Notes under the pieces: model-generated
Databases searched by the model: none
Seen by the model: only the letters and a program-made list of their open reading frames with translations
What the model was told of the DNA's origin: nothing
Made by a program: the position numbers and the translations under genes
Shown here: in pieces, positions 1-64,000 of the stretch
Layout of the letters: every line of letters begins with the position of its first letter
How positions within the stretch are numbered: the first letter of the stretch is position 1
Assembly: GCA_964536615.1 (NCBI GenBank)
Contig: CAZHYG010000001.1
Location: 134,200-198,199 of the forward strand
Source of the DNA: an uncultured Gammaproteobacteria bacterium
Lineage (GTDB): Bacteria; Patescibacteriota; Patescibacteriia; Magasanikbacterales; GWA2-37-8
Length of the DNA stretch: 64,000 nt
Reading direction: 5' to 3'

Positions 1-42
1 GCCTTAGATTAAGATATACAAACTATCGTTATAGATACTTCT

Positions 43-1500
43 ATGAGCCAAGACATAAACCAGATTGAAAAAATACCACCGCAAAGTTTGGAGGCGGAAA
101 TGTCGCTGCTCGGCTCTATTTTGCTTGACAAAGACGCAATGTTAAAAATAGCTGACATTGTGCAGTCAGAAGATTTTTACAAAAACGCCCACGCGCGCAT
201 TTTTGAAGCCATTATTGATCTATATCAAAAAAACGAACCCATTGACCTGCTTACACTAAGTAACAGACTAACTGAAAAAAACCAATTGGAACAAGTGGGC
301 GGACATAGCTACTTGGTATCTCTCACCAACATCGTGCCAACTGCGGCACATGTGGTCAACTACGCAAACATTGTTCATAAAAAAGCGACTCGCCGCCGTC
401 TTTTGGGAGCTGCGTACGAAATTTCCAAATTAGGCTATGAGGAAAACGAGGAACTAGACACCCTCTTAGATCAGGCACAGCGAGAATTGTTTGGTGTTTC
501 TCAAAATTACATGAAACAGACATTCAGTCCGATTCGGGGCATCTTAAACGATGCTTTTGATCGCATTGATGAACTGCACAAAAATAAAGGACAGATGCGT
601 GGTGTGCCTACTGGCTATCCTGATTTGGATAACATGCTTGCCGGTCTGCAAAAATCAGATTTGGTAATCTTGGCAGCGCGTCCTAGTGTGGGTAAAACCT
701 CATTCGCGCTAGACATTGTGCGCCATATTGGCGCAAAAAGAAAAATACCGGTGGGAGTTTTTTCATTGGAAATGAGTAAAGAGCAGCTAGTAGATCGCTT
801 ACTGTGCTCGGAAGCAAATGTTGATCTGTGGAAAATGAGAACCGGCCGCTTGAGCGATCGGCCCGAAGATGATGACTTTCCCCGTATCGGTCATGCTATG
901 GGTGTGTTATCCGAATCACCAATCTTTATTGATGATGCGCCAAACAATAACATCATGCAGATTCGCACCAAATCCAGGCGTTTGCAGATGGAACACGGGT
1001 TGGGGCTTATAGTAATTGACTACTTGCAGCTGATGGAATCCCGCGGCAACAGCGAAAGCCGTGTGCAGGAAATTTCTGAAATTACTCGCGGCTTAAAAGG
1101 AATCGCGCGCGAACTTAACGTGCCGGTGCTTGCTTTATCACAGCTATCTCGTACCGTAGAATTAAGCAAGCCGGCAATTCCAAAACTATCGCATTTGCGC
1201 GAATCTGGTTCTATTGAACAAGATGCGGATGTGGTATTATTTATCTACCGCAAATCCGCAGACAGAAACTATCGCCCAGAAGATATACCGCCGGATGAAA
1301 AAAATAGCGCCGAAATTCATATTGCTAAACACCGTAACGGTCCAACCGGCGTAGCCAAAATGATCTTTGATGAACAGCGCGCCTCGTTCCGCAGCATTAC
1401 CACTCGCTATGCAGTTGAGAATACAGCCCCCGCACCGCAAGCGCTCAAGCCAAAATCGGCATTTAGCGGTGGAGCAGGCCTAGCAAACCCGCCAATGTAA
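43..1500 (+). CDS. dnaB: Replicative DNA helicase DnaB
   Basis: N-terminal DnaB domain (SLEAEMSLLGSILLD). Walker A GKTSFAL. RecA-like C-terminal domain. 485 aa. Confidence 0.93.
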   Translation: MSQDINQIEKIPPQSLEAEMSLLGSILLDKDAMLKIADIVQSEDFYKNAHARIFEAIIDLYQKNEPIDLLTLSNRLTEKNQLEQVGGHSYLVSLTNIVPTAAHVVNYANIVHKKATRRRLLGAAYEISKLGYEENEELDTLLDQAQRELFGVSQNYMKQTFSPIRGILNDAFDRIDELHKNKGQMRGVPTGYPDLDNMLAGLQKSDLVILAARPSVGKTSFALDIVRHIGAKRKIPVGVFSLEMSKEQLVDRLLCSEANVDLWKMRTGRLSDRPEDDDFPRIGHAMGVLSESPIFIDDAPNNNIMQIRTKSRRLQMEHGLGLIVIDYLQLMESRGNSESRVQEISEITRGLKGIARELNVPVLALSQLSRTVELSKPAIPKLSHLRESGSIEQDADVVLFIYRKSADRNYRPEDIPPDEKNSAEIHIAKHRNGPTGVAKMIFDEQRASFRSITTRYAVENTAPAPQALKPKSAFSGGAGLANPPM

Positions 1501-1536
1501 AAAAATAATAATATAATTAATTATTAAAATAATCTT

Positions 1537-1839
1537 ATGTCGGTATTTTCAAAACTCAAGCAATTTAAAGATTTACGCGAACAAGGAAAAAAACTCCAAG
1601 AAACTCTCTCAACCGAATCCGCTTCTGTTTCTAGCGGCGGCGTTACCCTTACCATGGATGGAAACTTCCAACTTACCGGCGTAGCGATTGAAGACAGCCT
1701 GCTTACAGTTGATAAAAAAGAAAAATTACAAAATGCCATTAAGGATGCGCACAGCGATGCAATTAAAAAAATGCAGCGCATCATGGCAACTAAAATGCAG
1801 GAAATGGGCGGATTGGAAGGATTGTTTCCAAAACAATAA
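1537..1839 (+). CDS. ybaB: Nucleoid-associated protein YbaB/EbfC
   Basis: 100-aa protein with YbaB-like motifs. Conserved position between dnaB-side genes and recR. Confidence 0.8.
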   Translation: MSVFSKLKQFKDLREQGKKLQETLSTESASVSSGGVTLTMDGNFQLTGVAIEDSLLTVDKKEKLQNAIKDAHSDAIKKMQRIMATKMQEMGGLEGLFPKQ

Positions 1840-1857
1840 TAAAATCCACTAATTTTC

Positions 1858-2457
1858 ATGTACTCAAAGTCAATCCAACATCTAATTAGCGCATTCCGCA
1901 AACTGCCAAGCGTCGGGCAGCGAACCGCCGAACGCTTTGCTTTTTATCTGCTCAAATCCGGCAAAAAAGAAGTTGCGGAAATTACTCTGGCGCTAAAAGA
2001 GCTAATAGACAACGTAAAAAGCTGTGAACAGTGCTGGGACTTTGGCGACACCAATCCGTGCGCTATCTGCGCAAATAAAAATAGAGATCAATCAGTAATT
2101 TGTATCGTCTGCGAACCGCAAGATATGCACGTTATTGAACGCACCGGGATTTTTGGCGGCCTCTATCATGTGCTGCGCGGAGTGATTGAACCGGGCAGCG
2201 ACGATATGGATAAATTAAAAATTAAAGAACTATTCGCGCGCCTTGAAAAAAATACCGGGCTTAAGGAAATAATTTTAGCTTTTAACCCTGATTTGCCTGG
2301 AGAGACGACCATGTTATTTCTTGAGAAAAAAATTAAAGAAAAAAACCCGGCTATTTCTGTAACACGGTTGGCGCGAGGCTTGCCTATGGGCAGCGATTTG
2401 CAATACGCAGATGAAATCACCCTTGGCAGCGCCATCAAAAACAGAACTGGAAAATAA
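1858..2457 (+). CDS. recR: Recombination protein RecR
   Basis: HhH N-terminus (LPSVGQRTAERFAFYLL). C4 zinc finger (CEQC...CAIC). Toprim region. 199 aa. Confidence 0.92.
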   Translation: MYSKSIQHLISAFRKLPSVGQRTAERFAFYLLKSGKKEVAEITLALKELIDNVKSCEQCWDFGDTNPCAICANKNRDQSVICIVCEPQDMHVIERTGIFGGLYHVLRGVIEPGSDDMDKLKIKELFARLEKNTGLKEIILAFNPDLPGETTMLFLEKKIKEKNPAISVTRLARGLPMGSDLQYADEITLGSAIKNRTGK

Positions 2458-2475
2458 AACTCAATACACCAAAAC

Positions 2476-2505
2476 TAAAAAATCGCCATTACGGCGATTT
2501 TTTGA
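2476..2505. terminator. Bidirectional intrinsic terminator between recR and rplU
   Basis: A-run, stem ATCGCC/GGCGAT with 5-nt loop, then T6. Lies between convergent genes. Confidence 0.7.
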
Positions 2506-2513
2506 TATATGTA

Positions 2514-2819
2514 TTAAGCGATTTTTACCAAGCTGTATCTCTGTCTTTGTCCGTGTACTTTGTGATAGCGAACTTTGCGTTTAAACTTCTCTACGCGCAA
2601 GGTGCGTTCTTTGCCTTGTTTTTCTAGCGTAGCAGTAACAGTTACACCATCCAAATACGGCTGTCCGATCTTAACATTTTTTCCATCTTCATCAGCGGTT
2701 AGCAATACTTTATCAAACACAACAGTTGAACCTTCTTCAGCTTTAAGCTTTTCAACTTTCAACACATCGCCATTTTTTACCAAATATTGTTTACCACCAG
2801 TAGCAATAACTGCGTACAT
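2514..2819 (-). CDS. rplU: 50S ribosomal protein L21
   Basis: MYAVIATGGKQYLVKNGDVLKVEKL is the canonical L21 N-terminus. 101 aa. Confidence 0.93.
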   Translation of the reverse strand: MYAVIATGGKQYLVKNGDVLKVEKLKAEEGSTVVFDKVLLTADEDGKNVKIGQPYLDGVTVTATLEKQGKERTLRVEKFKRKVRYHKVHGQRQRYSLVKIA

Positions 2820-2875
2820 AAAATAAGTCAGAATAATTGAGTTAGAATAATAACGCTATTAGTATACGATAAAAA

Positions 2876-3376
2876 CTAAATTTTGTCAACAATTTCAACC
2901 GTATCCCCTATTTTTAAACCCGCCCGCTCCGCAAAACCAGCCGGAACCTCCAAAACCATATCAGCAACACTGCGGGGACGATATACAGTCAACTGGTCTT
3001 CCGCCATACCCGCCTGCGAAACAAGCGATGGCGCAATATCTATTATTTTGCCTTGATTTAGCCAAATTATATCAAGTGAAAAACGCATATCTCGCATCAC
3101 CATAGCATGCCGATCGGACTGCGGAAAGATAAAAAGCATCCCACCATACTTCCCCATATCGGCACGGCCACTCCAACCCTTAAACCTGTGCGCAGGCGTA
3201 TCTGCTACCAAAACGCGTATTTTTTCCTGATTAATATAAATATTGGTTTTAGGCCATACATACCCATATATTTTATTTCCCAATGCCAAAACTATAATAA
3301 TCGCAAAAGCAACCAAGTGCCATTTTTTAAATGTTTTTGTCTGATTAGACATATGTTTTTTTGTTCTTACCAACAA
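2876..3376 (-). CDS. DUF192 (COG1430) domain protein with N-terminal membrane anchor
   Basis: Motif MLFIFP...HAMVMRDMRFSLDIIWL is typical of DUF192. 166 aa. Confidence 0.7.
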   Translation of the reverse strand: MLVRTKKHMSNQTKTFKKWHLVAFAIIIVLALGNKIYGYVWPKTNIYINQEKIRVLVADTPAHRFKGWSGRADMGKYGGMLFIFPQSDRHAMVMRDMRFSLDIIWLNQGKIIDIAPSLVSQAGMAEDQLTVYRPRSVADMVLEVPAGFAERAGLKIGDTVEIVDKI

Positions 3377-4409
3377 TATGACTTAATACAACCATAATAA
3401 CAATAAGCGCTGCCAGCGCATATACTTTTTGCAAACTCTGCAAAAACAGCGTGGCTATGCCAAAGAAAAAAGAAATTGCGTATAAAAATAATACGGATTG
3501 TTTTTGGGTAAACCCCGCATCTACCATTCTAAAATGCAAATGCTCTCTATCTCCAGAAAAAATACTTTGTTTTTTCCGTATTCTAATATACATAACTCGC
3601 AAAACATCCAGAACTGGAATAGCCATAACCAGCAACGCGGTAGCAAGCTTACCTCCGCCAATTACCGCCAAAACCGCTAGCATAAACCCGATAAACATAC
3701 TACCGCTTTCTCCTAAAAATATTTGAGCGGGATGAAAATTGAACAGCAAAAAACCAAGGCAGGACCCAAGAAATATAAGAGCGACCAAGCTCACATTGGG
3801 CTGATAAAACTTTGTAACGGCGGTTAGCAAAACAATAATAAACGCGCCTATGGAAACAACCCCCGCTGCCAAACCATCTAAACCATCTAAAATTTTTGTG
3901 GTATATGTCATGCCCAAAAACCAGCAAAACACCAGTACACTGCCAACAGCGTTCGCTAAAAAAAGATATCCGCCCAACGGGTTAGTAATCTTTGTCAGCC
4001 AAGGAAAGAATAGTGTGACAATAAGTATTGCCACCGCCACTAAAGGCAAGCGTATTGCCGCTGAAAATGGACGCAAATCATCCGCAATGCCTACAAGCAT
4101 AATAATCAGTGATCCGACCAAAGCAACCATAAGAGGATCGATGATTTTCTCTATACCGTATACTGGAAAATATACCATTACGGTGCAAACTGTAACCCAA
4201 AAAGACAAAAAAATTGCCAACCCACCCAGCAGCGGAGTTGGCTTGGCATGCAAATGACGGCTAGTGTCCGGCGTATCCACCACTCCCGCGCCATACGCAA
4301 ACTTTTTTATTAAAAAAGTCAAAAAAACCGAAATAATAAAAGATATAAAAAAATATAACATCATACTACTAATCAATAAACAAAGCTCCTTGCGCGCCAA
4401 TTGTAACAT
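3345..4409 (-). CDS. mraY: MraY/WecA-family polyprenyl-phosphate sugar-1-phosphate transferase (likely phospho-MurNAc-pentapeptide translocase)
   Basis: Multi-TM protein with GIADDLRP, KILDGLDGLAAG, HPAQIFLGESGS and DREHLHFR motifs of the MraY/WecA superfamily. Sits in dcw context downstream of mraZ-rsmH-ftsL. Confidence 0.65.
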   Translation of the reverse strand: MLQLARKELCLLISSMMLYFFISFIISVFLTFLIKKFAYGAGVVDTPDTSRHLHAKPTPLLGGLAIFLSFWVTVCTVMVYFPVYGIEKIIDPLMVALVGSLIIMLVGIADDLRPFSAAIRLPLVAVAILIVTLFFPWLTKITNPLGGYLFLANAVGSVLVFCWFLGMTYTTKILDGLDGLAAGVVSIGAFIIVLLTAVTKFYQPNVSLVALIFLGSCLGFLLFNFHPAQIFLGESGSMFIGFMLAVLAVIGGGKLATALLVMAIPVLDVLRVMYIRIRKKQSIFSGDREHLHFRMVDAGFTQKQSVLFLYAISFFFGIATLFLQSLQKVYALAALIVIMVVLSHIVGKNKKTYV

Positions 4410-7134
4410 TACTGCCGCGTTTTAACTTGCCTTGCAAAAATAGTTCTGCCATTTTATTTTCAACTTTTTCCTGCAAAGCGCGGCGCATCGGACGAGCGCC
4501 AAACTCAGGATCAAATCCGGCATCAGCCAAAAAATCAAGCGCTTCCTCTGTAGCCGAAATATGAACCCCTTTATTTTCCATATCTTTGGCAATACTGTCA
4601 AACATAAGCCGCGCCACCTGTTTAATAGCATCTCGTTCAAGAGAGTTAAACAGCACAATACCATCAAACCGATTTAAAAACTCTGGACGGAAGTAGTGGT
4701 GTAATTCTTCGTGCAATAATTGGCTTAACAGCTCATCGTGCGACACGCCAATTCTCGCCTGCTCGCGAACAAACAATGTACCTGCGTTTGAGGTGGCAAT
4801 AATAATAACATTGGTAAAATCAAATACACGGCCGGCGCTATCCGTGAGCCTACCATCATCCATTACCTGCAAAAATAAATTTAAAATATCCGGATCCGCC
4901 TTCTCAATTTCATCAAGCAATACCAAAGAAAACGGCGCTTTATGCACTGCTTCGGTTAAAATACCCGTGCCTTGAGAACCTGGCATGCCAATAAGGCGGT
5001 ACAGACTGGTTTTATCCTGATATTCACTCATATCCAGCCGAATCATGCGATTTTCTCCGCCAAAATAAATATCAGCAATAGTTTTGGCAAGCTCGGTTTT
5101 ACCAACACCTGTCGGACCTAAAAATAAAAAACTTGCCATCGGCCGCTTACGCGCATGCAAATCGGCGCGCGCTCGACGCAATGCTCCGGCTACCGCCTGC
5201 ACTGCTTCTTCTTGGCCCACCACTCGCTTGTGCATTTCTTCTTCCAAACGCATTAACTTTTCAGATTCATTGCCGGAAATTGCCGCCACCGGAATTTTAG
5301 TTTTTGCAGTAACTACCAGAGCAACTTCTTCCTTAGTAATAATTGCATGAGAGCCTTTTTTATTTTTAGTGTAGCTGGCTGATTCTGTCAAAAGCTCAAG
5401 GGCACTAACCGGCAACGGAGTATCATGGAAAAATTTTTTGGCAAACTCCACGCATTTCTCTATAGCCGCATATGAAAAAAACACCGAGTGCTTATACTCC
5501 AAAAATCCGGCCCGAGATTCTAAAACCTGTATTGCTTGATCTTCATTCATCTCGCCTATTTCAACCATGGTGAACATGCTTTTCAACGAAGACCCTAATA
5601 CATGCTGCGCATATCGCTCCGGGGTTGTAGTGGCAAACACGATTATATTTTTATCACTTAAAAATTCACGTAATGTATCTGCCATATCCAATCCGCCTTC
5701 TTGGCCTATCGTTATACCAATAAGCTCATCAATACCGCTAATATACAACACAACATTTCGCGCTCGCGCGGTTTCTTGCATAATACGCTGCACTCGCTCG
5801 GCCACCCCCTCAGGACTTGCGCCTGCCAGAAGCGACGAAATACCTAAACGCACTAAACGCTTATCTTTAAGCAAATCGGGCACCTCGCCCGCAACCATAC
5901 GCTGAGCCACATCTTCAATGATGGAATTTTTTCCAACACCAGTTTCTCCAACCAATAATATGCCTTTTTCTCCAGCTTCAACCATTTGAAACACTTCATC
6001 TAACTCATTACCGCGCGCCACGCACGGCTCTAATTGACCGTAGTGCGCCAGCACAGTTACATCGGTGCTAAAACTATTCAAATACGGTGTAGCCAAAGCA
6101 GTCATAGCCCTGTCCATACCATACTTTGAATGGTGTTTTACAGCTTTTTTAAAAACAAGATAATCCCGATGCATTTTTTCTTTCATGCGCGCCCACGCAA
6201 CAACATTGGCTAGCTGTCTTTCAGAAATATCATAATTAAATAGAATATTTTGAATCGCAGAATTGGCTGAAATGGCAAACATTAGCAATTCGGTTACGCT
6301 AACATAGGGCTGCTTGGCTGCAAACGCATTTTCATATGACTGAAAAATAATTTGCAAAACATCATTGGAAAGACGCGGTGACACCCCGGCATGAATTGGC
6401 GCGCTATTTACACACAACGCTTCGGCTTCTTTTAAGAGGACGCTTGACGGTATGCCAAGCCTGATAAAAATATTGCTAATACGATTGCAAGAAAGCAAAG
6501 CGTAAAATATATGCGCAGACTCCATTGCTGGCGAACGCACTTTGTTAGCGTACAAATAAGCCTTACCAAGCGCGGCCAGAGCCTCGGGAGTAAACCCAAT
6601 TGCAATATTTTTTTTGTTTTTTCTTGAAACGCGCACAGCTTCAGGCCATGAATCAATCGTAAGATCGTGTTCTTTTGATGAATTATTATAAAAATTAAAT
6701 AATCCAACCGTTTTATCAAAAGGTTCTTTCTGCCGCAACACGCGATACCACAGATATAATAGGGCTACTACTCCAAACCAAAATAGGAAAACAGACCATT
6801 TATCCAATGAAGCAACAAAGGCTGCCCATTGTTTTGGGTTCTTTAACACTGTAAACACACCTTGTTTATACACAAACAAGGCTGCCCATATCCAAGCATT
6901 GAGCCACAGAACGAGCACGGTAATAAATCTAATTATATTGAGCATTCGCCTTCCTGCCTGCAATCTAAGATTATATGTATCCAGCGGAAAACCCCAATAC
7001 AGCCAACTGCCGCGCAAACTTAACCCTGCGGCCATGCCACGGCATTGCGCGCATTTTTTAAAACCGCGCCTGCCCACGCCATTGCAAACGTCGCAAACAA
7101 GAAGCGGCAAAGGTTGATTTTTTTTAAACTCCAT
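4369..7134 (-). CDS. ClpA/ClpC-like double-AAA+ unfoldase with N-terminal C4 zinc ribbon and two TM helices
   Basis: CDVCNGVGRRGFKKCAQC zinc ribbon. Two hydrophobic helices. Clp_N-like repeat. AAA1 (GETGVGKNSI). AAA2 (GPTGVGKTELAK, DEIEKA, sensor region). No long ClpB middle domain. 921 aa. Confidence 0.75.
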   Translation of the reverse strand: MEFKKNQPLPLLVCDVCNGVGRRGFKKCAQCRGMAAGLSLRGSWLYWGFPLDTYNLRLQAGRRMLNIIRFITVLVLWLNAWIWAALFVYKQGVFTVLKNPKQWAAFVASLDKWSVFLFWFGVVALLYLWYRVLRQKEPFDKTVGLFNFYNNSSKEHDLTIDSWPEAVRVSRKNKKNIAIGFTPEALAALGKAYLYANKVRSPAMESAHIFYALLSCNRISNIFIRLGIPSSVLLKEAEALCVNSAPIHAGVSPRLSNDVLQIIFQSYENAFAAKQPYVSVTELLMFAISANSAIQNILFNYDISERQLANVVAWARMKEKMHRDYLVFKKAVKHHSKYGMDRAMTALATPYLNSFSTDVTVLAHYGQLEPCVARGNELDEVFQMVEAGEKGILLVGETGVGKNSIIEDVAQRMVAGEVPDLLKDKRLVRLGISSLLAGASPEGVAERVQRIMQETARARNVVLYISGIDELIGITIGQEGGLDMADTLREFLSDKNIIVFATTTPERYAQHVLGSSLKSMFTMVEIGEMNEDQAIQVLESRAGFLEYKHSVFFSYAAIEKCVEFAKKFFHDTPLPVSALELLTESASYTKNKKGSHAIITKEEVALVVTAKTKIPVAAISGNESEKLMRLEEEMHKRVVGQEEAVQAVAGALRRARADLHARKRPMASFLFLGPTGVGKTELAKTIADIYFGGENRMIRLDMSEYQDKTSLYRLIGMPGSQGTGILTEAVHKAPFSLVLLDEIEKADPDILNLFLQVMDDGRLTDSAGRVFDFTNVIIIATSNAGTLFVREQARIGVSHDELLSQLLHEELHHYFRPEFLNRFDGIVLFNSLERDAIKQVARLMFDSIAKDMENKGVHISATEEALDFLADAGFDPEFGARPMRRALQEKVENKMAELFLQGKLKRGSNVTIGAQGALFID

Positions 7135-7513
7135 ATAAGATTCCGTAAAATACTAACAAAGGCAGCGCCAGCCATAACAGAAAAAATAAAAAACAGCAGG
7201 CCAGCCAAACCGCTAAAGCAGCAGTGCGAAAAATAATCTGAACCAAACGCATAAAAAAACTGACAACCCTGCCCTGCCAATCATATTGCCCAAACATCGG
7301 TACAAAAATATGCGTCAACCATATGCCGGGAGCCAGAGTTTCATTGCCGCGCGCCAGCCATAACAAACATCGCTTGCCGGCGCGAACTGCGCCAGCGGTA
7401 TACCACCAAATCGGAAAATAAAAAATATCAAGTATGGCTTCCAAAAATAATTTTTCTAAAATAAGAATCATCATATGACAACATATATAGTATACCATAT
7501 AAGCCCGCAACAA
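7124..7513 (-). CDS. Hypothetical small membrane protein (TTG start in ORF track; internal ATG at 7498 possible)
   Basis: Hydrophobic 129-aa ORF between ftsL and the Clp-like gene. Start codon is non-ATG. No recognisable family. Confidence 0.35.
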   Translation of the reverse strand: MLRAYMVYYICCHMMILILEKLFLEAILDIFYFPIWWYTAGAVRAGKRCLLWLARGNETLAPGIWLTHIFVPMFGQYDWQGRVVSFFMRLVQIIFRTAALAVWLACCFLFFLLWLALPLLVFYGILYGV

Positions 7514-7541
7514 AAAATCCTCAATATGAGGATTTTTTAAG
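7507..7541. terminator. Bidirectional intrinsic terminator downstream of ftsL
   Basis: AAAAAA, then ATCCTCA-ata-TGAGGAT, then TTTTTT. Confidence 0.6.
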
Positions 7542-7558
7542 TGAGATAATATGAAAAA

Positions 7559-7918
7559 TTATTTTTTTGCCATCGCGCTGTTTGCGCTTGCCAAGAACTT
7601 AACATCAGTAACTTCGGTCATTTGAGTTTTTTGCACGCGTGAAGCAATACTGGCCATTGAAGTATTATCTGCAATTTCAACTTCCAGCCTGCGCACATCC
7701 AACTCCAAAGCGCTAGCTTGTTTTTCCAATAAACGCATTTGATAACCGCTGGTAGCTGAAGCGGTAATATTTACCACATAGGCAGCGCCGAAAGATACTA
7801 TAATGGCGCACAAACCAAGCCGTACCACTGGTGAAAATACCCAGGCTGGCAGCAAATCGGATTGGAAAGCTGCAGCAACGGTTCGTAATTTGTATGAAAT
7901 CTGGCGTTTAATGGACAT
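7559..7918 (-). CDS. ftsL: Cell division protein FtsL-like (single-pass membrane, coiled coil)
   Basis: 119 aa with a TM helix and a leucine-zipper-like segment. Sits immediately downstream of rsmH, as in dcw clusters. Confidence 0.6.
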   Translation of the reverse strand: MSIKRQISYKLRTVAAAFQSDLLPAWVFSPVVRLGLCAIIVSFGAAYVVNITASATSGYQMRLLEKQASALELDVRRLEVEIADNTSMASIASRVQKTQMTEVTDVKFLASANSAMAKK

Positions 7919-7928
7919 ATGTATAAAT

Positions 7929-8831
7929 TTATATTTTTTCTATAACTCGTAATTTTGCACTGCGCGCGCGAGGGTTATTTTTTAACTCCTCTTCGCCGGC
8001 TACAATCGGTTTTTTATTTACCAGTCGTATTTTTTTATTTTCTTGTGATTTAAAATATTGTTTTACAATCCTATCCTCCAAAGAATGAAACGTGATAACT
8101 GCCAATCTTCCATGCGGCGCCAAGAGCTCCAGCGCTTCGGGCAAAACTTTTTTAATACTTTCCAGCTCTTGATTGACCTCTATGCGCAGCGCTTGGAATA
8201 CTTTTGTGGCCGGATGAATACCGCCCACCCACGGCACTTCTTTATCTGTTTTTAATTTCTTTCTATATTGGGACAAAATTATTTCAGTTAATTCACCGGT
8301 TGTTTCGATCTGTTTATTTTTTCTATAAAACACTATGGCGGCGGCAATTTCCGCGCTTAACTGTTCTTCTCCCAACATTTTAAAAATCAAATGCAAATCA
8401 TGTTCCGAGTAAGTATTAACTATTTCCGCAGCGGTTTGGCCTTCACCGGCGCTATAACGCATATCCAGAGGCTCATTGTTTAAAAAACTAAACCCTCTCC
8501 CCCGCTCTTCAAACTGCGGTGTGGACCAGCCAAAATCCATGAGCATGCCTTGCACTTCTGTAAAATTGTGCGCAGCGGCAACCGAAGCAATATGCGCAAA
8601 GTTTTCTCGAACCAGCACAGCCCGATCTTCAAAGCGATATAAAAATCGTTTGGCGCGCAAAACCGCTTCGGGGTCTGCATCAACACCAAGCAGCATGCCG
8701 TTTGGAGAAATTTTTTCCAGCATAGCCTCACTATGCCCCGCATCTCCGAGGGTGCAATCAATAACTCGCATTCCTGGCGCTAGTTGTAAAGAACTGATCG
8801 TTTCATCTAATAAAACCGGTACGTGTTTCAT
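7929..8831 (-). CDS. rsmH: 16S rRNA (cytosine1402-N4)-methyltransferase RsmH (MraW)
   Basis: MKHVPVLLDE...IDCTLGDAGHS signature. 300 aa. Follows mraZ. Confidence 0.93.
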   Translation of the reverse strand: MKHVPVLLDETISSLQLAPGMRVIDCTLGDAGHSEAMLEKISPNGMLLGVDADPEAVLRAKRFLYRFEDRAVLVRENFAHIASVAAAHNFTEVQGMLMDFGWSTPQFEERGRGFSFLNNEPLDMRYSAGEGQTAAEIVNTYSEHDLHLIFKMLGEEQLSAEIAAAIVFYRKNKQIETTGELTEIILSQYRKKLKTDKEVPWVGGIHPATKVFQALRIEVNQELESIKKVLPEALELLAPHGRLAVITFHSLEDRIVKQYFKSQENKKIRLVNKKPIVAGEEELKNNPRARSAKLRVIEKI

Positions 8832-8846
8832 AATGCGAATCTATAA

Positions 8847-9278
8847 TTAAACTCCCAATTCCCCCATTTTTTCAGCTATCGTTCCGCTTTCAGCTTCAGT
8901 TTGTTTTTTATAGGCGTTCCACAATTCCTGATCCCAAATTTCCAAACGATTATACAAACCTGCAATTACTAAATTTTTCTTGATACCCGCAAAACTGCGC
9001 AGATATTCAGGCAAAATTACTCTGCCCTGTTTATCCATTTCCACATCCATAGCTCCGGCCAACATTAAACGTGAAAACGCTCTGGTGTTGGATTGGCTAA
9101 TGGGCAAGTTTGCCAATTTCTCAGCAAGTTTTTCCCACTCGGTTTTGGTGTACAAAAACAAACAATTATCCAAACCTCGGGTAACAACCGCCCCTTTGCT
9201 TAAATCACGGCGAAATTTTGCCGGCACAGCCATGCGGCCCTTATCGTCTAAATTGTGGCTATATTCGCCAATGAACAT
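8847..9278 (-). CDS. mraZ: Transcriptional regulator MraZ
   Basis: MFIGEYSHNLDDKGRMAVPAKFR and duplicated MraZ domain. 143 aa. Confidence 0.92.
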   Translation of the reverse strand: MFIGEYSHNLDDKGRMAVPAKFRRDLSKGAVVTRGLDNCLFLYTKTEWEKLAEKLANLPISQSNTRAFSRLMLAGAMDVEMDKQGRVILPEYLRSFAGIKKNLVIAGLYNRLEIWDQELWNAYKKQTEAESGTIAEKMGELGV

Positions 9279-9319
9279 AGATAGAAAGTAGTTTTGTGAA
9301 TTAGAGATACAAGCATTTT

Positions 9320-9337
9320 CCCCACTTCACTCCACTA
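9320..9337 (-). promoter_or_regulatory. Candidate MraZ operator: tandem 5-nt repeats AGTGG-AGTGA-AGTGG upstream of mraZ
   Basis: Minus-strand sequence TAGTGGAGTGAAGTGGGG lies ~45 bp upstream of the mraZ start. MraZ proteins bind short direct repeats of GTGG/TGGG type in other bacteria. Confidence 0.35.
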
Positions 9338-9435
9338 CAATCCATTTTATACCACTTTAAAACACATGTCAACATTTTTATCCATTTTCTAACCCTATTT
9401 TTTTGGCTAACATATAACAAAAAATCCCGCTTGCG

Positions 9436-9460
9436 CGGGACTTGTGGACAACTTTATTTA
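9436..9460 (-). terminator. Intrinsic terminator after the MBL-fold ribonuclease gene
   Basis: On the minus strand, stem TCCCGC/GCGGGA with a GCAA loop, then TTTTTTG. Confidence 0.65.
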
Positions 9461-9467
9461 AAAGCAA

Positions 9468-10817
9468 CTACACTTCAACTTGCACGCCTGGTTCGGCGGG
9501 TTCTGCCAGCACATGTTCTTTTTTAGATAATTTTTCAGCTAAATCTTCCGAGACATTTTCTTCACCGTGATTTAAAATAACTCTTTTCGGCTTGCCTGCA
9601 CCAATCCATGCCAGCAACTTTTCCTGATCCGCATGAGCCGACAACGCGCCAATCGCTTTTACATGGCAGCGCACCGGAATTCTTTCTCCCATAATTTCCA
9701 CCGGCGAATGTCCTTCTAAAATTTTTCTACCCAACGTTCCTTCGGATTGATACCCAACAATTAAAAGCGTATTTCTTTCATCGGATAAATATCTCATGGC
9801 GTGATGTAAAATTCTTCCTCCAGTCATCATGCCCGCGCCGGCGATAATAATTTTTGGCCCAGGCGTACTATTTATTTTTTTAGACTCTTCTTTTGTTTCA
9901 GTCATAACGAGTCCCGGAAAATCAAACAGGTCGTCGCCATTTTTTACAAAACCGGCAGCTTCAGCATCATAATATTTTGTATATTTAAGATAAATACGGG
10001 TTGCTTTGATGGCCAGCGGACTATCTACAAAAATCGGTATGCGCGGCAGCAAATGTTTGCGGTCAACGATTGTATTTAATTCGTAAATAAGTTCTTGGGT
10101 TCTTTCCAAAGAAAAAGACGGGATCATGAGTACGCCTCCGGTAGAAATGGCCGTGGAAATTAAAGCTGTCAGTGTTTCTTCGCGGTTCTTCATTTCTTCA
10201 TGCATGCGATTGCCATATGTTGATTCACATACCAACACATCGATATCCGAAGGCAGTGCTTCCGTGTCTCGCAAAATTGGCACGCGCACATTTCCCACAT
10301 CTCCGGAAAACACAACTTTTTTTCCTTCGGCGCGAATTTCTATAAACGCTGAACCAAAAATATGGCCGGCATCGTGAAAAGTCGCAGATACATCCGGAGC
10401 TATTTCTACAGAGCTGTTATATTCAACCGCCACACATCGCTCCATGACCGCCGCAATGTCGGCTGAATCATACAAAATCTCGGCGCCCTCATATCGATGA
10501 TTGTGAACCATGATTTGCGCCGCGTCTTCTAAAATAAGTTCTAACAGTTCAATGGTTGGGGCTGTAGCAAAAAATTTGCCCTGATAGCCTTGTTTTACCA
10601 AAATTGGCAGCCTGCCTACATGGTCTAAGTGAGCGTGCGTAACAAGCACCGCCTGTAATTGCGCCGGATCAAACTTCAATGGTTCTTTATTTTTTTCTTC
10701 TTTCATATAACCGCCTTGATACATGCCGCAATCAACCAAAAAATACCGCCCGGCTGCTGTAAACATGGTGCATGACCCGGTTACTTCTCCTGCTCCTCCA
10801 TAAAAAGAGATGTTCAT
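9468..10817 (-). CDS. MBL-fold beta-CASP ribonuclease (RNase J/CPSF-like metallo-hydrolase)
   Basis: HAHLDHVGRLP motif, beta-CASP and RNA-metabolising MBL C-terminus. Start placed at MNISFYGGAGEV. The ORF track extends to 10919 with a hydrophobic, AT-rich, probably spurious leader. Confidence 0.8.
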   Translation of the reverse strand: MNISFYGGAGEVTGSCTMFTAAGRYFLVDCGMYQGGYMKEEKNKEPLKFDPAQLQAVLVTHAHLDHVGRLPILVKQGYQGKFFATAPTIELLELILEDAAQIMVHNHRYEGAEILYDSADIAAVMERCVAVEYNSSVEIAPDVSATFHDAGHIFGSAFIEIRAEGKKVVFSGDVGNVRVPILRDTEALPSDIDVLVCESTYGNRMHEEMKNREETLTALISTAISTGGVLMIPSFSLERTQELIYELNTIVDRKHLLPRIPIFVDSPLAIKATRIYLKYTKYYDAEAAGFVKNGDDLFDFPGLVMTETKEESKKINSTPGPKIIIAGAGMMTGGRILHHAMRYLSDERNTLLIVGYQSEGTLGRKILEGHSPVEIMGERIPVRCHVKAIGALSAHADQEKLLAWIGAGKPKRVILNHGEENVSEDLAEKLSKKEHVLAEPAEPGVQVEV

Positions 10818-10932
10818 ACTATATATTGCAGTTAGAAAACATAAAAACAGTATATCAAAAACAAATAAAGCAAACAAATAAAGCCCTACCCAAAAAAATA
10901 TTTTTCTGATACAATACATCTACTAAAAATGT

Positions 10933-11631
10933 ATGCGACGCGATTTAGAAAATGTAGAAATAGTAGAGCCGCCAATTGGCGAATTAACCAGAAAATATTC
11001 GGCATTTTCCGCCATTAAACGCGCCTGTCTCACCGGGTGCGGCTGTTTGTTTTTGCTTATTATCGGTATTATTATTTTTATTCGTATAGCTATGGGCAGC
11101 GGCCCTTCCACCCTCTCCCACGTACCAGATAATTTTCCTGCCGATATTCCCGTTTACGATCCCGACAGTATTGAAAAAATTACTTTTATTTCCGGAAAAT
11201 ATAAAAACAGAGGCATAGAAATTGCGGCTATCTTTCCAAAAATAATCCTATCGCCACTGCTTCTGAACATGAACAAAGATACAACTGCTGAAAATTCCAC
11301 AGATAAAATAACTTCGGTTACCAGCTTATGGAAAATGATAAGCGCGCCTGTCAGCGACCATCGCGACACTGTGCAAATTGAATGGAGCAAACTTGATGCT
11401 GAACCGTATTTTATTATTGGCTACTATAAAACGGAGCTGAAGAAAAAAGCATACACGATAGAAGTAGAAAGTGAAGGAGAAAATGTAATGCAATTTTCTT
11501 TCCGAAAAAATGACGCCAGCGGTTCCGTATACGTACAAGGAAAACCAGGGCAAGGAGCCGAATACGCAGTCCTCACCCTCAACTTGCCAGCTTCAACAAC
11601 CTCCACACCGGCAACAGACAAAACACCATAA
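10933..11631 (+). CDS. Hypothetical membrane-anchored protein
   Basis: One TM helix near the N-terminus. No recognisable motifs. 232 aa. Confidence 0.45.
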   Translation: MRRDLENVEIVEPPIGELTRKYSAFSAIKRACLTGCGCLFLLIIGIIIFIRIAMGSGPSTLSHVPDNFPADIPVYDPDSIEKITFISGKYKNRGIEIAAIFPKIILSPLLLNMNKDTTAENSTDKITSVTSLWKMISAPVSDHRDTVQIEWSKLDAEPYFIIGYYKTELKKKAYTIEVESEGENVMQFSFRKNDASGSVYVQGKPGQGAEYAVLTLNLPASTTSTPATDKTP

Positions 11632-11637
11632 GCAACT

Positions 11638-13254
11638 ATGATAAAATTTTTTAACAGCCGTTCAAAATCTGTAACCGGTGCCGCGCTCATTATCTCTGTC
11701 GCCACTCTTATAAGCCGCATTACCGGCTTGGCTCGGGACAGAATTTTTGCACACTATTTTAGCGCCGGCCCAACCATGGACGCCTACTACGCGGCTTTTA
11801 AAATTCCCGACCTAATTTATAACCTGCTTATTATCGGTGCTTTAAGCGCCGGTTTTATTCCTACCTTTACCAAACTATTTAATCAGGGCGAAGATAAAAC
11901 CGAAGCCTGGAAACTTGCCAATAACGTTCTTAATATAACTGCTGCCTCGCTTATAATTTTAAGCATTATCTGCATTGCTTTTGCCGGTTTTTTTGCCCCT
12001 ATAATCGCCCCTGGTTTTAGCGCCGACTCACAGAATCTGGTAGCGCAGATGACTAGAATTATGTTTGGCTCAACCGTATTACTTGGTATTTCAATGGTAA
12101 TCGGAGGTATCTTACAATCACTGCGCGCTTTTTTCTTATACTCGCTAGCGCCTATTTTTTATAACTTGGGCATTATTACCGGGGCTGTTGTATTTGCGCC
12201 GCTTTTTGGCACTACCGGACTAGCTTGGGGTGTGGTACTAGGCGCTTTCTTGCATGTTTCTTTACAAACATACAGCGCATACAAAAATGGATTTAGATGG
12301 CACTGGTATATCAATATACAAGACAAATATACCCGCACAGTTGGCAGATTAATGATTCCTCGCACACTGGGTTTGGCTATCAGCCAGCTCAACCTGGTAA
12401 TTATCACCATACTCGCATCACTTTTACCTGTGGGCAGCGTGACTGTTTTTAACTTTGCCAACAATCTTCAAGCTGTGCCAATCGGAATTATCGGTATCCC
12501 ATTTGCTCTAGCGGTATTTCCCCTCCTTTCGGCTGCGGCTGCCAACAATAACGAAGAAGAATTTATCAAACATCTTTCTTCTACTATCCGTCAAACATTA
12601 TTTTTAATCATTCCATCATCCATAATTATTTTATTGCTACGCGCACAAACTGTGCGTATTATTTACGGCACAGGAAAATTTGATTGGAACGCAACCGTCA
12701 CCACCGCCGACACTCTGGCATTTTTTGCCCTAAGCTTATGCGCTCAGGCCCTCATACCAATTCTGGCGCGCGCCTTTTACGCTCTGGCCGACACTAAAAC
12801 ACCATTTGTAATTGGCATCATTTCCGAACTCACCACCATTATTGCAGCGCTCTTGCTTATGAAACCGTTCGGTGTTGCCGGTCTAGCCCTGGCTTTTTCC
12901 GTAGGTTCGTTTTTAAACATGGTTTTATTGTTTATTTCTCTAAAACACATAACTAAAACCATAGATGGCGAGCGAATTTTCTCTTCTTTGTACCGCATGA
13001 CCATTGCGGCGCTTTTTATGGGCGTAACTGTACAACTTGTCAAAGAGCCTTTAGCTACAATTTTTAACCAAGATTATTTTTTGGGTATTTTAGGCCAAGG
13101 AACAACCGCCGCAATCGCAGGTCTGGCAATTTATTTGGTAATATGTTACCTTTTGAAAGTCCCTGAACTTATTCAGATTAAACAAACTGTTGGCAACCGC
13201 CTCTTTAAACAGAAGGTATTACCGACCGAAGAGTCTATAGAAGCTAGCGCGTAA
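11638..13254 (+). CDS. murJ: Lipid II flippase MurJ (MviN)
   Basis: N-terminus LISRITGLARDRIFAHYF...DAYYAAFKIPD. ~14 TM helices. 538 aa. Confidence 0.9.
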   Translation: MIKFFNSRSKSVTGAALIISVATLISRITGLARDRIFAHYFSAGPTMDAYYAAFKIPDLIYNLLIIGALSAGFIPTFTKLFNQGEDKTEAWKLANNVLNITAASLIILSIICIAFAGFFAPIIAPGFSADSQNLVAQMTRIMFGSTVLLGISMVIGGILQSLRAFFLYSLAPIFYNLGIITGAVVFAPLFGTTGLAWGVVLGAFLHVSLQTYSAYKNGFRWHWYINIQDKYTRTVGRLMIPRTLGLAISQLNLVIITILASLLPVGSVTVFNFANNLQAVPIGIIGIPFALAVFPLLSAAAANNNEEEFIKHLSSTIRQTLFLIIPSSIIILLLRAQTVRIIYGTGKFDWNATVTTADTLAFFALSLCAQALIPILARAFYALADTKTPFVIGIISELTTIIAALLLMKPFGVAGLALAFSVGSFLNMVLLFISLKHITKTIDGERIFSSLYRMTIAALFMGVTVQLVKEPLATIFNQDYFLGILGQGTTAAIAGLAIYLVICYLLKVPELIQIKQTVGNRLFKQKVLPTEESIEASA

Positions 13255-13257
13255 AAT

Positions 13258-15069
13258 ATGACCAGTAACATTCGTAATTTTTGCATCATTGCCCACATTG
13301 ATCATGGCAAAAGCACGCTCGCCGATCGTCTTTTAGAATTTACCGGCACAGTTTCTCGGCGCGATATGAAGGAGCAGCTGCTTGACTCAATGGAATTGGA
13401 GCGCGAACGGGGCATCACTATCAAATTGACACCTGTGCGCATGACTTATACTCGCCCTGACCAGACATACACCATCAACCTTATAGACACTCCCGGGCAT
13501 GTGGATTTTAACTACGAAGTATCCCGATCGCTAGCCGCTGTTGAAGGCGCGTTACTTTTGGTTGATGCCAGCCAAGGTGTGCAAGCGCAAACTATCGGTA
13601 ATTTATATTTAGCGATTGAACAAAATTTAACTATCATACCGGTTATCAATAAAATTGACATGCCTAATGCCAATATAGAAAAAACCAAAGCCGAACTGAT
13701 ACATCTTCTCGGCTGCAAACCGGAAGAAATAATTTTAGCATCAGGCAAAACAGGGCAAGGCGTTGAAGAGATACTTCAAGCCATTATTGACCGCGTGCCG
13801 CCACCTACCGACAACACCGTCCAACCTCCGCGCGCTCTTATTTTTGATTCTGTCTATAATGATTATAAAGGCGTAATAGCTTCCATTAGAGTTGTGGATG
13901 GCAAGCTAAAAAAAGGCGATAAAATTTTCTTACTTGGCACCAGCACCCCAGCTGAAGTGTTAGAAGTTGGATATTATAAACCAAAATTTCAGCCAGCAGA
14001 ACAAATTCAAAACGGAGAAATCGGCTATTGCATCACCGGCCTAAAAGATCTTAAAGACTGCCGCGTCGGTGACACTATTACCACTTATCGCGACGAAGAC
14101 GAATCTGACATGTACCCACAACCTTTGCCAGGATATAAAGAAGTAAAGCCAATGGTGTACGCCGGCATCTTTCCAAAAGAAGGAGATGATTATCAAGAGT
14201 TGCGCGATGCAATTGATAAATTAAAGCTTAACGACGCTTCCCTGTTTTATGAGCCGGAACATTCTCTGGCGCTTGGCTTTGGTTTTCGCTGCGGATTCTT
14301 AGGGCTGCTTCACTTGGACATCTTCCAAGAGCGCTTAAGCCGCGAACACAATTTGGAAATTATTATTACCGTTCCTAGTGTTGCATACCGCATCATGAAC
14401 AAAACCGGACAAGAAAAAATCATACATAGCCCCCAAGAAATGCCAGACCCAACTCATATTGAACATATTCTTGAACCGTGGATGAAACTGGATATTATCA
14501 CGCCTAAAGATTTTGTCGGTAATATTATGGGACTAGTTTCCGAACGAAAAGGAAAATATATTAACACCGAATATTTAAGCACTGGCACAGATCAGCGCGC
14601 GATGCTTCATTATGATATTCCCTTGGCATCGCTCATTACCGATTTTTATGATAAACTAAAGACCGTTACTTCCGGTTACGCGTCTATGAACTACGAATTT
14701 AAAAATTACGAGGAAACAGACGTGGTACGGCTAGATATTATGGTAGCCGAGGAACAAGTAGAAGCTTTGGCTACGCTCGTTTGGCGCGACCAAGCATACA
14801 AAATTGGCAAAAAAATTGTAGAGTCCCTTAAAGAATCTCTACCGAAACAGCAGTTTGTATTAAAAATACAAGCATCTGTGGGCGGTAAAGTTATCGCTGC
14901 CGATCGCCTATCCGCTTTACGCAAAGATGTGTTGGCAAAAATGAGCGGTGGCGACTACACTCGTAAAATGAAATTATTACAGAAGCAAAAGAAAGGCAAA
15001 CAACGCTTGCTCGCCCATGGCAAAATAGACATTCCGTCAGAAACATATTTATCCGTTCTCAAACGATAA
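13258..15069 (+). CDS. lepA: Translation elongation factor 4 (LepA)
   Basis: IRNFCIIAHIDHGKSTLADRL G-domain and LepA C-terminal domain. 603 aa. Confidence 0.95.
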   Translation: MTSNIRNFCIIAHIDHGKSTLADRLLEFTGTVSRRDMKEQLLDSMELERERGITIKLTPVRMTYTRPDQTYTINLIDTPGHVDFNYEVSRSLAAVEGALLLVDASQGVQAQTIGNLYLAIEQNLTIIPVINKIDMPNANIEKTKAELIHLLGCKPEEIILASGKTGQGVEEILQAIIDRVPPPTDNTVQPPRALIFDSVYNDYKGVIASIRVVDGKLKKGDKIFLLGTSTPAEVLEVGYYKPKFQPAEQIQNGEIGYCITGLKDLKDCRVGDTITTYRDEDESDMYPQPLPGYKEVKPMVYAGIFPKEGDDYQELRDAIDKLKLNDASLFYEPEHSLALGFGFRCGFLGLLHLDIFQERLSREHNLEIIITVPSVAYRIMNKTGQEKIIHSPQEMPDPTHIEHILEPWMKLDIITPKDFVGNIMGLVSERKGKYINTEYLSTGTDQRAMLHYDIPLASLITDFYDKLKTVTSGYASMNYEFKNYEETDVVRLDIMVAEEQVEALATLVWRDQAYKIGKKIVESLKESLPKQQFVLKIQASVGGKVIAADRLSALRKDVLAKMSGGDYTRKMKLLQKQKKGKQRLLAHGKIDIPSETYLSVLKR

Positions 15070-15095
15070 TCACAGCATCTTTGCTAACATATTAT

Positions 15096-15191
15096 ATGAA
15101 ACACAAAATGGTACGAAAAATCTGGATCGCTATTTCCCTGGTTGCTATTCTGGCAATGATTGTATTTAGTTTTTTGCCAGCGCTCCAATAA
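15096..15191 (+). CDS. Possible 31-aa hydrophobic micro-protein (MKHKMVRKIWIAISLVAILAMIVFSFLPALQ)
   Basis: Short ATG..TAA ORF in the lepA-downstream spacer with a single TM-like helix. Below the ORF-track cutoff. No RBS check possible. Confidence 0.2.
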   Translation: MKHKMVRKIWIAISLVAILAMIVFSFLPALQ

Positions 15192-15199
15192 TATTTTCT

Positions 15200-15598
15200 A
15201 TGAAGATTTTGCGCGCATATCAGCTTGATATCATTTTTCTGTATTTTGCGCTGCTGATTTTTTTGGGAATTGCGTTATTTATTTTAGAAGAAATAAGGGT
15301 TGATGCGCATGCGTTTGAATGGTATATAGCCGGGCCAATATTTGCTTTTTATATCTGGCATATCTGGAATAGGCGCGCAAACATACAGTTATCTCAACGC
15401 CGCACCCTCACAAGCAAAACACTTTGTTACTGGCTAAGTCTTGGCGCAACCTTATTCCTCGGCTCTACATATTCAATCCCGGTTACTGAATATGCCAGCA
15501 TATATCTTTTCTTTATTATTTTTTCGGTACTTCTAGCAGACTCATATTGGGATTTTAAAAAAATCAGTCTGAAACGCTTATTCGCTAAACAAGTTTAA
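15200..15598 (+). CDS. Hypothetical membrane protein
   Basis: 132 aa with 3-4 hydrophobic segments. Overlaps the recJ start by 1 nt. Confidence 0.4.
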   Translation: MKILRAYQLDIIFLYFALLIFLGIALFILEEIRVDAHAFEWYIAGPIFAFYIWHIWNRRANIQLSQRRTLTSKTLCYWLSLGATLFLGSTYSIPVTEYASIYLFFIIFSVLLADSYWDFKKISLKRLFAKQV

Positions 15599-15599
15599 T

Positions 15600-17381
15600 A
15601 TGCAAAAAAAATGGATTACCCTTCCCCCGCCTCCTGAAGAGTTTATAAATTCCCACCCTGAATTACCGACTATTATTTCTCGCCTATTATGGAACAGAAA
15701 TTTACGCACCCAAAAACAGATTGATGAATTTCTAAATCCAGACTATTCACAAGATGTGCTTGATCCATTTTTGTTTCAAAATATGGAGACAGCCACTGAC
15801 ATTATCTTGGAAGCCATCAAAAACCAGGAGCGCATTGTAGTGCATGGCGATTATGACGCAGATGGCGTATGCGCCGCCGCAATCATAATCACCTGTTTAA
15901 GGAAACTTGGATCAGCCAATACTCATGTTTTTATTCCCCATCGCGAAACCGACGGCTATGGCTTAAACACCAGAACTATAGAACTGCTCGCAGAACAAAA
16001 AACAGATCTCATCATTACCTGTGATTGCGGAATAAGTAATTATGCCGAGGTTGAATTGGCAAAAGAAAAAGGCATAAAAGTTATTATTACCGACCACCAC
16101 ACAGTGCCAAACAAAATTCCGCGCGCAGATGCTATCGTGCATCCGCTAGTTCCACAAGAACCATACCCTGATAAAGGGTTGTGTGGTGCGGGTGTGGCTT
16201 TCAAACTCATCCAAGCCTTGTTAAAAAAATATGCTCATCACAACACCGCCCTACCTGACGGACAAACTTTTGAAAGTTTTGAAAAATGGATGTTGGATTT
16301 AGTTGCCATTGCCTCTATCGGCGATATGGTGCCGCTACTGGGCGAGTCAAGAACTCTAACTCGCTACGGACTTACCGTAATAAATAAAACAAAAAATATC
16401 GGCCTCAAAAAACTTCTAATCGCATCTGGCTTATCTGACGAAAATGGCAACCCGAAACGAGGCGCGTACACTGCTTACAGCCTCAGCTTCCAAGTAATCC
16501 CTCGCATTAACGCAGCTGGGCGCATGGACCACGCAAACACAGCTTTTGCTTTACTTATGGCTACCGACGAAACTGAAGCAGCGAACCTAGCAGCTCAACT
16601 TAACAAAAATAATGTTGATCGACAAAAAATAACCGAACAATACGTAGCCGAAGCCAGACGGCAAATAAAAGAAGGCGACCAACAGCACAGCCCTGTTTTA
16701 TTTGTGCTAGGCAAAGGCTGGCCAACCGGCATTCTAGGCCTTATTTCTGGAAAAATAAAAGACGAGTATCACAAACCGTCAATCGTTATGTCTGAAACCG
16801 AAAAAGAAATTACCGGATCCGGACGAAGCATTAAAGAATTCAATTTGATTAAAACCTTACAAGAAATGCCGGAAGTATTTGCTAAATTTGGCGGACACCC
16901 CCAAGCCTGCGGCTTTACTCTGCGCGACAAAACAGCTGTAGATGAATTTAAATCTAAAATTACCGAAAAGGCAAAACATGCCACCACCGAAGTTGATCTG
17001 ACCCCGCAAATTATTATTGACGCGGAAATAGATATGGATGAAGTGAATTGGAAATTATATGATCTGCTTGAAAAATTTGAACCGTTTGGACAAGCCAACG
17101 AAGAACCGACATACGTAGCCAGAGGCGCAACCATCGTCGGCATTGAACCGGTTGGGCAAGATGGCAAGCATTTGCGAATGACCGTCAAACATAATTCGCA
17201 TATTGTAAAAAAGACTATCGGCTTTGGACTAGGCGATGTAAAAAAATATGAAGAAAACTGGAAAGAGAATCTAAAACCCGGAGATAAGGTTGATATGGTA
17301 TTTTCCATCAGCGTTAACGAATGGAACGGCAACCGTGAATTGCAAATGACTGTAGAAGACTTGAAAAAAAATATCCAATAG
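15600..17381 (+). CDS. recJ: Single-stranded-DNA-specific exonuclease RecJ
   Basis: DHH motifs (HGDYDADGVCAAAI, ITDHH), DHHA1 domain (GGHPQACG) and OB-fold tail. 593 aa. Confidence 0.92.
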   Translation: MQKKWITLPPPPEEFINSHPELPTIISRLLWNRNLRTQKQIDEFLNPDYSQDVLDPFLFQNMETATDIILEAIKNQERIVVHGDYDADGVCAAAIIITCLRKLGSANTHVFIPHRETDGYGLNTRTIELLAEQKTDLIITCDCGISNYAEVELAKEKGIKVIITDHHTVPNKIPRADAIVHPLVPQEPYPDKGLCGAGVAFKLIQALLKKYAHHNTALPDGQTFESFEKWMLDLVAIASIGDMVPLLGESRTLTRYGLTVINKTKNIGLKKLLIASGLSDENGNPKRGAYTAYSLSFQVIPRINAAGRMDHANTAFALLMATDETEAANLAAQLNKNNVDRQKITEQYVAEARRQIKEGDQQHSPVLFVLGKGWPTGILGLISGKIKDEYHKPSIVMSETEKEITGSGRSIKEFNLIKTLQEMPEVFAKFGGHPQACGFTLRDKTAVDEFKSKITEKAKHATTEVDLTPQIIIDAEIDMDEVNWKLYDLLEKFEPFGQANEEPTYVARGATIVGIEPVGQDGKHLRMTVKHNSHIVKKTIGFGLGDVKKYEENWKENLKPGDKVDMVFSISVNEWNGNRELQMTVEDLKKNIQ

Positions 17382-17406
17382 CGCATGTCTATTGGATATT
17401 TTTAAA

Positions 17407-17718
17407 CTATTTTGTTTTTATTTCTTTTTCCAGATCTGACCATCTTTTTTTCAGCTCACGGATCAATTGATTTTTCATTTCTACGGCCATTTCTTTTTTA
17501 AGCGCATATTCTTCTACAGCACGCTCTACCAACGCATCGTACATTTCTTTGGTTGGTCCTTCCAGCTGCATAAGACTCTCCTTCAACTGACCAAATAGAT
17601 CATTTGCCTGCACCATAATTTTTTCTCGCATCTCTTTTCCTTTAGGAGTCGCATTGAGCCACATGAGCGCCGCCCCAAGCAAGCTACCTAAAAAAAGTCC
17701 TTTTTTAAATCTGCCCAT
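17407..17718 (-). CDS. YtxH-like (DUF948) small membrane/stress protein
   Basis: N-terminal GLFLGSLLGAALMWL helix followed by a charged coiled region. 103 aa. Confidence 0.45.
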   Translation of the reverse strand: MGRFKKGLFLGSLLGAALMWLNATPKGKEMREKIMVQANDLFGQLKESLMQLEGPTKEMYDALVERAVEEYALKKEMAVEMKNQLIRELKKRWSDLEKEIKTK

Positions 17719-17736
17719 AGTAGATATACATTATGA

Positions 17737-18339
17737 TTAAGCGATAAAATTATTATACACCATCGCCATTTTAACGGCAAGCTGCATTTGCTCTGGCTGC
17801 GCCTTTAATTTTTTATCAACTGATATCTGATCTAAAAAAAATACTTTTTTACCTTCCGGCATAGAACGTACACCAGAAAAAGCACCCATAATTTCTCGAT
17901 TTTGATATATAACCGAACTGGCAGCTCTAAATATTTTAGGCATATAGACACGATTATACAACCATATATAGCCAGCAAAAACATCGGACACAACCACATC
18001 ACGATAATAACTCACTAAAAACGGCACCTGCGGATTATGCTGTTGCCACTGTAGAATTAAACGAGCCGCACCCAAAAACGGGCAGTGGATATGAACCAAA
18101 TCAGAACTATTCAAATCTGTTATAAGATCGCGGCCATTCATACTCCCTATATATGCATGCGTATTTTTTGACGCTTCTTGTGCCTCTGTTTTCATTCTTT
18201 TATTTACACTCTCATACTGCAATGTAAACAAATCAGTCTCAATACCGATATTTTGGAGCCCTCCAGCCAACTGAAATGCTGCAGATCGAATATCTTCAAA
18301 GTAATTAAATGCTGCTGGCACAATATGAGTAACACGCAT
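17737..18339 (-). CDS. Orphan GT4 N-terminal (Glyco_trans_4-like) domain protein
   Basis: MRVTHIVPAAF...GG...GIETDLFT resembles the GT4 N-domain. No C-terminal catalytic half. 200 aa. Confidence 0.4.
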   Translation of the reverse strand: MRVTHIVPAAFNYFEDIRSAAFQLAGGLQNIGIETDLFTLQYESVNKRMKTEAQEASKNTHAYIGSMNGRDLITDLNSSDLVHIHCPFLGAARLILQWQQHNPQVPFLVSYYRDVVVSDVFAGYIWLYNRVYMPKIFRAASSVIYQNREIMGAFSGVRSMPEGKKVFFLDQISVDKKLKAQPEQMQLAVKMAMVYNNFIA

Positions 18340-18342
18340 AAA

Positions 18343-19170
18343 TTATTTTTTAACAGCCGTCACATGAACATTAGGAGAGGGCAATCGTGAGAAGATAACA
18401 GACTCTATAAACACAATCGCATTTACTAAACTTTTAATCACACGCAATACTCCTCCGCCCCGCGCATGCAAATTTTCAAAATACTGTTCATTGTTGACCT
18501 GCGAAAGCTTATGTTTTTTAGCAAAACGATCCATGGAAAAAAAAGCGGCAATACCAAGCAGCTGGCCAATAATTTGTTCGCTGTATACTTTGACTCGCAC
18601 TGCTAAACCATGTGATTCAACCATGCTAAATAACTGAGCCCGAGAAAATCGATTTATATGACCTGCATACATCCGAGTAAGCTCCGCGCCTATACCAACA
18701 CGGCGCAATGCGTTCCAAATAGAAAATACATCGCCTTCACACGGCACAAATGCATAAAACACACCGCCCTTTTTTAAAGTTCTGGCTACTTCAGACAAAA
18801 TCGCATCCGGATCGGGCACATGTTCTAGCACATCATACAAAACAATCGCATCAAAAAAATTATCTTCATAGGGCAGCCTTTTTTCTTCGCTCAGATCATA
18901 CACAACCCCATCATGAGCCTGTCTAGCAATTGCTAAAGCGCTATCGCTGATATCGGACCCATAACATTTAAGATCAGGGCGAATAGCTGCAATAGCGCGG
19001 ATAAATTGACCTGCGCCACAACCAAGCTCCATCACTCGCGCTCCAGGCGCAAGGCCCCGCAAAGCATGAACACTTTGCCTCAAACGAAAACTGGTTGGCG
19101 ATGTAATAGCGCGGCTTGCCACTCCATTTCCCCACACTGATTGCTCGTAGTCAAATTGAGTTTCTGTCAT
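18343..19170 (-). CDS. Class I SAM-dependent methyltransferase
   Basis: VMELGCGAGQF motif I, a D-x-S motif and the YDVLEHV post-II motif. 275 aa. Confidence 0.8.
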   Translation of the reverse strand: MTETQFDYEQSVWGNGVASRAITSPTSFRLRQSVHALRGLAPGARVMELGCGAGQFIRAIAAIRPDLKCYGSDISDSALAIARQAHDGVVYDLSEEKRLPYEDNFFDAIVLYDVLEHVPDPDAILSEVARTLKKGGVFYAFVPCEGDVFSIWNALRRVGIGAELTRMYAGHINRFSRAQLFSMVESHGLAVRVKVYSEQIIGQLLGIAAFFSMDRFAKKHKLSQVNNEQYFENLHARGGGVLRVIKSLVNAIVFIESVIFSRLPSPNVHVTAVKK

Positions 19171-19178
19171 ATAAAAAA

Positions 19179-20273
19179 TTATTTTACAAACACGCTTGCA
19201 TATATTTTTTCCAGCGCATCAAGATGGCGCGCTAAGCTGTATTTTTGATTAACCTCGTCTATTTGTCGATTGGCAATATCTTTTTTTTCTTGATCTGATA
19301 GAGAGAGCGCTTTATCAATCGCTTGAGCCAAGCTTGCAGCAGAGCCTTTTTCAAAAAAAATTGCCTGAGCGTTTCTGCGCGATAGCCCAGAAGCATTACT
19401 GAGCACCATCGGCACACCACAGGCCATCGCTTCTATGGCCACCAAAGAAAAAGATTCATAATCTGAAGGCACAACCACACAAGACGCACTGGTATAATAT
19501 TCAGCCATATCCTCTTTTTTGGCTTGCAAACCCACAAACACCACCCGCGAATCCAGACGCAACTGTTGCACTAAACCGCGACAATGAAGCATTTCCGGCC
19601 CTTCACCAACCACCACCAGTTTTGCACCTGAACTTTTCAACATAGGCATAGCCTGAATAAGCAAATCAAGCCGTTTCACAGGCAATATATTTCCAACAAA
19701 TAAAATATTTTTTTCATCTTTTTTTGCGCTATCTGACCTTGGAGTAAATACGCGCATATCAACACCGTTGCTCAATTCAATCAGCTTATTTTTTGCAATA
19801 ATCCGCGACCATTTTGTATTTGAAAAATCAACCTGGTCAACTGTAATATTTTTTTTTGCTTTGAAAGATAACAAGCGAGGCCAAATTGCATTATATACGC
19901 CTCCAATGATTTTTTTTAACCCGGACAACTGCGCTTCCATATGCCAAGTAATCACAATTGGCATTTTTAAAAACAATACCCATTCCGCTCCCCCAAAAAA
20001 AGGATAATGCAGATGAAGAATGTCAAAATTTCTGATATGCCAGATAACCTGCGGCACAAAACCTGCGTCACCATAACGCAACCAGGGCTTTAACCGAACA
20101 ATCTTAAAAGAAAATTGTTTGTCATGCTCTGTATAATCGCGTTTATCGTACTGCATGGTAAATACCGTAACATCATGCCCGCGCGCTGCCATACCGCTTG
20201 CTTCTTGAGCGCACACACTACCCATGCCGCCCAGCTGTGGTGAAAAAGTTGAAACAAGATGAGCAATACGCAT
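19179..20273 (-). CDS. Glycosyltransferase family 4 (GT-B)
   Basis: MRIAHLV...GGMGSV N-domain and a C-terminal GT1 domain with the E-x7-E region. 364 aa. Confidence 0.8.
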   Translation of the reverse strand: MRIAHLVSTFSPQLGGMGSVCAQEASGMAARGHDVTVFTMQYDKRDYTEHDKQFSFKIVRLKPWLRYGDAGFVPQVIWHIRNFDILHLHYPFFGGAEWVLFLKMPIVITWHMEAQLSGLKKIIGGVYNAIWPRLLSFKAKKNITVDQVDFSNTKWSRIIAKNKLIELSNGVDMRVFTPRSDSAKKDEKNILFVGNILPVKRLDLLIQAMPMLKSSGAKLVVVGEGPEMLHCRGLVQQLRLDSRVVFVGLQAKKEDMAEYYTSASCVVVPSDYESFSLVAIEAMACGVPMVLSNASGLSRRNAQAIFFEKGSAASLAQAIDKALSLSDQEKKDIANRQIDEVNQKYSLARHLDALEKIYASVFVK

Positions 20274-20281
20274 ACAAATAT

Positions 20282-20632
20282 TTAAATCTGATCATCCGTT
20301 TTTTTAACTGCATCCTGCAAAGAAATTTTGCGCGTTAAGACTGTAATTTGTTTATTTAACCGTTCAATAGAAACCATAAGCCTAAAAATCACAAAGAATA
20401 TTCCTGCCAAAGCCACATACACAACCAAGTCAGCGCCCCGGCCGATACCAAACAACTTAGCCGCCAAAGCGGTTGAATTTGGCGCGAGCGCCACCGCACT
20501 GGCCAGCAGCCAAAAACAGACCCAGATTACAGCATCTTTTTTTCTGAGCTCTCCGGCGCGATATCGCCCCACCACTTTTATCAAAGCAAAGCCAAAGAAA
20601 AAAACCAAGATAATTTGAATCGCAAACAACAT
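20282..20632 (-). CDS. DUF2304 small membrane protein (GT2-associated)
   Basis: 116 aa with 3 TM helices. Typical partner gene immediately downstream of a GT2. Confidence 0.6.
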   Translation of the reverse strand: MLFAIQIILVFFFGFALIKVVGRYRAGELRKKDAVIWVCFWLLASAVALAPNSTALAAKLFGIGRGADLVVYVALAGIFFVIFRLMVSIERLNKQITVLTRKISLQDAVKKTDDQI

Positions 20633-20635
20633 ATG

Positions 20636-21298
20636 CTATTTTAATAATTTAGCTTTAATAATATCACCCACAATGCGCATACCGCCATCTATCCCCTGCC
20701 CGTATTCATAATACGAAACTTCAACCGGATGTTCTGCAATAATATATTTTCCTTTACGCAACTGCTGAACAATCTCTGAATTATGGGCCATGCCATCTTG
20801 TGATATGTGAATATTCTCCGCAACCTGTTTAGACAAAATCCTAAAACCGTTATGCGCATCAGTTAAATGCATGCCAGTCATTATACGGTTTATGAAACGA
20901 CTAATCGGCAATACAATATATTTTTTAGTCCACGGCATGCGAGAGCGATTATCTAAAAAACGCGACCCAAGCATAGCATCCGCTTTTTTTTCTTCCATAG
21001 CACGAATAGCCGGCATAATATCAGCCGGATTAAACTGGCCATCTCCATCAAAATGCACTAAAAACTTTGCGCCATTTTTAAGGGCAAATTCATTCCCTGT
21101 TTGGAGCGCCGCCCCTTGGCCGCGATTTAAAACATGGCGAATTACGTTTGCGCCAAATCGCGATGCTTCACTGGCGGTATTGTCGGAAGACCCATCATCT
21201 ACAACTACCACATCTTTAAATCCATGTTCAAAAAGGCCACGAACAACGCGGCCAATTCTTTCTTCTTCGTTATAAGCAGGAACTATAACAAAAACCAT
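20636..21298 (-). CDS. Glycosyltransferase family 2 (polyprenyl-phosphate sugar synthase-like)
   Basis: VFVIVPAYNEEERI, VVVVDDGSSDNT and DGDGQ motifs. 220 aa. Confidence 0.85.
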   Translation of the reverse strand: MVFVIVPAYNEEERIGRVVRGLFEHGFKDVVVVDDGSSDNTASEASRFGANVIRHVLNRGQGAALQTGNEFALKNGAKFLVHFDGDGQFNPADIMPAIRAMEEKKADAMLGSRFLDNRSRMPWTKKYIVLPISRFINRIMTGMHLTDAHNGFRILSKQVAENIHISQDGMAHNSEIVQQLRKGKYIIAEHPVEVSYYEYGQGIDGGMRIVGDIIKAKLLK

Positions 21299-21301
21299 AG
21301 G

Positions 21302-22330
21302 TTACTTTTCATAGCCATGATTAAACAGCAACGCTTCTTTATTGGCAATAGTATAATCAATTGTTTTTTCCAGACCATCTTGCAACCGCACTAGCGGCAT
21401 CCACCCTAAGACATCTTTAGCATAAGCCAAATCAGGCGCGCCTTTTCTAGTAAGAAACAACAATGGATTTTCAAAAGATATTTCTGACGATGAATTAGTG
21501 GCAGCAATTACAGTCTTAGCCACATCTGCCACTTTAACAATCGCATCATCACCTAAATTAACAATCTGCACCTCCGGCGAGCTTGCCATTAATCGCACCA
21601 GTCCATCTACCATATCGGTAACATAGCACAGCGACGTAGAAAAATTCTCATCACCATTAATAATCAGATTTTTACCATTTAAAGCACTGATAATAAAATC
21701 TGGGATCATCTGTCCTTCAAAGATTTTCATATGAGGACCATATGTGGTGAAAACTCGGGCAATTTTTGCATCTATGCCGTATACCTGACGATATGTTGCT
21801 ACGCAAGTTTCAGCAAAACGTTTTCCTTCATCATAACAGGCGCGCGGAGACAGATGATCAACAACTCCTTGGTCTGTTTCTTTAAAAGAATATTTTTGAT
21901 CGGTGGCATTACCATACACAACAGAACTGGAAGTAAATACATATTTAGCTTTGTATTTTACCGCTAGATCCAAAGTGCTGATCATAGACGAAGAATTTGC
22001 CCATAATGATTTCATTTTCAACTTTTCAAAATCATTCGGACTGGTTGGGCACGCTAAATGATAAATTTCTTGAATACCTTGAAATTTAATTTTAAACTTA
22101 TCCAGCTCTTCAAAACTATTAAGATCTATTGGCTGGTTAACATCATATTTAATAAACTCAAAATCAGGGTACTGTAATAAATGGTTGATATTAGCAGGCG
22201 AAGAATTGGAAAAGTCATCTAGGCAGATAACTTTCGCCTCTTTAAGGAGTCGTTCACATAGATGCGAGCCAATAAACCCGGCACCACCCGTTACCAAAAC
22301 ATTTTTTTTCTCAAAAATAGGAGTATCCAT
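21302..22330 (-). CDS. NAD-dependent epimerase/dehydratase (UDP-glucuronate decarboxylase/UDP-xylose synthase-like SDR)
   Basis: VLVTGGAGFIGSHL Rossmann motif and a Y-x3-K catalytic pair. 342 aa. Confidence 0.8.
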   Translation of the reverse strand: MDTPIFEKKNVLVTGGAGFIGSHLCERLLKEAKVICLDDFSNSSPANINHLLQYPDFEFIKYDVNQPIDLNSFEELDKFKIKFQGIQEIYHLACPTSPNDFEKLKMKSLWANSSSMISTLDLAVKYKAKYVFTSSSVVYGNATDQKYSFKETDQGVVDHLSPRACYDEGKRFAETCVATYRQVYGIDAKIARVFTTYGPHMKIFEGQMIPDFIISALNGKNLIINGDENFSTSLCYVTDMVDGLVRLMASSPEVQIVNLGDDAIVKVADVAKTVIAATNSSSEISFENPLLFLTRKGAPDLAYAKDVLGWMPLVRLQDGLEKTIDYTIANKEALLFNHGYEK

Positions 22331-22394
22331 ATTTTACCAGTTAAGCACAGCACTAAACATGCGTCATATTTATATCAAAATTATAGCATTGGGG

Positions 22395-22596
22395 GCTGAT
22401 ATTTACAATATCAGCGAAAACATGTACCGTTATGGCGGGGAGGCTAGAGATCCGATGGTAAATCGGAATATGTTCCTTGCCTAAAGCATTGGGAATAAGA
22501 GCTGCGCAAAACTGCATAGAACGGTTCGCTAACCACGAACCACAGGGAGCCTGCTCTCTCTAGCCATCCCACCATTTTACGGCTTATAGCCGTTTG
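22395..22596 (-). ncRNA. Candidate structured RNA of unknown class in the spacer between the S8 protease and SDR genes
   Basis: Minus-strand read shows a long-range helix (GGCTAGAGA...TCTCTAGCC) enclosing several hairpins: GGTTCG-N7-CGAACC, TCCGAT-N5-ATCGGA, GCTGATATT-gta-AATATCAGC and ACGGCT-tata-AGCCGT. The ~265-bp non-coding gap is unusually large for this genome. Confidence 0.3.
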
Positions 22597-24120
22597 CTAT
22601 TCGGTTTTCCAACTCTGCGATGATACATCAATAATGATCTTTTTTAGATTATTATTTTTTTTGGCTGTAATGATAATATTTTCATCCTCGCCCCATATAT
22701 ACCCTTTATCTAATTGAGCAACCGAAACAAAGCCCGGCAACGTTAAACTTGTTATAATTTTTTTACCGGCAAAATCCCAAGCTTGTACCACCAAACTTCC
22801 GTTACGCTGGCGTACATACACAAACATACTGTCTGCAATCATCCAGCGAGATGACTTTTCTGAAAAATTTTCTAGCGCAAAACGATGTACTTTTTTTGCC
22901 CCTTCAAACACATCTACATAATACTGTTTTTTTACCTTAACCAAGACGCCGCGATATACGCTTGTGGCGGGTTTAGATTTTGACTCTATCGCCAAACGCA
23001 CCGCCTTGCCGGTATTGAGACGACCATAACCCAACTGACCGGCAAACCCCGGGTTGAGATGATCTATATCATCAGCGCTTTTAAGCAGCGTTTCTGTAAT
23101 TTCTTTAGCTGTCCATTCTGGACGAACAGACTTCACCAGCGCAGCCGTACCCGCTACCAATGGGGCGGAAAAAGATGTGCCGTACCAGCCGCCGTCAAAA
23201 TCTTTTTCAAAACCAGGCTGTGCGCTAACTTTTTGTGTGCTGTAAATTTTTTCTCCAGGCGCAGAAATATCAATACAACTTCCGTAATCGCCAAAATAAC
23301 TAAGCGTATCGGATGCGCTAACGGACGCAACTCCCAAAACCCAATTTTGCATATAGTCATAATCAAGGCAAATTGGATACTGCTTAACCTTGGTTAAATT
23401 TTCATTACCACTGCTATCATTGCGGCTATTTCCGGCTGCAGCTACCACTAATACTCCTTTCTGGTAAGCGCGATACAAAGCGGCGGTAAGCGCCGGTTCG
23501 GTAGTAAAACCAACAAAGCTTAAATTGATAATACTGGCGCCATTATCAACTGCATAATTTACGGCACGCGCAATATCAACCAAATCACCGCCCCCGCTAT
23601 TGTTTACAGCTCGTAACGGCATAATTGACACATGCCAGCTTAACCCCGCCCCCAACACCCCATTATCTCCCGAGGCACCAATTAAACCGGCTAACAAAGT
23701 GCCGTGATTAACTGCCCCAGTATCGTCTGCTTCTGTAACACTCGCAATACTTACATCGTTATTATTTTCCACAATATTCCATCCATGGACATCATCAACA
23801 TACCCATTATTATCATCATCTATACCGTTATTCGGCACTTCGTCGGCATTAACCCAAATATTATCAGCCAGATCTGGATTTAAAATATCTACCCCCGTAT
23901 CTATAACTGCCACCACCACTGTACTGCTGCCAACCGTATAATCCCAGGCTTCCGGCGCATGAATTTGATTGTACACGTCTTTCTGCCAGCTATAATACGG
24001 ATCAGAGGGAGTATAGGCAAAAACTGGCCCGCACACGCACAGCGCAGCGCCAATCGCCAACAGACTGCCAACTATTGATTTTTTGCTTAAAATAAGGTAA
24101 AATTCAAACATATATATCAA
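22597..24120 (-). CDS. Secreted subtilisin-like serine protease (peptidase S8)
   Basis: Signal/TM N-terminus. Catalytic triad contexts VIDTGVD, HGTLLAG and GTSFSAP. 507 aa. Confidence 0.88.
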   Translation of the reverse strand: MIYMFEFYLILSKKSIVGSLLAIGAALCVCGPVFAYTPSDPYYSWQKDVYNQIHAPEAWDYTVGSSTVVVAVIDTGVDILNPDLADNIWVNADEVPNNGIDDDNNGYVDDVHGWNIVENNNDVSIASVTEADDTGAVNHGTLLAGLIGASGDNGVLGAGLSWHVSIMPLRAVNNSGGGDLVDIARAVNYAVDNGASIINLSFVGFTTEPALTAALYRAYQKGVLVVAAAGNSRNDSSGNENLTKVKQYPICLDYDYMQNWVLGVASVSASDTLSYFGDYGSCIDISAPGEKIYSTQKVSAQPGFEKDFDGGWYGTSFSAPLVAGTAALVKSVRPEWTAKEITETLLKSADDIDHLNPGFAGQLGYGRLNTGKAVRLAIESKSKPATSVYRGVLVKVKKQYYVDVFEGAKKVHRFALENFSEKSSRWMIADSMFVYVRQRNGSLVVQAWDFAGKKIITSLTLPGFVSVAQLDKGYIWGEDENIIITAKKNNNLKKIIIDVSSQSWKTE

Positions 24121-24141
24121 GTATATATTATATCACACTAT

Positions 24142-25527
24142 ATGTATCGCTTAAAACAATTCACGCTTTTTACCGGCGATCTTATCTGTCTCTATACCGG
24201 CTTATATGCCGGCACCTTCCTCAGGTATCTACACCCCGCAGACAACCAATTTTTTGAGCTACTTACCCCAATGACTGCCCTATTTTTGCTGGCAGCTACA
24301 ATTATGTTTATTTCCGGCTTATACGACGTAAACAAAACCAAAAATACTTGGCTTTTTTTTCAAAAAATACCGCTGAGTGCTATAGTCTGGATGCTAATGG
24401 GCGTAACCTATTTCTATATTAATCCAGAACAAAATATCGCGCCAAAAACCATCCTTCTCTTAACAACAGTAACAGGCTTTGGTTTAATCTCGATATGGAG
24501 ATTTATTTATAACAAATTTATTACAATCAAGCTTACATATCGCATTCTTTTTGCAGGCCTAACTGACGAAGTGCAGGAATTGATTGAGCAAATTAAAAAA
24601 GAACCTCAACTGGGCTATCAAATTGCCGGCATCTTATTAAACGAAGCAGACCCATCCTATGCTCAAGCTGCAACATACGCGCAAAACCATACTATTTCTG
24701 TGTACACCGCCACAAATCTGCGCAACAATTTAAGCCAAATAAACATTGTTGTATTATCCCCGATGATGGCAGCTAACAAATCATTGCTGCAAACCTTGTA
24801 CCAAAGCTTATTTCAAGGCATAAGCATTGTTGAGCTTTCTGATTTTTATGAATCTGTTATGCATCGCATTCCACCATTTACTTTTTCTGAAGGATGGTTT
24901 ATAGCCCATTTGCAAGAACAGCAGAAAAAAATATATGATCGGGTCCGTATTTTAAGCGATTATTTTTTAGGCGCCTGCCTTGGCATGTTATGCATCGCGA
25001 CCATGCCTTTTATTGCGGCGGCCATAAAACTAAACTCAAAAGGCAAGGTGTTTTTTACGCAAAATAGAGTTGGCCGAGGGGGTGCGATTTTTAAAGTATA
25101 CAAATTCCGCACCATGAAAAGTTTGTCTACTGACGGCAGTGCCGAAACTAACGGACCCCAATATGCTGCAACTGCCGATATGCGAATCACATCTGTGGGA
25201 AAATTTTTGCGCTTAACTCGCCTGGATGAAATACCTCAATTTATCAATATCTTAAAAGGAGAAATGTCTTTTATCGGTCCTCGCCCTGAACGACCAGAAT
25301 TTGTTGCGCAGCTAACAGAAAAAATGCCGTTTTATTCACTACGGCATTTAATCAAACCGGGTTTAACCGGCTGGGCTCAAGTACAAAAATCGTACTATGG
25401 CACCATTGAAGAAAACCTGCAAAAACTTGAGTACGATCTGTTTTATATCAAAAACAGAAACTTTACTTTGGATATTTCAATCTTACTTCGCACTATCAGC
25501 ACCATCCTTCGCATGGCCGGACGATAA
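24142..25527 (+). CDS. Undecaprenyl-phosphate sugar phosphotransferase (WbaP/EPS initiating sugar transferase)
   Basis: N-terminal TM block plus C-terminal bacterial sugar-transferase domain (KFRTM, PRPERP, GLTGWAQV). 461 aa. Confidence 0.85.
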   Translation: MYRLKQFTLFTGDLICLYTGLYAGTFLRYLHPADNQFFELLTPMTALFLLAATIMFISGLYDVNKTKNTWLFFQKIPLSAIVWMLMGVTYFYINPEQNIAPKTILLLTTVTGFGLISIWRFIYNKFITIKLTYRILFAGLTDEVQELIEQIKKEPQLGYQIAGILLNEADPSYAQAATYAQNHTISVYTATNLRNNLSQINIVVLSPMMAANKSLLQTLYQSLFQGISIVELSDFYESVMHRIPPFTFSEGWFIAHLQEQQKKIYDRVRILSDYFLGACLGMLCIATMPFIAAAIKLNSKGKVFFTQNRVGRGGAIFKVYKFRTMKSLSTDGSAETNGPQYAATADMRITSVGKFLRLTRLDEIPQFINILKGEMSFIGPRPERPEFVAQLTEKMPFYSLRHLIKPGLTGWAQVQKSYYGTIEENLQKLEYDLFYIKNRNFTLDISILLRTISTILRMAGR

Positions 25528-27153
25528 TTATTTCTTTAACGCTGCTTTTACTAAACCGACAAACAATGGATGCGGCTGTAAAAACCTTGATTTAAATTCT
25601 GGATGAAATTGCACCCCGACAAAATATGGGTGCTTTTTTAATTCTACAATTTCCACCAAATCGGACTGCGGATTAACGCCAGTTACTATCATCCCCTGCT
25701 TTTCCATTGCTTCACGGTATTTGTTATCAAACTCATATCGATGACGATGGCGTTCACTAATTTTTTCCGATCCATATGCATTTCGCGCAATACTGCCTGG
25801 CTTTAAAACACAGTCATACGCACCCAAACGCATCGTGCCGCCATAACGCTGTTTTTTAACATTTTCCGCTTGGGTTAAATTGATATTAATAATTAAATTT
25901 TTACTTTTTGGATTACATTCTAGGGTATGGGCGTCTTTATATCCCATCACATTTCTAGCAAACTCTATCGTAGCCAGCTGCATGCCATAACACAAACCCA
26001 AATATGGCAAACCGTGTTCTCTGGCATATTTAATAGAAGCAATAATGCCTTCTATGCCGCGCGTACCAAATCCGCCCGGCACGATTAACGCATTATAACC
26101 GCTTAGTTCTTTTACTTTTTCAGGGTGTTTTTCGTATTCTTCTGCATCCAGCCAAGTGAGTTCGGCATGCGCACCGCTGTGCCAAGCAGCATGCTTAATA
26201 GCGTTAATTACGGAGATGTAGGAATCGGACAAGGTGTAATCACCGGTAGCAAAATATTTGCCTACCACGGCAATTTTAACTGATTTTTTAATACGTCCAA
26301 TGGCTGAAACAAATTCATCCCATTCTTTTTTTATCGGCTTGCGATTTTTCATGTGCAAGCGCTTCATCAGCAATTCGGCAAATTTTTGCCTTTCCAAAAC
26401 TAACGGAATCTCATAGATACTTTGAACATCCGGCGCTGCAATCACATCATCTTCACTGCGCAAACCGCACAGCAGCGCTAATTTTTCACGGCGAGGCTTA
26501 TCAAGCTCATCTGGACCGCGCGCAATAATAAAATCAGCCTGAATACCGCTGGCATTTAACGTACGAGAAGCATACTGCGTTGGCTTGGTTTTCATTTCAC
26601 CCAAATGGCCGGGCACCGGCAAATAACTCACCAAAACAAACGCCACATGTTCCGGATTTTCAAGCTTCATCATGCGGGCTGCTTCTAAAAACAAAATATT
26701 TTGATATTCTCCGGCTGTACCTCCGATTTCAATCACCATAACATCGGCTTTGGTTTTGGCAGCGGCGTTTTTAATGCGGCCAATGACTTCCATAGGAATA
26801 TGCGGCACAACTTCAACGCATTTACCTTTATAGTACATGCTGCGCTCTTTTTCTATCACGCTTAAATATACACGGCCGGTAGTCATGTAGTTATATGAAA
26901 ATATATCGGTTTCCAAGAACCGTTCATAATTTCCCAGATCTTGATCGGTTTCGTCGCCATCCTCGGTTACAAACACCTCTCCATGCTCCACAGGGTTCAT
27001 TGTACCGGCATCAACATTGATATATGGATCTATTTTAATAGCAGAGACGGCAAACCCGCGATTTTTAAAAATACGGCCAATCGAAGCCGTGGTTACACCT
27101 TTACCTACCCCACTCAACACTCCGCCAATAACAAAAATATATTTTGTTTGCAT
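25528..27153 (-). CDS. pyrG: CTP synthase
   Basis: KYIFVIGGVLSGVGKG N-terminus and glutamine amidotransferase C-terminus (GLCYGMQ). 541 aa. Confidence 0.95.
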   Translation of the reverse strand: MQTKYIFVIGGVLSGVGKGVTTASIGRIFKNRGFAVSAIKIDPYINVDAGTMNPVEHGEVFVTEDGDETDQDLGNYERFLETDIFSYNYMTTGRVYLSVIEKERSMYYKGKCVEVVPHIPMEVIGRIKNAAAKTKADVMVIEIGGTAGEYQNILFLEAARMMKLENPEHVAFVLVSYLPVPGHLGEMKTKPTQYASRTLNASGIQADFIIARGPDELDKPRREKLALLCGLRSEDDVIAAPDVQSIYEIPLVLERQKFAELLMKRLHMKNRKPIKKEWDEFVSAIGRIKKSVKIAVVGKYFATGDYTLSDSYISVINAIKHAAWHSGAHAELTWLDAEEYEKHPEKVKELSGYNALIVPGGFGTRGIEGIIASIKYAREHGLPYLGLCYGMQLATIEFARNVMGYKDAHTLECNPKSKNLIININLTQAENVKKQRYGGTMRLGAYDCVLKPGSIARNAYGSEKISERHRHRYEFDNKYREAMEKQGMIVTGVNPQSDLVEIVELKKHPYFVGVQFHPEFKSRFLQPHPLFVGLVKAALKK

Positions 27154-27184
27154 ACGGTTTCAAATTATATAGACCATTTTATTT

Positions 27185-27625
27185 TTATAAAGTAGATACA
27201 ATAACATGCACCCGCGCCTCCAAACCATGCCGCAACGCAACTGTAACCGTATATTCCCCCGCTTCTTTTATCGGCTTCATGATAATCTGATTTTTATCAA
27301 GCTTAAAACCAGATTTTGCCAATGCTTCAACTATTTTTTGCGGACCGATAGCCGCATATAGAGCGCCGGCCGTCCCGGCTTTTTCTCGCAACGAAATTTC
27401 CCAACTATCCAATCTGTCCGCCAATTCTTGCTGATGCTTTAACTCTTCCTCTTTATGATGCGCTATTTTATTGCGGCGAGATTGGATTTCTTTAATAGAT
27501 TTCTCTGTTGCCGGTACTGCCAAATTTTTTGCAAATAAAAAATTACGGCCGTATCCTTCGGACACCTCTTTCACATCATCTATTTGGCCAAGACCGGGCA
27601 CAGATTGTATTAAAATCACTTTCAT
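27185..27625 (-). CDS. rplI: 50S ribosomal protein L9
   Basis: MKVILIQSVPGLG...VKEVSEGYGRNFL is the canonical L9 N-domain. 146 aa. Confidence 0.9.
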   Translation of the reverse strand: MKVILIQSVPGLGQIDDVKEVSEGYGRNFLFAKNLAVPATEKSIKEIQSRRNKIAHHKEEELKHQQELADRLDSWEISLREKAGTAGALYAAIGPQKIVEALAKSGFKLDKNQIIMKPIKEAGEYTVTVALRHGLEARVHVIVSTL

Positions 27626-27699
27626 ACTAGAACACTTGATTTTTCATGCATTTTCCGCTATACTGCAGCAATACAGATTTGTTACTTAATACTTTAGTT

Positions 27700-28551
27700 A
27701 TGTTTAAATCCGGCTTTATTACTCTTGTAGGCCGTTCAAATGTGGGTAAATCAGCCCTGCTTAACACCCTCGTTGGAACGAAGCTGGCCGCAGTTACCGA
27801 TAAGCCACAAACTACCAGAGACATTATACACGGAGTTCTAAATACCGCGCAAGGGCAGGCTGTTTTTGTGGATACGCCCGGTATATTTAAAGACAAAGGA
27901 AACCCCCTTTCCGGCAAGCTTACCCAGCGAGCTCACGAAGCGATCCAGGGCATAGACATCATCATCTATGTTGTAGACCCAACCAAATCACTTGGTGCAG
28001 AAGAGCGAGCAACATTGGCCATGGTAAGAAATATAGATATTCCTAAATTACTCGTAATCAATAAATCCGACCTGCCTAAACATGAAAAAACATATTTAGA
28101 AGATTATTTAGCGCTCAGCGACCAGTTTACCGCCGTATTTGAACTATCAGCTCAAGAAAATAGACACATCCAGCCGCTCAAAGATAAGGTGTTTGAACTG
28201 CTTCCAGAAGGTGAACCAGTGTACCCTGATGATCAGATAACCAATATTGATAGAAAATTCTGGACTGCCGAACTAATTCGCGAAAAAATATTTAAAGCTT
28301 TGCGCCAAGAAGTGCCCTACACCACACACGTGGAAGTGGAAGATATTGAAGAAAAACCTGAAATGTTTGTCATCAAAGCAATTGTATACACATATGACAG
28401 CCGCTACAAAAAAATGATTATCGGCGCTGGCGGACGATCTATTAAAGAAATTGGCATTGCGGCTCGCAAAGAACTGGAAGCAGCCTTAAATAAAAAAGTA
28501 TTTCTTGAACTGGAAGTAGAGACAGATAGGCGTTGGGAAGAAAAAATTTAA
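27700..28551 (+). CDS. era: GTPase Era
   Basis: FKSGFITLVGRSNVGKSALLN G1, DTPG G3, NKSD G4 and C-terminal KH domain. Start moved to MFKSGF (27700). The ORF track begins at 27646. Confidence 0.9.
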   Translation: MFKSGFITLVGRSNVGKSALLNTLVGTKLAAVTDKPQTTRDIIHGVLNTAQGQAVFVDTPGIFKDKGNPLSGKLTQRAHEAIQGIDIIIYVVDPTKSLGAEERATLAMVRNIDIPKLLVINKSDLPKHEKTYLEDYLALSDQFTAVFELSAQENRHIQPLKDKVFELLPEGEPVYPDDQITNIDRKFWTAELIREKIFKALRQEVPYTTHVEVEDIEEKPEMFVIKAIVYTYDSRYKKMIIGAGGRSIKEIGIAARKELEAALNKKVFLELEVETDRRWEEKI

Positions 28552-28558
28552 ATAAAAT

Positions 28559-28588
28559 AGCCCTACAATAAGCAGGGCTATTTTTTTA
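28559..28588. terminator. Bidirectional intrinsic terminator between era and ctpA
   Basis: Stem TAGCCCT/AGGGCTA with a 9-nt loop, then T7. A-rich 5' flank. Confidence 0.7.
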
Positions 28589-28606
28589 TTTAAAATAATA
28601 TACGGT

Positions 28607-29869
28607 TTACCACTTAAATGTGGTAGAGGCAAACAGCTTTAGAGCAGCATCTAACACTGAATCTTCTCCGATTTTTTCATTTTCCCAATCTTCTTTTACT
28701 TCAATGTCTGGTTTCACACCCTCTTTGTTTATATTTTTACCATTTGGCGTAAACCATTCAGCAATCGTAAGCTTCAAAGCCGAACCGTCAGGAAACATTT
28801 GAAAATCTTGCACCGACCCTTTGCCAAAAGTTTGCTCGCCAATAAGCACGGCTTTTTTTGTATCCTGCAGCGCACCAGCTACAATTTCCGAAGCAGAAGC
28901 AGAACCCTTATTCACCAATACTACCGTTTTTATTCCTGAAAGCGGATGTGACCCAAATGTCTCGTGCTCTTTATTAAGACCATCTCGCCCTTTTTCACTC
29001 ACCACCACGCCCTTGGTTATCCATTGACTGCCCATTTCGATAGCCGCGTCCAGATAACCCCCTGGATTATTGCGTAAATCCAAAATAATGGCGCTGGCCG
29101 ACATTGATTTAATTTGTTTAATATACTTATTAAGTTTAGGTATGGTATCTTCGTTAAACTGCATCACGCGCAAATACGCGATATTATTTTCTTTTACCGA
29201 AAACAATATAGACGGAACACTAATCTTTGAACGAGTAATGGAAACATCTTCAGATTTTGTGTTATTATCACGCACAATGGTAAGCACTACTTGCGTGTTG
29301 GCTTTCCCGCGAATTTTACCTACAGCCGTACCAACATCCATTCCAGCAGTACTCTCTTTATCAATCGCAATAATTTTATCTCCTGGGCGCAAACCTGCTT
29401 TTTCTGCCGGAGAATCTGGCAACGGTGAAATCACCATTAGCTGATCATTTTTAATACCAATTTCCGTGCCAATACCTTCCAATTCTCCCGACAAATCTTT
29501 AGCGAATTCTTCTGCTTGTTGCGGCGGGAAATATAACGAATACGGGTCGCCCAACGAACCAACCAAGCCTCCGATAGCGCCATAGAGCATATCGGTTTCT
29601 TTAATCGGCTGCTTTACATATGACGAGCGCACTTTATCCCACACTTGCCAAAACTGATTGAAATCTACCGAACTTTTATTAACAGAACGATTTAAATTTA
29701 AAACTTTTTCTATTTCTACCGCGCCATTGGCACTGGTAATACTCTGGCGCACATACCAAGTTTTTCCTACCAGCACGCCCATGCCAAAAGAAATAATAAA
29801 AAATATTAAAGATAAATACACGCTCGCATATTTTGAAGCGCGCATTTTAACAGGAGAAATATCAGACAT
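28607..29869 (-). CDS. ctpA: Carboxyl-terminal processing protease (peptidase S41) with PDZ domain
   Basis: PDZ segment (GLRPGDKIIAID) and S41 catalytic region (GSASASEI ... K). N-terminal TM anchor. 420 aa. Confidence 0.88.
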   Translation of the reverse strand: MSDISPVKMRASKYASVYLSLIFFIISFGMGVLVGKTWYVRQSITSANGAVEIEKVLNLNRSVNKSSVDFNQFWQVWDKVRSSYVKQPIKETDMLYGAIGGLVGSLGDPYSLYFPPQQAEEFAKDLSGELEGIGTEIGIKNDQLMVISPLPDSPAEKAGLRPGDKIIAIDKESTAGMDVGTAVGKIRGKANTQVVLTIVRDNNTKSEDVSITRSKISVPSILFSVKENNIAYLRVMQFNEDTIPKLNKYIKQIKSMSASAIILDLRNNPGGYLDAAIEMGSQWITKGVVVSEKGRDGLNKEHETFGSHPLSGIKTVVLVNKGSASASEIVAGALQDTKKAVLIGEQTFGKGSVQDFQMFPDGSALKLTIAEWFTPNGKNINKEGVKPDIEVKEDWENEKIGEDSVLDAALKLFASTTFKW

Positions 29870-29882
29870 AAAAAATAAATAG

Positions 29883-31178
29883 TTATTCTTTTACCAAAGT
29901 AATGCTGGCACCCACCTTATTGAAAACTTCGTATATATGCTCATATCCCCTATCTATCACATACATATTACGGAGCACCGACCGTCCTTTTGCCGCCATC
30001 ATACAAATAAGAATATTAACTGCGGGACGCAGCGCCGGAGGACAGACAACTTCGTTTGCTTTAAAAGTAGTTGGCCCTTCTATCCAGGCGCGATGCAGAT
30101 CAAGCAAACTTACTTTAGCGCCCAATTTTTGCATTTCTAAATAATATACAGATCGATTTTCGTATGCCCAATCATGCACGAGCGTGCGCCCTTTGGCCAC
30201 AGCTAAAATAGGCGCAAACAGCGGCAGGTTATCTATATTTAACCCGGGAAATGGCCGGCCATAGATTTTATCTGGCAACGCTTTTAATTTTGATGGAAAC
30301 ACCTCAATACTTGCCATCCGATATCGCTCATGCGATTGCGAAGTAACTGTAAATTTAAGACCCATTTTTTCCAATTTACATAACTCTAGATCTAGAAAAT
30401 CCATCGGACAGTTTTTGACCGTAAGATGCGATCCGGTCACGATAGCTGCGGATAAAAATGTCATAGCCGCAATCGGATCCGGCATTACAGAATAACGCAC
30501 GCTTTTTTTCAATTCTTTTACACCCTCTATAACAAGTGTTGTTGTGCCGACACCCTCAATGCGCGCACCGGCTTCTTGTAAGAAATAGCACAGGTCTTGC
30601 ACCATATAATTTGCCGAAGCCATGCGAATCGTGGTTTTACCAGGTGCCAACACCGCCGCCATAATAGCGTTTTCTGTTGGCGTATCGCCAGATTCATACA
30701 TTACTAATTCGGCAGAACGCAAGCTGCTATTTTTCACTTCATAAAAGGACTGCTTTGAAATAACGCTCACTCCAAATTTTTCTAACGCATACAGATGAGG
30801 ACGCACGGTGCGCTCACCCAAACGACATCCACCAGATTTATATAATTTATAACTGGTGCGAAAAGAAGCTAGTGCGCCCAATAACAACAGAGAAGATCTG
30901 GTTACTTCAGAAGCATGCTTATCAATTGACTTTAAAGATACGCCTGCAGAAGTGTTAATAATTAACGTGCCAGGAACTGGTTTTTCTACAACAACCCCCA
31001 TGCTGGCAAGTAATTCTAGAATACGATTTACCTCTTCAATATCAGGCACTTCTGTTAAAGTGGTTTTACCGCGAATCATAAGAGACGCGCATAAAAGTGC
31101 CACAGCCGAATTTTTTGAAGACTGATTAACAATCTCTCCCTTTAATTTTTTACCACCATTGATAATAAGATATGACAT
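29883..31178 (-). CDS. murA: UDP-N-acetylglucosamine 1-carboxyvinyltransferase
   Basis: EPT fold. LKGEI...SKNSAVALL N-terminus. Active-site Cys context KSGGCRLGER. 431 aa. Confidence 0.92.
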   Translation of the reverse strand: MSYLIINGGKKLKGEIVNQSSKNSAVALLCASLMIRGKTTLTEVPDIEEVNRILELLASMGVVVEKPVPGTLIINTSAGVSLKSIDKHASEVTRSSLLLLGALASFRTSYKLYKSGGCRLGERTVRPHLYALEKFGVSVISKQSFYEVKNSSLRSAELVMYESGDTPTENAIMAAVLAPGKTTIRMASANYMVQDLCYFLQEAGARIEGVGTTTLVIEGVKELKKSVRYSVMPDPIAAMTFLSAAIVTGSHLTVKNCPMDFLDLELCKLEKMGLKFTVTSQSHERYRMASIEVFPSKLKALPDKIYGRPFPGLNIDNLPLFAPILAVAKGRTLVHDWAYENRSVYYLEMQKLGAKVSLLDLHRAWIEGPTTFKANEVVCPPALRPAVNILICMMAAKGRSVLRNMYVIDRGYEHIYEVFNKVGASITLVKE

Positions 31179-31280
31179 GCAAAATGGCTTAAATTAGAAT
31201 AAAAACTGCCCGGGTATTGGCTAAACCTTATTTTTACGTTAGTATTAAGTATATTATAAAAACAAGTTAGCGTCAAAAAC

Positions 31281-32633
31281 ATGGAATACCCAGGAACAAA
31301 ATTCACCAGGCCGATCAGACAGTTCATGCTTATTTTTTTTATCAGCGCTTTTTTTATTATATCCCCTCTTTTAATCATGTATACTGCCGGCTATCGGTAT
31401 GACTGGCACAACGGCTTACTAAAAGAAACCGGATCCATCAGTATTGATATAGAACCGCAAGAATCGGTTGCCTATCTCAATAATATTAGACTGCAAAAAA
31501 CATTACCGATTCGCCTTAACAACATTACACCCGCAACTTACAACACCCGCCTAAGTGCTGAAGGTTATATTGATTGGTCCAAAGAAATAGAAGTAAAAAA
31601 TAAACAAACAAACTATATCAAAGAAATACGCTTAATAAAAAAACCAAAGCTGGAGCTGGCGGTAAGCGGTGTGATAAGCGATTTTTCTATATCAGCCGAT
31701 GGCGCATACATATTATTTACAACTCAAACTGATAAAAAATTTTTTACTTGGCTATGGAATGTACGCACTCAAGAAAAAACCCAGATTACTGGATTAGACA
31801 GCAGCGCACATCTTCAATATGCATGGGATGAAAAAAATAATCTTGCTGTCATCGCCCCTACAGAACAGCCGTTTGCGCAGATATATATATTAAACGCGGA
31901 ATCTAAAAAATTATTTACCATAGACCCCGGTGTGCCAATTACAAAATTTATCTGGAATCAAACCAGTGAGCCTCAAGTGTATTACAGCACAAAAAATCAG
32001 ATTTTTTTATACACCCCGACCACCAATAAATCACAGCTGGTTACCGCAAATACATATTTAGACTGGTCTATGGAAGCAAACGAATTGTGGACTTTGCAAT
32101 TTGCAACCAATACCGATACATATATAATCACCAAAGATATTTTGGGTTTTCCTACCACCATTCAAACTGTCAACAAAACTTATTTTACTACCAACGACCA
32201 GCCAAACAGCAATAAGCCGGCTCTTTTAAAAGTCAAAGGAAATACAGCGCTCATTGGCAATCTATATGGAAAAAAAGCCATACTCGCCAACCAAAATGGC
32301 CTGCATCCAATTGATACGACAAATTTCTTTGTTTCACCATATAATAACTGGTGGTTACTATGGTCGCAATGGGAATTATGGACATATAGTGATGGAGAAG
32401 AACCTCAGCTACTAAGCAGATCGGGCGAACAGCTACGCAGTGTTTTGCCACTAGATCAGTATAACACGCTCGCTCTTATATGGAACCAGCGAAGCACGAT
32501 TTTATTTCCATACTATCTGGTAAGCCATGAACTTATTGCCGAACAAATACATACGGTACACGCAGATACAAAAAATAAAACATTATATTTTACAAGCAAA
32601 ACCAAAGATGGAATTTGGAAAACCAGTTACTAA
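31281..32633 (+). CDS. PEGA-domain membrane-anchored protein with C-terminal beta-rich region
   Basis: N-terminal TM helix. PEGA-like segment (IDIEPQESVAYLNNIRL...ATYNTRLSAEGYIDW). W/Y-rich repeats at the C-terminus. 450 aa. Confidence 0.55.
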   Translation: MEYPGTKFTRPIRQFMLIFFISAFFIISPLLIMYTAGYRYDWHNGLLKETGSISIDIEPQESVAYLNNIRLQKTLPIRLNNITPATYNTRLSAEGYIDWSKEIEVKNKQTNYIKEIRLIKKPKLELAVSGVISDFSISADGAYILFTTQTDKKFFTWLWNVRTQEKTQITGLDSSAHLQYAWDEKNNLAVIAPTEQPFAQIYILNAESKKLFTIDPGVPITKFIWNQTSEPQVYYSTKNQIFLYTPTTNKSQLVTANTYLDWSMEANELWTLQFATNTDTYIITKDILGFPTTIQTVNKTYFTTNDQPNSNKPALLKVKGNTALIGNLYGKKAILANQNGLHPIDTTNFFVSPYNNWWLLWSQWELWTYSDGEEPQLLSRSGEQLRSVLPLDQYNTLALIWNQRSTILFPYYLVSHELIAEQIHTVHADTKNKTLYFTSKTKDGIWKTSY

Positions 32634-32644
32634 CGAATTGCATT

Positions 32645-33046
32645 ATGAAACTTATCACCTATACTGACGGTGGCGCGCGCGGCAATCCAGGACCCGCAGC
32701 GCTAGGCGTAGTCATCAAAAATGAAACTGGCGCTACGGTTGCCGGATACGGCATATACCTGGGCGAACAGACAAATAACTTTGCTGAATATTCGGCTTTA
32801 ATTTCCGCTCTGGAAAAAGCCAAAGAACTTGGCGCTACAGAGGTACACTGTATTTTGGACAGCGAATTAGTAACCAAACAAATGAACAGGCAATACAAAG
32901 TCAGGGATCCCGGTTTACAAAAACTATTCATTAAAGCATACAACGCGGCTCAGCAATTTAAAAAAGTAACATTTACACACACGTTGCGAGCTAACAACAA
33001 AGAAGCTGATGCGTGGGTAAATGATGCGCTGGATAAACGACTTTAA
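32645..33046 (+). CDS. rnhA: Ribonuclease HI
   Basis: MKLITYTDGGARGNPGPAALGVVI and the DSELV...D catalytic residues. Start moved to MKLITY. The ORF track begins at 32615. Confidence 0.88.
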   Translation: MKLITYTDGGARGNPGPAALGVVIKNETGATVAGYGIYLGEQTNNFAEYSALISALEKAKELGATEVHCILDSELVTKQMNRQYKVRDPGLQKLFIKAYNAAQQFKKVTFTHTLRANNKEADAWVNDALDKRL

Positions 33047-33049
33047 TTA

Positions 33050-33079
33050 TAAAACCGCCCTTACGATAAAAGGCGGTTT
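33050..33079. terminator. Bidirectional intrinsic terminator between rnhA and the secreted-protein gene
   Basis: AAAACCGCC...GGCGGTTTT inverted repeat flanked by A and T runs. Confidence 0.65.
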
Positions 33080-33099
33080 TATATTTAGGATAAAGATTT

Positions 33100-33855
33100 T
33101 TACTGCGCTTCTGCAACTGCTCTTTTAGCAATTACCACCGCGCGAGCATCAACAGTTTTAGAGTTTAAGTTTACAATACCTTCCACGCGAACTGCATCAC
33201 CTACCACAAGGCTTGAAAATACCACGTCGCCTGCACCTTTTAAGGTAAGCTTTGTATTACTGTTTGTTTTAACAGTTAAAGTTCTCTTCTCCTGTTTCAA
33301 AACAAATGTTCCATTGGCAGCGTCAATACTTTCAACAGTACCCTTCCTGTTTAAAATAACATACAGCGAATTATCTTTTACAACTTTTGCTTCAATTACG
33401 CCTTCTTTTGTATATTTAGCTACAACACGAACTTCATCACCAACAGCCATTTCGGAAGCTTTCATTTTACCGCCATAAGCTCGCAACAAAGTTGTTTTTA
33501 CCGTAAGCGTAACCACTAAGTCTTTTTCTTTTTCTGGATATGCAGCGGTGGAGGTTGGCCAGTGTTTTGGAGTTCCTGGCAACACCTTAGTTACGTGTAT
33601 AGTTAATTTTCCAGTTGAAGATGTGGTGGTGGTTAAATCTACCGCAGTCACCGTACCAGCAACGGTAAAGGCGCGAGGCGCTATTTTTAAAGCCTTCTCT
33701 AACTTTTCTTTAGCTTCATCACGACGCTCTTCACGCATCTCTTTTTTAACTTCAAATTTTTCCTTGCCTCTATTTTCTTCTTCTCTGGCAAATGCCGGAG
33801 CAAAAGAACCAAACGCCATAACGGCTACCAGTGTTAAGATTATGTATTTTTTCAT
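33100..33855 (-). CDS. Secreted beta-rich repeat protein (DUF5666-like), module 1 cargo
   Basis: Signal peptide MKKYIILTLVAVMAFGSFAPAFA. Repeated GTV..VD...GTF..VGD.V.V segments. 251 aa. Confidence 0.5.
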   Translation of the reverse strand: MKKYIILTLVAVMAFGSFAPAFAREEENRGKEKFEVKKEMREERRDEAKEKLEKALKIAPRAFTVAGTVTAVDLTTTTSSTGKLTIHVTKVLPGTPKHWPTSTAAYPEKEKDLVVTLTVKTTLLRAYGGKMKASEMAVGDEVRVVAKYTKEGVIEAKVVKDNSLYVILNRKGTVESIDAANGTFVLKQEKRTLTVKTNSNTKLTLKGAGDVVFSSLVVGDAVRVEGIVNLNSKTVDARAVVIAKRAVAEAQ

Positions 33856-33951
33856 ATTTTATATTTAACTTTAATGAATAAATTAATTATTAATAACACT
33901 GTTATCGACCCTCTTAGCTCGAACAAATATTCGAGATAAACAGCAATTTGT

Positions 33952-34674
33952 TTAATTATTCTTCAAATACGTGCTCGGATTTTTTTCTTGCAGTTCTTCC
34001 AAGCGTTTTTTTCTTTCTTCAAGCCGCTTTTCAATTTTTGCTCTAATTTCTTTTTGGCGTTCAGTATTTTTTTCAGCAAGCTCTTCCATCAATTCTCTCG
34101 CTTTTTCTAATTTTTTTTCGGTATTATCAATACTGCGATTGATTTTTCTTACTTGCTCGCCTTCGTCGTTATTATCAATGTCGCGCGCCTGTTTGCGAGC
34201 TGTTTCCAGCTTCCGCTTTAGCACATCGCCTGTTTTCTCGTCCATATCTGTGGTAGTAGCCACCTGAATAGCTTCGTCTTTTTCTTCCAGCGCCACAGGC
34301 TTCTTTTTCTTTAAGACTAATCGTTCTTTTTCTCGGCGTTCAATTTGCTTCAGGTAAAACGCCGCTTTAGATTCCGGGGTAAATTTAGTGGCTTCTTCTA
34401 CGCGCTCCATAGCTTCTTTAACCGGAAATAATACGCTCCCTTCGGTTACCTCTGGACTGGCATACGCATATGCACCGCTACTGGTAGCCAGAATAACCAC
34501 CAAAAGAGCACTGGCCGCTATACGATGTACGAGTACAGCTTGGTACCATGGTGTTTTGCCAAAAGAACCATCCCAAGCAGACATTAAATCTGCACGTAGC
34601 TGTTTTTTAAATACAGAATCGGGCTTAACAGATCTTTTTAGTTTAAATAAGTTGTATTTTATTTTAAAACTCAT
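33952..34674 (-). CDS. Membrane-anchored anti-sigma-factor-like protein (DUF5667-like), module 1
   Basis: Overlaps the upstream ECF sigma gene by 4 nt. Short cytoplasmic N-terminus, one TM helix, then a coiled-coil periplasmic region. Paralogous to the 53686..55041 product. Confidence 0.55.
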   Translation of the reverse strand: MSFKIKYNLFKLKRSVKPDSVFKKQLRADLMSAWDGSFGKTPWYQAVLVHRIAASALLVVILATSSGAYAYASPEVTEGSVLFPVKEAMERVEEATKFTPESKAAFYLKQIERREKERLVLKKKKPVALEEKDEAIQVATTTDMDEKTGDVLKRKLETARKQARDIDNNDEGEQVRKINRSIDNTEKKLEKARELMEELAEKNTERQKEIRAKIEKRLEERKKRLEELQEKNPSTYLKNN

Positions 34675-35180
34675 ATACGTGATGACATTTTTTTGACAGC
34701 TCGATGCGCCGCCACTTTTACTGCCGATTCAGTCATCTGCTTCATTTCGGCAATCTCTGCATAACTATACCCATAAATATAGTGAAAGGTTACAATCTCT
34801 CGACTAGACTCGTCCAGCTCATCCAAAAACTCCTGCACAAAACGGGCGTTTTCATTCTTTTTAAATACATTTTTAGCAGAAATTAGCCAAAAAGAGTCGA
34901 GCACCTCACCGTCCTCATCCTGGGGTAAATCCGCAACAGGTTTAGTATCGCGGTAATAGTTAATAACATGATTTTTAGCAATTGTCATCAGCCATGCGGA
35001 TTTACTAACCGTCTCATCATAATCCGCAAAGTTTTTAAGCGCTTTCATAAATATCTCCGAAACTAAATCTTGCGCCAATTCTTTATCGCAATTAACGCGA
35101 AAAAAAACAAAGCGATACACTTTGTCTATATGATCGAGATAAAACCGCTCAAAAGCTTGTTTTGTATGTTTGTTAGACAT
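34671..35180 (-). CDS. ECF-type RNA polymerase sigma-70 factor, module 1
   Basis: Sigma70 region 2 (DLVSEIFMKALKNFADY...WLMTIAKNHVINYYR) and region 4 HTH (YSYAEIAEMKQMTESAVKVAAHRAVKK). 169 aa. Confidence 0.85.
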   Translation of the reverse strand: MSNKHTKQAFERFYLDHIDKVYRFVFFRVNCDKELAQDLVSEIFMKALKNFADYDETVSKSAWLMTIAKNHVINYYRDTKPVADLPQDEDGEVLDSFWLISAKNVFKKNENARFVQEFLDELDESSREIVTFHYIYGYSYAEIAEMKQMTESAVKVAAHRAVKKMSSRI

Positions 35181-35189
35181 GAATACGGG

Positions 35190-36263
35190 CTAAAGCTCCG
35201 TTCGCAATTCTTCTAGGCGTTTTCTAGTGTCTTTATGTATCTTTTTAGGAACTCTGATTTTTATTTTAACATAATGATCTCCACGATTACCACCTCCTAG
35301 TTTATTCATGCCTTTATGCTTAATACGAATCAACTGCCCCGATTCAACACCTTCTGGCACAACCAATGTCACTAACTCATCAAGAGTTTGCACTTGAATT
35401 TTATCTCCCAATACTGCCTGTACAAAACTAATTTCCTGTTCTGTGTACACATCTGAACCGTCTCGCGAAAAACCGGATAACGGTTTTACACGCACGCGCA
35501 CATACAGACTACCGGGTACACCGCCAAACGGAGCTGCCTCACCATAGCCATCTAAACGAATAGACTGACCACTTTCTATTCCGCCTGGTATTTTAATTTT
35601 AATATTTGAATTGCTTTGTATTACTCCAGAACCATGGCAATGCTTGCATTTTTTTGCAGGTTTTTCTCCTCTACCCTGGCACGCATCACAAGGAGCCGCG
35701 GCTTGCATCGCGCCCAAAAAAGTGTGCTGTATTTTAGTTACCTGTCCGCGACCGTTACATGTAGAGCATTTTTCCATTTTTGAACCTGGTTCTGCTCCAG
35801 ATCCATGACAAATATCACATGCGTTCTGCTTGCGCAGTGTAATTTCTTTTTCCGCGCCAAATGCAGCTTCTTTAAAATCTATTTCTACATCTACCTGAAT
35901 GTCTTGTCCGCGATTTTGGCGATGCCCCCCTCGACCGCCGCCAAATAAATCACCGAAAATATCACCAAAATCTCCTCCGGCAAAACCACCGCCCCTGAAC
36001 GCACTCATAACATCTTCCCAACCAGCCCCATTGCTAAAACCGCCCTGCTGTTCAAAATCAGAGCCAAACTGGTCATAACGCTGTCGTTTTTCCGCATCAC
36101 TTAGGACTTGATATGCTTCATTTATCTCTTTAAACTTCGCCTCATCTCCGCCTGGTCGGTCTGGATGGTGCTGCATGGCTGCTTTTTTAAAGGCTTTTTT
36201 TATTTCATCGGCAGAAGCATTTTTTTCTACACCGAGAATTTTGTAATAATCTTTGTTGGCCAT
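35190..36263 (-). CDS. dnaJ: Chaperone DnaJ
   Basis: J domain (KDYYKILGV...HPDR), G/F region, four CxxCxGxG zinc repeats and C-terminal domains. Start at MANKDYY. The ORF track extends to 36293. Confidence 0.93.
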   Translation of the reverse strand: MANKDYYKILGVEKNASADEIKKAFKKAAMQHHPDRPGGDEAKFKEINEAYQVLSDAEKRQRYDQFGSDFEQQGGFSNGAGWEDVMSAFRGGGFAGGDFGDIFGDLFGGGRGGHRQNRGQDIQVDVEIDFKEAAFGAEKEITLRKQNACDICHGSGAEPGSKMEKCSTCNGRGQVTKIQHTFLGAMQAAAPCDACQGRGEKPAKKCKHCHGSGVIQSNSNIKIKIPGGIESGQSIRLDGYGEAAPFGGVPGSLYVRVRVKPLSGFSRDGSDVYTEQEISFVQAVLGDKIQVQTLDELVTLVVPEGVESGQLIRIKHKGMNKLGGGNRGDHYVKIKIRVPKKIHKDTRKRLEELRTEL

Positions 36264-36273
36264 AATTCTAAAT

Positions 36274-36744
36274 TTAAGCTCCTCCCAAAACAAGTTTCGA
36301 AATTTCTTTTATTCTGTCTTGCAAATTTTGTACTGCAATTTTTTTACCTTTTTCATCAAATTTAACATGTGCATTATACACTTTTTGTGCTGGATTTTTA
36401 TTATTCAACCAAGCTCCAAAATAAATCTTTGATTCTTTGCCTGTTGCTTTGGCATGCGCAATAGATAGCTGGACTTTTTGATCAAGCTCCTTACAACACT
36501 GAAATAATACATCCAACTCAGCCTTAACAGCACCACTGTCTAATTCTTTGCTACGTATTTGCTGAATTTCACGAAAAATACTTTTAAACTGCCCCCAAAT
36601 CAGCAGGTCTTCCTCATCTAATTGAGCAGTATCGCGCACGCTTGCAGCCGTTGCATCTGTTTCTCTAATTTTTTCAATAATACTTTTAATTTCCATCCGA
36701 AAAGACTCTAGCCTAGCAGTTTCTGATTCATAATGCTCTGACAT
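36274..36744 (-). CDS. Hypothetical alpha-helical protein inserted between dnaK and dnaJ
   Basis: 156 aa, no known family. Weak similarity to the adjacent 147-aa ORF (shared FRxEI and KxxGKxxxIAQ segments). 10-bp spacer to dnaJ implies co-transcription. Confidence 0.45.
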   Translation of the reverse strand: MSEHYESETARLESFRMEIKSIIEKIRETDATAASVRDTAQLDEEDLLIWGQFKSIFREIQQIRSKELDSGAVKAELDVLFQCCKELDQKVQLSIAHAKATGKESKIYFGAWLNNKNPAQKVYNAHVKFDEKGKKIAVQNLQDRIKEISKLVLGGA

Positions 36745-36756
36745 AATAAAAACTAA

Positions 36757-37200
36757 TTATAACACGCCAAATGTTTCTAACTGCTGCGCTAAATCTTGTT
36801 TAGTTTCAGCAAAATTACTGCGATCATCAATACTCTCTAAACTATAAGCAAGCGTACTTAAGACATTGACTATCCAATTTGAAAAAATATGCCTGCTGTT
36901 TAATACATCACCCGGATCATTTGAAAAAATATCTTCTAGATCGCGCTTAACCTTTAAGTGATATTCCTCGCTATTTTTAATATCAGAAAAATTATCTGCA
37001 TCTTTTACGGTATTATAAAAATTTTTAATAATCTCCTTACTTCTTTCCCACATCTGCATTTCTTTTAACCCTAATTCATTTACATCTACTTGAGCAATTG
37101 TTCCATCTTTACCATGTAATTTATCTTTTAAAGCTTGTATTTCCGCCCTAAACGGGCGCAGCACAGCCTCTTTACCAACCTCAATCGCTGATTCTTTCAT
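36757..37200 (-). CDS. Hypothetical alpha-helical protein inserted between dnaK and dnaJ
   Basis: 147 aa, no known family. Probable paralogue of 36274..36744. Confidence 0.45.
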   Translation of the reverse strand: MKESAIEVGKEAVLRPFRAEIQALKDKLHGKDGTIAQVDVNELGLKEMQMWERSKEIIKNFYNTVKDADNFSDIKNSEEYHLKVKRDLEDIFSNDPGDVLNSRHIFSNWIVNVLSTLAYSLESIDDRSNFAETKQDLAQQLETFGVL

Positions 37201-37217
37201 AGAATAAAGACAGGATA

Positions 37218-37241
37218 ACCCGCCCCTATTACGGGGCGGGT
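37218..37241 (-). terminator. GC-rich hairpin immediately after dnaK (possible intra-operon attenuator)
   Basis: ACCCGCCCC-tattac-GGGGCGGGT is a perfect 9-bp GC stem. The U-tract on the minus strand is interrupted (UAUCCUGUCUUU). Confidence 0.4.
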
Positions 37242-37254
37242 TGCTAAATTATAA

Positions 37255-39156
37255 TTATTTTACCACTTCGCCTTCAATCGGGCCTTGTTCATCTTTTTTT
37301 TCTTCTCCACCCGAAGCCGCAGCGTCAGCGCCTGGCTGGCCAGCCTGTCCGGCTTGGTACATTTTAGCGCCAACTGCCTGAGCAACTTTGGATAGCTCTT
37401 CTGATGTTTTTTTAATCGCCTCTACGTCATCTTTATCTTTAACTTCTTTTACCGCTTTTAAGGCGTCATTAATTTTATTTTTTTCATCGTCAGTAACTGC
37501 CACTTTTTTCTCTTCTACTTCTTTCATCATTTTTTCAGTGGTATATACCATGGTATCGGCAATATTACGTGCCTCAATAAGCTCCTGTTTCTTTTTGTCT
37601 TCAGTCGCATGCACCTCTGCGTCTTGTTTCATTTTTTCCACTTCTTCTTTAGATAAACCAGTAGACGCTTCAATACGAATTGACTGTTCCTTATTGGTTG
37701 CCTTATCTTTAGCCTTCACATTTAAAATACCGTTAGCGTCAATATCAAAAGTTACTTCTACCTGTGGCACGCCGCGCGGAGCCGGTGGAATACCATCCAA
37801 AATAAATCGGCCGAGTGTTTTGTTGTCAGCGGCCATAGGGCGCTCGCCTTGCAACACATTAATTTCTACCGCTGGCTGATTGTCCGCTGCTGTAGAAAAT
37901 ACTTGGCTCTTAGAAGTTGGAATAGTGGTATTGCGTTCAATAAGCTTGGTCATTACCCCACCCATAGTTTCAAGACCAAATGATAGCGGAATAACATCAA
38001 GCAACAACACATCATGCACCTCACCTTTGAGCACACCCGCTTGCACAGCCGCACCAATAGCCACCACCTCATCCGGATTCACACTAATATTTGGTTTTTT
38101 GTTGAAAAACTTTTCTACAATTTGCAACACAAGCGGCATGCGAGTCATACCACCAACCATTACAACTTCATGCAAATCATTAGCTGATAATTTTGCATCT
38201 TCCAACGCCTTGCGAACTGGCACCAGTGTTTTCTCCACCAAATCACCAACCAACTCTTCCAATTTAGCGCGTGTTAATTTCATTACCAAGTGTTTTGGTC
38301 CGGAAGAATCAGAGGTAATAAACGGCTGATTAACTTCGGTTTCTTGAGCGGTAGAAAGCTCAATTTTGGCTTTTTCCGCGGCCTCTTTAATGCGCTGCAA
38401 TGCCAACGGATCTTTGCTCAAATCAATACCCTGGTCTTTTTTAAATTCTTCCAAAATCCATGAGATTATTTTTTGGTCAAAATCATCGCCGCCCAAATGA
38501 GTGTCGCCATTAGTGGATAATACCTGAACTGTATCGGCGCTAACTTCCAAAATAGAAATATCAAAGGTACCACCGCCCAAATCGTAGACTGCAATCTTTT
38601 GATCTTTTTTCTTATCAAAACCATATGCCAATGCGGCTGCGGTTGGTTCGTTAATAATACGCAATACATTTAAGCCTGCGATAGTGCCTGCGTCTTTAGT
38701 AGCCTGTCTTTGCGAATCATCAAAATATGCCGGCACAGTAATAACGGCTTCAGTGATTTTTTCTCCTAATTTTTCTTCTGCATCGCTTTTTAACTTTTGC
38801 AATACCATGGCAGAAATTTCTTGAGGGGTATATTCTTTGCCCTGCATTTCAATTTTTACCTTGTCATCACTTTTGATAATTTTAAACGGCAATAACGACA
38901 AATCGCGCTGCACTTCAGCATCTTCAAAACGGCGGCCAATAAGGCGCTTCACTGAATACAAAGTATTTTGCGGGTTAGTTACGGCTTGGCGCTTAGCCAA
39001 TTGACCTACTAATCGCTCACCTGCTTTAGACATTGCAACAATGGAAGGAGTGGTGCGATTACCTTCTTTATTTTCTAACACTTTTGGCTGCCCACCTTCG
39101 ATGACTGCGACACAGCTGTTGGTGGTACCAAGATCAATTCCGAGAACTTTAGACAT
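37255..39156 (-). CDS. dnaK: Chaperone DnaK (Hsp70)
   Basis: [26 protein letters not shown] and IVLVGG signatures, plus substrate-binding and lid domains. 633 aa. Confidence 0.96.
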
Positions 39157-39210
39157 ATGAATGAATTTAAATTAAACTTATTTAAAACAAATAGGATTAT
39201 TTATGAGTAA

Positions 39211-40218
39211 TTAAATACCCTCTAACAGACTAATTGAATTAGGATCTCTTAACAGAGTTTCTAAAGCTTTTTTGTAATCATGCATTTTACGCTCTTTTCT
39301 TCTAGCTCCGGAATTATAATCTTCTAGCAAGCCGCGGACCGTGTCTAAACTTACATGTTTTTCCTGTAATAACGAAAGCAGGGCTTTTTGATCTTCCAGA
39401 CTTTCGTCTATCATATCTTCCACATCATAGAATGGCTCATAAACGCTCTGCTCATCAATAACAGCCTGTACTTTATTTTTCAAATCTTGAGATGCAGATT
39501 TGCTTGTCTGATACCGCTTACCAACTTCCGCAATTAAATACGGATTTATTCCGCCGCTTCTAACCATTTTCAAAATTTCTTTTGGTGATTTTGAATTTAA
39601 AATATACGCAATCTTCCTCAGTACATAGTATGAACGGGGCGAATCATTATTAAGAGAAACATGTTCGCTTAAATTATAATCTAACTTATCTATCGCCCTA
39701 AGGACTTCAACTATTTTGAAAAAATTAGAATTATTCTTATACGCTTTATTCTGCGCATATCTTTCCAGCAAACGGAGTAAAACCGTATAATTAATAACAC
39801 CTTGAGTATCAGCAGAGCGAGTTTTATCTATCCTACCACCAACTAACGCAACCAAATCTTTTGCGCTCGTATCTTTCACGATAGCCTCGACATCATTTAA
39901 AACTTTATCAAATGTTGGGTGTAAATCATCTACAGATGAAGCAAAGTCACTGGCTGTCAAACCAGCACCCTCCCCACCCAAAGTACGCTGCACACTTGGA
40001 AAACCAAAACTTAGTTCTACAGCTCCAGCACTTTCGCTAGACGACTGATCAGCAACTTGATTTTCATCAATCACTACAGTGGTGCGCCCATCTTCGGAAT
40101 CAAAGGCAATATCCCTACTAACTTGCTCTGGACTTTCAGGAGACTGTAAGCGATCAAATGCTTCTTCAATATCATGCTCATCAGGCAATTCACCTGATAA
40201 CGGTCTGCGCTCACTCAT
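39211..40218 (-). CDS. Hypothetical protein inserted between grpE and dnaK (acidic disordered N-terminus, helical C-terminal half)
   Basis: 335 aa with no recognisable domain. Spacers of 4 bp to grpE and 54 bp to dnaK imply it is in the operon. Confidence 0.45.
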   Translation of the reverse strand: MSERRPLSGELPDEHDIEEAFDRLQSPESPEQVSRDIAFDSEDGRTTVVIDENQVADQSSSESAGAVELSFGFPSVQRTLGGEGAGLTASDFASSVDDLHPTFDKVLNDVEAIVKDTSAKDLVALVGGRIDKTRSADTQGVINYTVLLRLLERYAQNKAYKNNSNFFKIVEVLRAIDKLDYNLSEHVSLNNDSPRSYYVLRKIAYILNSKSPKEILKMVRSGGINPYLIAEVGKRYQTSKSASQDLKNKVQAVIDEQSVYEPFYDVEDMIDESLEDQKALLSLLQEKHVSLDTVRGLLEDYNSGARRKERKMHDYKKALETLLRDPNSISLLEGI

Positions 40219-40222
40219 ATAA

Positions 40223-40744
40223 TTATTTATTAATAATAACTCGTGCCGGTTTAATGATTTTATCTCCTCGCTTGTATCCGCCTTCTACTTCTTTGAGCAC
40301 TGCTCCGGATTCGGTGTTGCCAGATTCTTCTTCGCCAATAGCTTCGTGCAGGCGCGGATCAAATTTTTCACCAACTGTTTTTATTTCTTCAACCTGATAA
40401 CTTTTTAAAATATCTCCAAACTGTTTTTTGATATACCCTATGCCATCCGCCCATTGCTGCCAGCCATTTTCCGAGGACATGCTGTCTTTATGGGCAAAGG
40501 CTTTTTTAAAATTTTCATACACTGGAATAAATTCTTCTAAAATATATTCCTCGCTGGCTTTGGCCCAAATACCGCGCATGTCGGCTGTTTCTTTTTGCAG
40601 ATTTTTATAATCTGCCAAGGCGCGCTGCCAACCAGATTTGTATTCTTCCATTTCAGTTTTACATTTTTCACAATTTTCACAAGCTGGCTTATCTGGATTT
40701 TCTGGTACAATTTGTTCGTCGGGCAATATTTGTTCATCAGTCAT
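40223..40744 (-). CDS. grpE: Nucleotide exchange factor GrpE
   Basis: Coiled-coil region GWQRALADYKNLQKE and C-terminal beta-domain FDPRLHEAIG. 173 aa. Confidence 0.88.
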   Translation of the reverse strand: MTDEQILPDEQIVPENPDKPACENCEKCKTEMEEYKSGWQRALADYKNLQKETADMRGIWAKASEEYILEEFIPVYENFKKAFAHKDSMSSENGWQQWADGIGYIKKQFGDILKSYQVEEIKTVGEKFDPRLHEAIGEEESGNTESGAVLKEVEGGYKRGDKIIKPARVIINK

Positions 40745-40759
40745 ACGAGTAAAAGCTAT

Positions 40760-41440
40760 TTAAATAATCTCCAATAATTTTTTAATTAGACTAAAATTAT
40801 ATTTATAATCCATGCGCTTTGGCCCAAGCAGCGCCACCATGCCTTCTTTACCAAATCGCGCCGACACCACACTCAGTGTTTCATCAAACGGATTCTCGCT
40901 GCCAATAAAGTAACGCGGCGAATCTTCTACCTTATCAAAAAAATCTTCTAGATAATCTTCAAAATGATCAAATACCTGAGAAACATTAGCCACCCTATTT
41001 ACATCCGCAAATTCTGATTTATTAAACAAATTAGACAAACCTGTATAATATATTTTTTCTGGTGAAAAAGCGATTATAACTGTTTCGTTAGAAAGGTCTT
41101 TGGCAGCTTTGGCCAATCTTTTTCTAGCCAGCTCGTAATCTTCAATCGCCGCCACCGCATTAACCAAGGACTGAAAATCATTTTTAGGAATATTGCTATT
41201 TTCTAAATTTAGCTGATCTACATAATATCTATATCCTTTTTCGGTTGGGATTCTGCCAGCCGATGTGTGCGGATGAGTTAAGAAACCCTCTTCTTCAAGT
41301 TCGCGCAATTCATTTCGGACTGTCGCTTCACCAAAGTCAAGCTCGCCAATGGAAACCAAAAATTTAGAACCGATTGGCTCTGCATTTTTGATATAATGTT
41401 CTATTACCATGGTAAGCAACTGATGTTTGCGGCTATCCAT
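40760..41440 (-). CDS. hrcA: Heat-inducible transcriptional repressor HrcA (short form)
   Basis: N-terminal wHTH (EHYIKNAEPIGSKFL...ATVRNELRELEEEGFL). 226 aa, shorter than the typical ~340-aa HrcA. Confidence 0.8.
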   Translation of the reverse strand: MDSRKHQLLTMVIEHYIKNAEPIGSKFLVSIGELDFGEATVRNELRELEEEGFLTHPHTSAGRIPTEKGYRYYVDQLNLENSNIPKNDFQSLVNAVAAIEDYELARKRLAKAAKDLSNETVIIAFSPEKIYYTGLSNLFNKSEFADVNRVANVSQVFDHFEDYLEDFFDKVEDSPRYFIGSENPFDETLSVVSARFGKEGMVALLGPKRMDYKYNFSLIKKLLEII

Positions 41441-41488
41441 ATAAACAGAGATAAAAAATTTTACTTGGGTAAATCGGTTCTGAACATA

Positions 41489-41515
41489 TTATCACTCAAC
41501 TCTCATGAGTGATAA
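41489..41515. promoter_or_regulatory. CIRCE-like operator (TTATCACTC-N9-GAGTGATAA) upstream of hrcA
   Basis: Perfect 9-bp inverted repeat with 9-nt spacer, 49 bp upstream of the hrcA start. Canonical CIRCE is TTAGCACTC-N9-GAGTGCTAA. A possible -35 TTATCA lies in the left arm. A TAATAT -10 follows the right arm on the minus strand. Confidence 0.7.
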
Positions 41516-41527
41516 TATATCATACCA

Positions 41528-41552
41528 AAAAACCCTCGTCAAGAGGGTTTTT
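41528..41552. terminator. Bidirectional intrinsic terminator separating the SPFH gene from the hrcA operon
   Basis: AAAAAA, then CCCTC-gtcaa-GAGGG, then TTTTTTT. Confidence 0.7.
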
Positions 41553-41569
41553 TTGCCTTATTTTAGAGT

Positions 41570-42136
41570 TTATATCTTGCCAATTTCGCTTAGTAGCACG
41601 TTTTCCACATATATGCCTCTGGCATAAAAAATACGCTCCAATTCATTCTTTAGCTCCATTTCTACCGCGTCGCGCTTACTGCCTACAATTTCTTGGTAAT
41701 CAAACTTGCTAAACACCATACGGACACGACTGCGAATAGTTGGGCGGACAATCTTTGCCACAAAATCCTCGCCGATTGTTTGCCAAATTGATGGTACCTG
41801 GTGCACATCCAAACGCAACAAGATGGTTCCTTCCACTCCCAAGCGCTGACCGTCTTTACTACCCGCAGCAATCGGAATATCGCCCATGGCTCGCTCGTTC
41901 TCCGGATTAAACTGTCGAGAAATGCTGTATTCTAATGTTTGCGTATTAAATAATTTTGCTTTTTGCCAAAATGGAATTTTGAGATGCAGGCCTGGAGTTA
42001 AAACTTTTTTTAATACACCTCTCCCTAAATCATATACACAGGCCACATACCCTGGAGGGACATTGATAAACAGCCCTTTCAGAACATCATCCATTACAAA
42101 CGAATACATTAATTTATCCAGAGAATCTCCTGACAT
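41570..42136 (-). CDS. SPFH/band-7 (prohibitin/HflC-like) domain protein
   Basis: 188 aa matching the SPFH core (PGLHLKIPFWQKAKLFNTQTLEYS...VEGTILLRL). Confidence 0.6.
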   Translation of the reverse strand: MSGDSLDKLMYSFVMDDVLKGLFINVPPGYVACVYDLGRGVLKKVLTPGLHLKIPFWQKAKLFNTQTLEYSISRQFNPENERAMGDIPIAAGSKDGQRLGVEGTILLRLDVHQVPSIWQTIGEDFVAKIVRPTIRSRVRMVFSKFDYQEIVGSKRDAVEMELKNELERIFYARGIYVENVLLSEIGKI

Positions 42137-42151
42137 ATTGATATAAAAATA

Positions 42152-42871
42152 TTAATGATGACCGGCGGCTTTCGGTTTTGATTTTTTTTCTGAAAACAGC
42201 GTTTTTCTAATAAACGTAATGGTATCAGAAAAAATCATGGTTGTCAAAATAAATAACGATTTAACCATTGGCAAGTACCATAAAATAGTGAAGGTAAATA
42301 GCGGAAATAGAAACAAAAATGTCATTTTAGCGCTATCTTTTTTGCTTTGCGAAAACTCATTAAGATAAATTGAAAAAAATAAATAGATCGCTACAACACC
42401 TGACCAAAATACATTATGGTGCACGCCAATATTCGTGCCATAAAAATCCGTGTTAATCTTGCCTGGAAAATCTATCCAGTAATACAACAATTTAATAATA
42501 CGATCTCCGGTAATACCGCGAATAAACACTTGATACAAGAGCACAAACACCAATATTTGAAAACCGAGCAATACTACTTTAGCCCATGGTGATACGTGGT
42601 TTTTTTTCATTACGCGCCTGATTTCCTCTTTTTGCGCTATAACATCATTTTTAAATGCCCGGGCAGCTTGTTTTGCCTGCTCCTGAACTTCTTTTTCACG
42701 AATCGCGTCTCGTTCGGAAATAAATGTAAGTGGCAACAAAATAACACGCAAAAAAATAGTGAGCCAAACAACAGCCCACCCCATATTTCTTTCCGCGATA
42801 TTTAAATAGATCCAAATAAGCGCGTTAAATAACGGCTGATAGAGATATGTTGCCCAAAAATAACTTAGCAT
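42152..42871 (-). CDS. yidC: YidC/Oxa1-family membrane protein insertase (short form)
   Basis: LYQPLFNALIWIY...GWAVVWLTIFLRVILLPLT matches the first YidC core TM helix. About 5 TM helices. 239 aa. Confidence 0.6.
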   Translation of the reverse strand: MLSYFWATYLYQPLFNALIWIYLNIAERNMGWAVVWLTIFLRVILLPLTFISERDAIREKEVQEQAKQAARAFKNDVIAQKEEIRRVMKKNHVSPWAKVVLLGFQILVFVLLYQVFIRGITGDRIIKLLYYWIDFPGKINTDFYGTNIGVHHNVFWSGVVAIYLFFSIYLNEFSQSKKDSAKMTFLFLFPLFTFTILWYLPMVKSLFILTTMIFSDTITFIRKTLFSEKKSKPKAAGHH

Positions 42872-42910
42872 ACGGCTATTATTATACCATGTCTTCCTGC
42901 ATACAACAAA

Positions 42911-44143
42911 CTATGCCCACCCCCTATCTTTCATCGCCTGCGCAATGCGCTCTACAGCCAAAATATAAGCACCGGCTCGCATATCTGTCGCGTATTTTTC
43001 TTTTCTAGCCCAAACTTCTTCAAATGAAGAATTCATTATCTTTTCTAATTTCTCTAGCACATCTTTTTCTTCCCAGTAGTAATTATACGCATTTTGCACT
43101 TGTTCAAAATAACTTACCGCCACACCACCGGCATTTGCCAGAATATCTGGCACAATAACAATATTTTTCTCAGCAAGCATTTCGGTTGCTTCTTTTGTTA
43201 CCGGGCCATTAGCCAATTCAATAACTATTTTAGCATTTATACTTCCTGCTTTCTCGATTGTCACACTATTTTCTAAGGCTGCCAAAACTAAAATATCCAC
43301 CTTGTGAGAAACAATACTTTCCTTTAGATTGCCTCCTCCTGAAAAATTGGCTACCGAACCTGTTTTTTCCTTATGCGCTGCCAAGGCTGTAATATCAAGA
43401 CCGGCTTCATTTGCCACACCGCCCTTAGAATCGCTGGCTGCCACAACTTTAAAACCATGATCAAACAATATCTTTGCCATCGTAGCGCCGGCATTGCCAA
43501 AACCCTCAATTGCGACTGTTGGATTATTTATATTTAATTTTTCAATTGCTTTTTGCAAAACATAAAAACCGCCCTGAGCTGTAGAGTAGCTCCGCGCCGC
43601 TGAACCGCCAATACTTAATGGTTTACCGGTAATTACTCCTGGCGCACCACAACCGACTAATTTTTCATATTCATCTAACATCCAACCCATAATTCTTGGA
43701 TCGGTATACACATCTGGAGCTGGCACATCAACTTCGGGACCAAGTAATTTATAGATACCGTCAATATATCCGCGAGATAATCTTTCTAGCTCTCCGACTG
43801 ACAATTCTTTTGGATTAACAATTACCCCACCCTTACCACCACCCAAAGGGATACCCACCACTGCAGTTTTAAGAGCCATCCACATACTAAGCGCTTTTAC
43901 TTCAGCTTCATTTACTTGCGGATGAAACCGTATACCGCCTTTATATGGGCCACGGGCATTGCTATATTGAGATCTGTATCCTTTAAATACTTTGACACTG
44001 CCATTATCCATCTTTACCGGGATGGAGATCTCCAAAAACTTCTGCGGGGCTTGCATCTGAGCGTAAATATTTTCATCTAATTTAACCAGGTTTTTTACTT
44101 TTTCCAACTGTTTAAGAGCTCCAAGAAACGGGTCATTTATAGA
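42911..44143 (-). CDS. gdhA: Glutamate dehydrogenase (Glu/Leu/Phe/Val dehydrogenase family)
   Basis: Catalytic lysine motif region GGGKGG and Rossmann GFGNAG. Start placed at MSINDPF. The ORF track extends to 44182. Confidence 0.9.
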   Translation of the reverse strand, partial: SINDPFLGALKQLEKVKNLVKLDENIYAQMQAPQKFLEISIPVKMDNGSVKVFKGYRSQYSNARGPYKGGIRFHPQVNEAEVKALSMWMALKTAVVGIPLGGGKGGVIVNPKELSVGELERLSRGYIDGIYKLLGPEVDVPAPDVYTDPRIMGWMLDEYEKLVGCGAPGVITGKPLSIGGSAARSYSTAQGGFYVLQKAIEKLNINNPTVAIEGFGNAGATMAKILFDHGFKVVAASDSKGGVANEAGLDITALAAHKEKTGSVANFSGGGNLKESIVSHKVDILVLAALENSVTIEKAGSINAKIVIELANGPVTKEATEMLAEKNIVIVPDILANAGGVAVSYFEQVQNAYNYYWEEKDVLEKLEKIMNSSFEEVWARKEKYATDMRAGAYILAVERIAQAMKDRGWA

Positions 44144-44208
44144 CATAAAAAAGAATAAATAGATAATATTGTATGCTATCACGTAGCCGCCAGCTTTGTC
44201 TATAATCT

Positions 44209-45450
44209 TTATTTTTTAGCTAAATATTTCCTGCCTTTCAGCTCTGATGGCAAATATTCTTGATTTTCCTTATAGTCAAAGTCTGGTGAGTATTTATAGT
44301 CTTTACCATAACCTATATCTTTCATAAACTTGGTTGGTGCATTACGCAAATGAATTGGCACACCCAAATGCGAAGTTTCTCGTGCGTCGCGCGCCGCCTC
44401 ACTATAAGCGCAATATAATACATTTGATTTGGTTGATTTAGCGCAATATACCACAGCCTGAGCTAAATGCACACTGCACTCTGGCATTCCCAGCCTATGA
44501 CATGCCTCAAAAGCCGCATTTGCCTGTATAAGCGCCTCACTATTTGCCATACCAATATCCTCACTAGCAAACCGCACTATCCGGCGAGCAATGTATAAAG
44601 GGTCTGCCCCGCCTTCAAGCATGCGGGCTAACCAATACAGCGCCGCATTGGCATCTGAACCGCGCATGGATTTGTGCAGGGCGGAAATAAGATTGTAAAA
44701 TTCTTCACCGTTTTTATCAAATATTAGATGTGTGCGCTGCAGCGCTTCTTTAATATCAGCATCTGTAAGTTTTATTTCCTTACCGTACCGCGCCTGAGCT
44801 TTAACTGCCATATCCAACCCATTAAGAGCCGCGCGCGCATCTCCGCCCGACAACTGCGCCAACAGCGCGATTGTTTTTTTATCAATTTTAATTTCCAAAT
44901 CTCCTAATCCTTTTTTTGCATCACGCAAAGCGCGCTGGATAATTGACGCCACATCCGCATCACTCAGATGTTTTAAAATAAATACTCGCGACCGAGACAA
45001 CAGCGCACCAATAACTTCAAAAGAAGGATTTTCCGTAGTAGCACCAATTACAATAATAGTTCCTGCCTCCACTACCGGGAGCAGTGCATCTTGCTGAGCC
45101 TTATTCCAGCGATGAATTTCATCTATAAATAAAATTGTTTTCTGATTATTTTCAGCCAAAGTTTTTGTTGCTTCTTTAATAATTGTAACTAATGCTTCTT
45201 TGCCGCTTGACACAGCAGATAACGAAACAAATCGCGACTTTGTATGCGCGGCGATAATATGCGCTAAAGTTGTTTTACCAACTCCAGGGGGACCCCAAAA
45301 AATTATCGAGGATAACTGATCGCTCTCTATCAGCCGACGCAATAATTTTCCCTGCCCCACAATATCAACTTGGCCAAGAAATTCATCAAACTCCATCGGA
45401 CGCATTCGCTCTGCCAGAGGAATATTTGAAGCCGCATCACGATTAGACAT
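44209..45450 (-). CDS. rarA: Replication-associated recombination protein A (RarA/MgsA AAA+ ATPase)
   Basis: GPPGVGKTTLAHIIA Walker A, DEIHRWNK Walker B and MgsA C-terminal domains. 413 aa. Confidence 0.9.
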   Translation of the reverse strand: MSNRDAASNIPLAERMRPMEFDEFLGQVDIVGQGKLLRRLIESDQLSSIIFWGPPGVGKTTLAHIIAAHTKSRFVSLSAVSSGKEALVTIIKEATKTLAENNQKTILFIDEIHRWNKAQQDALLPVVEAGTIIVIGATTENPSFEVIGALLSRSRVFILKHLSDADVASIIQRALRDAKKGLGDLEIKIDKKTIALLAQLSGGDARAALNGLDMAVKAQARYGKEIKLTDADIKEALQRTHLIFDKNGEEFYNLISALHKSMRGSDANAALYWLARMLEGGADPLYIARRIVRFASEDIGMANSEALIQANAAFEACHRLGMPECSVHLAQAVVYCAKSTKSNVLYCAYSEAARDARETSHLGVPIHLRNAPTKFMKDIGYGKDYKYSPDFDYKENQEYLPSELKGRKYLAKK

Positions 45451-46552
45451 AGTCTTTAATCTTGTTCATCCACCAATCTTTGAACTTCTTTGACCAACTT
45501 TTTTTATTATGCAAACCAAGCTCAGACAAAGGCACGGCTTCGGATTTCCACTCGTCAAGAATAGTATTAAGATCATCCACCATCTGCTGCTCGGAAAATA
45601 CAATCCCCGCTTCATGATTGATATAAAAACTGCGCGGTGTTAAATTGGCGCTGCCAATCATGCCAAGCTTATCGTCAACACTCACCGCCTTACCATGATT
45701 CATTTTTTTTAAAAAATAAAATACCGCGCCTGCTTTGGCTGAAATACCATAAAACATGGACGCAAAATACCGCATAATTTTTTCATCCGTCCGCCACGGC
45801 ATAATAATATTAATGTTGACTCCCCGGCTTTTTGCTTTTGCCACCAAATGTAAGAAGTTCTTATCCGGCACATAGTAAGGTGTCAGCAAATTGAATTTTT
45901 CTTTTGCGTTGTTTAAGGCTTGTTTATAAAAATCCTTAAACGGAGACCTGAGCGTATACTGAATTGGCGAATGCAGAATGAACTGTATTTTTTCCCGAAC
46001 CAAGTGAAGAGGTGGCAGAACTTGGGGACGGAGCATATCAGACACATCCTTTTTCGCCCCACCAGCGCGTATATACGCACGAGCAAACCCCGCTAAAATT
46101 GGCAAAACTATTCTACCGGTAATGCGGACATGCAAATCGTGCCATGAAGCTGAAAACTGCGCAACATTAACCCCGCCAATAAACACGACCTCCCTATCAA
46201 CAATGAGCACCTTTCGATGAGTGCGATGCCATATACGGCGCATCCAATGCCGTATTGAAAATTCAGGCGCAAAATTATTAAACAGCAAAAAATTCACACC
46301 CGAGGCTCTCAGTCGGAAAATTGATTCTTTAGACAAAGCAAAGCTGCCAAAAGCGTCCGCGATTATTTTTACATCCAAGCCCGCCTGCGCTTTCGCGCAA
46401 AGCAAATCCACAAAAGGCTGTCCTGCCAAATCATCAATAAACGTAAAAATCTCCCAGTAAATTGATTTCTGAGCGGAAACTATAGCCTCTTTCATACCAT
46501 CCCATGCCGAGGCGGTAGTAGTATAAAACTTATAACTGAAATCCATATTCAA
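45443..46552 (-). CDS. Phospholipase D-family protein (cardiolipin synthase-like)
   Basis: Two HxK(x4)D motifs (HRKVLIVD, HGKAVSVDD). 369 aa. 8-nt overlap with rarA. Confidence 0.8.
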   Translation of the reverse strand: MNMDFSYKFYTTTASAWDGMKEAIVSAQKSIYWEIFTFIDDLAGQPFVDLLCAKAQAGLDVKIIADAFGSFALSKESIFRLRASGVNFLLFNNFAPEFSIRHWMRRIWHRTHRKVLIVDREVVFIGGVNVAQFSASWHDLHVRITGRIVLPILAGFARAYIRAGGAKKDVSDMLRPQVLPPLHLVREKIQFILHSPIQYTLRSPFKDFYKQALNNAKEKFNLLTPYYVPDKNFLHLVAKAKSRGVNINIIMPWRTDEKIMRYFASMFYGISAKAGAVFYFLKKMNHGKAVSVDDKLGMIGSANLTPRSFYINHEAGIVFSEQQMVDDLNTILDEWKSEAVPLSELGLHNKKSWSKKFKDWWMNKIKDYV

Positions 46553-46610
46553 TAATGCGGTAAAAAAAATTACCTACTTCTATAGTAGGCGTACTAGAGA
46601 AAAAAATCAA

Positions 46611-47585
46611 CTATTTCCCCAGATGTTCCATAACAATCCGTTCCACATCGGCAGCGGTCTTGGCGCCTTCCATAAGCTTTATTCTCAACTCTTTAGCGCC
46701 ATCAAAGCCATTAACATAGGCTTTATAATGTTTTTTCATAATATCAAAATTCTTCTCTGCGCCAAGCAACTGTTCAAACAGGTAGGTATGCTCAATCATA
46801 ACTCGGAGTCTTTCCTCAAGCGACACCGAAGACTGGTCAATATTTTTATTAAACAACCAAGGATTGCCAAAAATTCCTCGCCCAATCATTACCCCATCCG
46901 CGCCCGTCTGCCGCACACGCTCATGCGCTTCGGCCAAACTTTTCACATCGCCATTTCCTAAAACTAACGTCTTATTCTCTGAACTATCATGCTTATCTCG
47001 TATAGCTACTGCCTCTGCCAGCACTTCCCAATGCGCCGGCACTAAAGACATTTCTTTTCGCGTTCGAGCGTGCACCGTAATTGCCGCTGGTTCTGTTTCC
47101 AATAAATACGGCAACCATTCGGATAACGTATTTTTATTATATCCGATACGGGTTTTTACCGACACAGGCAACGCGCCAGCGCCACGTTTGGTTTCTTTAA
47201 TAATCTCTTGTGCCAATAGTGGATTTTTAATAAGACATGCGCCAGCGCCTTGTTTTTCTACATTTTTATCTGGACACCCCATATTTATATCAATCCCATC
47301 AAAACCAAGCTCTTGTATAAGCTGAGCAGTTTTATAAAAATTCTCTGGTTTAGATCCAAAAATTTGCGCCACGATAGGCCGTTCAGATTCACTGTACTTA
47401 AAATCTATAAGTAATTTTTCTCGTCCTGGCGACATTAAGCCATCGCACGAAACAAACTCGGTCCAAGTCACATCAGGCTTTCCGTATTTGGCGATAACAC
47501 GCCGAAAAGCCGCATCCGTAACATTGGCCATGGGCGCTAGAACAAAAATTGGTTTTTTAAGTTGTTTCCAAAAACCAGCTTGCAT
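46611..47585 (-). CDS. dus: tRNA-dihydrouridine synthase
   Basis: FVLAPMANVTDAAFRRVI and a TIM-barrel FMN site (DINMGCP). 324 aa. Confidence 0.9.
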   Translation of the reverse strand: MQAGFWKQLKKPIFVLAPMANVTDAAFRRVIAKYGKPDVTWTEFVSCDGLMSPGREKLLIDFKYSESERPIVAQIFGSKPENFYKTAQLIQELGFDGIDINMGCPDKNVEKQGAGACLIKNPLLAQEIIKETKRGAGALPVSVKTRIGYNKNTLSEWLPYLLETEPAAITVHARTRKEMSLVPAHWEVLAEAVAIRDKHDSSENKTLVLGNGDVKSLAEAHERVRQTGADGVMIGRGIFGNPWLFNKNIDQSSVSLEERLRVMIEHTYLFEQLLGAEKNFDIMKKHYKAYVNGFDGAKELRIKLMEGAKTAADVERIVMEHLGK

Positions 47586-47616
47586 ATATGATAAAATCCG
47601 CTGATTGCGGATTTTG

Positions 47617-47688
47617 TAGCCCCAACGGGGATCGAACCCGTGTTACATGATTGAGAATCATGTGTCCTAGCCACTAGACGATGAGGCC
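47617..47688 (-). tRNA. tRNA-Glu (anticodon CTC), no encoded CCA
   Basis: Manual fold. Acceptor GGCCTCA/TGGGGCT with two G-U pairs. D-arm TCGTCTAGTGGCTAGGAC resembles E. coli tRNA-Glu. Anticodon stem CATGA/TCATG with loop TTCTCAA. T-arm ACGGG-TTCGATC-CCCGT. Discriminator A. Confidence 0.8.
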
Positions 47689-47756
47689 GTTACCTGCCAC
47701 GACAATAATATCAAAAACAAACCATACAGGCAATATTTTGTCTGACGCTCAACTGG

Positions 47757-49565
47757 CTACATGCCACGCGCCTTCTTTCTTGCTTCCGCTTCATCCAAAA
47801 TTACTTTTCTGATACGAATATTTTTTGGGGTAATTTCCACCAACTCATCATCTCCGATATATTCCAAGGCATCTTCCAAATCCATAACTTTTGGCGCATT
47901 AAAATGCTCGCTTACACCATCGCCTTTGGAACGCATATTGGACAATTGTTTTTCTTTACAAACATTAACCCGTATATCTTCACTGCGAGAATTCTGACCA
48001 ACAACCTGACCCTTATACACATCCACACCGGGACCAATAAACAGAACACCTCTATCTTGCACATTAAGCAAACCGTACAAATTACTGGTACCGGTTTCAT
48101 GCGCAACCAAAGAGCCTTGATCACGTTCGCGCCAGTTTGCAGGATCTGGCAAATATTGATGAAAAATTGTATTGATAATACCCAGGCCTTTTGTGTCTGT
48201 TAAAAATTCTGTACGATATCCAAATAAACCACGGGTTGGAATAATAAATTCCAAAAATACAATGCCATTTTCGGTTCGCATTTCTCGCAACTCGCCATGA
48301 CGACTGCCTAATTTTTGAATAATCGCGCCTGAATATGCTTCTGGAGACTCAATAAACACCTGTTCGTATGGAGTCATCTTTTGACCATCAATTTCTTTGA
48401 TAATTACCTGAGGACGAGATACCTGAAATTCATAGCCTTCTCGGCGTAAACGTTCAATTAAAATTGCCAAATGCAATTCACCACGCCCGGATACCACCCA
48501 ATTACCATCTTGCGTATCCGAAACCTTAAGAGCCATATCTGTTTCTAGTTCTTTGTATAAACGCTCGCGAATTTGTCTAGAAGTAGTGAACTCCCCTTCT
48601 TTACCGGCAAACGGAGAATTATTGACAGTAAATGTCATCTTTACAGTTGGCTCTTCAATTGTTAAAAGGGGTAAAGCAACCGGATTATTTACATCGGCAA
48701 TAGTTTCACCAATATTAATATCAGTAATACCGGCTATCGCCACTATATCTCCGGCAACAGCTTCTTTTACTTCTATTCTTTCTAAACCTGCAAATGTCAT
48801 AAGTGCCATCACGCGGCATTTTTTCATTTGCCCATCTCTGTTTATATGCATTATATCTTGGCCAGATTTAATAATGCCATTATAAATTCTACCTGTAGCA
48901 ATTCTGCCTTTAAAGTTATCACCGCCAATTGTGGTTACCAAAATCTGGAGCGGCGCTTCCACGTCGGCTTTTGGTTCAGAGATAAATTTCAATACTGTTT
49001 CAAAAATCGGATTAATGTCAGTCATTTTTTCCAAATCTGGCTCTAATCCAGCTTTACCTTGTTTTGCCGAGGCATAAATAACTGGAAAATCTGCAGCTTC
49101 GTCGCTAGCGCCCAATTCTACAAACAAATCAAAGGTTTTGTCTAACACCCAAGCTGGTCTGGCGCCCGGTTTGTCAATCTTGTTTATAACCACAATTACT
49201 TTATGCCCCATCTGCAAAGCTTTTTTAAGCACAAATCGGGTTTGTGGCATCGGGCCTTCTTTAGCATCAACCAACAACAAACACCCATCGGCAAGCTTTA
49301 GCACACGCTCAACTTCACCGCCAAAATCCGCATGGCCTGGAGTATCAATAATGTTTATCTTGGTATCCCCCCATTGTACTGAGGCATTTTTTGAAAAAAT
49401 GGTAATACCACGTTCTCGTTCCAAATCATTACTATCCATGATCGCTTCTTGGTTGACCATTTCTTTAGATAATTTTGTTTGAGACTGGCGCAGCAAAGCA
49501 TCAACCAGCGTAGTTTTACCATGGTCAACGTGAGCGATAATAGCAATATTTCGGATATGAGACAT
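47757..49565 (-). CDS. typA: Translational GTPase TypA/BipA
   Basis: IRNIAIIAHVDHGKTTL G-domain with EF-G-like domains and TypA C-terminal domain. Start placed at MSHIRN. The ORF track extends to 49628. Confidence 0.93.
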   Translation of the reverse strand: MSHIRNIAIIAHVDHGKTTLVDALLRQSQTKLSKEMVNQEAIMDSNDLERERGITIFSKNASVQWGDTKINIIDTPGHADFGGEVERVLKLADGCLLLVDAKEGPMPQTRFVLKKALQMGHKVIVVINKIDKPGARPAWVLDKTFDLFVELGASDEAADFPVIYASAKQGKAGLEPDLEKMTDINPIFETVLKFISEPKADVEAPLQILVTTIGGDNFKGRIATGRIYNGIIKSGQDIMHINRDGQMKKCRVMALMTFAGLERIEVKEAVAGDIVAIAGITDINIGETIADVNNPVALPLLTIEEPTVKMTFTVNNSPFAGKEGEFTTSRQIRERLYKELETDMALKVSDTQDGNWVVSGRGELHLAILIERLRREGYEFQVSRPQVIIKEIDGQKMTPYEQVFIESPEAYSGAIIQKLGSRHGELREMRTENGIVFLEFIIPTRGLFGYRTEFLTDTKGLGIINTIFHQYLPDPANWRERDQGSLVAHETGTSNLYGLLNVQDRGVLFIGPGVDVYKGQVVGQNSRSEDIRVNVCKEKQLSNMRSKGDGVSEHFNAPKVMDLEDALEYIGDDELVEITPKNIRIRKVILDEAEARKKARGM

Positions 49566-49713
49566 AAATATAATAATTTCTAATAGATACCAATCATACC
49601 TAAAAATACCCTCTTTGTCAATCTCCAAAACAACAAAACCCGCCCTTGCGGGCGGGTTTTGCGTTTCTGTTCAACAAAGATAAATCTTTGTCTACTAAGA
49701 ATGCTTTAACTCA

Positions 49714-52700
49714 TTATAAAGTATAGGTCAATGAAGAACCTGAAACTTCGTAAGAGTTTGAAGCGGAGAATGCACCTTGTTCACTGCCGTTAGCTGGTGT
49801 GTAGTAGTACAACAAGTTACCAGTGTTCCAAGCAGTTCCACTCCATCCGGTTGAACCAGCAATCTTGGAAGAAACCGTAACACTACCAGTTGACTTTTGT
49901 GCCAACATGTTGGTTGTATCAGCGGTAACGATAAAGGTTCTGGTTGTTCCAGGAGCAATGATAAAGTTATCAAGCAAGCTATTCTGGTCATTAGCAATAC
50001 CAAAGCCAACAGAAATTGGATTTGAAGTACTACTGTTTACAGTAATAGTTGAAGTGTTTGCAAGGTAAGTTCCTAACGCACCTGCGTTATCTTCATACAA
50101 TCTGAAGTCACTGATTGTGCCTCCAGTTGAACCAGCATTTCCTACTAAACCAGAAACGGTCAAGTTAACAGTAGTAGAAGCCAATCTCAAATCACGAGTA
50201 CCAGAGTTGGTAACAGAGAATTTGAAGATTTTAGCCTGACTGTCCAAAGGCAATGATGTGCCCAATGAAACAGCAGCTGCTGTTGGGTAAGCGTCGTGGA
50301 ATAAGTAAGAAGTAGATGTAGCAAGTCTGTATTCAGCACCACCTGCGTTGGATGCTGAGTTGTAGTTGATGTCAGCGGTACTAAGTAACGCTCCTGAAGC
50401 AGATCTAGCTTCTAAATCGGTATTACTATCACTCTTTACCACAAAAGCGGTAGAGGTGTTGTTGGTAATAACGCCAGAAGCATTAGTTGTGCCTTTCAAA
50501 ACGTATACTTTATAACTGTTCATTGGGATGAGAGAAGCAACACTTGTAAATACCACATCGCCATTTACATAGCTAGCGGTAGCTACAGGAGCAATGCCGT
50601 TTTCTTCATACAATGACAATGAGCCAAATGTACCCAAGGTTGTGGCAGCGCCAGCACCGTTTGAGTATACAGACTGCAATGTCAATTTTTCCAATGTTAC
50701 ATCATCGTTTGCAGCCGCAAATTTCCATTTACCGAGCTGTACGCCTGTTTGACCAGGTCCGTATACTTTAGAAATGGTGGTTGCGTCAGACACAGCAGTA
50801 ATGTTCAAGTTACCAGCACCAACAGTTACCTGTTGACCAGCAACTAAGTCACCACTACCACTTGTGTTACTTGATTTACCTGTATAGCTGTAACTTCTCA
50901 AAGAGGTTGTTACAACACCGGAAGCTGCAGAAACAACGTAAGCTTTCAATTGCAAGGTTACGGTTTGGCTCTTAGCAACAGTCAAATCAAAGGTATAGTT
51001 GTTAGAGGTACTAGCAACTGTACTGAGAGTTGTGCCTAATTGAGTTGAACCATTCCATAATGACATGTTCTGGAACATAGCGGAAGCCATACCAGAAGCA
51101 AGACCGAAGTTGAAACCAACGTTTGTCAAGCGTACATCTTCAGATGTACCAGCAGTACAAATGTACTGACCGATAACAGATGTAGAACCTGGAGCGCGAG
51201 TTACACTTCCCATTGCTGTATCCTTGTAACAAGTCAATGAAGTTGCACTAACTGTTAATTGGTTAGCAGCAGTACTGGTGTTAACAGATGTAGGTAAGTT
51301 ATCAGCAAAATCTAAGGTAGAAAGTCTCTTGCCATAGAAATTACCAATTTCAACTTTATAACTTACACCTGAAGTTGCGGTTGAATCAACATTACCAACT
51401 ACTTCTAAAACTTTAGTTTGGTTGGCAGTTAAATTGAGATAGCTTGATAGTGTGTTTTGAGCTCCACCTGCATACAAAGAAGCAGTAGAAGCAGCAACAG
51501 TCAAGTATACGGTTCCGTCTGTAGCATCACGAACAATTACATTGCCAGTAAGCTTAGTCTTTGAACCGCTGCCCTGGTTAATACCAAGACCCATCTTGCG
51601 CAATTCCATGTTTTCACCAACAGCTTTTACATCAAATTTAGCTAACACAATTCCTTGTGAGCCAGAAGAGATGTTACCAGCTGGGGAGTTTGCAGATTTA
51701 TTGAGTGTCAAAGTTCCAGAACCCATGTTAAACCAACCGTTTGTACTGTTTGTATCAGAGAAACTTGAAGGCAAAACATAGAAACCGGTTGTTACACCCT
51801 TCATCATTACATCGTAATCGCTTTGAATGTGTACGTTGAAGTTGCGGGTTGAACCGTTTACAACGTCTACTTTTACAGTAAGATCACGACTTGTACTCTT
51901 AGGTACAACGTAAGGAGAAGTGAAGTTAACAGTTACATAACGGTTACTCATTACAGCTGTTGTGCCAAGTTTTTCTCCACTTGGAGCGTAAACACTCCAG
52001 TTGGCGAGGTCATTATCTTGGATAGTACCAGCTACGTAGAAAGTCAATTTTGAAACTGCAACATCTTCATTACCACTTTGTTCGGTAAATCTGAATTTAG
52101 CAACTTCTTTTTGAACATCACCGATTTGTAAGTTACCAGATGCGGTACTTGCAGGTTGAGAGGAAGAACCACCAACTGAAAGACCGGAAATTGTGGTAGA
52201 AGCAAGAGAAGCATTACCATCAATGATAGCCATTTGGTTACCAACGATTGGGAATGAACCACCTACTGTACCATTGCTTGCAACATCAGTTGCAGCAGCA
52301 ACACTAAATCCTACCAAGCCGGAATTTGCAGCAGGTGCAATGTTTACGGCTACGGTTAAAGATTCAGAAGCGCCAGCGCCAACGAGTACTGGGTAAGATC
52401 CAAAACTTACAGTAATTTTGTTGTCTGAAGTCAAGGAAGTCATTACATCACCGTGGCGGTTGCCAGCAGCGTCCCAAACACTAACGCCAGTAATATTGCT
52501 GTTAGCAATCAAACCAGTTTTAGTAAGGGTAACACCAGTAACTTGAGTAGCTGCAGAAGCACTTAAGTTAAGTTTTAATACTTTGTTGTAAGCGGAACCG
52601 TCTGCAATGTTGCCAGCAGCTGGATTATCAGCAGCTAAAGTAACAGTGAGATTGCCTCCGGTTACAGGAGTTGAAGCAATAGCTCCGTCTTGAGTTCTGT

Positions 52701-53415
52701 TAGTTAAAACAGTCTCCAAAGCGGTAAGTTGAGTACCAACTGTAGTACCAGTTAAGTAAGCAGCAGGAACAGAGTGAACGAAAGCAGATTTAAATCTGTT
52801 AGCGGTCATGCCTGTAGCTGTTACTTCTCTAAGTACGTTACCAGCGGCAACATACCAAGTCTTACCATCTTTACTGACGAGCATACCTTCATGAACGGTA
52901 CCAGCAACATCGGCTCCTCTATTTACATAGTGAGGCCAGAATGCATCGGCAACAGTCATTACTTTGTAGCTAGCGCCATATAAAGCGGCAGCATCGGTAG
53001 TACTAATTTTTGCTAAGGAATTTCCTGGCAAAACAACATACAATTGATCTGAAGAAGGTCTCTTCACAACGTATGAACCTGGGCGGTAGTTAACAGCGCC
53101 TGGGTATGCACTAGGAACAGGTAAAGAATCAAAACATTCCTGAGTTACTGTTACGTAACCACCGTAGGAATTGTTTTCATTCCAACTCTTGAACTCATCT
53201 CCTGAAGGGAAATAGAGAACTTTTAAGTCTTTGTTGACAGAATAGATAGCTGCTTTACCAGATACCTTGATCATGTCACCAGCGGCAAGTGTTGGGCAAA
53301 CTGCAGCGTTAGCAGCAGATGGCAACAAAGCCGATACGCCGACGGACCACAACATGGTGGCGCCGACAACGGAAACCGTAAAGATTTTTTTTACGGATTT
53401 TAATACATCGGTCAT
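49714..53415 (-). CDS. Giant secreted low-complexity surface protein (1233 aa; T/S/G/N/A/V-rich, predicted all-beta)
   Basis: N-terminal signal peptide (KKIFTVSVVGATMLWSVGVSALLPSAANA). Very few charged residues. Recurring hydroxyl/Gly-rich segments. Sits downstream of the ECF sigma and anti-sigma-like pair. Confidence 0.6.
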   Translation of the reverse strand: MTDVLKSVKKIFTVSVVGATMLWSVGVSALLPSAANAAVCPTLAAGDMIKVSGKAAIYSVNKDLKVLYFPSGDEFKSWNENNSYGGYVTVTQECFDSLPVPSAYPGAVNYRPGSYVVKRPSSDQLYVVLPGNSLAKISTTDAAALYGASYKVMTVADAFWPHYVNRGADVAGTVHEGMLVSKDGKTWYVAAGNVLREVTATGMTANRFKSAFVHSVPAAYLTGTTVGTQLTALETVLTNRTQDGAIASTPVTGGNLTVTLAADNPAAGNIADGSAYNKVLKLNLSASAATQVTGVTLTKTGLIANSNITGVSVWDAAGNRHGDVMTSLTSDNKITVSFGSYPVLVGAGASESLTVAVNIAPAANSGLVGFSVAAATDVASNGTVGGSFPIVGNQMAIIDGNASLASTTISGLSVGGSSSQPASTASGNLQIGDVQKEVAKFRFTEQSGNEDVAVSKLTFYVAGTIQDNDLANWSVYAPSGEKLGTTAVMSNRYVTVNFTSPYVVPKSTSRDLTVKVDVVNGSTRNFNVHIQSDYDVMMKGVTTGFYVLPSSFSDTNSTNGWFNMGSGTLTLNKSANSPAGNISSGSQGIVLAKFDVKAVGENMELRKMGLGINQGSGSKTKLTGNVIVRDATDGTVYLTVAASTASLYAGGAQNTLSSYLNLTANQTKVLEVVGNVDSTATSGVSYKVEIGNFYGKRLSTLDFADNLPTSVNTSTAANQLTVSATSLTCYKDTAMGSVTRAPGSTSVIGQYICTAGTSEDVRLTNVGFNFGLASGMASAMFQNMSLWNGSTQLGTTLSTVASTSNNYTFDLTVAKSQTVTLQLKAYVVSAASGVVTTSLRSYSYTGKSSNTSGSGDLVAGQQVTVGAGNLNITAVSDATTISKVYGPGQTGVQLGKWKFAAANDDVTLEKLTLQSVYSNGAGAATTLGTFGSLSLYEENGIAPVATASYVNGDVVFTSVASLIPMNSYKVYVLKGTTNASGVITNNTSTAFVVKSDSNTDLEARSASGALLSTADINYNSASNAGGAEYRLATSTSYLFHDAYPTAAAVSLGTSLPLDSQAKIFKFSVTNSGTRDLRLASTTVNLTVSGLVGNAGSTGGTISDFRLYEDNAGALGTYLANTSTITVNSSTSNPISVGFGIANDQNSLLDNFIIAPGTTRTFIVTADTTNMLAQKSTGSVTVSSKIAGSTGWSGTAWNTGNLLYYYTPANGSEQGAFSASNSYEVSGSSLTYTL

Positions 53416-53560
53416 AATTTTATAAAATAATTATCCTCTGACCCTTCATCGCTTCGTAAAACGAATCGCCGTTGGGTCAAAGCTTTCCCCGTGTGGGGAT
53501 ACAAAAGCTTTGCGAGCTGATACCAGCCCTCGACCTGTTGCAATAGCCACTATTTAAACT
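53416..53560 (-). promoter_or_regulatory. Structured 5' leader upstream of the giant surface-protein gene
   Basis: Minus-strand stems GACCC...GGGTC enclosing CGAUUCG-uuuuac-GAAGCG, a CCCC-acac-GGGG hairpin, and two self-complementary AAAGCUUU boxes. No RBS at canonical distance from the annotated ATG. Confidence 0.35.
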
Positions 53561-53685
53561 CTTTTATTTCAACGTTCTTTCAGCCAAAGGCCTGCTAAAC
53601 ATTGAAACTCTCTCTCCTTTCTGGGATAAAACATTTTATCACAGAAAGGAAATTCTCAAAAATTTTTGAGAAGTCCTTTTTATAT

Positions 53686-55041
53686 TTATGGTTTTATTGC
53701 CGGGGTAGTAGTCGTTTTTATAGGCACTGTTGACGTGGTGGTTGTTACAAACTTAATAGTACTAGACTGACTAAGCACTATGCCAAACACACTTGAACTT
53801 GGCGTAGTTGTAACTGTTGCATTAGTACTACTTGGAACATTCACCACATCGGCAACCGCGGTTACAACCGGCAAGATTTGTTGCACTGCTTTTAAAGTGG
53901 CATCGGTAATTTTTTCCACTTCTGCTGTTGCTGCATTAACTTCTTTAATCTTATCAATTGCGGAAGAAAGATTGTCTTGAGACAACAACTCTTTCCCTTC
54001 ACTTACTGTTTTATCAGTTTCGGTACTTACTTTTTGAAAATTGGTTACAGCTTCTTGTGTTTGTTTTGAGGTTGCTTCAATTTTTTCTGATAACTGTGCG
54101 TTTTCAGCCGTAGTTGTCAGCGAAGTGCTTTTAGTTTCTTTGGCAATAGCGTTTGTCACTTCAGTTTTAACTACATTTATAGCTTTATTTACTTCAGTGA
54201 TACTATCTTTTGACTCAACCACATCTTTAGCTGCGCTTTGAAGTTGGGTGGTAATAGCTTCTTTTACATCGTCTTTAGAAACGGATTCGTCTCCCTGTAA
54301 ATGCTTAACAACCATAACTTCCACAGCTTTGACAGCTGTATCTTTAACAATACTTTTTACTTCTGATACTTGAGTAGCAAGATCGGCAGAATTTTCTTTA
54401 TCAGTACTGACCAATAAATTTACTTTTACTTCTTTTAACACGCCGTTAATTTCTTGAGTATTTTTACTAATATTCTTTACCAAATCCCCCGCCGAATCAT
54501 CTGAAGTTTTAATTTCTTCTAGTTTAGAGTTAATATTTTGAATTTCATTTTTGAGATCATCGACTGTTTGAGCCGCAATCTTTATTTTTTCAGGATTATT
54601 TTGAGAAACAATTGTTTTAGTTTCAACCGCTCGGCGCTTTGCAAATTCAAGATGTAATTTTGCTGCACTGTTAGTATCTCCAACCACCTCAGCTCCTTTA
54701 ACTTGAATGGTTTCAGTAGCCCGTTTAGTGGAATAGAGAAAATCTCCAGGTAAAGCTTGGTATGAAGCGCTCACTGTAGCAACCCAGCTACCCACACCCA
54801 TTGCAAGCACCAGAACAAAAGCAATCACCGGTCGCACTACGCGATGCACAAATGATTGAGGCAGGAATATTGCAAAAAATTCTACAAAGTTATCAAAAGT
54901 CATTTTGCGAGCAGGTTGCGCTGGAACAGTATTTCTAATCTGAGACAACAAAAGCTCGCGGTTATTTTTTAACCACGCTTCATTCGGCTTAACCTCTTTA
55001 TGCCGTAAAGTTTTTAATTGTCTGATTAGAATTTTCGACAT
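53686..55041 (-). CDS. Membrane-anchored anti-sigma-factor-like protein (DUF5667-like), module 2, with long coiled-coil and Thr-rich C-terminal tail
   Basis: N-terminus and post-TM segment align with the 33952..34674 product (L+..VKP...K.R..L.S; L..K.A.E; S.A...L....RR..E). Single TM helix. 451 aa. Confidence 0.55.
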   Translation of the reverse strand: MSKILIRQLKTLRHKEVKPNEAWLKNNRELLLSQIRNTVPAQPARKMTFDNFVEFFAIFLPQSFVHRVVRPVIAFVLVLAMGVGSWVATVSASYQALPGDFLYSTKRATETIQVKGAEVVGDTNSAAKLHLEFAKRRAVETKTIVSQNNPEKIKIAAQTVDDLKNEIQNINSKLEEIKTSDDSAGDLVKNISKNTQEINGVLKEVKVNLLVSTDKENSADLATQVSEVKSIVKDTAVKAVEVMVVKHLQGDESVSKDDVKEAITTQLQSAAKDVVESKDSITEVNKAINVVKTEVTNAIAKETKSTSLTTTAENAQLSEKIEATSKQTQEAVTNFQKVSTETDKTVSEGKELLSQDNLSSAIDKIKEVNAATAEVEKITDATLKAVQQILPVVTAVADVVNVPSSTNATVTTTPSSSVFGIVLSQSSTIKFVTTTTSTVPIKTTTTPAIKP

Positions 55042-55051
55042 ACTTTGACCT

Positions 55052-55633
55052 TTATTTTTTATCCAATAAATTTTTTAATTTTTTTAAACCTCTGTGCAGT
55101 GTCACCCTTACCGCAATAGCTCCCTTGCCCGTAATTTCGGCAATTTCACCCACATCCATCTCATCAACATATCTAAGGGTAATAACTTCTCTATATTCTT
55201 GTTTTAATTTTTTTAGGGCTTTAATAATTTTTTCTATTTCTATCTTCTCCCCAACCTTCTCTTCAATATTCACACTCCAAGCTTCTTTTGTTTCTAGCTC
55301 ATCTTCCAAATCGTCTTCTTCATTCTTTTTTACCAAAGAGATTTCTTTGTGATGTGATTTTTTTCGGTACAGATCTACAATCGCGTTACGCGCCAGCTTG
55401 TATAACAGGCCGCTAAAACTTTCAATTGCCTTTTTTTCACTCACATATCTCCAGGCTTTAAGGAACACCTCTGAAGTAATATCTTCAGCCTCTTCTCTAT
55501 TTGATACTTTAAAAAAAACAAAGCTGTAGATTTGCCCAGCATACATATCATATAGCTTCGCGAACTCTTCAGGATCTTGGTTTACGCGAAGTTTAAACAG
55601 AATGATTTTTTCTGATATTTTGTTACTAGGCAT
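55052..55633 (-). CDS. ECF-type RNA polymerase sigma-70 factor, module 2
   Basis: Region 2 (DITSEVFLKAWRYVSEKK...LYKLARNAIVDLYRKK) and region 4 HTH (MDVGEIAEITGKGAIAVRVTLHRGLKKL). 193 aa. Confidence 0.85.
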   Translation of the reverse strand: MPSNKISEKIILFKLRVNQDPEEFAKLYDMYAGQIYSFVFFKVSNREEAEDITSEVFLKAWRYVSEKKAIESFSGLLYKLARNAIVDLYRKKSHHKEISLVKKNEEDDLEDELETKEAWSVNIEEKVGEKIEIEKIIKALKKLKQEYREVITLRYVDEMDVGEIAEITGKGAIAVRVTLHRGLKKLKNLLDKK

Positions 55634-55707
55634 TAAAGAAGACGTACAAGTAGTAAAAATGTTACACTTCTATTTGTTTGCCTAAACATACAATAAAAGT
55701 GCTCCAT

Positions 55708-55736
55708 ATAATAGCAAAAAACCATTGTTTCGTCAA
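55708..55736 (-). promoter_or_regulatory. Putative sigma70-type promoter for the module-2 ECF sigma gene
   Basis: Minus-strand TTGACG-N17-TATTAT lies ~70 nt upstream of the start codon. The background is AT-rich, so chance matches are common. Confidence 0.35.
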
Positions 55737-55812
55737 ATTGGATAGGTTATTATTTTAAAGAAAAAAACATTATAAAAATTTATTGGTTATAACATGCTTT
55801 GATAATATAAAA

Positions 55813-55835
55813 TTTGTATACACAAGCGTATACAA
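55813..55835. promoter_or_regulatory. Operator-like imperfect palindrome TTTGTATACACAAGCGTATACAA (site 1)
   Basis: Matches site 2 at 22 of 23 positions. TTGTAT-N10-ATACAA architecture. Confidence 0.45.
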
Positions 55836-55870
55836 CTAAAATACTCTCCTGTCCAGTCTGTTCTATAGGT

Positions 55871-55918
55871 AAAATATATCAATTTGTATACACAAGTGTA
55901 TACAAATTGATATATTTT
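55871..55918. promoter_or_regulatory. 48-bp perfect palindrome (23-bp arms, 2-nt spacer) containing TTGTAT-N10-ATACAA (site 2)
   Basis: AAAATATATCAATTTGTATACAC-aa-GTGTATACAAATTGATATATTTT. Verified by reverse-complementing the left arm. Confidence 0.6.
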
Positions 55919-55943
55919 ATACTTAGGTTGCTGCCATAAATGC

Positions 55944-55972
55944 TTGACAAAAAACTAAAATTATGCTATATT
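55944..55972 (+). promoter_or_regulatory. Sigma70-type promoter of the HTH gene (TTGACA-N17-TATATT)
   Basis: Consensus -35 hexamer, 17-nt spacer and near-consensus -10. Site 3 palindrome overlaps the -10 and the start site. Confidence 0.55.
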
Positions 55973-55994
55973 TGTATAGATTAATCTATACAAA
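55971..55994. promoter_or_regulatory. 24-bp perfect palindrome TTTGTATAGATTAATCTATACAAA (site 3) overlapping the promoter -10/+1
   Basis: 12-bp arms with no spacer. Shares the TTGTAT-N10-ATACAA frame with sites 1 and 2. Confidence 0.55.
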
Positions 55995-55998
55995 TTCT

Positions 55999-56364
55999 AT
56001 GGATAAACCAATACAGGCCTCTGACACGGAAAAGCCTAAAGAAGTTATTAGAGTCTCAATCTCTGAGGCAGCCAAGCTTTTTGGTGTAAATTCACAGACA
56101 ATTAGACGAGCTATTGCCGCAAAAGAAATTGTATACATAGTCGTTGCAGGACGATACAAGCTTAACTTTGAAAGCTTAGTAAAGTGGTCTCAACGGCATA
56201 CTACCATTAAAAATAAATTGGAAAATAAAGGTATTGGACAATTTGTAGGAAATTGGAAAATTAAAAACCCCCTATACTCGCCGGCTTATCGCAAACCTTT
56301 ACCCGCTCAACCGACACCAGAAGCAGCGAAACTTTCTGAAAACCCCGAAATTTCCAACCAATAA
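55999..56364 (+). CDS. Excisionase/MerR-superfamily HTH DNA-binding protein (probable autoregulated repressor)
   Basis: ISEAAKLFGVNSQTIRRAIAAKEIVYIVVAGRYKLNFESLVKW matches the excisionase-family HTH_17 pattern. Start set at MDKPIQ, because the ORF-track start at 55963 lies inside the promoter. Pro-rich C-terminal tail. 121 aa. Confidence 0.6.
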   Translation: MDKPIQASDTEKPKEVIRVSISEAAKLFGVNSQTIRRAIAAKEIVYIVVAGRYKLNFESLVKWSQRHTTIKNKLENKGIGQFVGNWKIKNPLYSPAYRKPLPAQPTPEAAKLSENPEISNQ

Positions 56365-56421
56365 TAATTTACAACCTTCAAAAACTCCTTATTTCTTAAG
56401 GAGTTTTTTGTTATACCCTAT

Positions 56422-58212
56422 TTGTATAAAGGTTATAAAAAGGATATAATAAATTATACAATTTTTTATATGATACGCTTTCTTAAACACCATTATCACA
56501 CGCATTATCACGGCATCTACCAACATGCAAAAAAATTATTCGCTTTCGATCTTGCGCTTCTGGCCACAGCGACTATTATGATGGCAGGTAGTATTTTTCT
56601 TTTCTTCTGGAAACCAAGCATAGCGGGACTTATCGACCTAACTTTATCTTTGGGCGAAACACGAGTTAAAAGCGGCGATTATGTGCGTCTTACTTTGGAA
56701 TATACAAACCATAGTAAATACACTTTATCTGAGGTTTCTTTGGGCGTTAAACTTCCAGAAGGTTTTATCATTGATCGCAGCAAAACATCGAAAGAAATAT
56801 TTTCAGATCAGCATACTTTTCCTACAGTCACTGAAATTAAACCGGGCGCTTCCAAACAACTTGAAATTAACGGTCGGTTTTGGTCCGACCCTTCTCAAGA
56901 GTCAAAGTTTATCGCAAACTTATCATACCGACCTGATGCAAAAAAAACGCGCGACCAAAAACTTGCTTCGATTATTTCACAACTATCCGAAAGTGTTCTC
57001 TGGGGCGAGCTTTCCTCCCCCACCACCACGTTTGCGAACAGCCCCGTTAAGTTTACGTATACCCTCCATAACACCAGCGATCAAACGCTAGAAAACATTT
57101 CATTGCTACATAATTTTGAACAAGCAATATCGGAGAAAGATTCCCAAAAAATTACTTTGCCTGCACAAAGCACTAAAAGCTTTACCGGCACCTTTATCAG
57201 CATGTCTGCGCCAGGTAATTACAAAAAAACGATCACGCCGATAATAACTATAAACAATCACCCTGTTGCCCAAACACCTTTCACGCAAAACATAAACAAC
57301 ATCGTGCCTCAAATTGAAACTCGAGCAGATCTTGTTAACAATATTGTTTTTGCCGAACCGGGGCAAACTATCCCTGTGCGCATTTCCTGGGAAAATAAAG
57401 GGTCTATGACTATTACAGATGCAACCCTGCACATACGCTCAAATTTTCCAAACTCAATTGACTGGAAAAAAACCGCAACTGAAGCTCGCGCACAAATAGA
57501 AGATAGCGGTATTTACTTTAATAAAACAAACAGAACCAGCCTGGCTGACGGCAAACCAAATAGTAACGATTCGTTTGTTATAAATATATATCTTAAACCG
57601 ACACTTAATATTTCCAATACTGAAAATGCTCGTTTGGAAATTTTTCCAACTATTGAAGCAAGGATCGCAGGAATCTCTGACCAAACAATAAATCAACGCG
57701 GCACAGGAATCTCTACAGCACTGGCTACTGAAGTTTCTTTCGTCGGGACTGAGGCTCGCTACTACACAGCCGAAGGTGACCAGCTCGGCCGCGGCCCACT
57801 TCCTCCGCAGGTAGGAAAAACAACCAAATACTGGATCTTTATCACCATTGCTAACACCACAAATGCTATAGAAGATGTAAGTCTGAGCACATCCTTGCCA
57901 GAAGGAGTCGAGTTTACCGGAAAACAAAGCACCACCATTGGCCCTGCTCTAGTATTTAACTCAACCAACCGATCAGTGTCATGGAACTACTACACACTAC
58001 CTGCCAACAGCCAAACAGGTTTGTATTTTGAAGTTGCGGTAACTCCATCTAACAGCCAGGCTGGTAAAAATCTACGTCTTACCAACACTATTTCCCTATC
58101 TGCCACCGACAGTACGATAAAAAAGAATTTAAATATCTCCCACTTGCCCATTTCAAACAATCTCAACATAAACGATGCCGGAGCACGATCCGGTTCCATC
58201 GTTAAATACTAA
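56422..58212 (+). CDS. Large membrane-anchored/secreted beta-repeat protein (DUF11/CARDB-like conserved-repeat surface protein)
   Basis: N-terminal TM segment (FDLALLATATIMMAGSIFLFFW) then repeated ~100-aa modules (GDYVRLTLEYTNHS...LPEGF; TFANSPVKFTYTLHNTS). 596 aa. Confidence 0.55.
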   Translation: MYKGYKKDIINYTIFYMIRFLKHHYHTHYHGIYQHAKKLFAFDLALLATATIMMAGSIFLFFWKPSIAGLIDLTLSLGETRVKSGDYVRLTLEYTNHSKYTLSEVSLGVKLPEGFIIDRSKTSKEIFSDQHTFPTVTEIKPGASKQLEINGRFWSDPSQESKFIANLSYRPDAKKTRDQKLASIISQLSESVLWGELSSPTTTFANSPVKFTYTLHNTSDQTLENISLLHNFEQAISEKDSQKITLPAQSTKSFTGTFISMSAPGNYKKTITPIITINNHPVAQTPFTQNINNIVPQIETRADLVNNIVFAEPGQTIPVRISWENKGSMTITDATLHIRSNFPNSIDWKKTATEARAQIEDSGIYFNKTNRTSLADGKPNSNDSFVINIYLKPTLNISNTENARLEIFPTIEARIAGISDQTINQRGTGISTALATEVSFVGTEARYYTAEGDQLGRGPLPPQVGKTTKYWIFITIANTTNAIEDVSLSTSLPEGVEFTGKQSTTIGPALVFNSTNRSVSWNYYTLPANSQTGLYFEVAVTPSNSQAGKNLRLTNTISLSATDSTIKKNLNISHLPISNNLNINDAGARSGSIVKY

Positions 58213-58219
58213 AACTAAA

Positions 58220-59431
58220 TTAGACAATTGCTAAAATAGTTTTAAGAGTAAACAAAGTAAAAATCAAAAAAATTGGCACTGCCAATAACCAAAAATGATG
58301 CAATGAGTATCCTTCTATTTTTATTACGCTTTTTTTTCTTGCCTGCCAGCATACCAAAACCAACAGCAATGCCTCCGTACCAATCACTAGACCGCCTGCC
58401 ACGCTTAGGATAGAAATAAATTGACGCAACCCTAATATAAACAGTAAAAGCGGAATTGAAACAACGGCAAGCTCTGCCAAAAACGGGTTCATTTTATTGT
58501 CCCAGACAAAGTTTTGTCTTAAAGCTGTACCTGAACCTATAAACCCAGCACTCATAGCTAAAATCGCAAAAATATTGCCAAATATCAACACTCCCGTACC
58601 GAACTTCTGTCCCAGACCAATAGTTGCCACCTCAGTTGTACCAAGACCGGTTGCACCAACCACAGCTATAGCAAACAACACATAAATAACAATTGGAATA
58701 ACAGACCCTATAATAAGAGCTTTTTTAAAACTGCGATTATCTTTTGGCAACAATGCATGCGCCTCAATGATTGCCGGGGTACCATTTAAAGCAAACAAAA
58801 TTACACCGTATGGCACAAAAAACTTACTCACATTTGTATACGCCCAATGTGTAGTATCAAAATCTTTTAAAATATAAAAAGAAATACAGACAATAATAGA
58901 CATAACCATAATACTGAGCAATTTCTCTACTGTTTTTACCGCCTGCAACCCTTTCCAAACTACCGCACTGGCAATACCCCAAAAAATAACACTCCAAACC
59001 ACCGGGTCCCCTCCAAACAACGCAGACAACGACTGACCTTCACCAATTATATACGCCAACAATGCTCCAAACGAACCGAAAACTATCATGACATTGATTA
59101 AAATTTTTGGCCATTTGCCCAAATATTTTCCCACTAATCCAGGAATCTGCAATGATTCATTAGTACGCACAGCAATTTCTCCTAACAACAGATTTAAACT
59201 AAGCATTACTAAACCCAATACTAAAATATAGGATAAGCCGATAATTAACCCTGTCTGCGCCACCACATATGGGATTCCCAAAATTCCCGCACCAATAGTC
59301 ATACCTGTGATCATAAACACAGCATCCCCTATTGAAACAGGCCGCTTATAAATACCTTGATGTAAAATAATTTTTTGCTCGCTAGATTGTTCAATCATAG
59401 TATACGTAATTATACCATATAATTTCTGCAT
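58220..59431 (-). CDS. Amino-acid permease (APC/aromatic amino acid transporter-like)
   Basis: 11-12 TM helices. N-terminal GDAVFMITGMTIGAGILGIPY motif. 403 aa. Confidence 0.7.
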   Translation of the reverse strand: MQKLYGIITYTMIEQSSEQKIILHQGIYKRPVSIGDAVFMITGMTIGAGILGIPYVVAQTGLIIGLSYILVLGLVMLSLNLLLGEIAVRTNESLQIPGLVGKYLGKWPKILINVMIVFGSFGALLAYIIGEGQSLSALFGGDPVVWSVIFWGIASAVVWKGLQAVKTVEKLLSIMVMSIIVCISFYILKDFDTTHWAYTNVSKFFVPYGVILFALNGTPAIIEAHALLPKDNRSFKKALIIGSVIPIVIYVLFAIAVVGATGLGTTEVATIGLGQKFGTGVLIFGNIFAILAMSAGFIGSGTALRQNFVWDNKMNPFLAELAVVSIPLLLFILGLRQFISILSVAGGLVIGTEALLLVLVCWQARKKSVIKIEGYSLHHFWLLAVPIFLIFTLFTLKTILAIV

Positions 59432-59587
59432 ATCATTAACTTGTTAATATAATAAAAAATTATTATGCTCCATATATAGCAAATTGAGTGCGCACACTTG
59501 ACAAAATGGAAAAAATATGGCTAAGATACATATAAATAAATTATAAAGTAAAAATAAAAAATAACTAAAAAGCTCTTTAAAATCACT

Positions 59588-59635
59588 AACTGCTGAGCAT
59601 TTTGGGTATATTCGTACCTAGAATGCTCAGCAGTT
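59588..59635. repeat. Perfect 14-bp inverted repeat AACTGCTGAGCATT/AATGCTCAGCAGTT with 20-nt loop at the left edge of the GC-rich island
   Basis: Verified by reverse complement. Marks the transition from AT-rich to ~62% GC sequence. Confidence 0.6.
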
Positions 59636-59697
59636 TCTGCTTAGCTCCTCGCACCCAGGATCCCGGGTGTAAGAAGTGCCTCCAGGGGGGACCTGTC

Positions 59698-60222
59698 ATG
59701 CGCGCAACCGTCATGCTCTTGCTGCTCTTGATCATCACCGGCACCGTCGCTTGCGGCGGTGCCAACCACAACCGCCACTACACCGCCGTGGCATTCACGT
59801 CTGCAGCGCCACCGCAGACTGACGCGAGCGGCGATACCGCACCACCAGCAACGGTGGTTTTCACCACGAAGTCGGACTACGTGGTCACGATCGATGCGAA
59901 ATACCACCGCCCAGAGGTCATTCAAATCTTGCGCAGACTGGATGGTCGTTCATCCGAGGGTCCGGTGTTCGAACGCATCAAGTCTTCGGAGTCCTCCTCG
60001 ACCTTTCGGCTTTCACTCTCGCCAGGCATGCCCTGGATCGCCTTCCAGGTGACAGTGGACGATGGCGCAGGTGGTCGACGGTATCTCAACAGCCAGCACG
60101 AGTGGGAGAGCATCCGAGTTTTCGATGATGACACCATGCGAGAGATCGGGGTAACGCGAAGCGGTTCGTTCCGCGGCGAAGACCGCGGCCTCTTCAAGAT
60201 CGTGGAAACCACGCTCAAGTGA
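59698..60222 (+). CDS. Horizontally acquired lipoprotein-like protein encoded in a high-GC island
   Basis: Signal peptide MRATVMLLLLLIITGTVAC followed by Cys. G-rich RBS AGGGGGG 7 nt upstream. Codon third positions overwhelmingly G/C in this frame only. Local GC ~62% versus ~40% in the flanks. Start moved from 59602 to the internal Met. Confidence 0.6.
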   Translation: MRATVMLLLLLIITGTVACGGANHNRHYTAVAFTSAAPPQTDASGDTAPPATVVFTTKSDYVVTIDAKYHRPEVIQILRRLDGRSSEGPVFERIKSSESSSTFRLSLSPGMPWIAFQVTVDDGAGGRRYLNSQHEWESIRVFDDDTMREIGVTRSGSFRGEDRGLFKIVETTLK

Positions 60223-60255
60223 CACTCTTTCTCAAGAGGAGTCTCGTCCCGTGTC

Positions 60256-60293
60256 GTAGCTATAGCTTGTATATCAATACAAATTATAGCTAC
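60256..60293. repeat. 9-bp inverted repeat GTAGCTATA/TATAGCTAC with 20-nt loop containing TTGTAT-N4-ATACAA, at the right edge of the GC island
   Basis: Verified by reverse complement. Lies between the island ORF stop and the terminator/tRNA-Val. Confidence 0.45.
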
Positions 60294-60318
60294 CGGGATG
60301 AGAGAAAAAATATTAAAA

Positions 60319-60350
60319 AACCACATTGTATTTCAATGTGGTTTTTTAAT
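60319..60350. terminator. Bidirectional intrinsic terminator (downstream of tRNA-Val on minus strand and of the island ORF on plus strand)
   Basis: AAAAA, then CCACATTG-tattt-CAATGTGG, then TTTTTT. Confidence 0.7.
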
Positions 60351-60358
60351 TTAATTTG

Positions 60359-60432
60359 TAGGCGCTTAGGGATTCGAACCCTAGACCTCCTCGGTGTAAA
60401 CGAGGCGCTCTAACCAACTGAGCTAAACGCCC
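60359..60432 (-). tRNA. tRNA-Val (anticodon TAC), no encoded CCA
   Basis: Acceptor GGGCGTT/AGCGCCT with two G-U pairs. D-arm GCTC-AGTTGGTTA-GAGC. Anticodon stem CCTCG/CGAGG with loop TTTACAC. T-arm TAGGG-TTCGAAT-CCCTA. Discriminator A. Confidence 0.8.
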
Positions 60433-60452
60433 AACATACTTATAATTACTCT

Positions 60453-60528
60453 TGGTGGGTCGGCTGGGGATCGAACCCAGGACCACTGCCTTAAAAGGGC
60501 ATTGCTCTACCAGCTGAGCTACCGACCC
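60453..60528 (-). tRNA. tRNA-Lys (anticodon TTT) with encoded CCA
   Basis: GGGTCGGTAGCTCAGCTGGTAGAGCA...CTTTTAA...GGGTTCGATCCCCAGCCGACCCACCA. Perfect acceptor stem GGGTCGG/CCGACCC. Close match to E. coli tRNA-Lys. Confidence 0.9.
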
Positions 60529-60636
60529 AAGTGTGAACTATACGGACTTAATTCTATACTAATTCTAAAAAATAATCAACCCCATTGTCTTGTGTATTAT
60601 TTTTTTCTGTGGGTAATTATCAAAATATATGTAATT

Positions 60637-61716
60637 TTATCTAATATTAGCCAACTTGTCAATAATACCCATAATCTGTTTTGGTTCTGCAGGAGGCAAA
60701 ACAGTGCGCAACCGATCACCCAAATAACTTCTGGTTTCAGGCAAATCAATTAAATCTGCTGCTAAACGAGCTAATTTTAATCCGCTATCCATGCGTTCAT
60801 CCATAACAATCACTGCTTTTTGTTGAGCAAGCAAGCGCGCATTTACTTCCTGATGCGTTCCTGCCATAGGCAAAACAATAGATGCTTTACCAAGTGAGGC
60901 CAACTCCGTTAAACTTCCAAATCCAGCTCGAGTTATAACCACATCCGCGATAGCGTAGGCATCTTTCATTTCGGATTTTAAAAATGGATACACATGATAA
61001 TTAGGAAAAACCTTAGTTGCGTTTTCCTGCAAATCTTTTGGACGTTCTCTGCCAACCAAGTGTATAACATGCCAATTACGAGGCCACGCTGGCAACGCCT
61101 CAACCACCAGTTTATTGACTGTAGCAGAACCTGTACCACCGCCCATAGCCAAAATTACAGGCGCTTGTTCGGGTATGTTAAATATGTGACGCGACTGTAA
61201 AAAATCATCAGGATGTAAATCGCGCACCGGATTCCCCATCCAAATAGTTTTATTTTCCGAAAAATATTTTTGCGTATCTCGCAAGGCCGTAGTTACGACC
61301 TGCGCCACATAAGACATCAGCTTATTTGCCAAACCAACCTGTGCATCCTGCTGATGCACCCAAGTCGGAATACCTAGCGCAAAAGCAGCATAGTGCAGCG
61401 GCACACTCACAAATCCACCGGCGGTAATAAGCATATCCGGTTTTTGCTGCCACAAAACAAATAGCGACTGCAAAAAACCAAAGATAATTTTAAATATATC
61501 AAAAATATTCCACAACGATATGTAGCGACGCAGCTTGCCAGACATGATAGAGATAAACGGAATATCGTATTCGGCAACCAAATCTTTTTCCGGTCCATGT
61601 TGAGTGCCTACCCACACAAACTCTGTTTGCGCATTATAACGCTTGCATGTTTCGGCAATTGCCAAAAGCGGCACCACTGGCCCTAATGTTCCACCGCCAG
61701 AAAACATTATTTTCAT
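60637..61716 (-). CDS. murG: UDP-GlcNAc:lipid I N-acetylglucosaminyltransferase MurG
   Basis: MKIMFSGGGTLGPVVPLLAIAE N-terminus and C-terminal GT28 motif (GGGTGSATVN...MAGTHQEVNA). Start at 61716. The upstream ORF-track extension to 61869 overlaps rpoD. Confidence 0.88.
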   Translation of the reverse strand: MKIMFSGGGTLGPVVPLLAIAETCKRYNAQTEFVWVGTQHGPEKDLVAEYDIPFISIMSGKLRRYISLWNIFDIFKIIFGFLQSLFVLWQQKPDMLITAGGFVSVPLHYAAFALGIPTWVHQQDAQVGLANKLMSYVAQVVTTALRDTQKYFSENKTIWMGNPVRDLHPDDFLQSRHIFNIPEQAPVILAMGGGTGSATVNKLVVEALPAWPRNWHVIHLVGRERPKDLQENATKVFPNYHVYPFLKSEMKDAYAIADVVITRAGFGSLTELASLGKASIVLPMAGTHQEVNARLLAQQKAVIVMDERMDSGLKLARLAADLIDLPETRSYLGDRLRTVLPPAEPKQIMGIIDKLANIR

Positions 61717-61735
61717 ATACAAATGAAGCGCGGGC

Positions 61736-63040
61736 TTAGTAATCTTTAAGCTTGTTAATAATGCCCATATGCTGAATTTTTTCCAGAGCCTTTGCCTCAA
61801 TTTGGCGAATACGCTCACGAGTAACATCAAACTCTTTACCGACTTCTTCAAGTGTATGTGTAACACCATCGCTTAAACCAAAACGCATTTCAAGAATTTT
61901 TTGCTCGCGCGGAGACAAGTCTTTAATGGCGTCTTTCACATAATCTTTAAGAATCTGCAGACCAGCAACTCTATCTGGCGACATATTTTTGACATCTTCC
62001 ACAAAATCCTGCAACGAAGAATCATCGTCATCATCATCATCGCCAACCGACATTTCCAAAGACACAGTGTCCTGAGAAATTTTGATAATATGATTAATCT
62101 TTTCAACCTCTTCGCCCATTTCTGCTGCCAACTCTTCTGGAGTTGGGTCACGCCCTAAATCTTGCAAAAGCCGGCGCTGCACCTGCTGGAAACGATTGAT
62201 TGTTTCTACCATATGCACCGGGATGCGAATTGTGCGCGACTGGTCAGCCAAAGCACGGGTAATTGCCTGGCGAATCCACCAGGTGGCGTAGGTTGAAAAT
62301 TTAAAGCCTTTGCGATAATCAAACTTTTTTACCGCTCTAAACAAGCCGATATTTCCTTCTTGGATTAAATCGAGCAATGAAAGTGATTTGCCGACAAATT
62401 TTTTGGCAATAGACACCACCAAGCGCAAATTTGCTTCAATAAGTTTTCGATCCGCCTCTTTATCACCACGTTCTTTGCGTTTTGCCAAAGCCATTTCCTC
62501 AGCTGGTTTTAACAATGGAATCTTGCCAATTTCACGCAAATACATCTGGATGGAATCGGAAGAAATCTGACCCAAATCAAATGGGGTATCCATATCCGGC
62601 TGTTCACCCTGAAATTGTTTTAACAAACTAGTGCTTTCTGTTTTTCTGCCCAATAAATTACCTGTGGTTTCAACCACCGATACACCATTTTTATCCAACA
62701 GGTCCATGAAGCCTTCATAGAGATCCAAGTACTGTTCTGGTCTTGAAAATACATTTTCTGCTTCAATTTGAGTAATAAAACCACGAGTCCTGCCTTTAGC
62801 AACCAACGCCCAAATATCCTTTAAAGTCGGCTCGGCAACTTCTTCTAGATCTATATTTTGTTTATGCTGATTATGCTTTCCACGATGTTTTTTTTGCAAT
62901 TCCTTGCGGGAAATATTTTTTTTCTTAAATATAGCGCCGCCGGTTTTTTTACGCACTATCTTCTCCCTTTTATGCTTACGCGTATGGTTAACGCGCAATG
63001 GCTTGGAAGCTTTTTTGATTGTCCCCTTTTTTTTCACCAT
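61736..63040 (-). CDS. rpoD: Primary RNA polymerase sigma factor RpoD (sigma-70) with lysine-rich N-terminal extension
   Basis: Regions 2-4 conserved ([37 protein letters not shown]; region 4 [26 protein letters not shown]). An acidic linker D7 is present. The N-terminal ~60 aa are K/R-rich. Confidence 0.92.
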
Positions 63041-63071
63041 AAGGGATTATCTTAAATAAAAATATATTATT

Positions 63072-64000
63072 TTATCCCAGAGCAATAATGTCTTTTAAAA
63101 TATTCTGAACTTGCTCTCGATCATTATTTTTCTCCGCTTCTTTCAACTTGATAGCCAGCTTGCTCCTCTTATTTTTTTGCCAATCTTCTTTCACAGCGCT
63201 AAACAGCACAGCTAATTCTTTTTGGGCTTCTTCACGCGTAAAATTAGCATAGTCTTTATCTGATTTTAAAACTAAAATATCAACAAAAAACCGCTCTTCC
63301 GTGGTTAAGCTGTTTTTTAACGCCTGCACATCCAATATATTAGTATTCTCATTATAGTATTTTTTTAAAGAGTCGTAAAGACCTGCCAAATGAACCTCTT
63401 CTAGAAAATCTTTTTTTAATTCTGGAGCATATACCGATAACAACGAAGGAAATTTAAACAAAAGCGCAAAAAAGTTTTCCAGTAAAATGTGAGCTTTAGT
63501 CTTCTCTTCTTTGGCTGGGACTGGCGTATTTTCTGTCGATGCTGGGGTATGCGTATATGCCGCGTTTTTTGCCGCTAAGCCATATATTCGCTTTGCCTCA
63601 GCTGCCAGAATTGACCTATCCACCCCCAGCTCATCAGCCAACCGGTTCAACCAATGATCACGTTCAATGGCGTGCGGCAAACGAATAATCTCTTGCAGAA
63701 GAAGATCTGAAATTTTTTGCTTCTGTTTTGGGTCGTTTTTATCAAAACCGGTAAATGCGCTGGCAAAATACCATTCCATTACGTCTTGCGCTTGCGCAAC
63801 CGATTCAAACCAAACATCTTTATTTTTCTTTATACATTCATCCGCGTCTTTGCCTGCGCCTGCGGGAATTTTAATTATTTTAATACTCATCCCCTGTTCC
63901 ATAGCAATATCAATACCTCTCTTCGCGGCATTCTGACCGGCAGCATCGGCGTCAAACGCGATAGCAATATTATTGGAGTATCGTTTTAAAAGCTTAACCT
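63072..64000 (-). CDS. dnaG: DNA primase DnaG (3' portion; gene continues beyond the window edge)
   Basis: Toprim segment IAFDADAAGQNAAKRGIDIAMEQGMSIKIIKIPAGAGKDADE, reconstructed by translating beyond the ORF-track start with no stop before position 64000. C-terminal helicase-interaction region. Gene pair dnaG-rpoD. Confidence 0.85.
   Translation of the reverse strand, partial: VKLLKRYSNNIAIAFDADAAGQNAAKRGIDIAMEQGMSIKIIKIPAGAGKDADECIKKNKDVWFESVAQAQDVMEWYFASAFTGFDKNDPKQKQKISDLLLQEIIRLPHAIERDHWLNRLADELGVDRSILAAEAKRIYGLAAKNAAYTHTPASTENTPVPAKEEKTKAHILLENFFALLFKFPSLLSVYAPELKKDFLEEVHLAGLYDSLKKYYNENTNILDVQALKNSLTTEERFFVDILVLKSDKDYANFTREEAQKELAVLFSAVKEDWQKNKRSKLAIKLKEAEKNNDREQVQNILKDIIALG

Follow-up and report, generated by a model that had tools for sequence, protein, structure and literature searches.

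How can the gene for a probable coat protein be joined to the genes of its presumed regulators, when a coat protein normally requires far higher expression than a sigma factor? The question is raised by three consecutive genes in the window, the whole 64-kb stretch of DNA analyzed here, which comes from an uncultured ultra-small bacterium of the Magasanikbacteria. The open reading frame coordinates confirm the three minus-strand genes of the original prediction:

55052..55633, minus strand: ECF sigma gene (193 aa)
53686..55041, minus strand: DUF5667 membrane partner gene (451 aa), starting 10 nt past the sigma stop codon
49714..53415, minus strand: large-protein gene (1233 aa)

The order sigma, DUF5667 partner, spacer of 180-540 nt and ~1230-aa protein is found in 70/70 related loci, a set defined by a full-length homologue of the large protein and a partner gene upstream, down to 27% protein identity. 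The partner gene always adjoins the sigma gene in the related loci, and the pair is absent from loci that share only the N-terminal domain with the large protein. Homologues keep both the sigma/partner pair and the leader structure, the association on which the original prediction depended, in every locus that can be judged. The genes for the sigma factor, the partner and the probable coat protein are one conserved gene set in Candidatus Magasanikbacteria (Patescibacteria). As all compared loci come from one order-level lineage, the synteny may be partly inherited rather than selected.

The 193-aa protein matches the Pfam domains Sigma70_r2 and r4_2 and the TIGR02937 model (94 bits; cut-off 42.9), and among solved structures it comes closest to SigW (5wuq, E=6e-17) and to an ECF-subfamily sigma factor (6dxo, E=1e-16). 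By these domain matches it is an ECF (group 4) sigma factor, as predicted, and its predicted paralogue is indeed encoded at 34671..35180 (28% identity). The partner carries DUF5667 at amino acids 96-197 (Pfam, E=2e-9, 38 bits; cut-off 27), and inspection of the translation revealed one hydrophobic segment and a Thr-rich tail. Its layout is a short N-terminal cytoplasmic part, a transmembrane segment, DUF5667, a long helical region and the Thr-rich tail. The partner has no recognizable anti-sigma domain (neither a Zn motif nor a Pfam anti-sigma domain), and a search of solved structures returned no relative. We presume that this single-pass membrane protein is a putative anti-sigma factor. Bacillus subtilis SigW-RsiW offers a similar arrangement of a two-domain sigma factor followed by a single-pass membrane protein. 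In contrast to RsiW, the partner lacks a zinc-binding or otherwise recognizable anti-sigma domain and has DUF5667 instead; furthermore, a folded RNA joins the gene for a large structural protein to the sigma/partner unit.

Sequences upstream of the sigma gene and downstream of the large gene suggest where transcription may begin and end:

55641..55665, minus strand: ECF-type promoter GTAAC-N16-CGTC, ending 7 nt before the sigma ATG
55708..55736, minus strand: sigma-70-like promoter TTGACG-17-TATTAT with TG, facing the sigma gene (consensus match only)
49633..49662, minus strand: strong intrinsic terminator after the large gene

The sequence TGTAACA-N15-CGTCT lies directly 5' of the sigma ATG in all loci listed. 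An ECF-type motif occupies the sigma-start position in ~58 loci, one per locus there, and GTAAC and CGTC are separated by exactly 16 nt in 53/53 loci. GTAAC-N16-CGTC has a single match across the 64-kb window, and the predicted TGTAAC-N16-CGTC resembles the SigW consensus, TGAAAC-N16-CGTA. A promoter that ends 7 nt from the ATG implies an autoregulated sigma mRNA that is leaderless or nearly so, another apparent difference from SigW-RsiW. The housekeeping-type motif TTGAC-N16-19-TRnnWT was present in 25/51 loci at a median of 75 nt upstream of the ECF promoter, and 21 of them had TGn.

Downstream of these promoters, an ECF position weight matrix found zero copies in any partner-cargo spacer (best score -7.5, which is background). 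Terminator-like sites were found in 27/33 regions past the large gene versus 7/64 partner-cargo spacers, all seven of them weak, and no terminator-like site of any strength lies between the sigma, partner and large genes. We infer co-transcription of the three genes because there are no recognizable promoters or terminators between them, in organisms whose signals are poorly known. Thus, the predicted sigma-dependent expression of the large gene is plausible by read-through from the ECF-type promoter 5' of the sigma gene, but not from a promoter copy of its own. This sets the locus apart from Streptomyces sigma-BldN/RsbN, which controls the chaplin and rodlin proteins of the surface sheath (PMC6101532). 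There, an ECF sigma factor that has a cell-surface coat as main output is paired with an anti-sigma unlike known ones (PMC6101532), as would be the case for the sigma factor and presumed anti-sigma here, and the best specific NCBIfam model for the window's sigma factor is the BldN family (108.6 bits, below the cut-off of 206). However, the chaplins and rodlins are encoded as separate members of the regulon, under BldN promoters of their own, whereas the cargo gene here lacks such a promoter and appears to share the transcription unit of the sigma gene.

Folding shows strong structure in the 270-nt spacer (53416..53685; MFE -91.6 kcal/mol, z = -6.1), in agreement with the 270-bp structured non-coding leader proposed originally, and the fold z-scores of the spacer were all <= -3.5 (median -7.6) across 22 loci. 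Its elements, in the direction of transcription, are:

53613..53652, minus strand: hairpin H1, just past the partner stop codon, with 3' arm GGAGAGAGA
53566..53608, minus strand: variable hairpin H2, holding a non-conserved 12-codon uORF
53506..53548, minus strand: RNA module M1, consisting of P1, a bulge and the P2 hairpin
53548-53540 (5' arm) and 53513-53506 (3' arm), minus strand: arms of P1 in M1
53539-53530, minus strand: single-stranded bulge of M1, AACAGGUCGA
53529-53514, minus strand: P2 hairpin of M1
53487..53498, minus strand: P3 hairpin CCCC-ACAC-GGGG, with a conserved UUGUAU just 5'; variable in distant loci
53436..53482, minus strand: RNA module M2, a long stem P4 around hairpin P5 (per-sequence folds)
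53416..53435, minus strand: A/U-rich unstructured stretch before the start codon of the large gene, without a Shine-Dalgarno site

Within M1, both hairpin P2 and an invariant single-stranded AAAGGUCGA bulge lie inside stem P1, and a second conserved hairpin domain follows downstream. AGGTCGA was found with <=1 mismatch in 70/70 spacers, 86-167 nt upstream of the ATG. A covariance model of the module (R1) matched M1 with 44.6 bits (E=3e-10) and nothing else in the window. R1 had 76 matches in 1.07 Mb, including loci outside its seed: one per locus, all on the sense strand and just 5' of the gene. In the R1 alignment 79% of cells are paired and covariation reaches 0.61, compared to 0.227 +/- 0.014 after shuffling (0/500 reach 0.61) and 0.09-0.24 in slid controls. 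P2 is 95% paired with compensatory changes at 6/6 pairs, and P1 gave p<=2e-4 in a permutation test. One P2 position is a G-U pair in 39/65 sequences, so it is the sense strand that folds. P5 of M2 is flanked by G-A(bulge)-C and GCGC in most relatives, the window's M2 being a divergent variant; a model of M2 built on the near group (R2) is 92.6% paired, with 16/19 pairs compensatory and covariation of 0.53 versus 0.30. The helices first proposed at 53416..53560 match conserved covarying elements at 53436..53548, the folding and covariation analysis across homologous loci having been suggested with them. No Rfam family matches the spacer, which is a previously undescribed, highly conserved and covarying structured RNA.

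The inner stem of H1 shows compensatory differences among loci by eye, and no U-tract follows it. The 12-codon uORF of the original prediction is present (53602..53564) but not conserved, being absent or different in the closest relatives, and the H2 segment that holds it is absent or different in most loci. Its "strong GGAG" is the 3' arm of H1. The genome makes scant use of Shine-Dalgarno sites, with such a site at only 2/47 genes of the window.

The invariant nucleotides could also be read as DNA. AAGGTCGA would then act as the -10-like GTC box of a promoter for an ECF-type sigma factor, rather than as an RNA feature. Its GTC core is that of the CGTC -10 box, and the element recurs 5' of the cargo gene of a paralogous module (module 1). 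Furthermore, closer relatives have GTTAAT exactly 16 nt 5' of GGTC, a possible promoter with the spacing of GTAAC-N16-CGTC. We consider this reading very improbable, however, because the distant group has no -35-like box and the site scores no better than background with the ECF position weight matrix. In addition, the 5' arm of P1, which would fall in the promoter spacer, covaries with its partner strand downstream of P2 and must be transcribed.

Long folded leaders are familiar from S-layer genes, whose mRNAs gain stability from long folded 5' UTRs and are transcribed from two promoters (PMC3666127). Lactobacillus acidophilus slpA resembles our locus in its long folded leader 5' of a coat-protein gene and its two upstream promoters (PMC3666127). 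By contrast, the RNA described here is intercistronic, begins at the stop codon of the gene before it and has invariant single-stranded nucleotides across the whole order-level lineage. A closer parallel to slpA, which we regard as unlikely, would be a large gene with a housekeeping promoter of its own (in the 3' end of the partner gene or in the spacer), the RNA serving as a long stabilizing 5' UTR and the sigma/partner pair not driving expression by read-through. In its favor, S-layer genes are classically transcribed from strong promoters of their own, with long structured 5' UTRs (PMC3666127), closer relatives carry an AT-rich TTAAT, TATTAA or TATAAT-like box 3-6 nt 5' of P1, and many genes of the window have promoter-like boxes near their start codons. 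Yet this box is missing in the distant group, where P1 and H1 persist, and a promoter scan of the spacer gave no strong sigma-70-type match. Plain stabilizing hairpins also need no invariant 9-nt single-stranded bulge in 70/70 loci. Finally, the compensatory differences in H1 and its closeness to the partner stop codon (the first hairpin begins <=10 nt from it in 53/64 spacers) mean that an RNA containing H1 must start inside or before the partner gene.

We favor instead, with a probability of roughly 0.55, a single operon whose folded RNA decouples expression of the abundant coat protein from that of its regulators. Transcription would start 5' of the sigma gene from two promoters: the autoregulated ECF-type GTAAC-N16-CGTC next to the sigma start codon and a housekeeping-type one ~75 nt further upstream, the latter present in roughly half of the loci. 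The transcript would cover the ECF sigma factor, the DUF5667 partner, the folded intercistronic RNA of 180-540 nt and the ~1230-aa secreted protein, and end at the strong terminator. Through the sigma/anti-sigma pair, expression of the entire unit would follow the condition of the envelope. The folded RNA, most likely a processing, stabilizing or factor-binding element, would allow coat protein to be produced in large excess over the regulators from this single transcript. In the B. subtilis cggR-gapA operon, RNase Y cleavage uncouples a regulator from an abundant product. Both loci may be described as having regulators upstream, an abundant product downstream and a specific RNA element at the junction; the likeness is one of analogy only.

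Rather than acting passively, M1 and M2 could form a ligand- or protein-sensing regulator, riboswitch-like or autoregulatory, that switches translation or stability of the coat mRNA. It is in bulges and junctions that the invariant nucleotides are found, whereas the stems change and covary; aptamers and protein-binding sites usually look like this. In most loci the 3' strand of M2 ends at a fixed 13-21 nt upstream of the AUG. A related AAGGUCG element stands at the regulator-cargo junction of module 1, but it differs in topology and is missing from 2-3/7 orthologous loci. Bulge variants (GGCCGA, GGUUGA, AGUCGA) occur by eye with no compensating change in M2, and we found no candidate ligand, binding protein or alternative-pairing expression platform. 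Such a switch is, on balance, rather unlikely.

The large protein is divided as follows:

53305..53415, minus strand: signal peptide (aa 1-37), with predicted cleavage after ANA (translation inspected)
52675..53304, minus strand: N-terminal domain of ~210 aa, made of three beta-beta-beta-alpha-beta-alpha units
49717..52656, minus strand: six tandem divergent beta-sandwich domains of ~150 aa, D1-D6 (AF2 pLDDT 88)

The predicted signal peptide was recognized by inspection as Sec-type, ending in SAANA with the mature protein beginning at the next A. The composition is as biased as first described (T+S+G+N+A+V = 61.6%), but "almost no charged residues" was an overstatement (D+E+K+R = 12%); the mature protein has a pI of 5.7 and a mass of 123 kDa. 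Instead of the beta-solenoid originally proposed, the AlphaFold2 model (pLDDT 88) has separate beta-sandwich domains. These are the cryptic internal repeats whose search had been recommended: a profile of any one of D1-D6 finds most or all of the remaining five (i-E 9e-18 to ~0.1). The N-terminal domain (AF2 pLDDT 95, pTM 0.90) has no Pfam match and a weak fold match to EccB repeats. It occurs in 897 cluster representatives, N- or C-terminally in secreted proteins of diverse kinds, and PG_binding_1 takes its place in some homologues. This mobile domain is probably a cell-envelope or wall-anchor module.

An anchor domain followed by an Ig-like array is the commonest S-layer layout (bioRxiv 10.1101/2025.04.02.646754; PMC13635256). 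The predicted signal peptide, mobile anchor-like domain and six beta-sandwich domains fit the build of a Gram-positive S-layer protein. Like SbsC, SbsB, Sap and EA1, the large protein combines a length of ~1100-1230 aa, a signal peptide and a string of Ig-like beta-sandwiches (PMC13635256; bioRxiv 10.1101/2025.04.02.646754) with a terminal swappable anchor common to other surface proteins, a weakly acidic pI and fast-evolving outer domains. The likeness is one of predicted architecture only, with no sequence or Pfam relationship to these proteins and no match to a known S-layer family, and the anchor is an undescribed three-repeat domain rather than SLH, CWB2 or SH3.

The same array could belong to an adhesin or host-attachment protein of an episymbiont rather than to a lattice-forming S-layer subunit, a possibility that we hold as doubtful. 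Foldseek returned only generic tandem Ig-like proteins for the array, adhesin-type ones such as PrgB among them. Furthermore, the C-terminal 700 aa of near-identical strains share 62-79% identity versus 92-100% for the first 500 aa, a sharp divergence expected of a ligand-binding part exposed to host or phage. Fast-evolving outer domains are, however, typical of S-layer proteins as well (bioRxiv 10.1101/2025.04.02.646754). The length is tightly fixed (mostly 1210-1290 aa among ~120 homologues listed), as is the number of domains at six, unlike in repeat-variable adhesins, and a nearly complete contig of 963 kb encodes one full-length copy and other proteins that share the anchor only. Judging by the modeled architecture, the large protein most likely serves as the main surface-coat protein. 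We infer, in the words of the original prediction, a "major surface protein" whose expression may be "envelope-stress-responsive."

Upstream of the sigma gene, the locus is bordered by divergent neighbors:

56422..58212, plus strand: membrane protein with DUF11/CARDB-like beta-sandwich repeats (Pfam DUF11, E=1.3e-11), a conserved divergent neighbor
55963..56364, plus strand: HTH_17/excisionase-family DNA-binding protein (Pfam HTH_17, 29.4 bits; cut-off 27)
55815-55834 and 55885-55904, no strand: two copies of the palindrome TGTATAC-N6-GTATACA in the divergent intergenic region

The DUF11 membrane-protein gene adjoins the HTH gene in most loci. The HTH protein scored 27.9 bits against TIGR01764, just under the cut-off of 28.8, and is 51-92% identical across loci, even where identity of the large protein is ~40%. 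The palindrome has 4 strand-matches in the window versus 0.01 expected and was matched in 46 loci, mostly as 2-3 sites ~70-85 bp apart in the corresponding intergenic region. These palindromes are probable operators for the HTH protein.

We collected 100 homologous loci from scans of species-representative genomes and metagenomes. In each of the 70 loci with both a full-length homologue of the large protein and an upstream partner (a DUF5667 membrane protein and presumed anti-sigma factor), tblastn recovered the same order of sigma gene, partner, spacer (180–540 nt) and large gene. This order is kept down to 27% identity between the large proteins. By contrast, the sigma gene and partner are absent from loci that match the N-terminal domain of the large protein alone. 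Divergently upstream lies a conserved HTH_17 protein, together with a DUF11-repeat membrane protein in most loci. The original prediction of this gene set and its structured leader was largely right, as all 70 loci retain the sigma/partner pair and the leader structure covaries among them.

Features of the locus and of module 1, its paralogous sigma/partner/cargo set (window positions)
49714..53415, reverse strand: large gene, ORF of 1233 aa
52675..53304: N-terminal domain of the large protein, three-repeat, ~205–210 aa, no Pfam match
53416..53685: spacer, 270 nt between the partner and large ORFs
53602..53564: 12-codon uORF, inside the variable hairpin
between the spacer RNA elements M1 and M2: P3, a variable hairpin
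53686..55041, reverse strand: partner gene, ORF of 451 aa
55052..55633, reverse strand: ECF sigma gene, ORF of 193 aa
55641..55665: predicted ECF-type promoter GTAAC-N16-CGTC, single match in the window
34671..35180: paralogous sigma, 28% identity to the sigma at 55052..55633
33905..33911, reverse strand: AAGGUCG-like element of module 1, in the partner–cargo spacer 33856..33951

Some of the bins carry titles at odds with their gene content. Those named 'uncultured Gammaproteobacteria' (L003–L005, L007, L009, L011, L012, L014, L016, L019 and L023) or 'Candidatus Udaeobacter' (L006) are probably mislabelled because their loci are collinear with Magasanikbacteria loci.

The 193-aa sigma factor has the Pfam domains Sigma70_r2 and r4_2 and passes the family model TIGR02937 (94.4 bits; cut-off, 42.9). 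It therefore belongs to the ECF sigma factors (group 4), defined here by the presence of regions 2 and 4 alone, a length of about 170–200 aa and a passing score with the family model. No named ECF subgroup (BldN, SigW, SigX or others) was reached, as all equivalog models scored below their cut-offs; the best specific model was the BldN family (108.6 bits versus a cut-off of 206.45). SigW (5wuq) and an ECF-subfamily sigma factor (6dxo) are its nearest relatives with solved structures.

We also identified a predicted ECF-type promoter (GTAAC-N16-CGTC) in one copy per locus, before the sigma start. The spacing between GTAAC and CGTC is exactly 16 nt in 53/53 loci, and in most loci the 3' end of the motif lies 5–8 nt from the predicted sigma start codon. 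Its extended form, TGTAACA-N15-CGTCT(A/T)CTAT(A)ATG, abuts the sigma ATG in every listed locus. The motif combines an AAC-containing −35 box with a CGT-containing −10 box, the sequence hallmark that we used for ECF autoregulation, and is near the SigW consensus. Because the promoter abuts the start codon, the sigma mRNA is predicted to be leaderless and autoregulated. In 25 of 51 loci, a sigma-70-like sequence (TTGAC-N16-19-TRnnWT) is present at a median of 75 nt upstream of the ECF promoter. A predicted ECF sigma promoter motif is now defined for a lineage that cannot be cultured.

The divergent HTH_17 gene is separated from the sigma promoters by a region with two copies of the palindrome TGTATAC-N6-GTATACA (55815..55834 and 55885..55904), against a chance expectation of 0.01 in the window. 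Matches occur in 46 loci, mostly as 2–3 sites about 70–85 bp apart. The HTH protein probably uses these copies as operators, and this would add a second layer of regulation.

The partner gene starts 10 nt downstream of the sigma gene in the window and adjoins it in all 70 loci. Its product contains a DUF5667 domain (PF18915, amino acids 96–197; 38.2 bits, gathering cut-off 27) and, by inspection, one hydrophobic segment at about amino acids 60–90 and a Thr-rich tail. Gene position and a single-pass, N-in topology are those of membrane anti-sigma factors. Pfam and NCBIfam searches returned no anti-sigma domain, so that the partner has no recognizable N-terminal anti-sigma domain of the ASD or ZAS class; its translation has no Cys in the first 60 amino acids and thus lacks the HxxxCxxC motif of the ZAS class. 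Furthermore, we found no solved relative of the partner, a homology search with amino acids 1–200 gave just 2 matches, and DUF5667 is unmentioned in the literature searched.

Several lines of evidence bear on how the large gene is transcribed. Pattern searches and a position weight matrix ruled out a copy of the ECF promoter before the large gene, and the matrix found none in any partner–cargo spacer. Terminator-like sites follow the large gene in 27/33 loci versus 7/64 spacers, and those in spacers are weak, which argues against a terminator between partner and cargo. The first hairpin of the spacer (H1 in most loci) starts no more than 10 nt from the partner stop codon in 53/64 spacers, and the inner stem of H1 has compensatory differences between loci (by eye). 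The position of H1 at the stop codon and its compensatory changes indicate that the RNA containing it starts inside or before the partner gene. The promoter, terminator and H1 results favour a single transcription unit comprising sigma, partner, RNA and large gene. The rival explanation, a promoter of the large gene's own, has a parallel in S-layer genes, where a long folded leader and a double promoter are established features (PMC3666127); the same genes are a precedent for the folded RNA described here. Sigma-dependent expression, as originally proposed, is plausible by way of the operon and not through a dedicated promoter before the large gene.

In the single-unit model, the sigma/DUF5667 pair would operate as a sigma/anti-sigma switch with the gene of the candidate coat protein (the large protein) among its outputs via read-through. 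The folded RNA would uncouple the abundant product from its regulators through processing, stabilisation or factor binding. The proposed link between sigma and coat has a precedent in Streptomyces BldN/RsbN, where an ECF sigma is dedicated to surface-sheath proteins (PMC6101532). A surface-protein unit under ECF control and a structured leader of an S-layer gene are of kinds already known; new here are the motifs of the RNA and the promoter, the anchor domain and the strict five-gene locus. We found no direct tie of an ECF sigma to an S-layer gene in the literature searched. If the operon model is true, this would be the first S-layer-type gene wired into sigma/anti-sigma feedback via a structured intercistronic RNA.

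The spacer is strongly folded, as predicted (z = −6.1 in the window). In a family-wide sample tested against mononucleotide shuffles, 22/22 spacers had z-scores of −3.5 or lower (median, −7.6). The sequence AGGTCGA, with at most one mismatch, is present in 70/70 spacers at 86–167 nt upstream of the start codon. Single-sequence folds gave nearly everywhere the same layout for the first element (M1): a stem (P1), a bulge and a hairpin (P2), with the 3' arm of P1 abutting P2. The 5' bulge is single-stranded, 9–11 nt long and reads (N)AAAGGUCGA, and the loop of P2 is in most cases a GNRA-like or RUAA tetraloop. A covariance model of M1 (R1) matched 76 times in 1.07 Mb, exactly once per locus and always on the sense strand just 5' of the large gene, including at least 10 loci outside the seed. 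Elsewhere in the window, and at the paralogue loci, R1 had no match.

Covariation supports the M1 structure. In the alignment, 79% of cells are paired and covariation reaches 0.61, compared to 0.227 ± 0.014 in shuffles (0/500 reach 0.61) and 0.09–0.24 in slid controls. Pairing reaches 95% in P2, with compensatory changes in 6/6 pairs. P1 is 67.5% paired, blurred by register shifts, and pairs better with its own than with a foreign arm in a permutation test (−8.3 versus −4.6 kcal/mol, p ≤ 2e-4). The G-U pair at one P2 position in 39/65 sequences shows that folding takes place on the sense strand. A DNA promoter element is an unlikely rival reading of the conserved bulge sequence. A sigma-54-type reading of TGGC...TGCA in P1 was rejected by eye for its wrong spacing.

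Downstream of P3, a second element (M2) consists of a long stem (P4) enclosing a hairpin (P5) with the flanks G-A(bulge)-C and GCGC in most loci; M2 ends 13–21 nt from the AUG, also in most loci. In the near group of loci, M2 is 92.6% paired and 16/19 pairs are compensatory. Its covariance model (R2) recovers the near group alone because the seed is too narrow. A strict regular expression for M2 matched 23/64 leaders versus 4 expected, which makes M2 the less uniform of the two elements. When RNAalifold was applied to plain MAFFT alignments, it recovered only P2 for M1 and nothing for M2, and the structures were therefore given to the covariance models by hand. Together, M1 and M2 have the covarying structure and fixed position before one gene family that are expected of a cis-regulatory RNA, in agreement with the predicted leader. 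This new, strongly covarying motif of about 110–150 nt is suited to synthesis and direct probing.

At gathering scores, Rfam 15 identified tRNAs alone in the window and no family for the leader. Relaxing the threshold to E ≤ 10 across 53300..53800 gave only far-sub-threshold microRNA-type matches to H1. ARAGORN predicted a 93-nt tRNA-Gln at 31942..32034, inside the ORF 31281..32633, which is probably a false positive because none of the three Rfam tRNAs in the window is located there.

The 12-codon uORF with a strong GGAG, also part of the original prediction, did not withstand comparison. L026, L001 and most other loci lack its segment or have a different one, and the GGAG is the 3' arm of H1. 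Shine-Dalgarno-like sequences (GGAG, GAGG or AGGA at −20..−4) precede 2/47 genes in the window. The sequence ahead of start codons is rich in A/U, and TATAAT-like boxes immediately precede several starts. These sequence features suggest Shine-Dalgarno-independent initiation in the organism, often on leaderless mRNAs. We rejected a regulatory uORF or leader peptide because the segment is not conserved and the genome hardly uses Shine-Dalgarno sequences. The uORF is a chance ORF.

The invariant M1 bulge points to a specific reader, be it a protein or a ligand. GUC in the M1 bulge and GAC in M2 are both invariant, and a pseudoknot between them is unsupported, since bulge variants occur by eye without a compensating change. 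We also rejected base pairing between the bulge and the region around the start codon, as that region is not conserved.

A related element is present in module 1, whose gene order (dnaJ, ECF sigma, DUF5667-like partner and DUF5666 protein) is kept in six further loci. The module 1 spacer in the window carries GGGTCGA. RGGTCGA occurs four times in the window, and two of these sites are on the sense strand of the two partner–cargo spacers, where about 0.015 are expected. Three of six orthologous module 1 spacers (L101, L104 and L105) have an AAGGTCG-like element (AAAAGGTCGT or GGGGTCGA). In these three spacers the element is 46–50 nt before the cargo start codon; in the window and L104, it lies inside a CTGTT(T)AT/ATAACAG-type stem. 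Thus, the AAGGUCG-like element may be general to sigma/DUF5667 operons. The rival explanation of a sensing RNA goes further: the AAAGGUCGA-bulge RNA (M1 and M2) would be a new sensing or factor-binding class of these operons and act as an RNA switch that sets the amount of coat protein. The bulge and the module 1 parallel are in line with this reading, but we consider it unlikely; no alternative pairing that could act as a switching expression platform was identified in the leader. If true, ultra-small bacteria would control their coat protein by an RNA switch within an ECF sigma operon, a regulatory arrangement undescribed for any S-layer.

The large protein has a signal peptide (by inspection) and is rich in Thr, Ser, Gly, Asn, Ala and Val (61.6%), with 12% Asp, Glu, Lys and Arg; the mature protein has a pI of 5.7 and a mass of 123 kDa. 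Its sequence matches nothing in Pfam, NCBIfam or the PDB. Among 5.8 billion proteins searched there were 192 homologues, mostly 1210–1290 aa long among the matches listed, and those with a name are from Patescibacteria or Magasanikbacteria. The AlphaFold2 model of amino acids 38–1233 (mean pLDDT 88, pTM 0.48) has an alpha/beta domain at the N-terminus and, after it, separate all-beta domains that are predicted to form a beta-sandwich array. Self-BLASTP detected no internal repeats. However, when six segments were turned into profile HMMs, each profile found all or most of the remaining segments (i-E from 9e-18 to about 0.1), which reveals six cryptic repeats of ~150 aa (D1–D6). D1–D6 are not significantly related to the neighbouring DUF11 protein. 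The beta-solenoid fold proposed originally, or a beta-helix, was rejected because the DSSP pattern and pLDDT dips delimit separate sandwich domains and the fold matches are Ig-like arrays. Indeed, Foldseek searches of the PDB returned generic tandem Ig-like proteins and nothing else.

The N-terminal 210 amino acids form three beta-beta-beta-alpha-beta-alpha units in the AlphaFold2 model (pLDDT 95, pTM 0.90). This domain is present in 897 cluster representatives (50%-identity clusters) from proteins 200–3159 aa long, always at the extreme N-terminus (after the signal peptide) or extreme C-terminus of secreted proteins. It is combined with domains such as fn3, Calx-beta, MBG, Beta_helix and Peptidase_C25. 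For example, a 963-kb contig with a full-length homologue encodes two other proteins that end C-terminally in the same type of domain. In some homologues, PG_binding_1 replaces the N-terminal part. Fold matches are weak (EccB periplasmic repeats and a few phage proteins). We regard the domain as a candidate for a new family of cell-envelope anchors in Patescibacteria.

Ultra-small Patescibacteria carry a surface layer visible by microscopy. The large protein is secreted, has a swappable domain common to other surface proteins, with a predicted anchoring role, and carries an Ig-like beta-sandwich array of six homologous domains in the model. This matches, at the level of sequence and model, the layout of S-layer lattice proteins, with a mobile, swappable terminal module and an Ig-like array (bioRxiv 10.1101/2025.04.02.646754; SbsC, PMC13635256). 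Pfam, NCBIfam and PDB searches gave no match to known S-layer or anchor families (SLH, CWB2, SbsC-like or others), and the literature searched contained no link between Magasanikbacteria and S-layers. An adhesin is the rival reading, compatible with the generic nature of the Ig-like matches; the terminal module and array are consistent with a coat protein. One concrete lead is a candidate coat protein whose new, probable anchor domain is widespread in Patescibacteria, and the RNA and promoter motifs are possible markers for coat-protein genes in other uncultured lineages.

The genes of the locus diverge unevenly. Compared with L003, the first 500 amino acids of the large protein are 92–100% identical and the last 700 only 62–79%; sigma, partner, HTH protein and leader are about 92–100% identical. 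Compared with L026, the large protein is 94% identical, and sigma and partner only 73–75%. This mosaic divergence may reflect recombination or diversifying selection in the outer domains. The GC skew is about 0 at 50001..54000 versus −0.1 to −0.24 in the remaining window; this stretch coincides with the large gene, and the near-zero skew may result from the unusual amino-acid composition.
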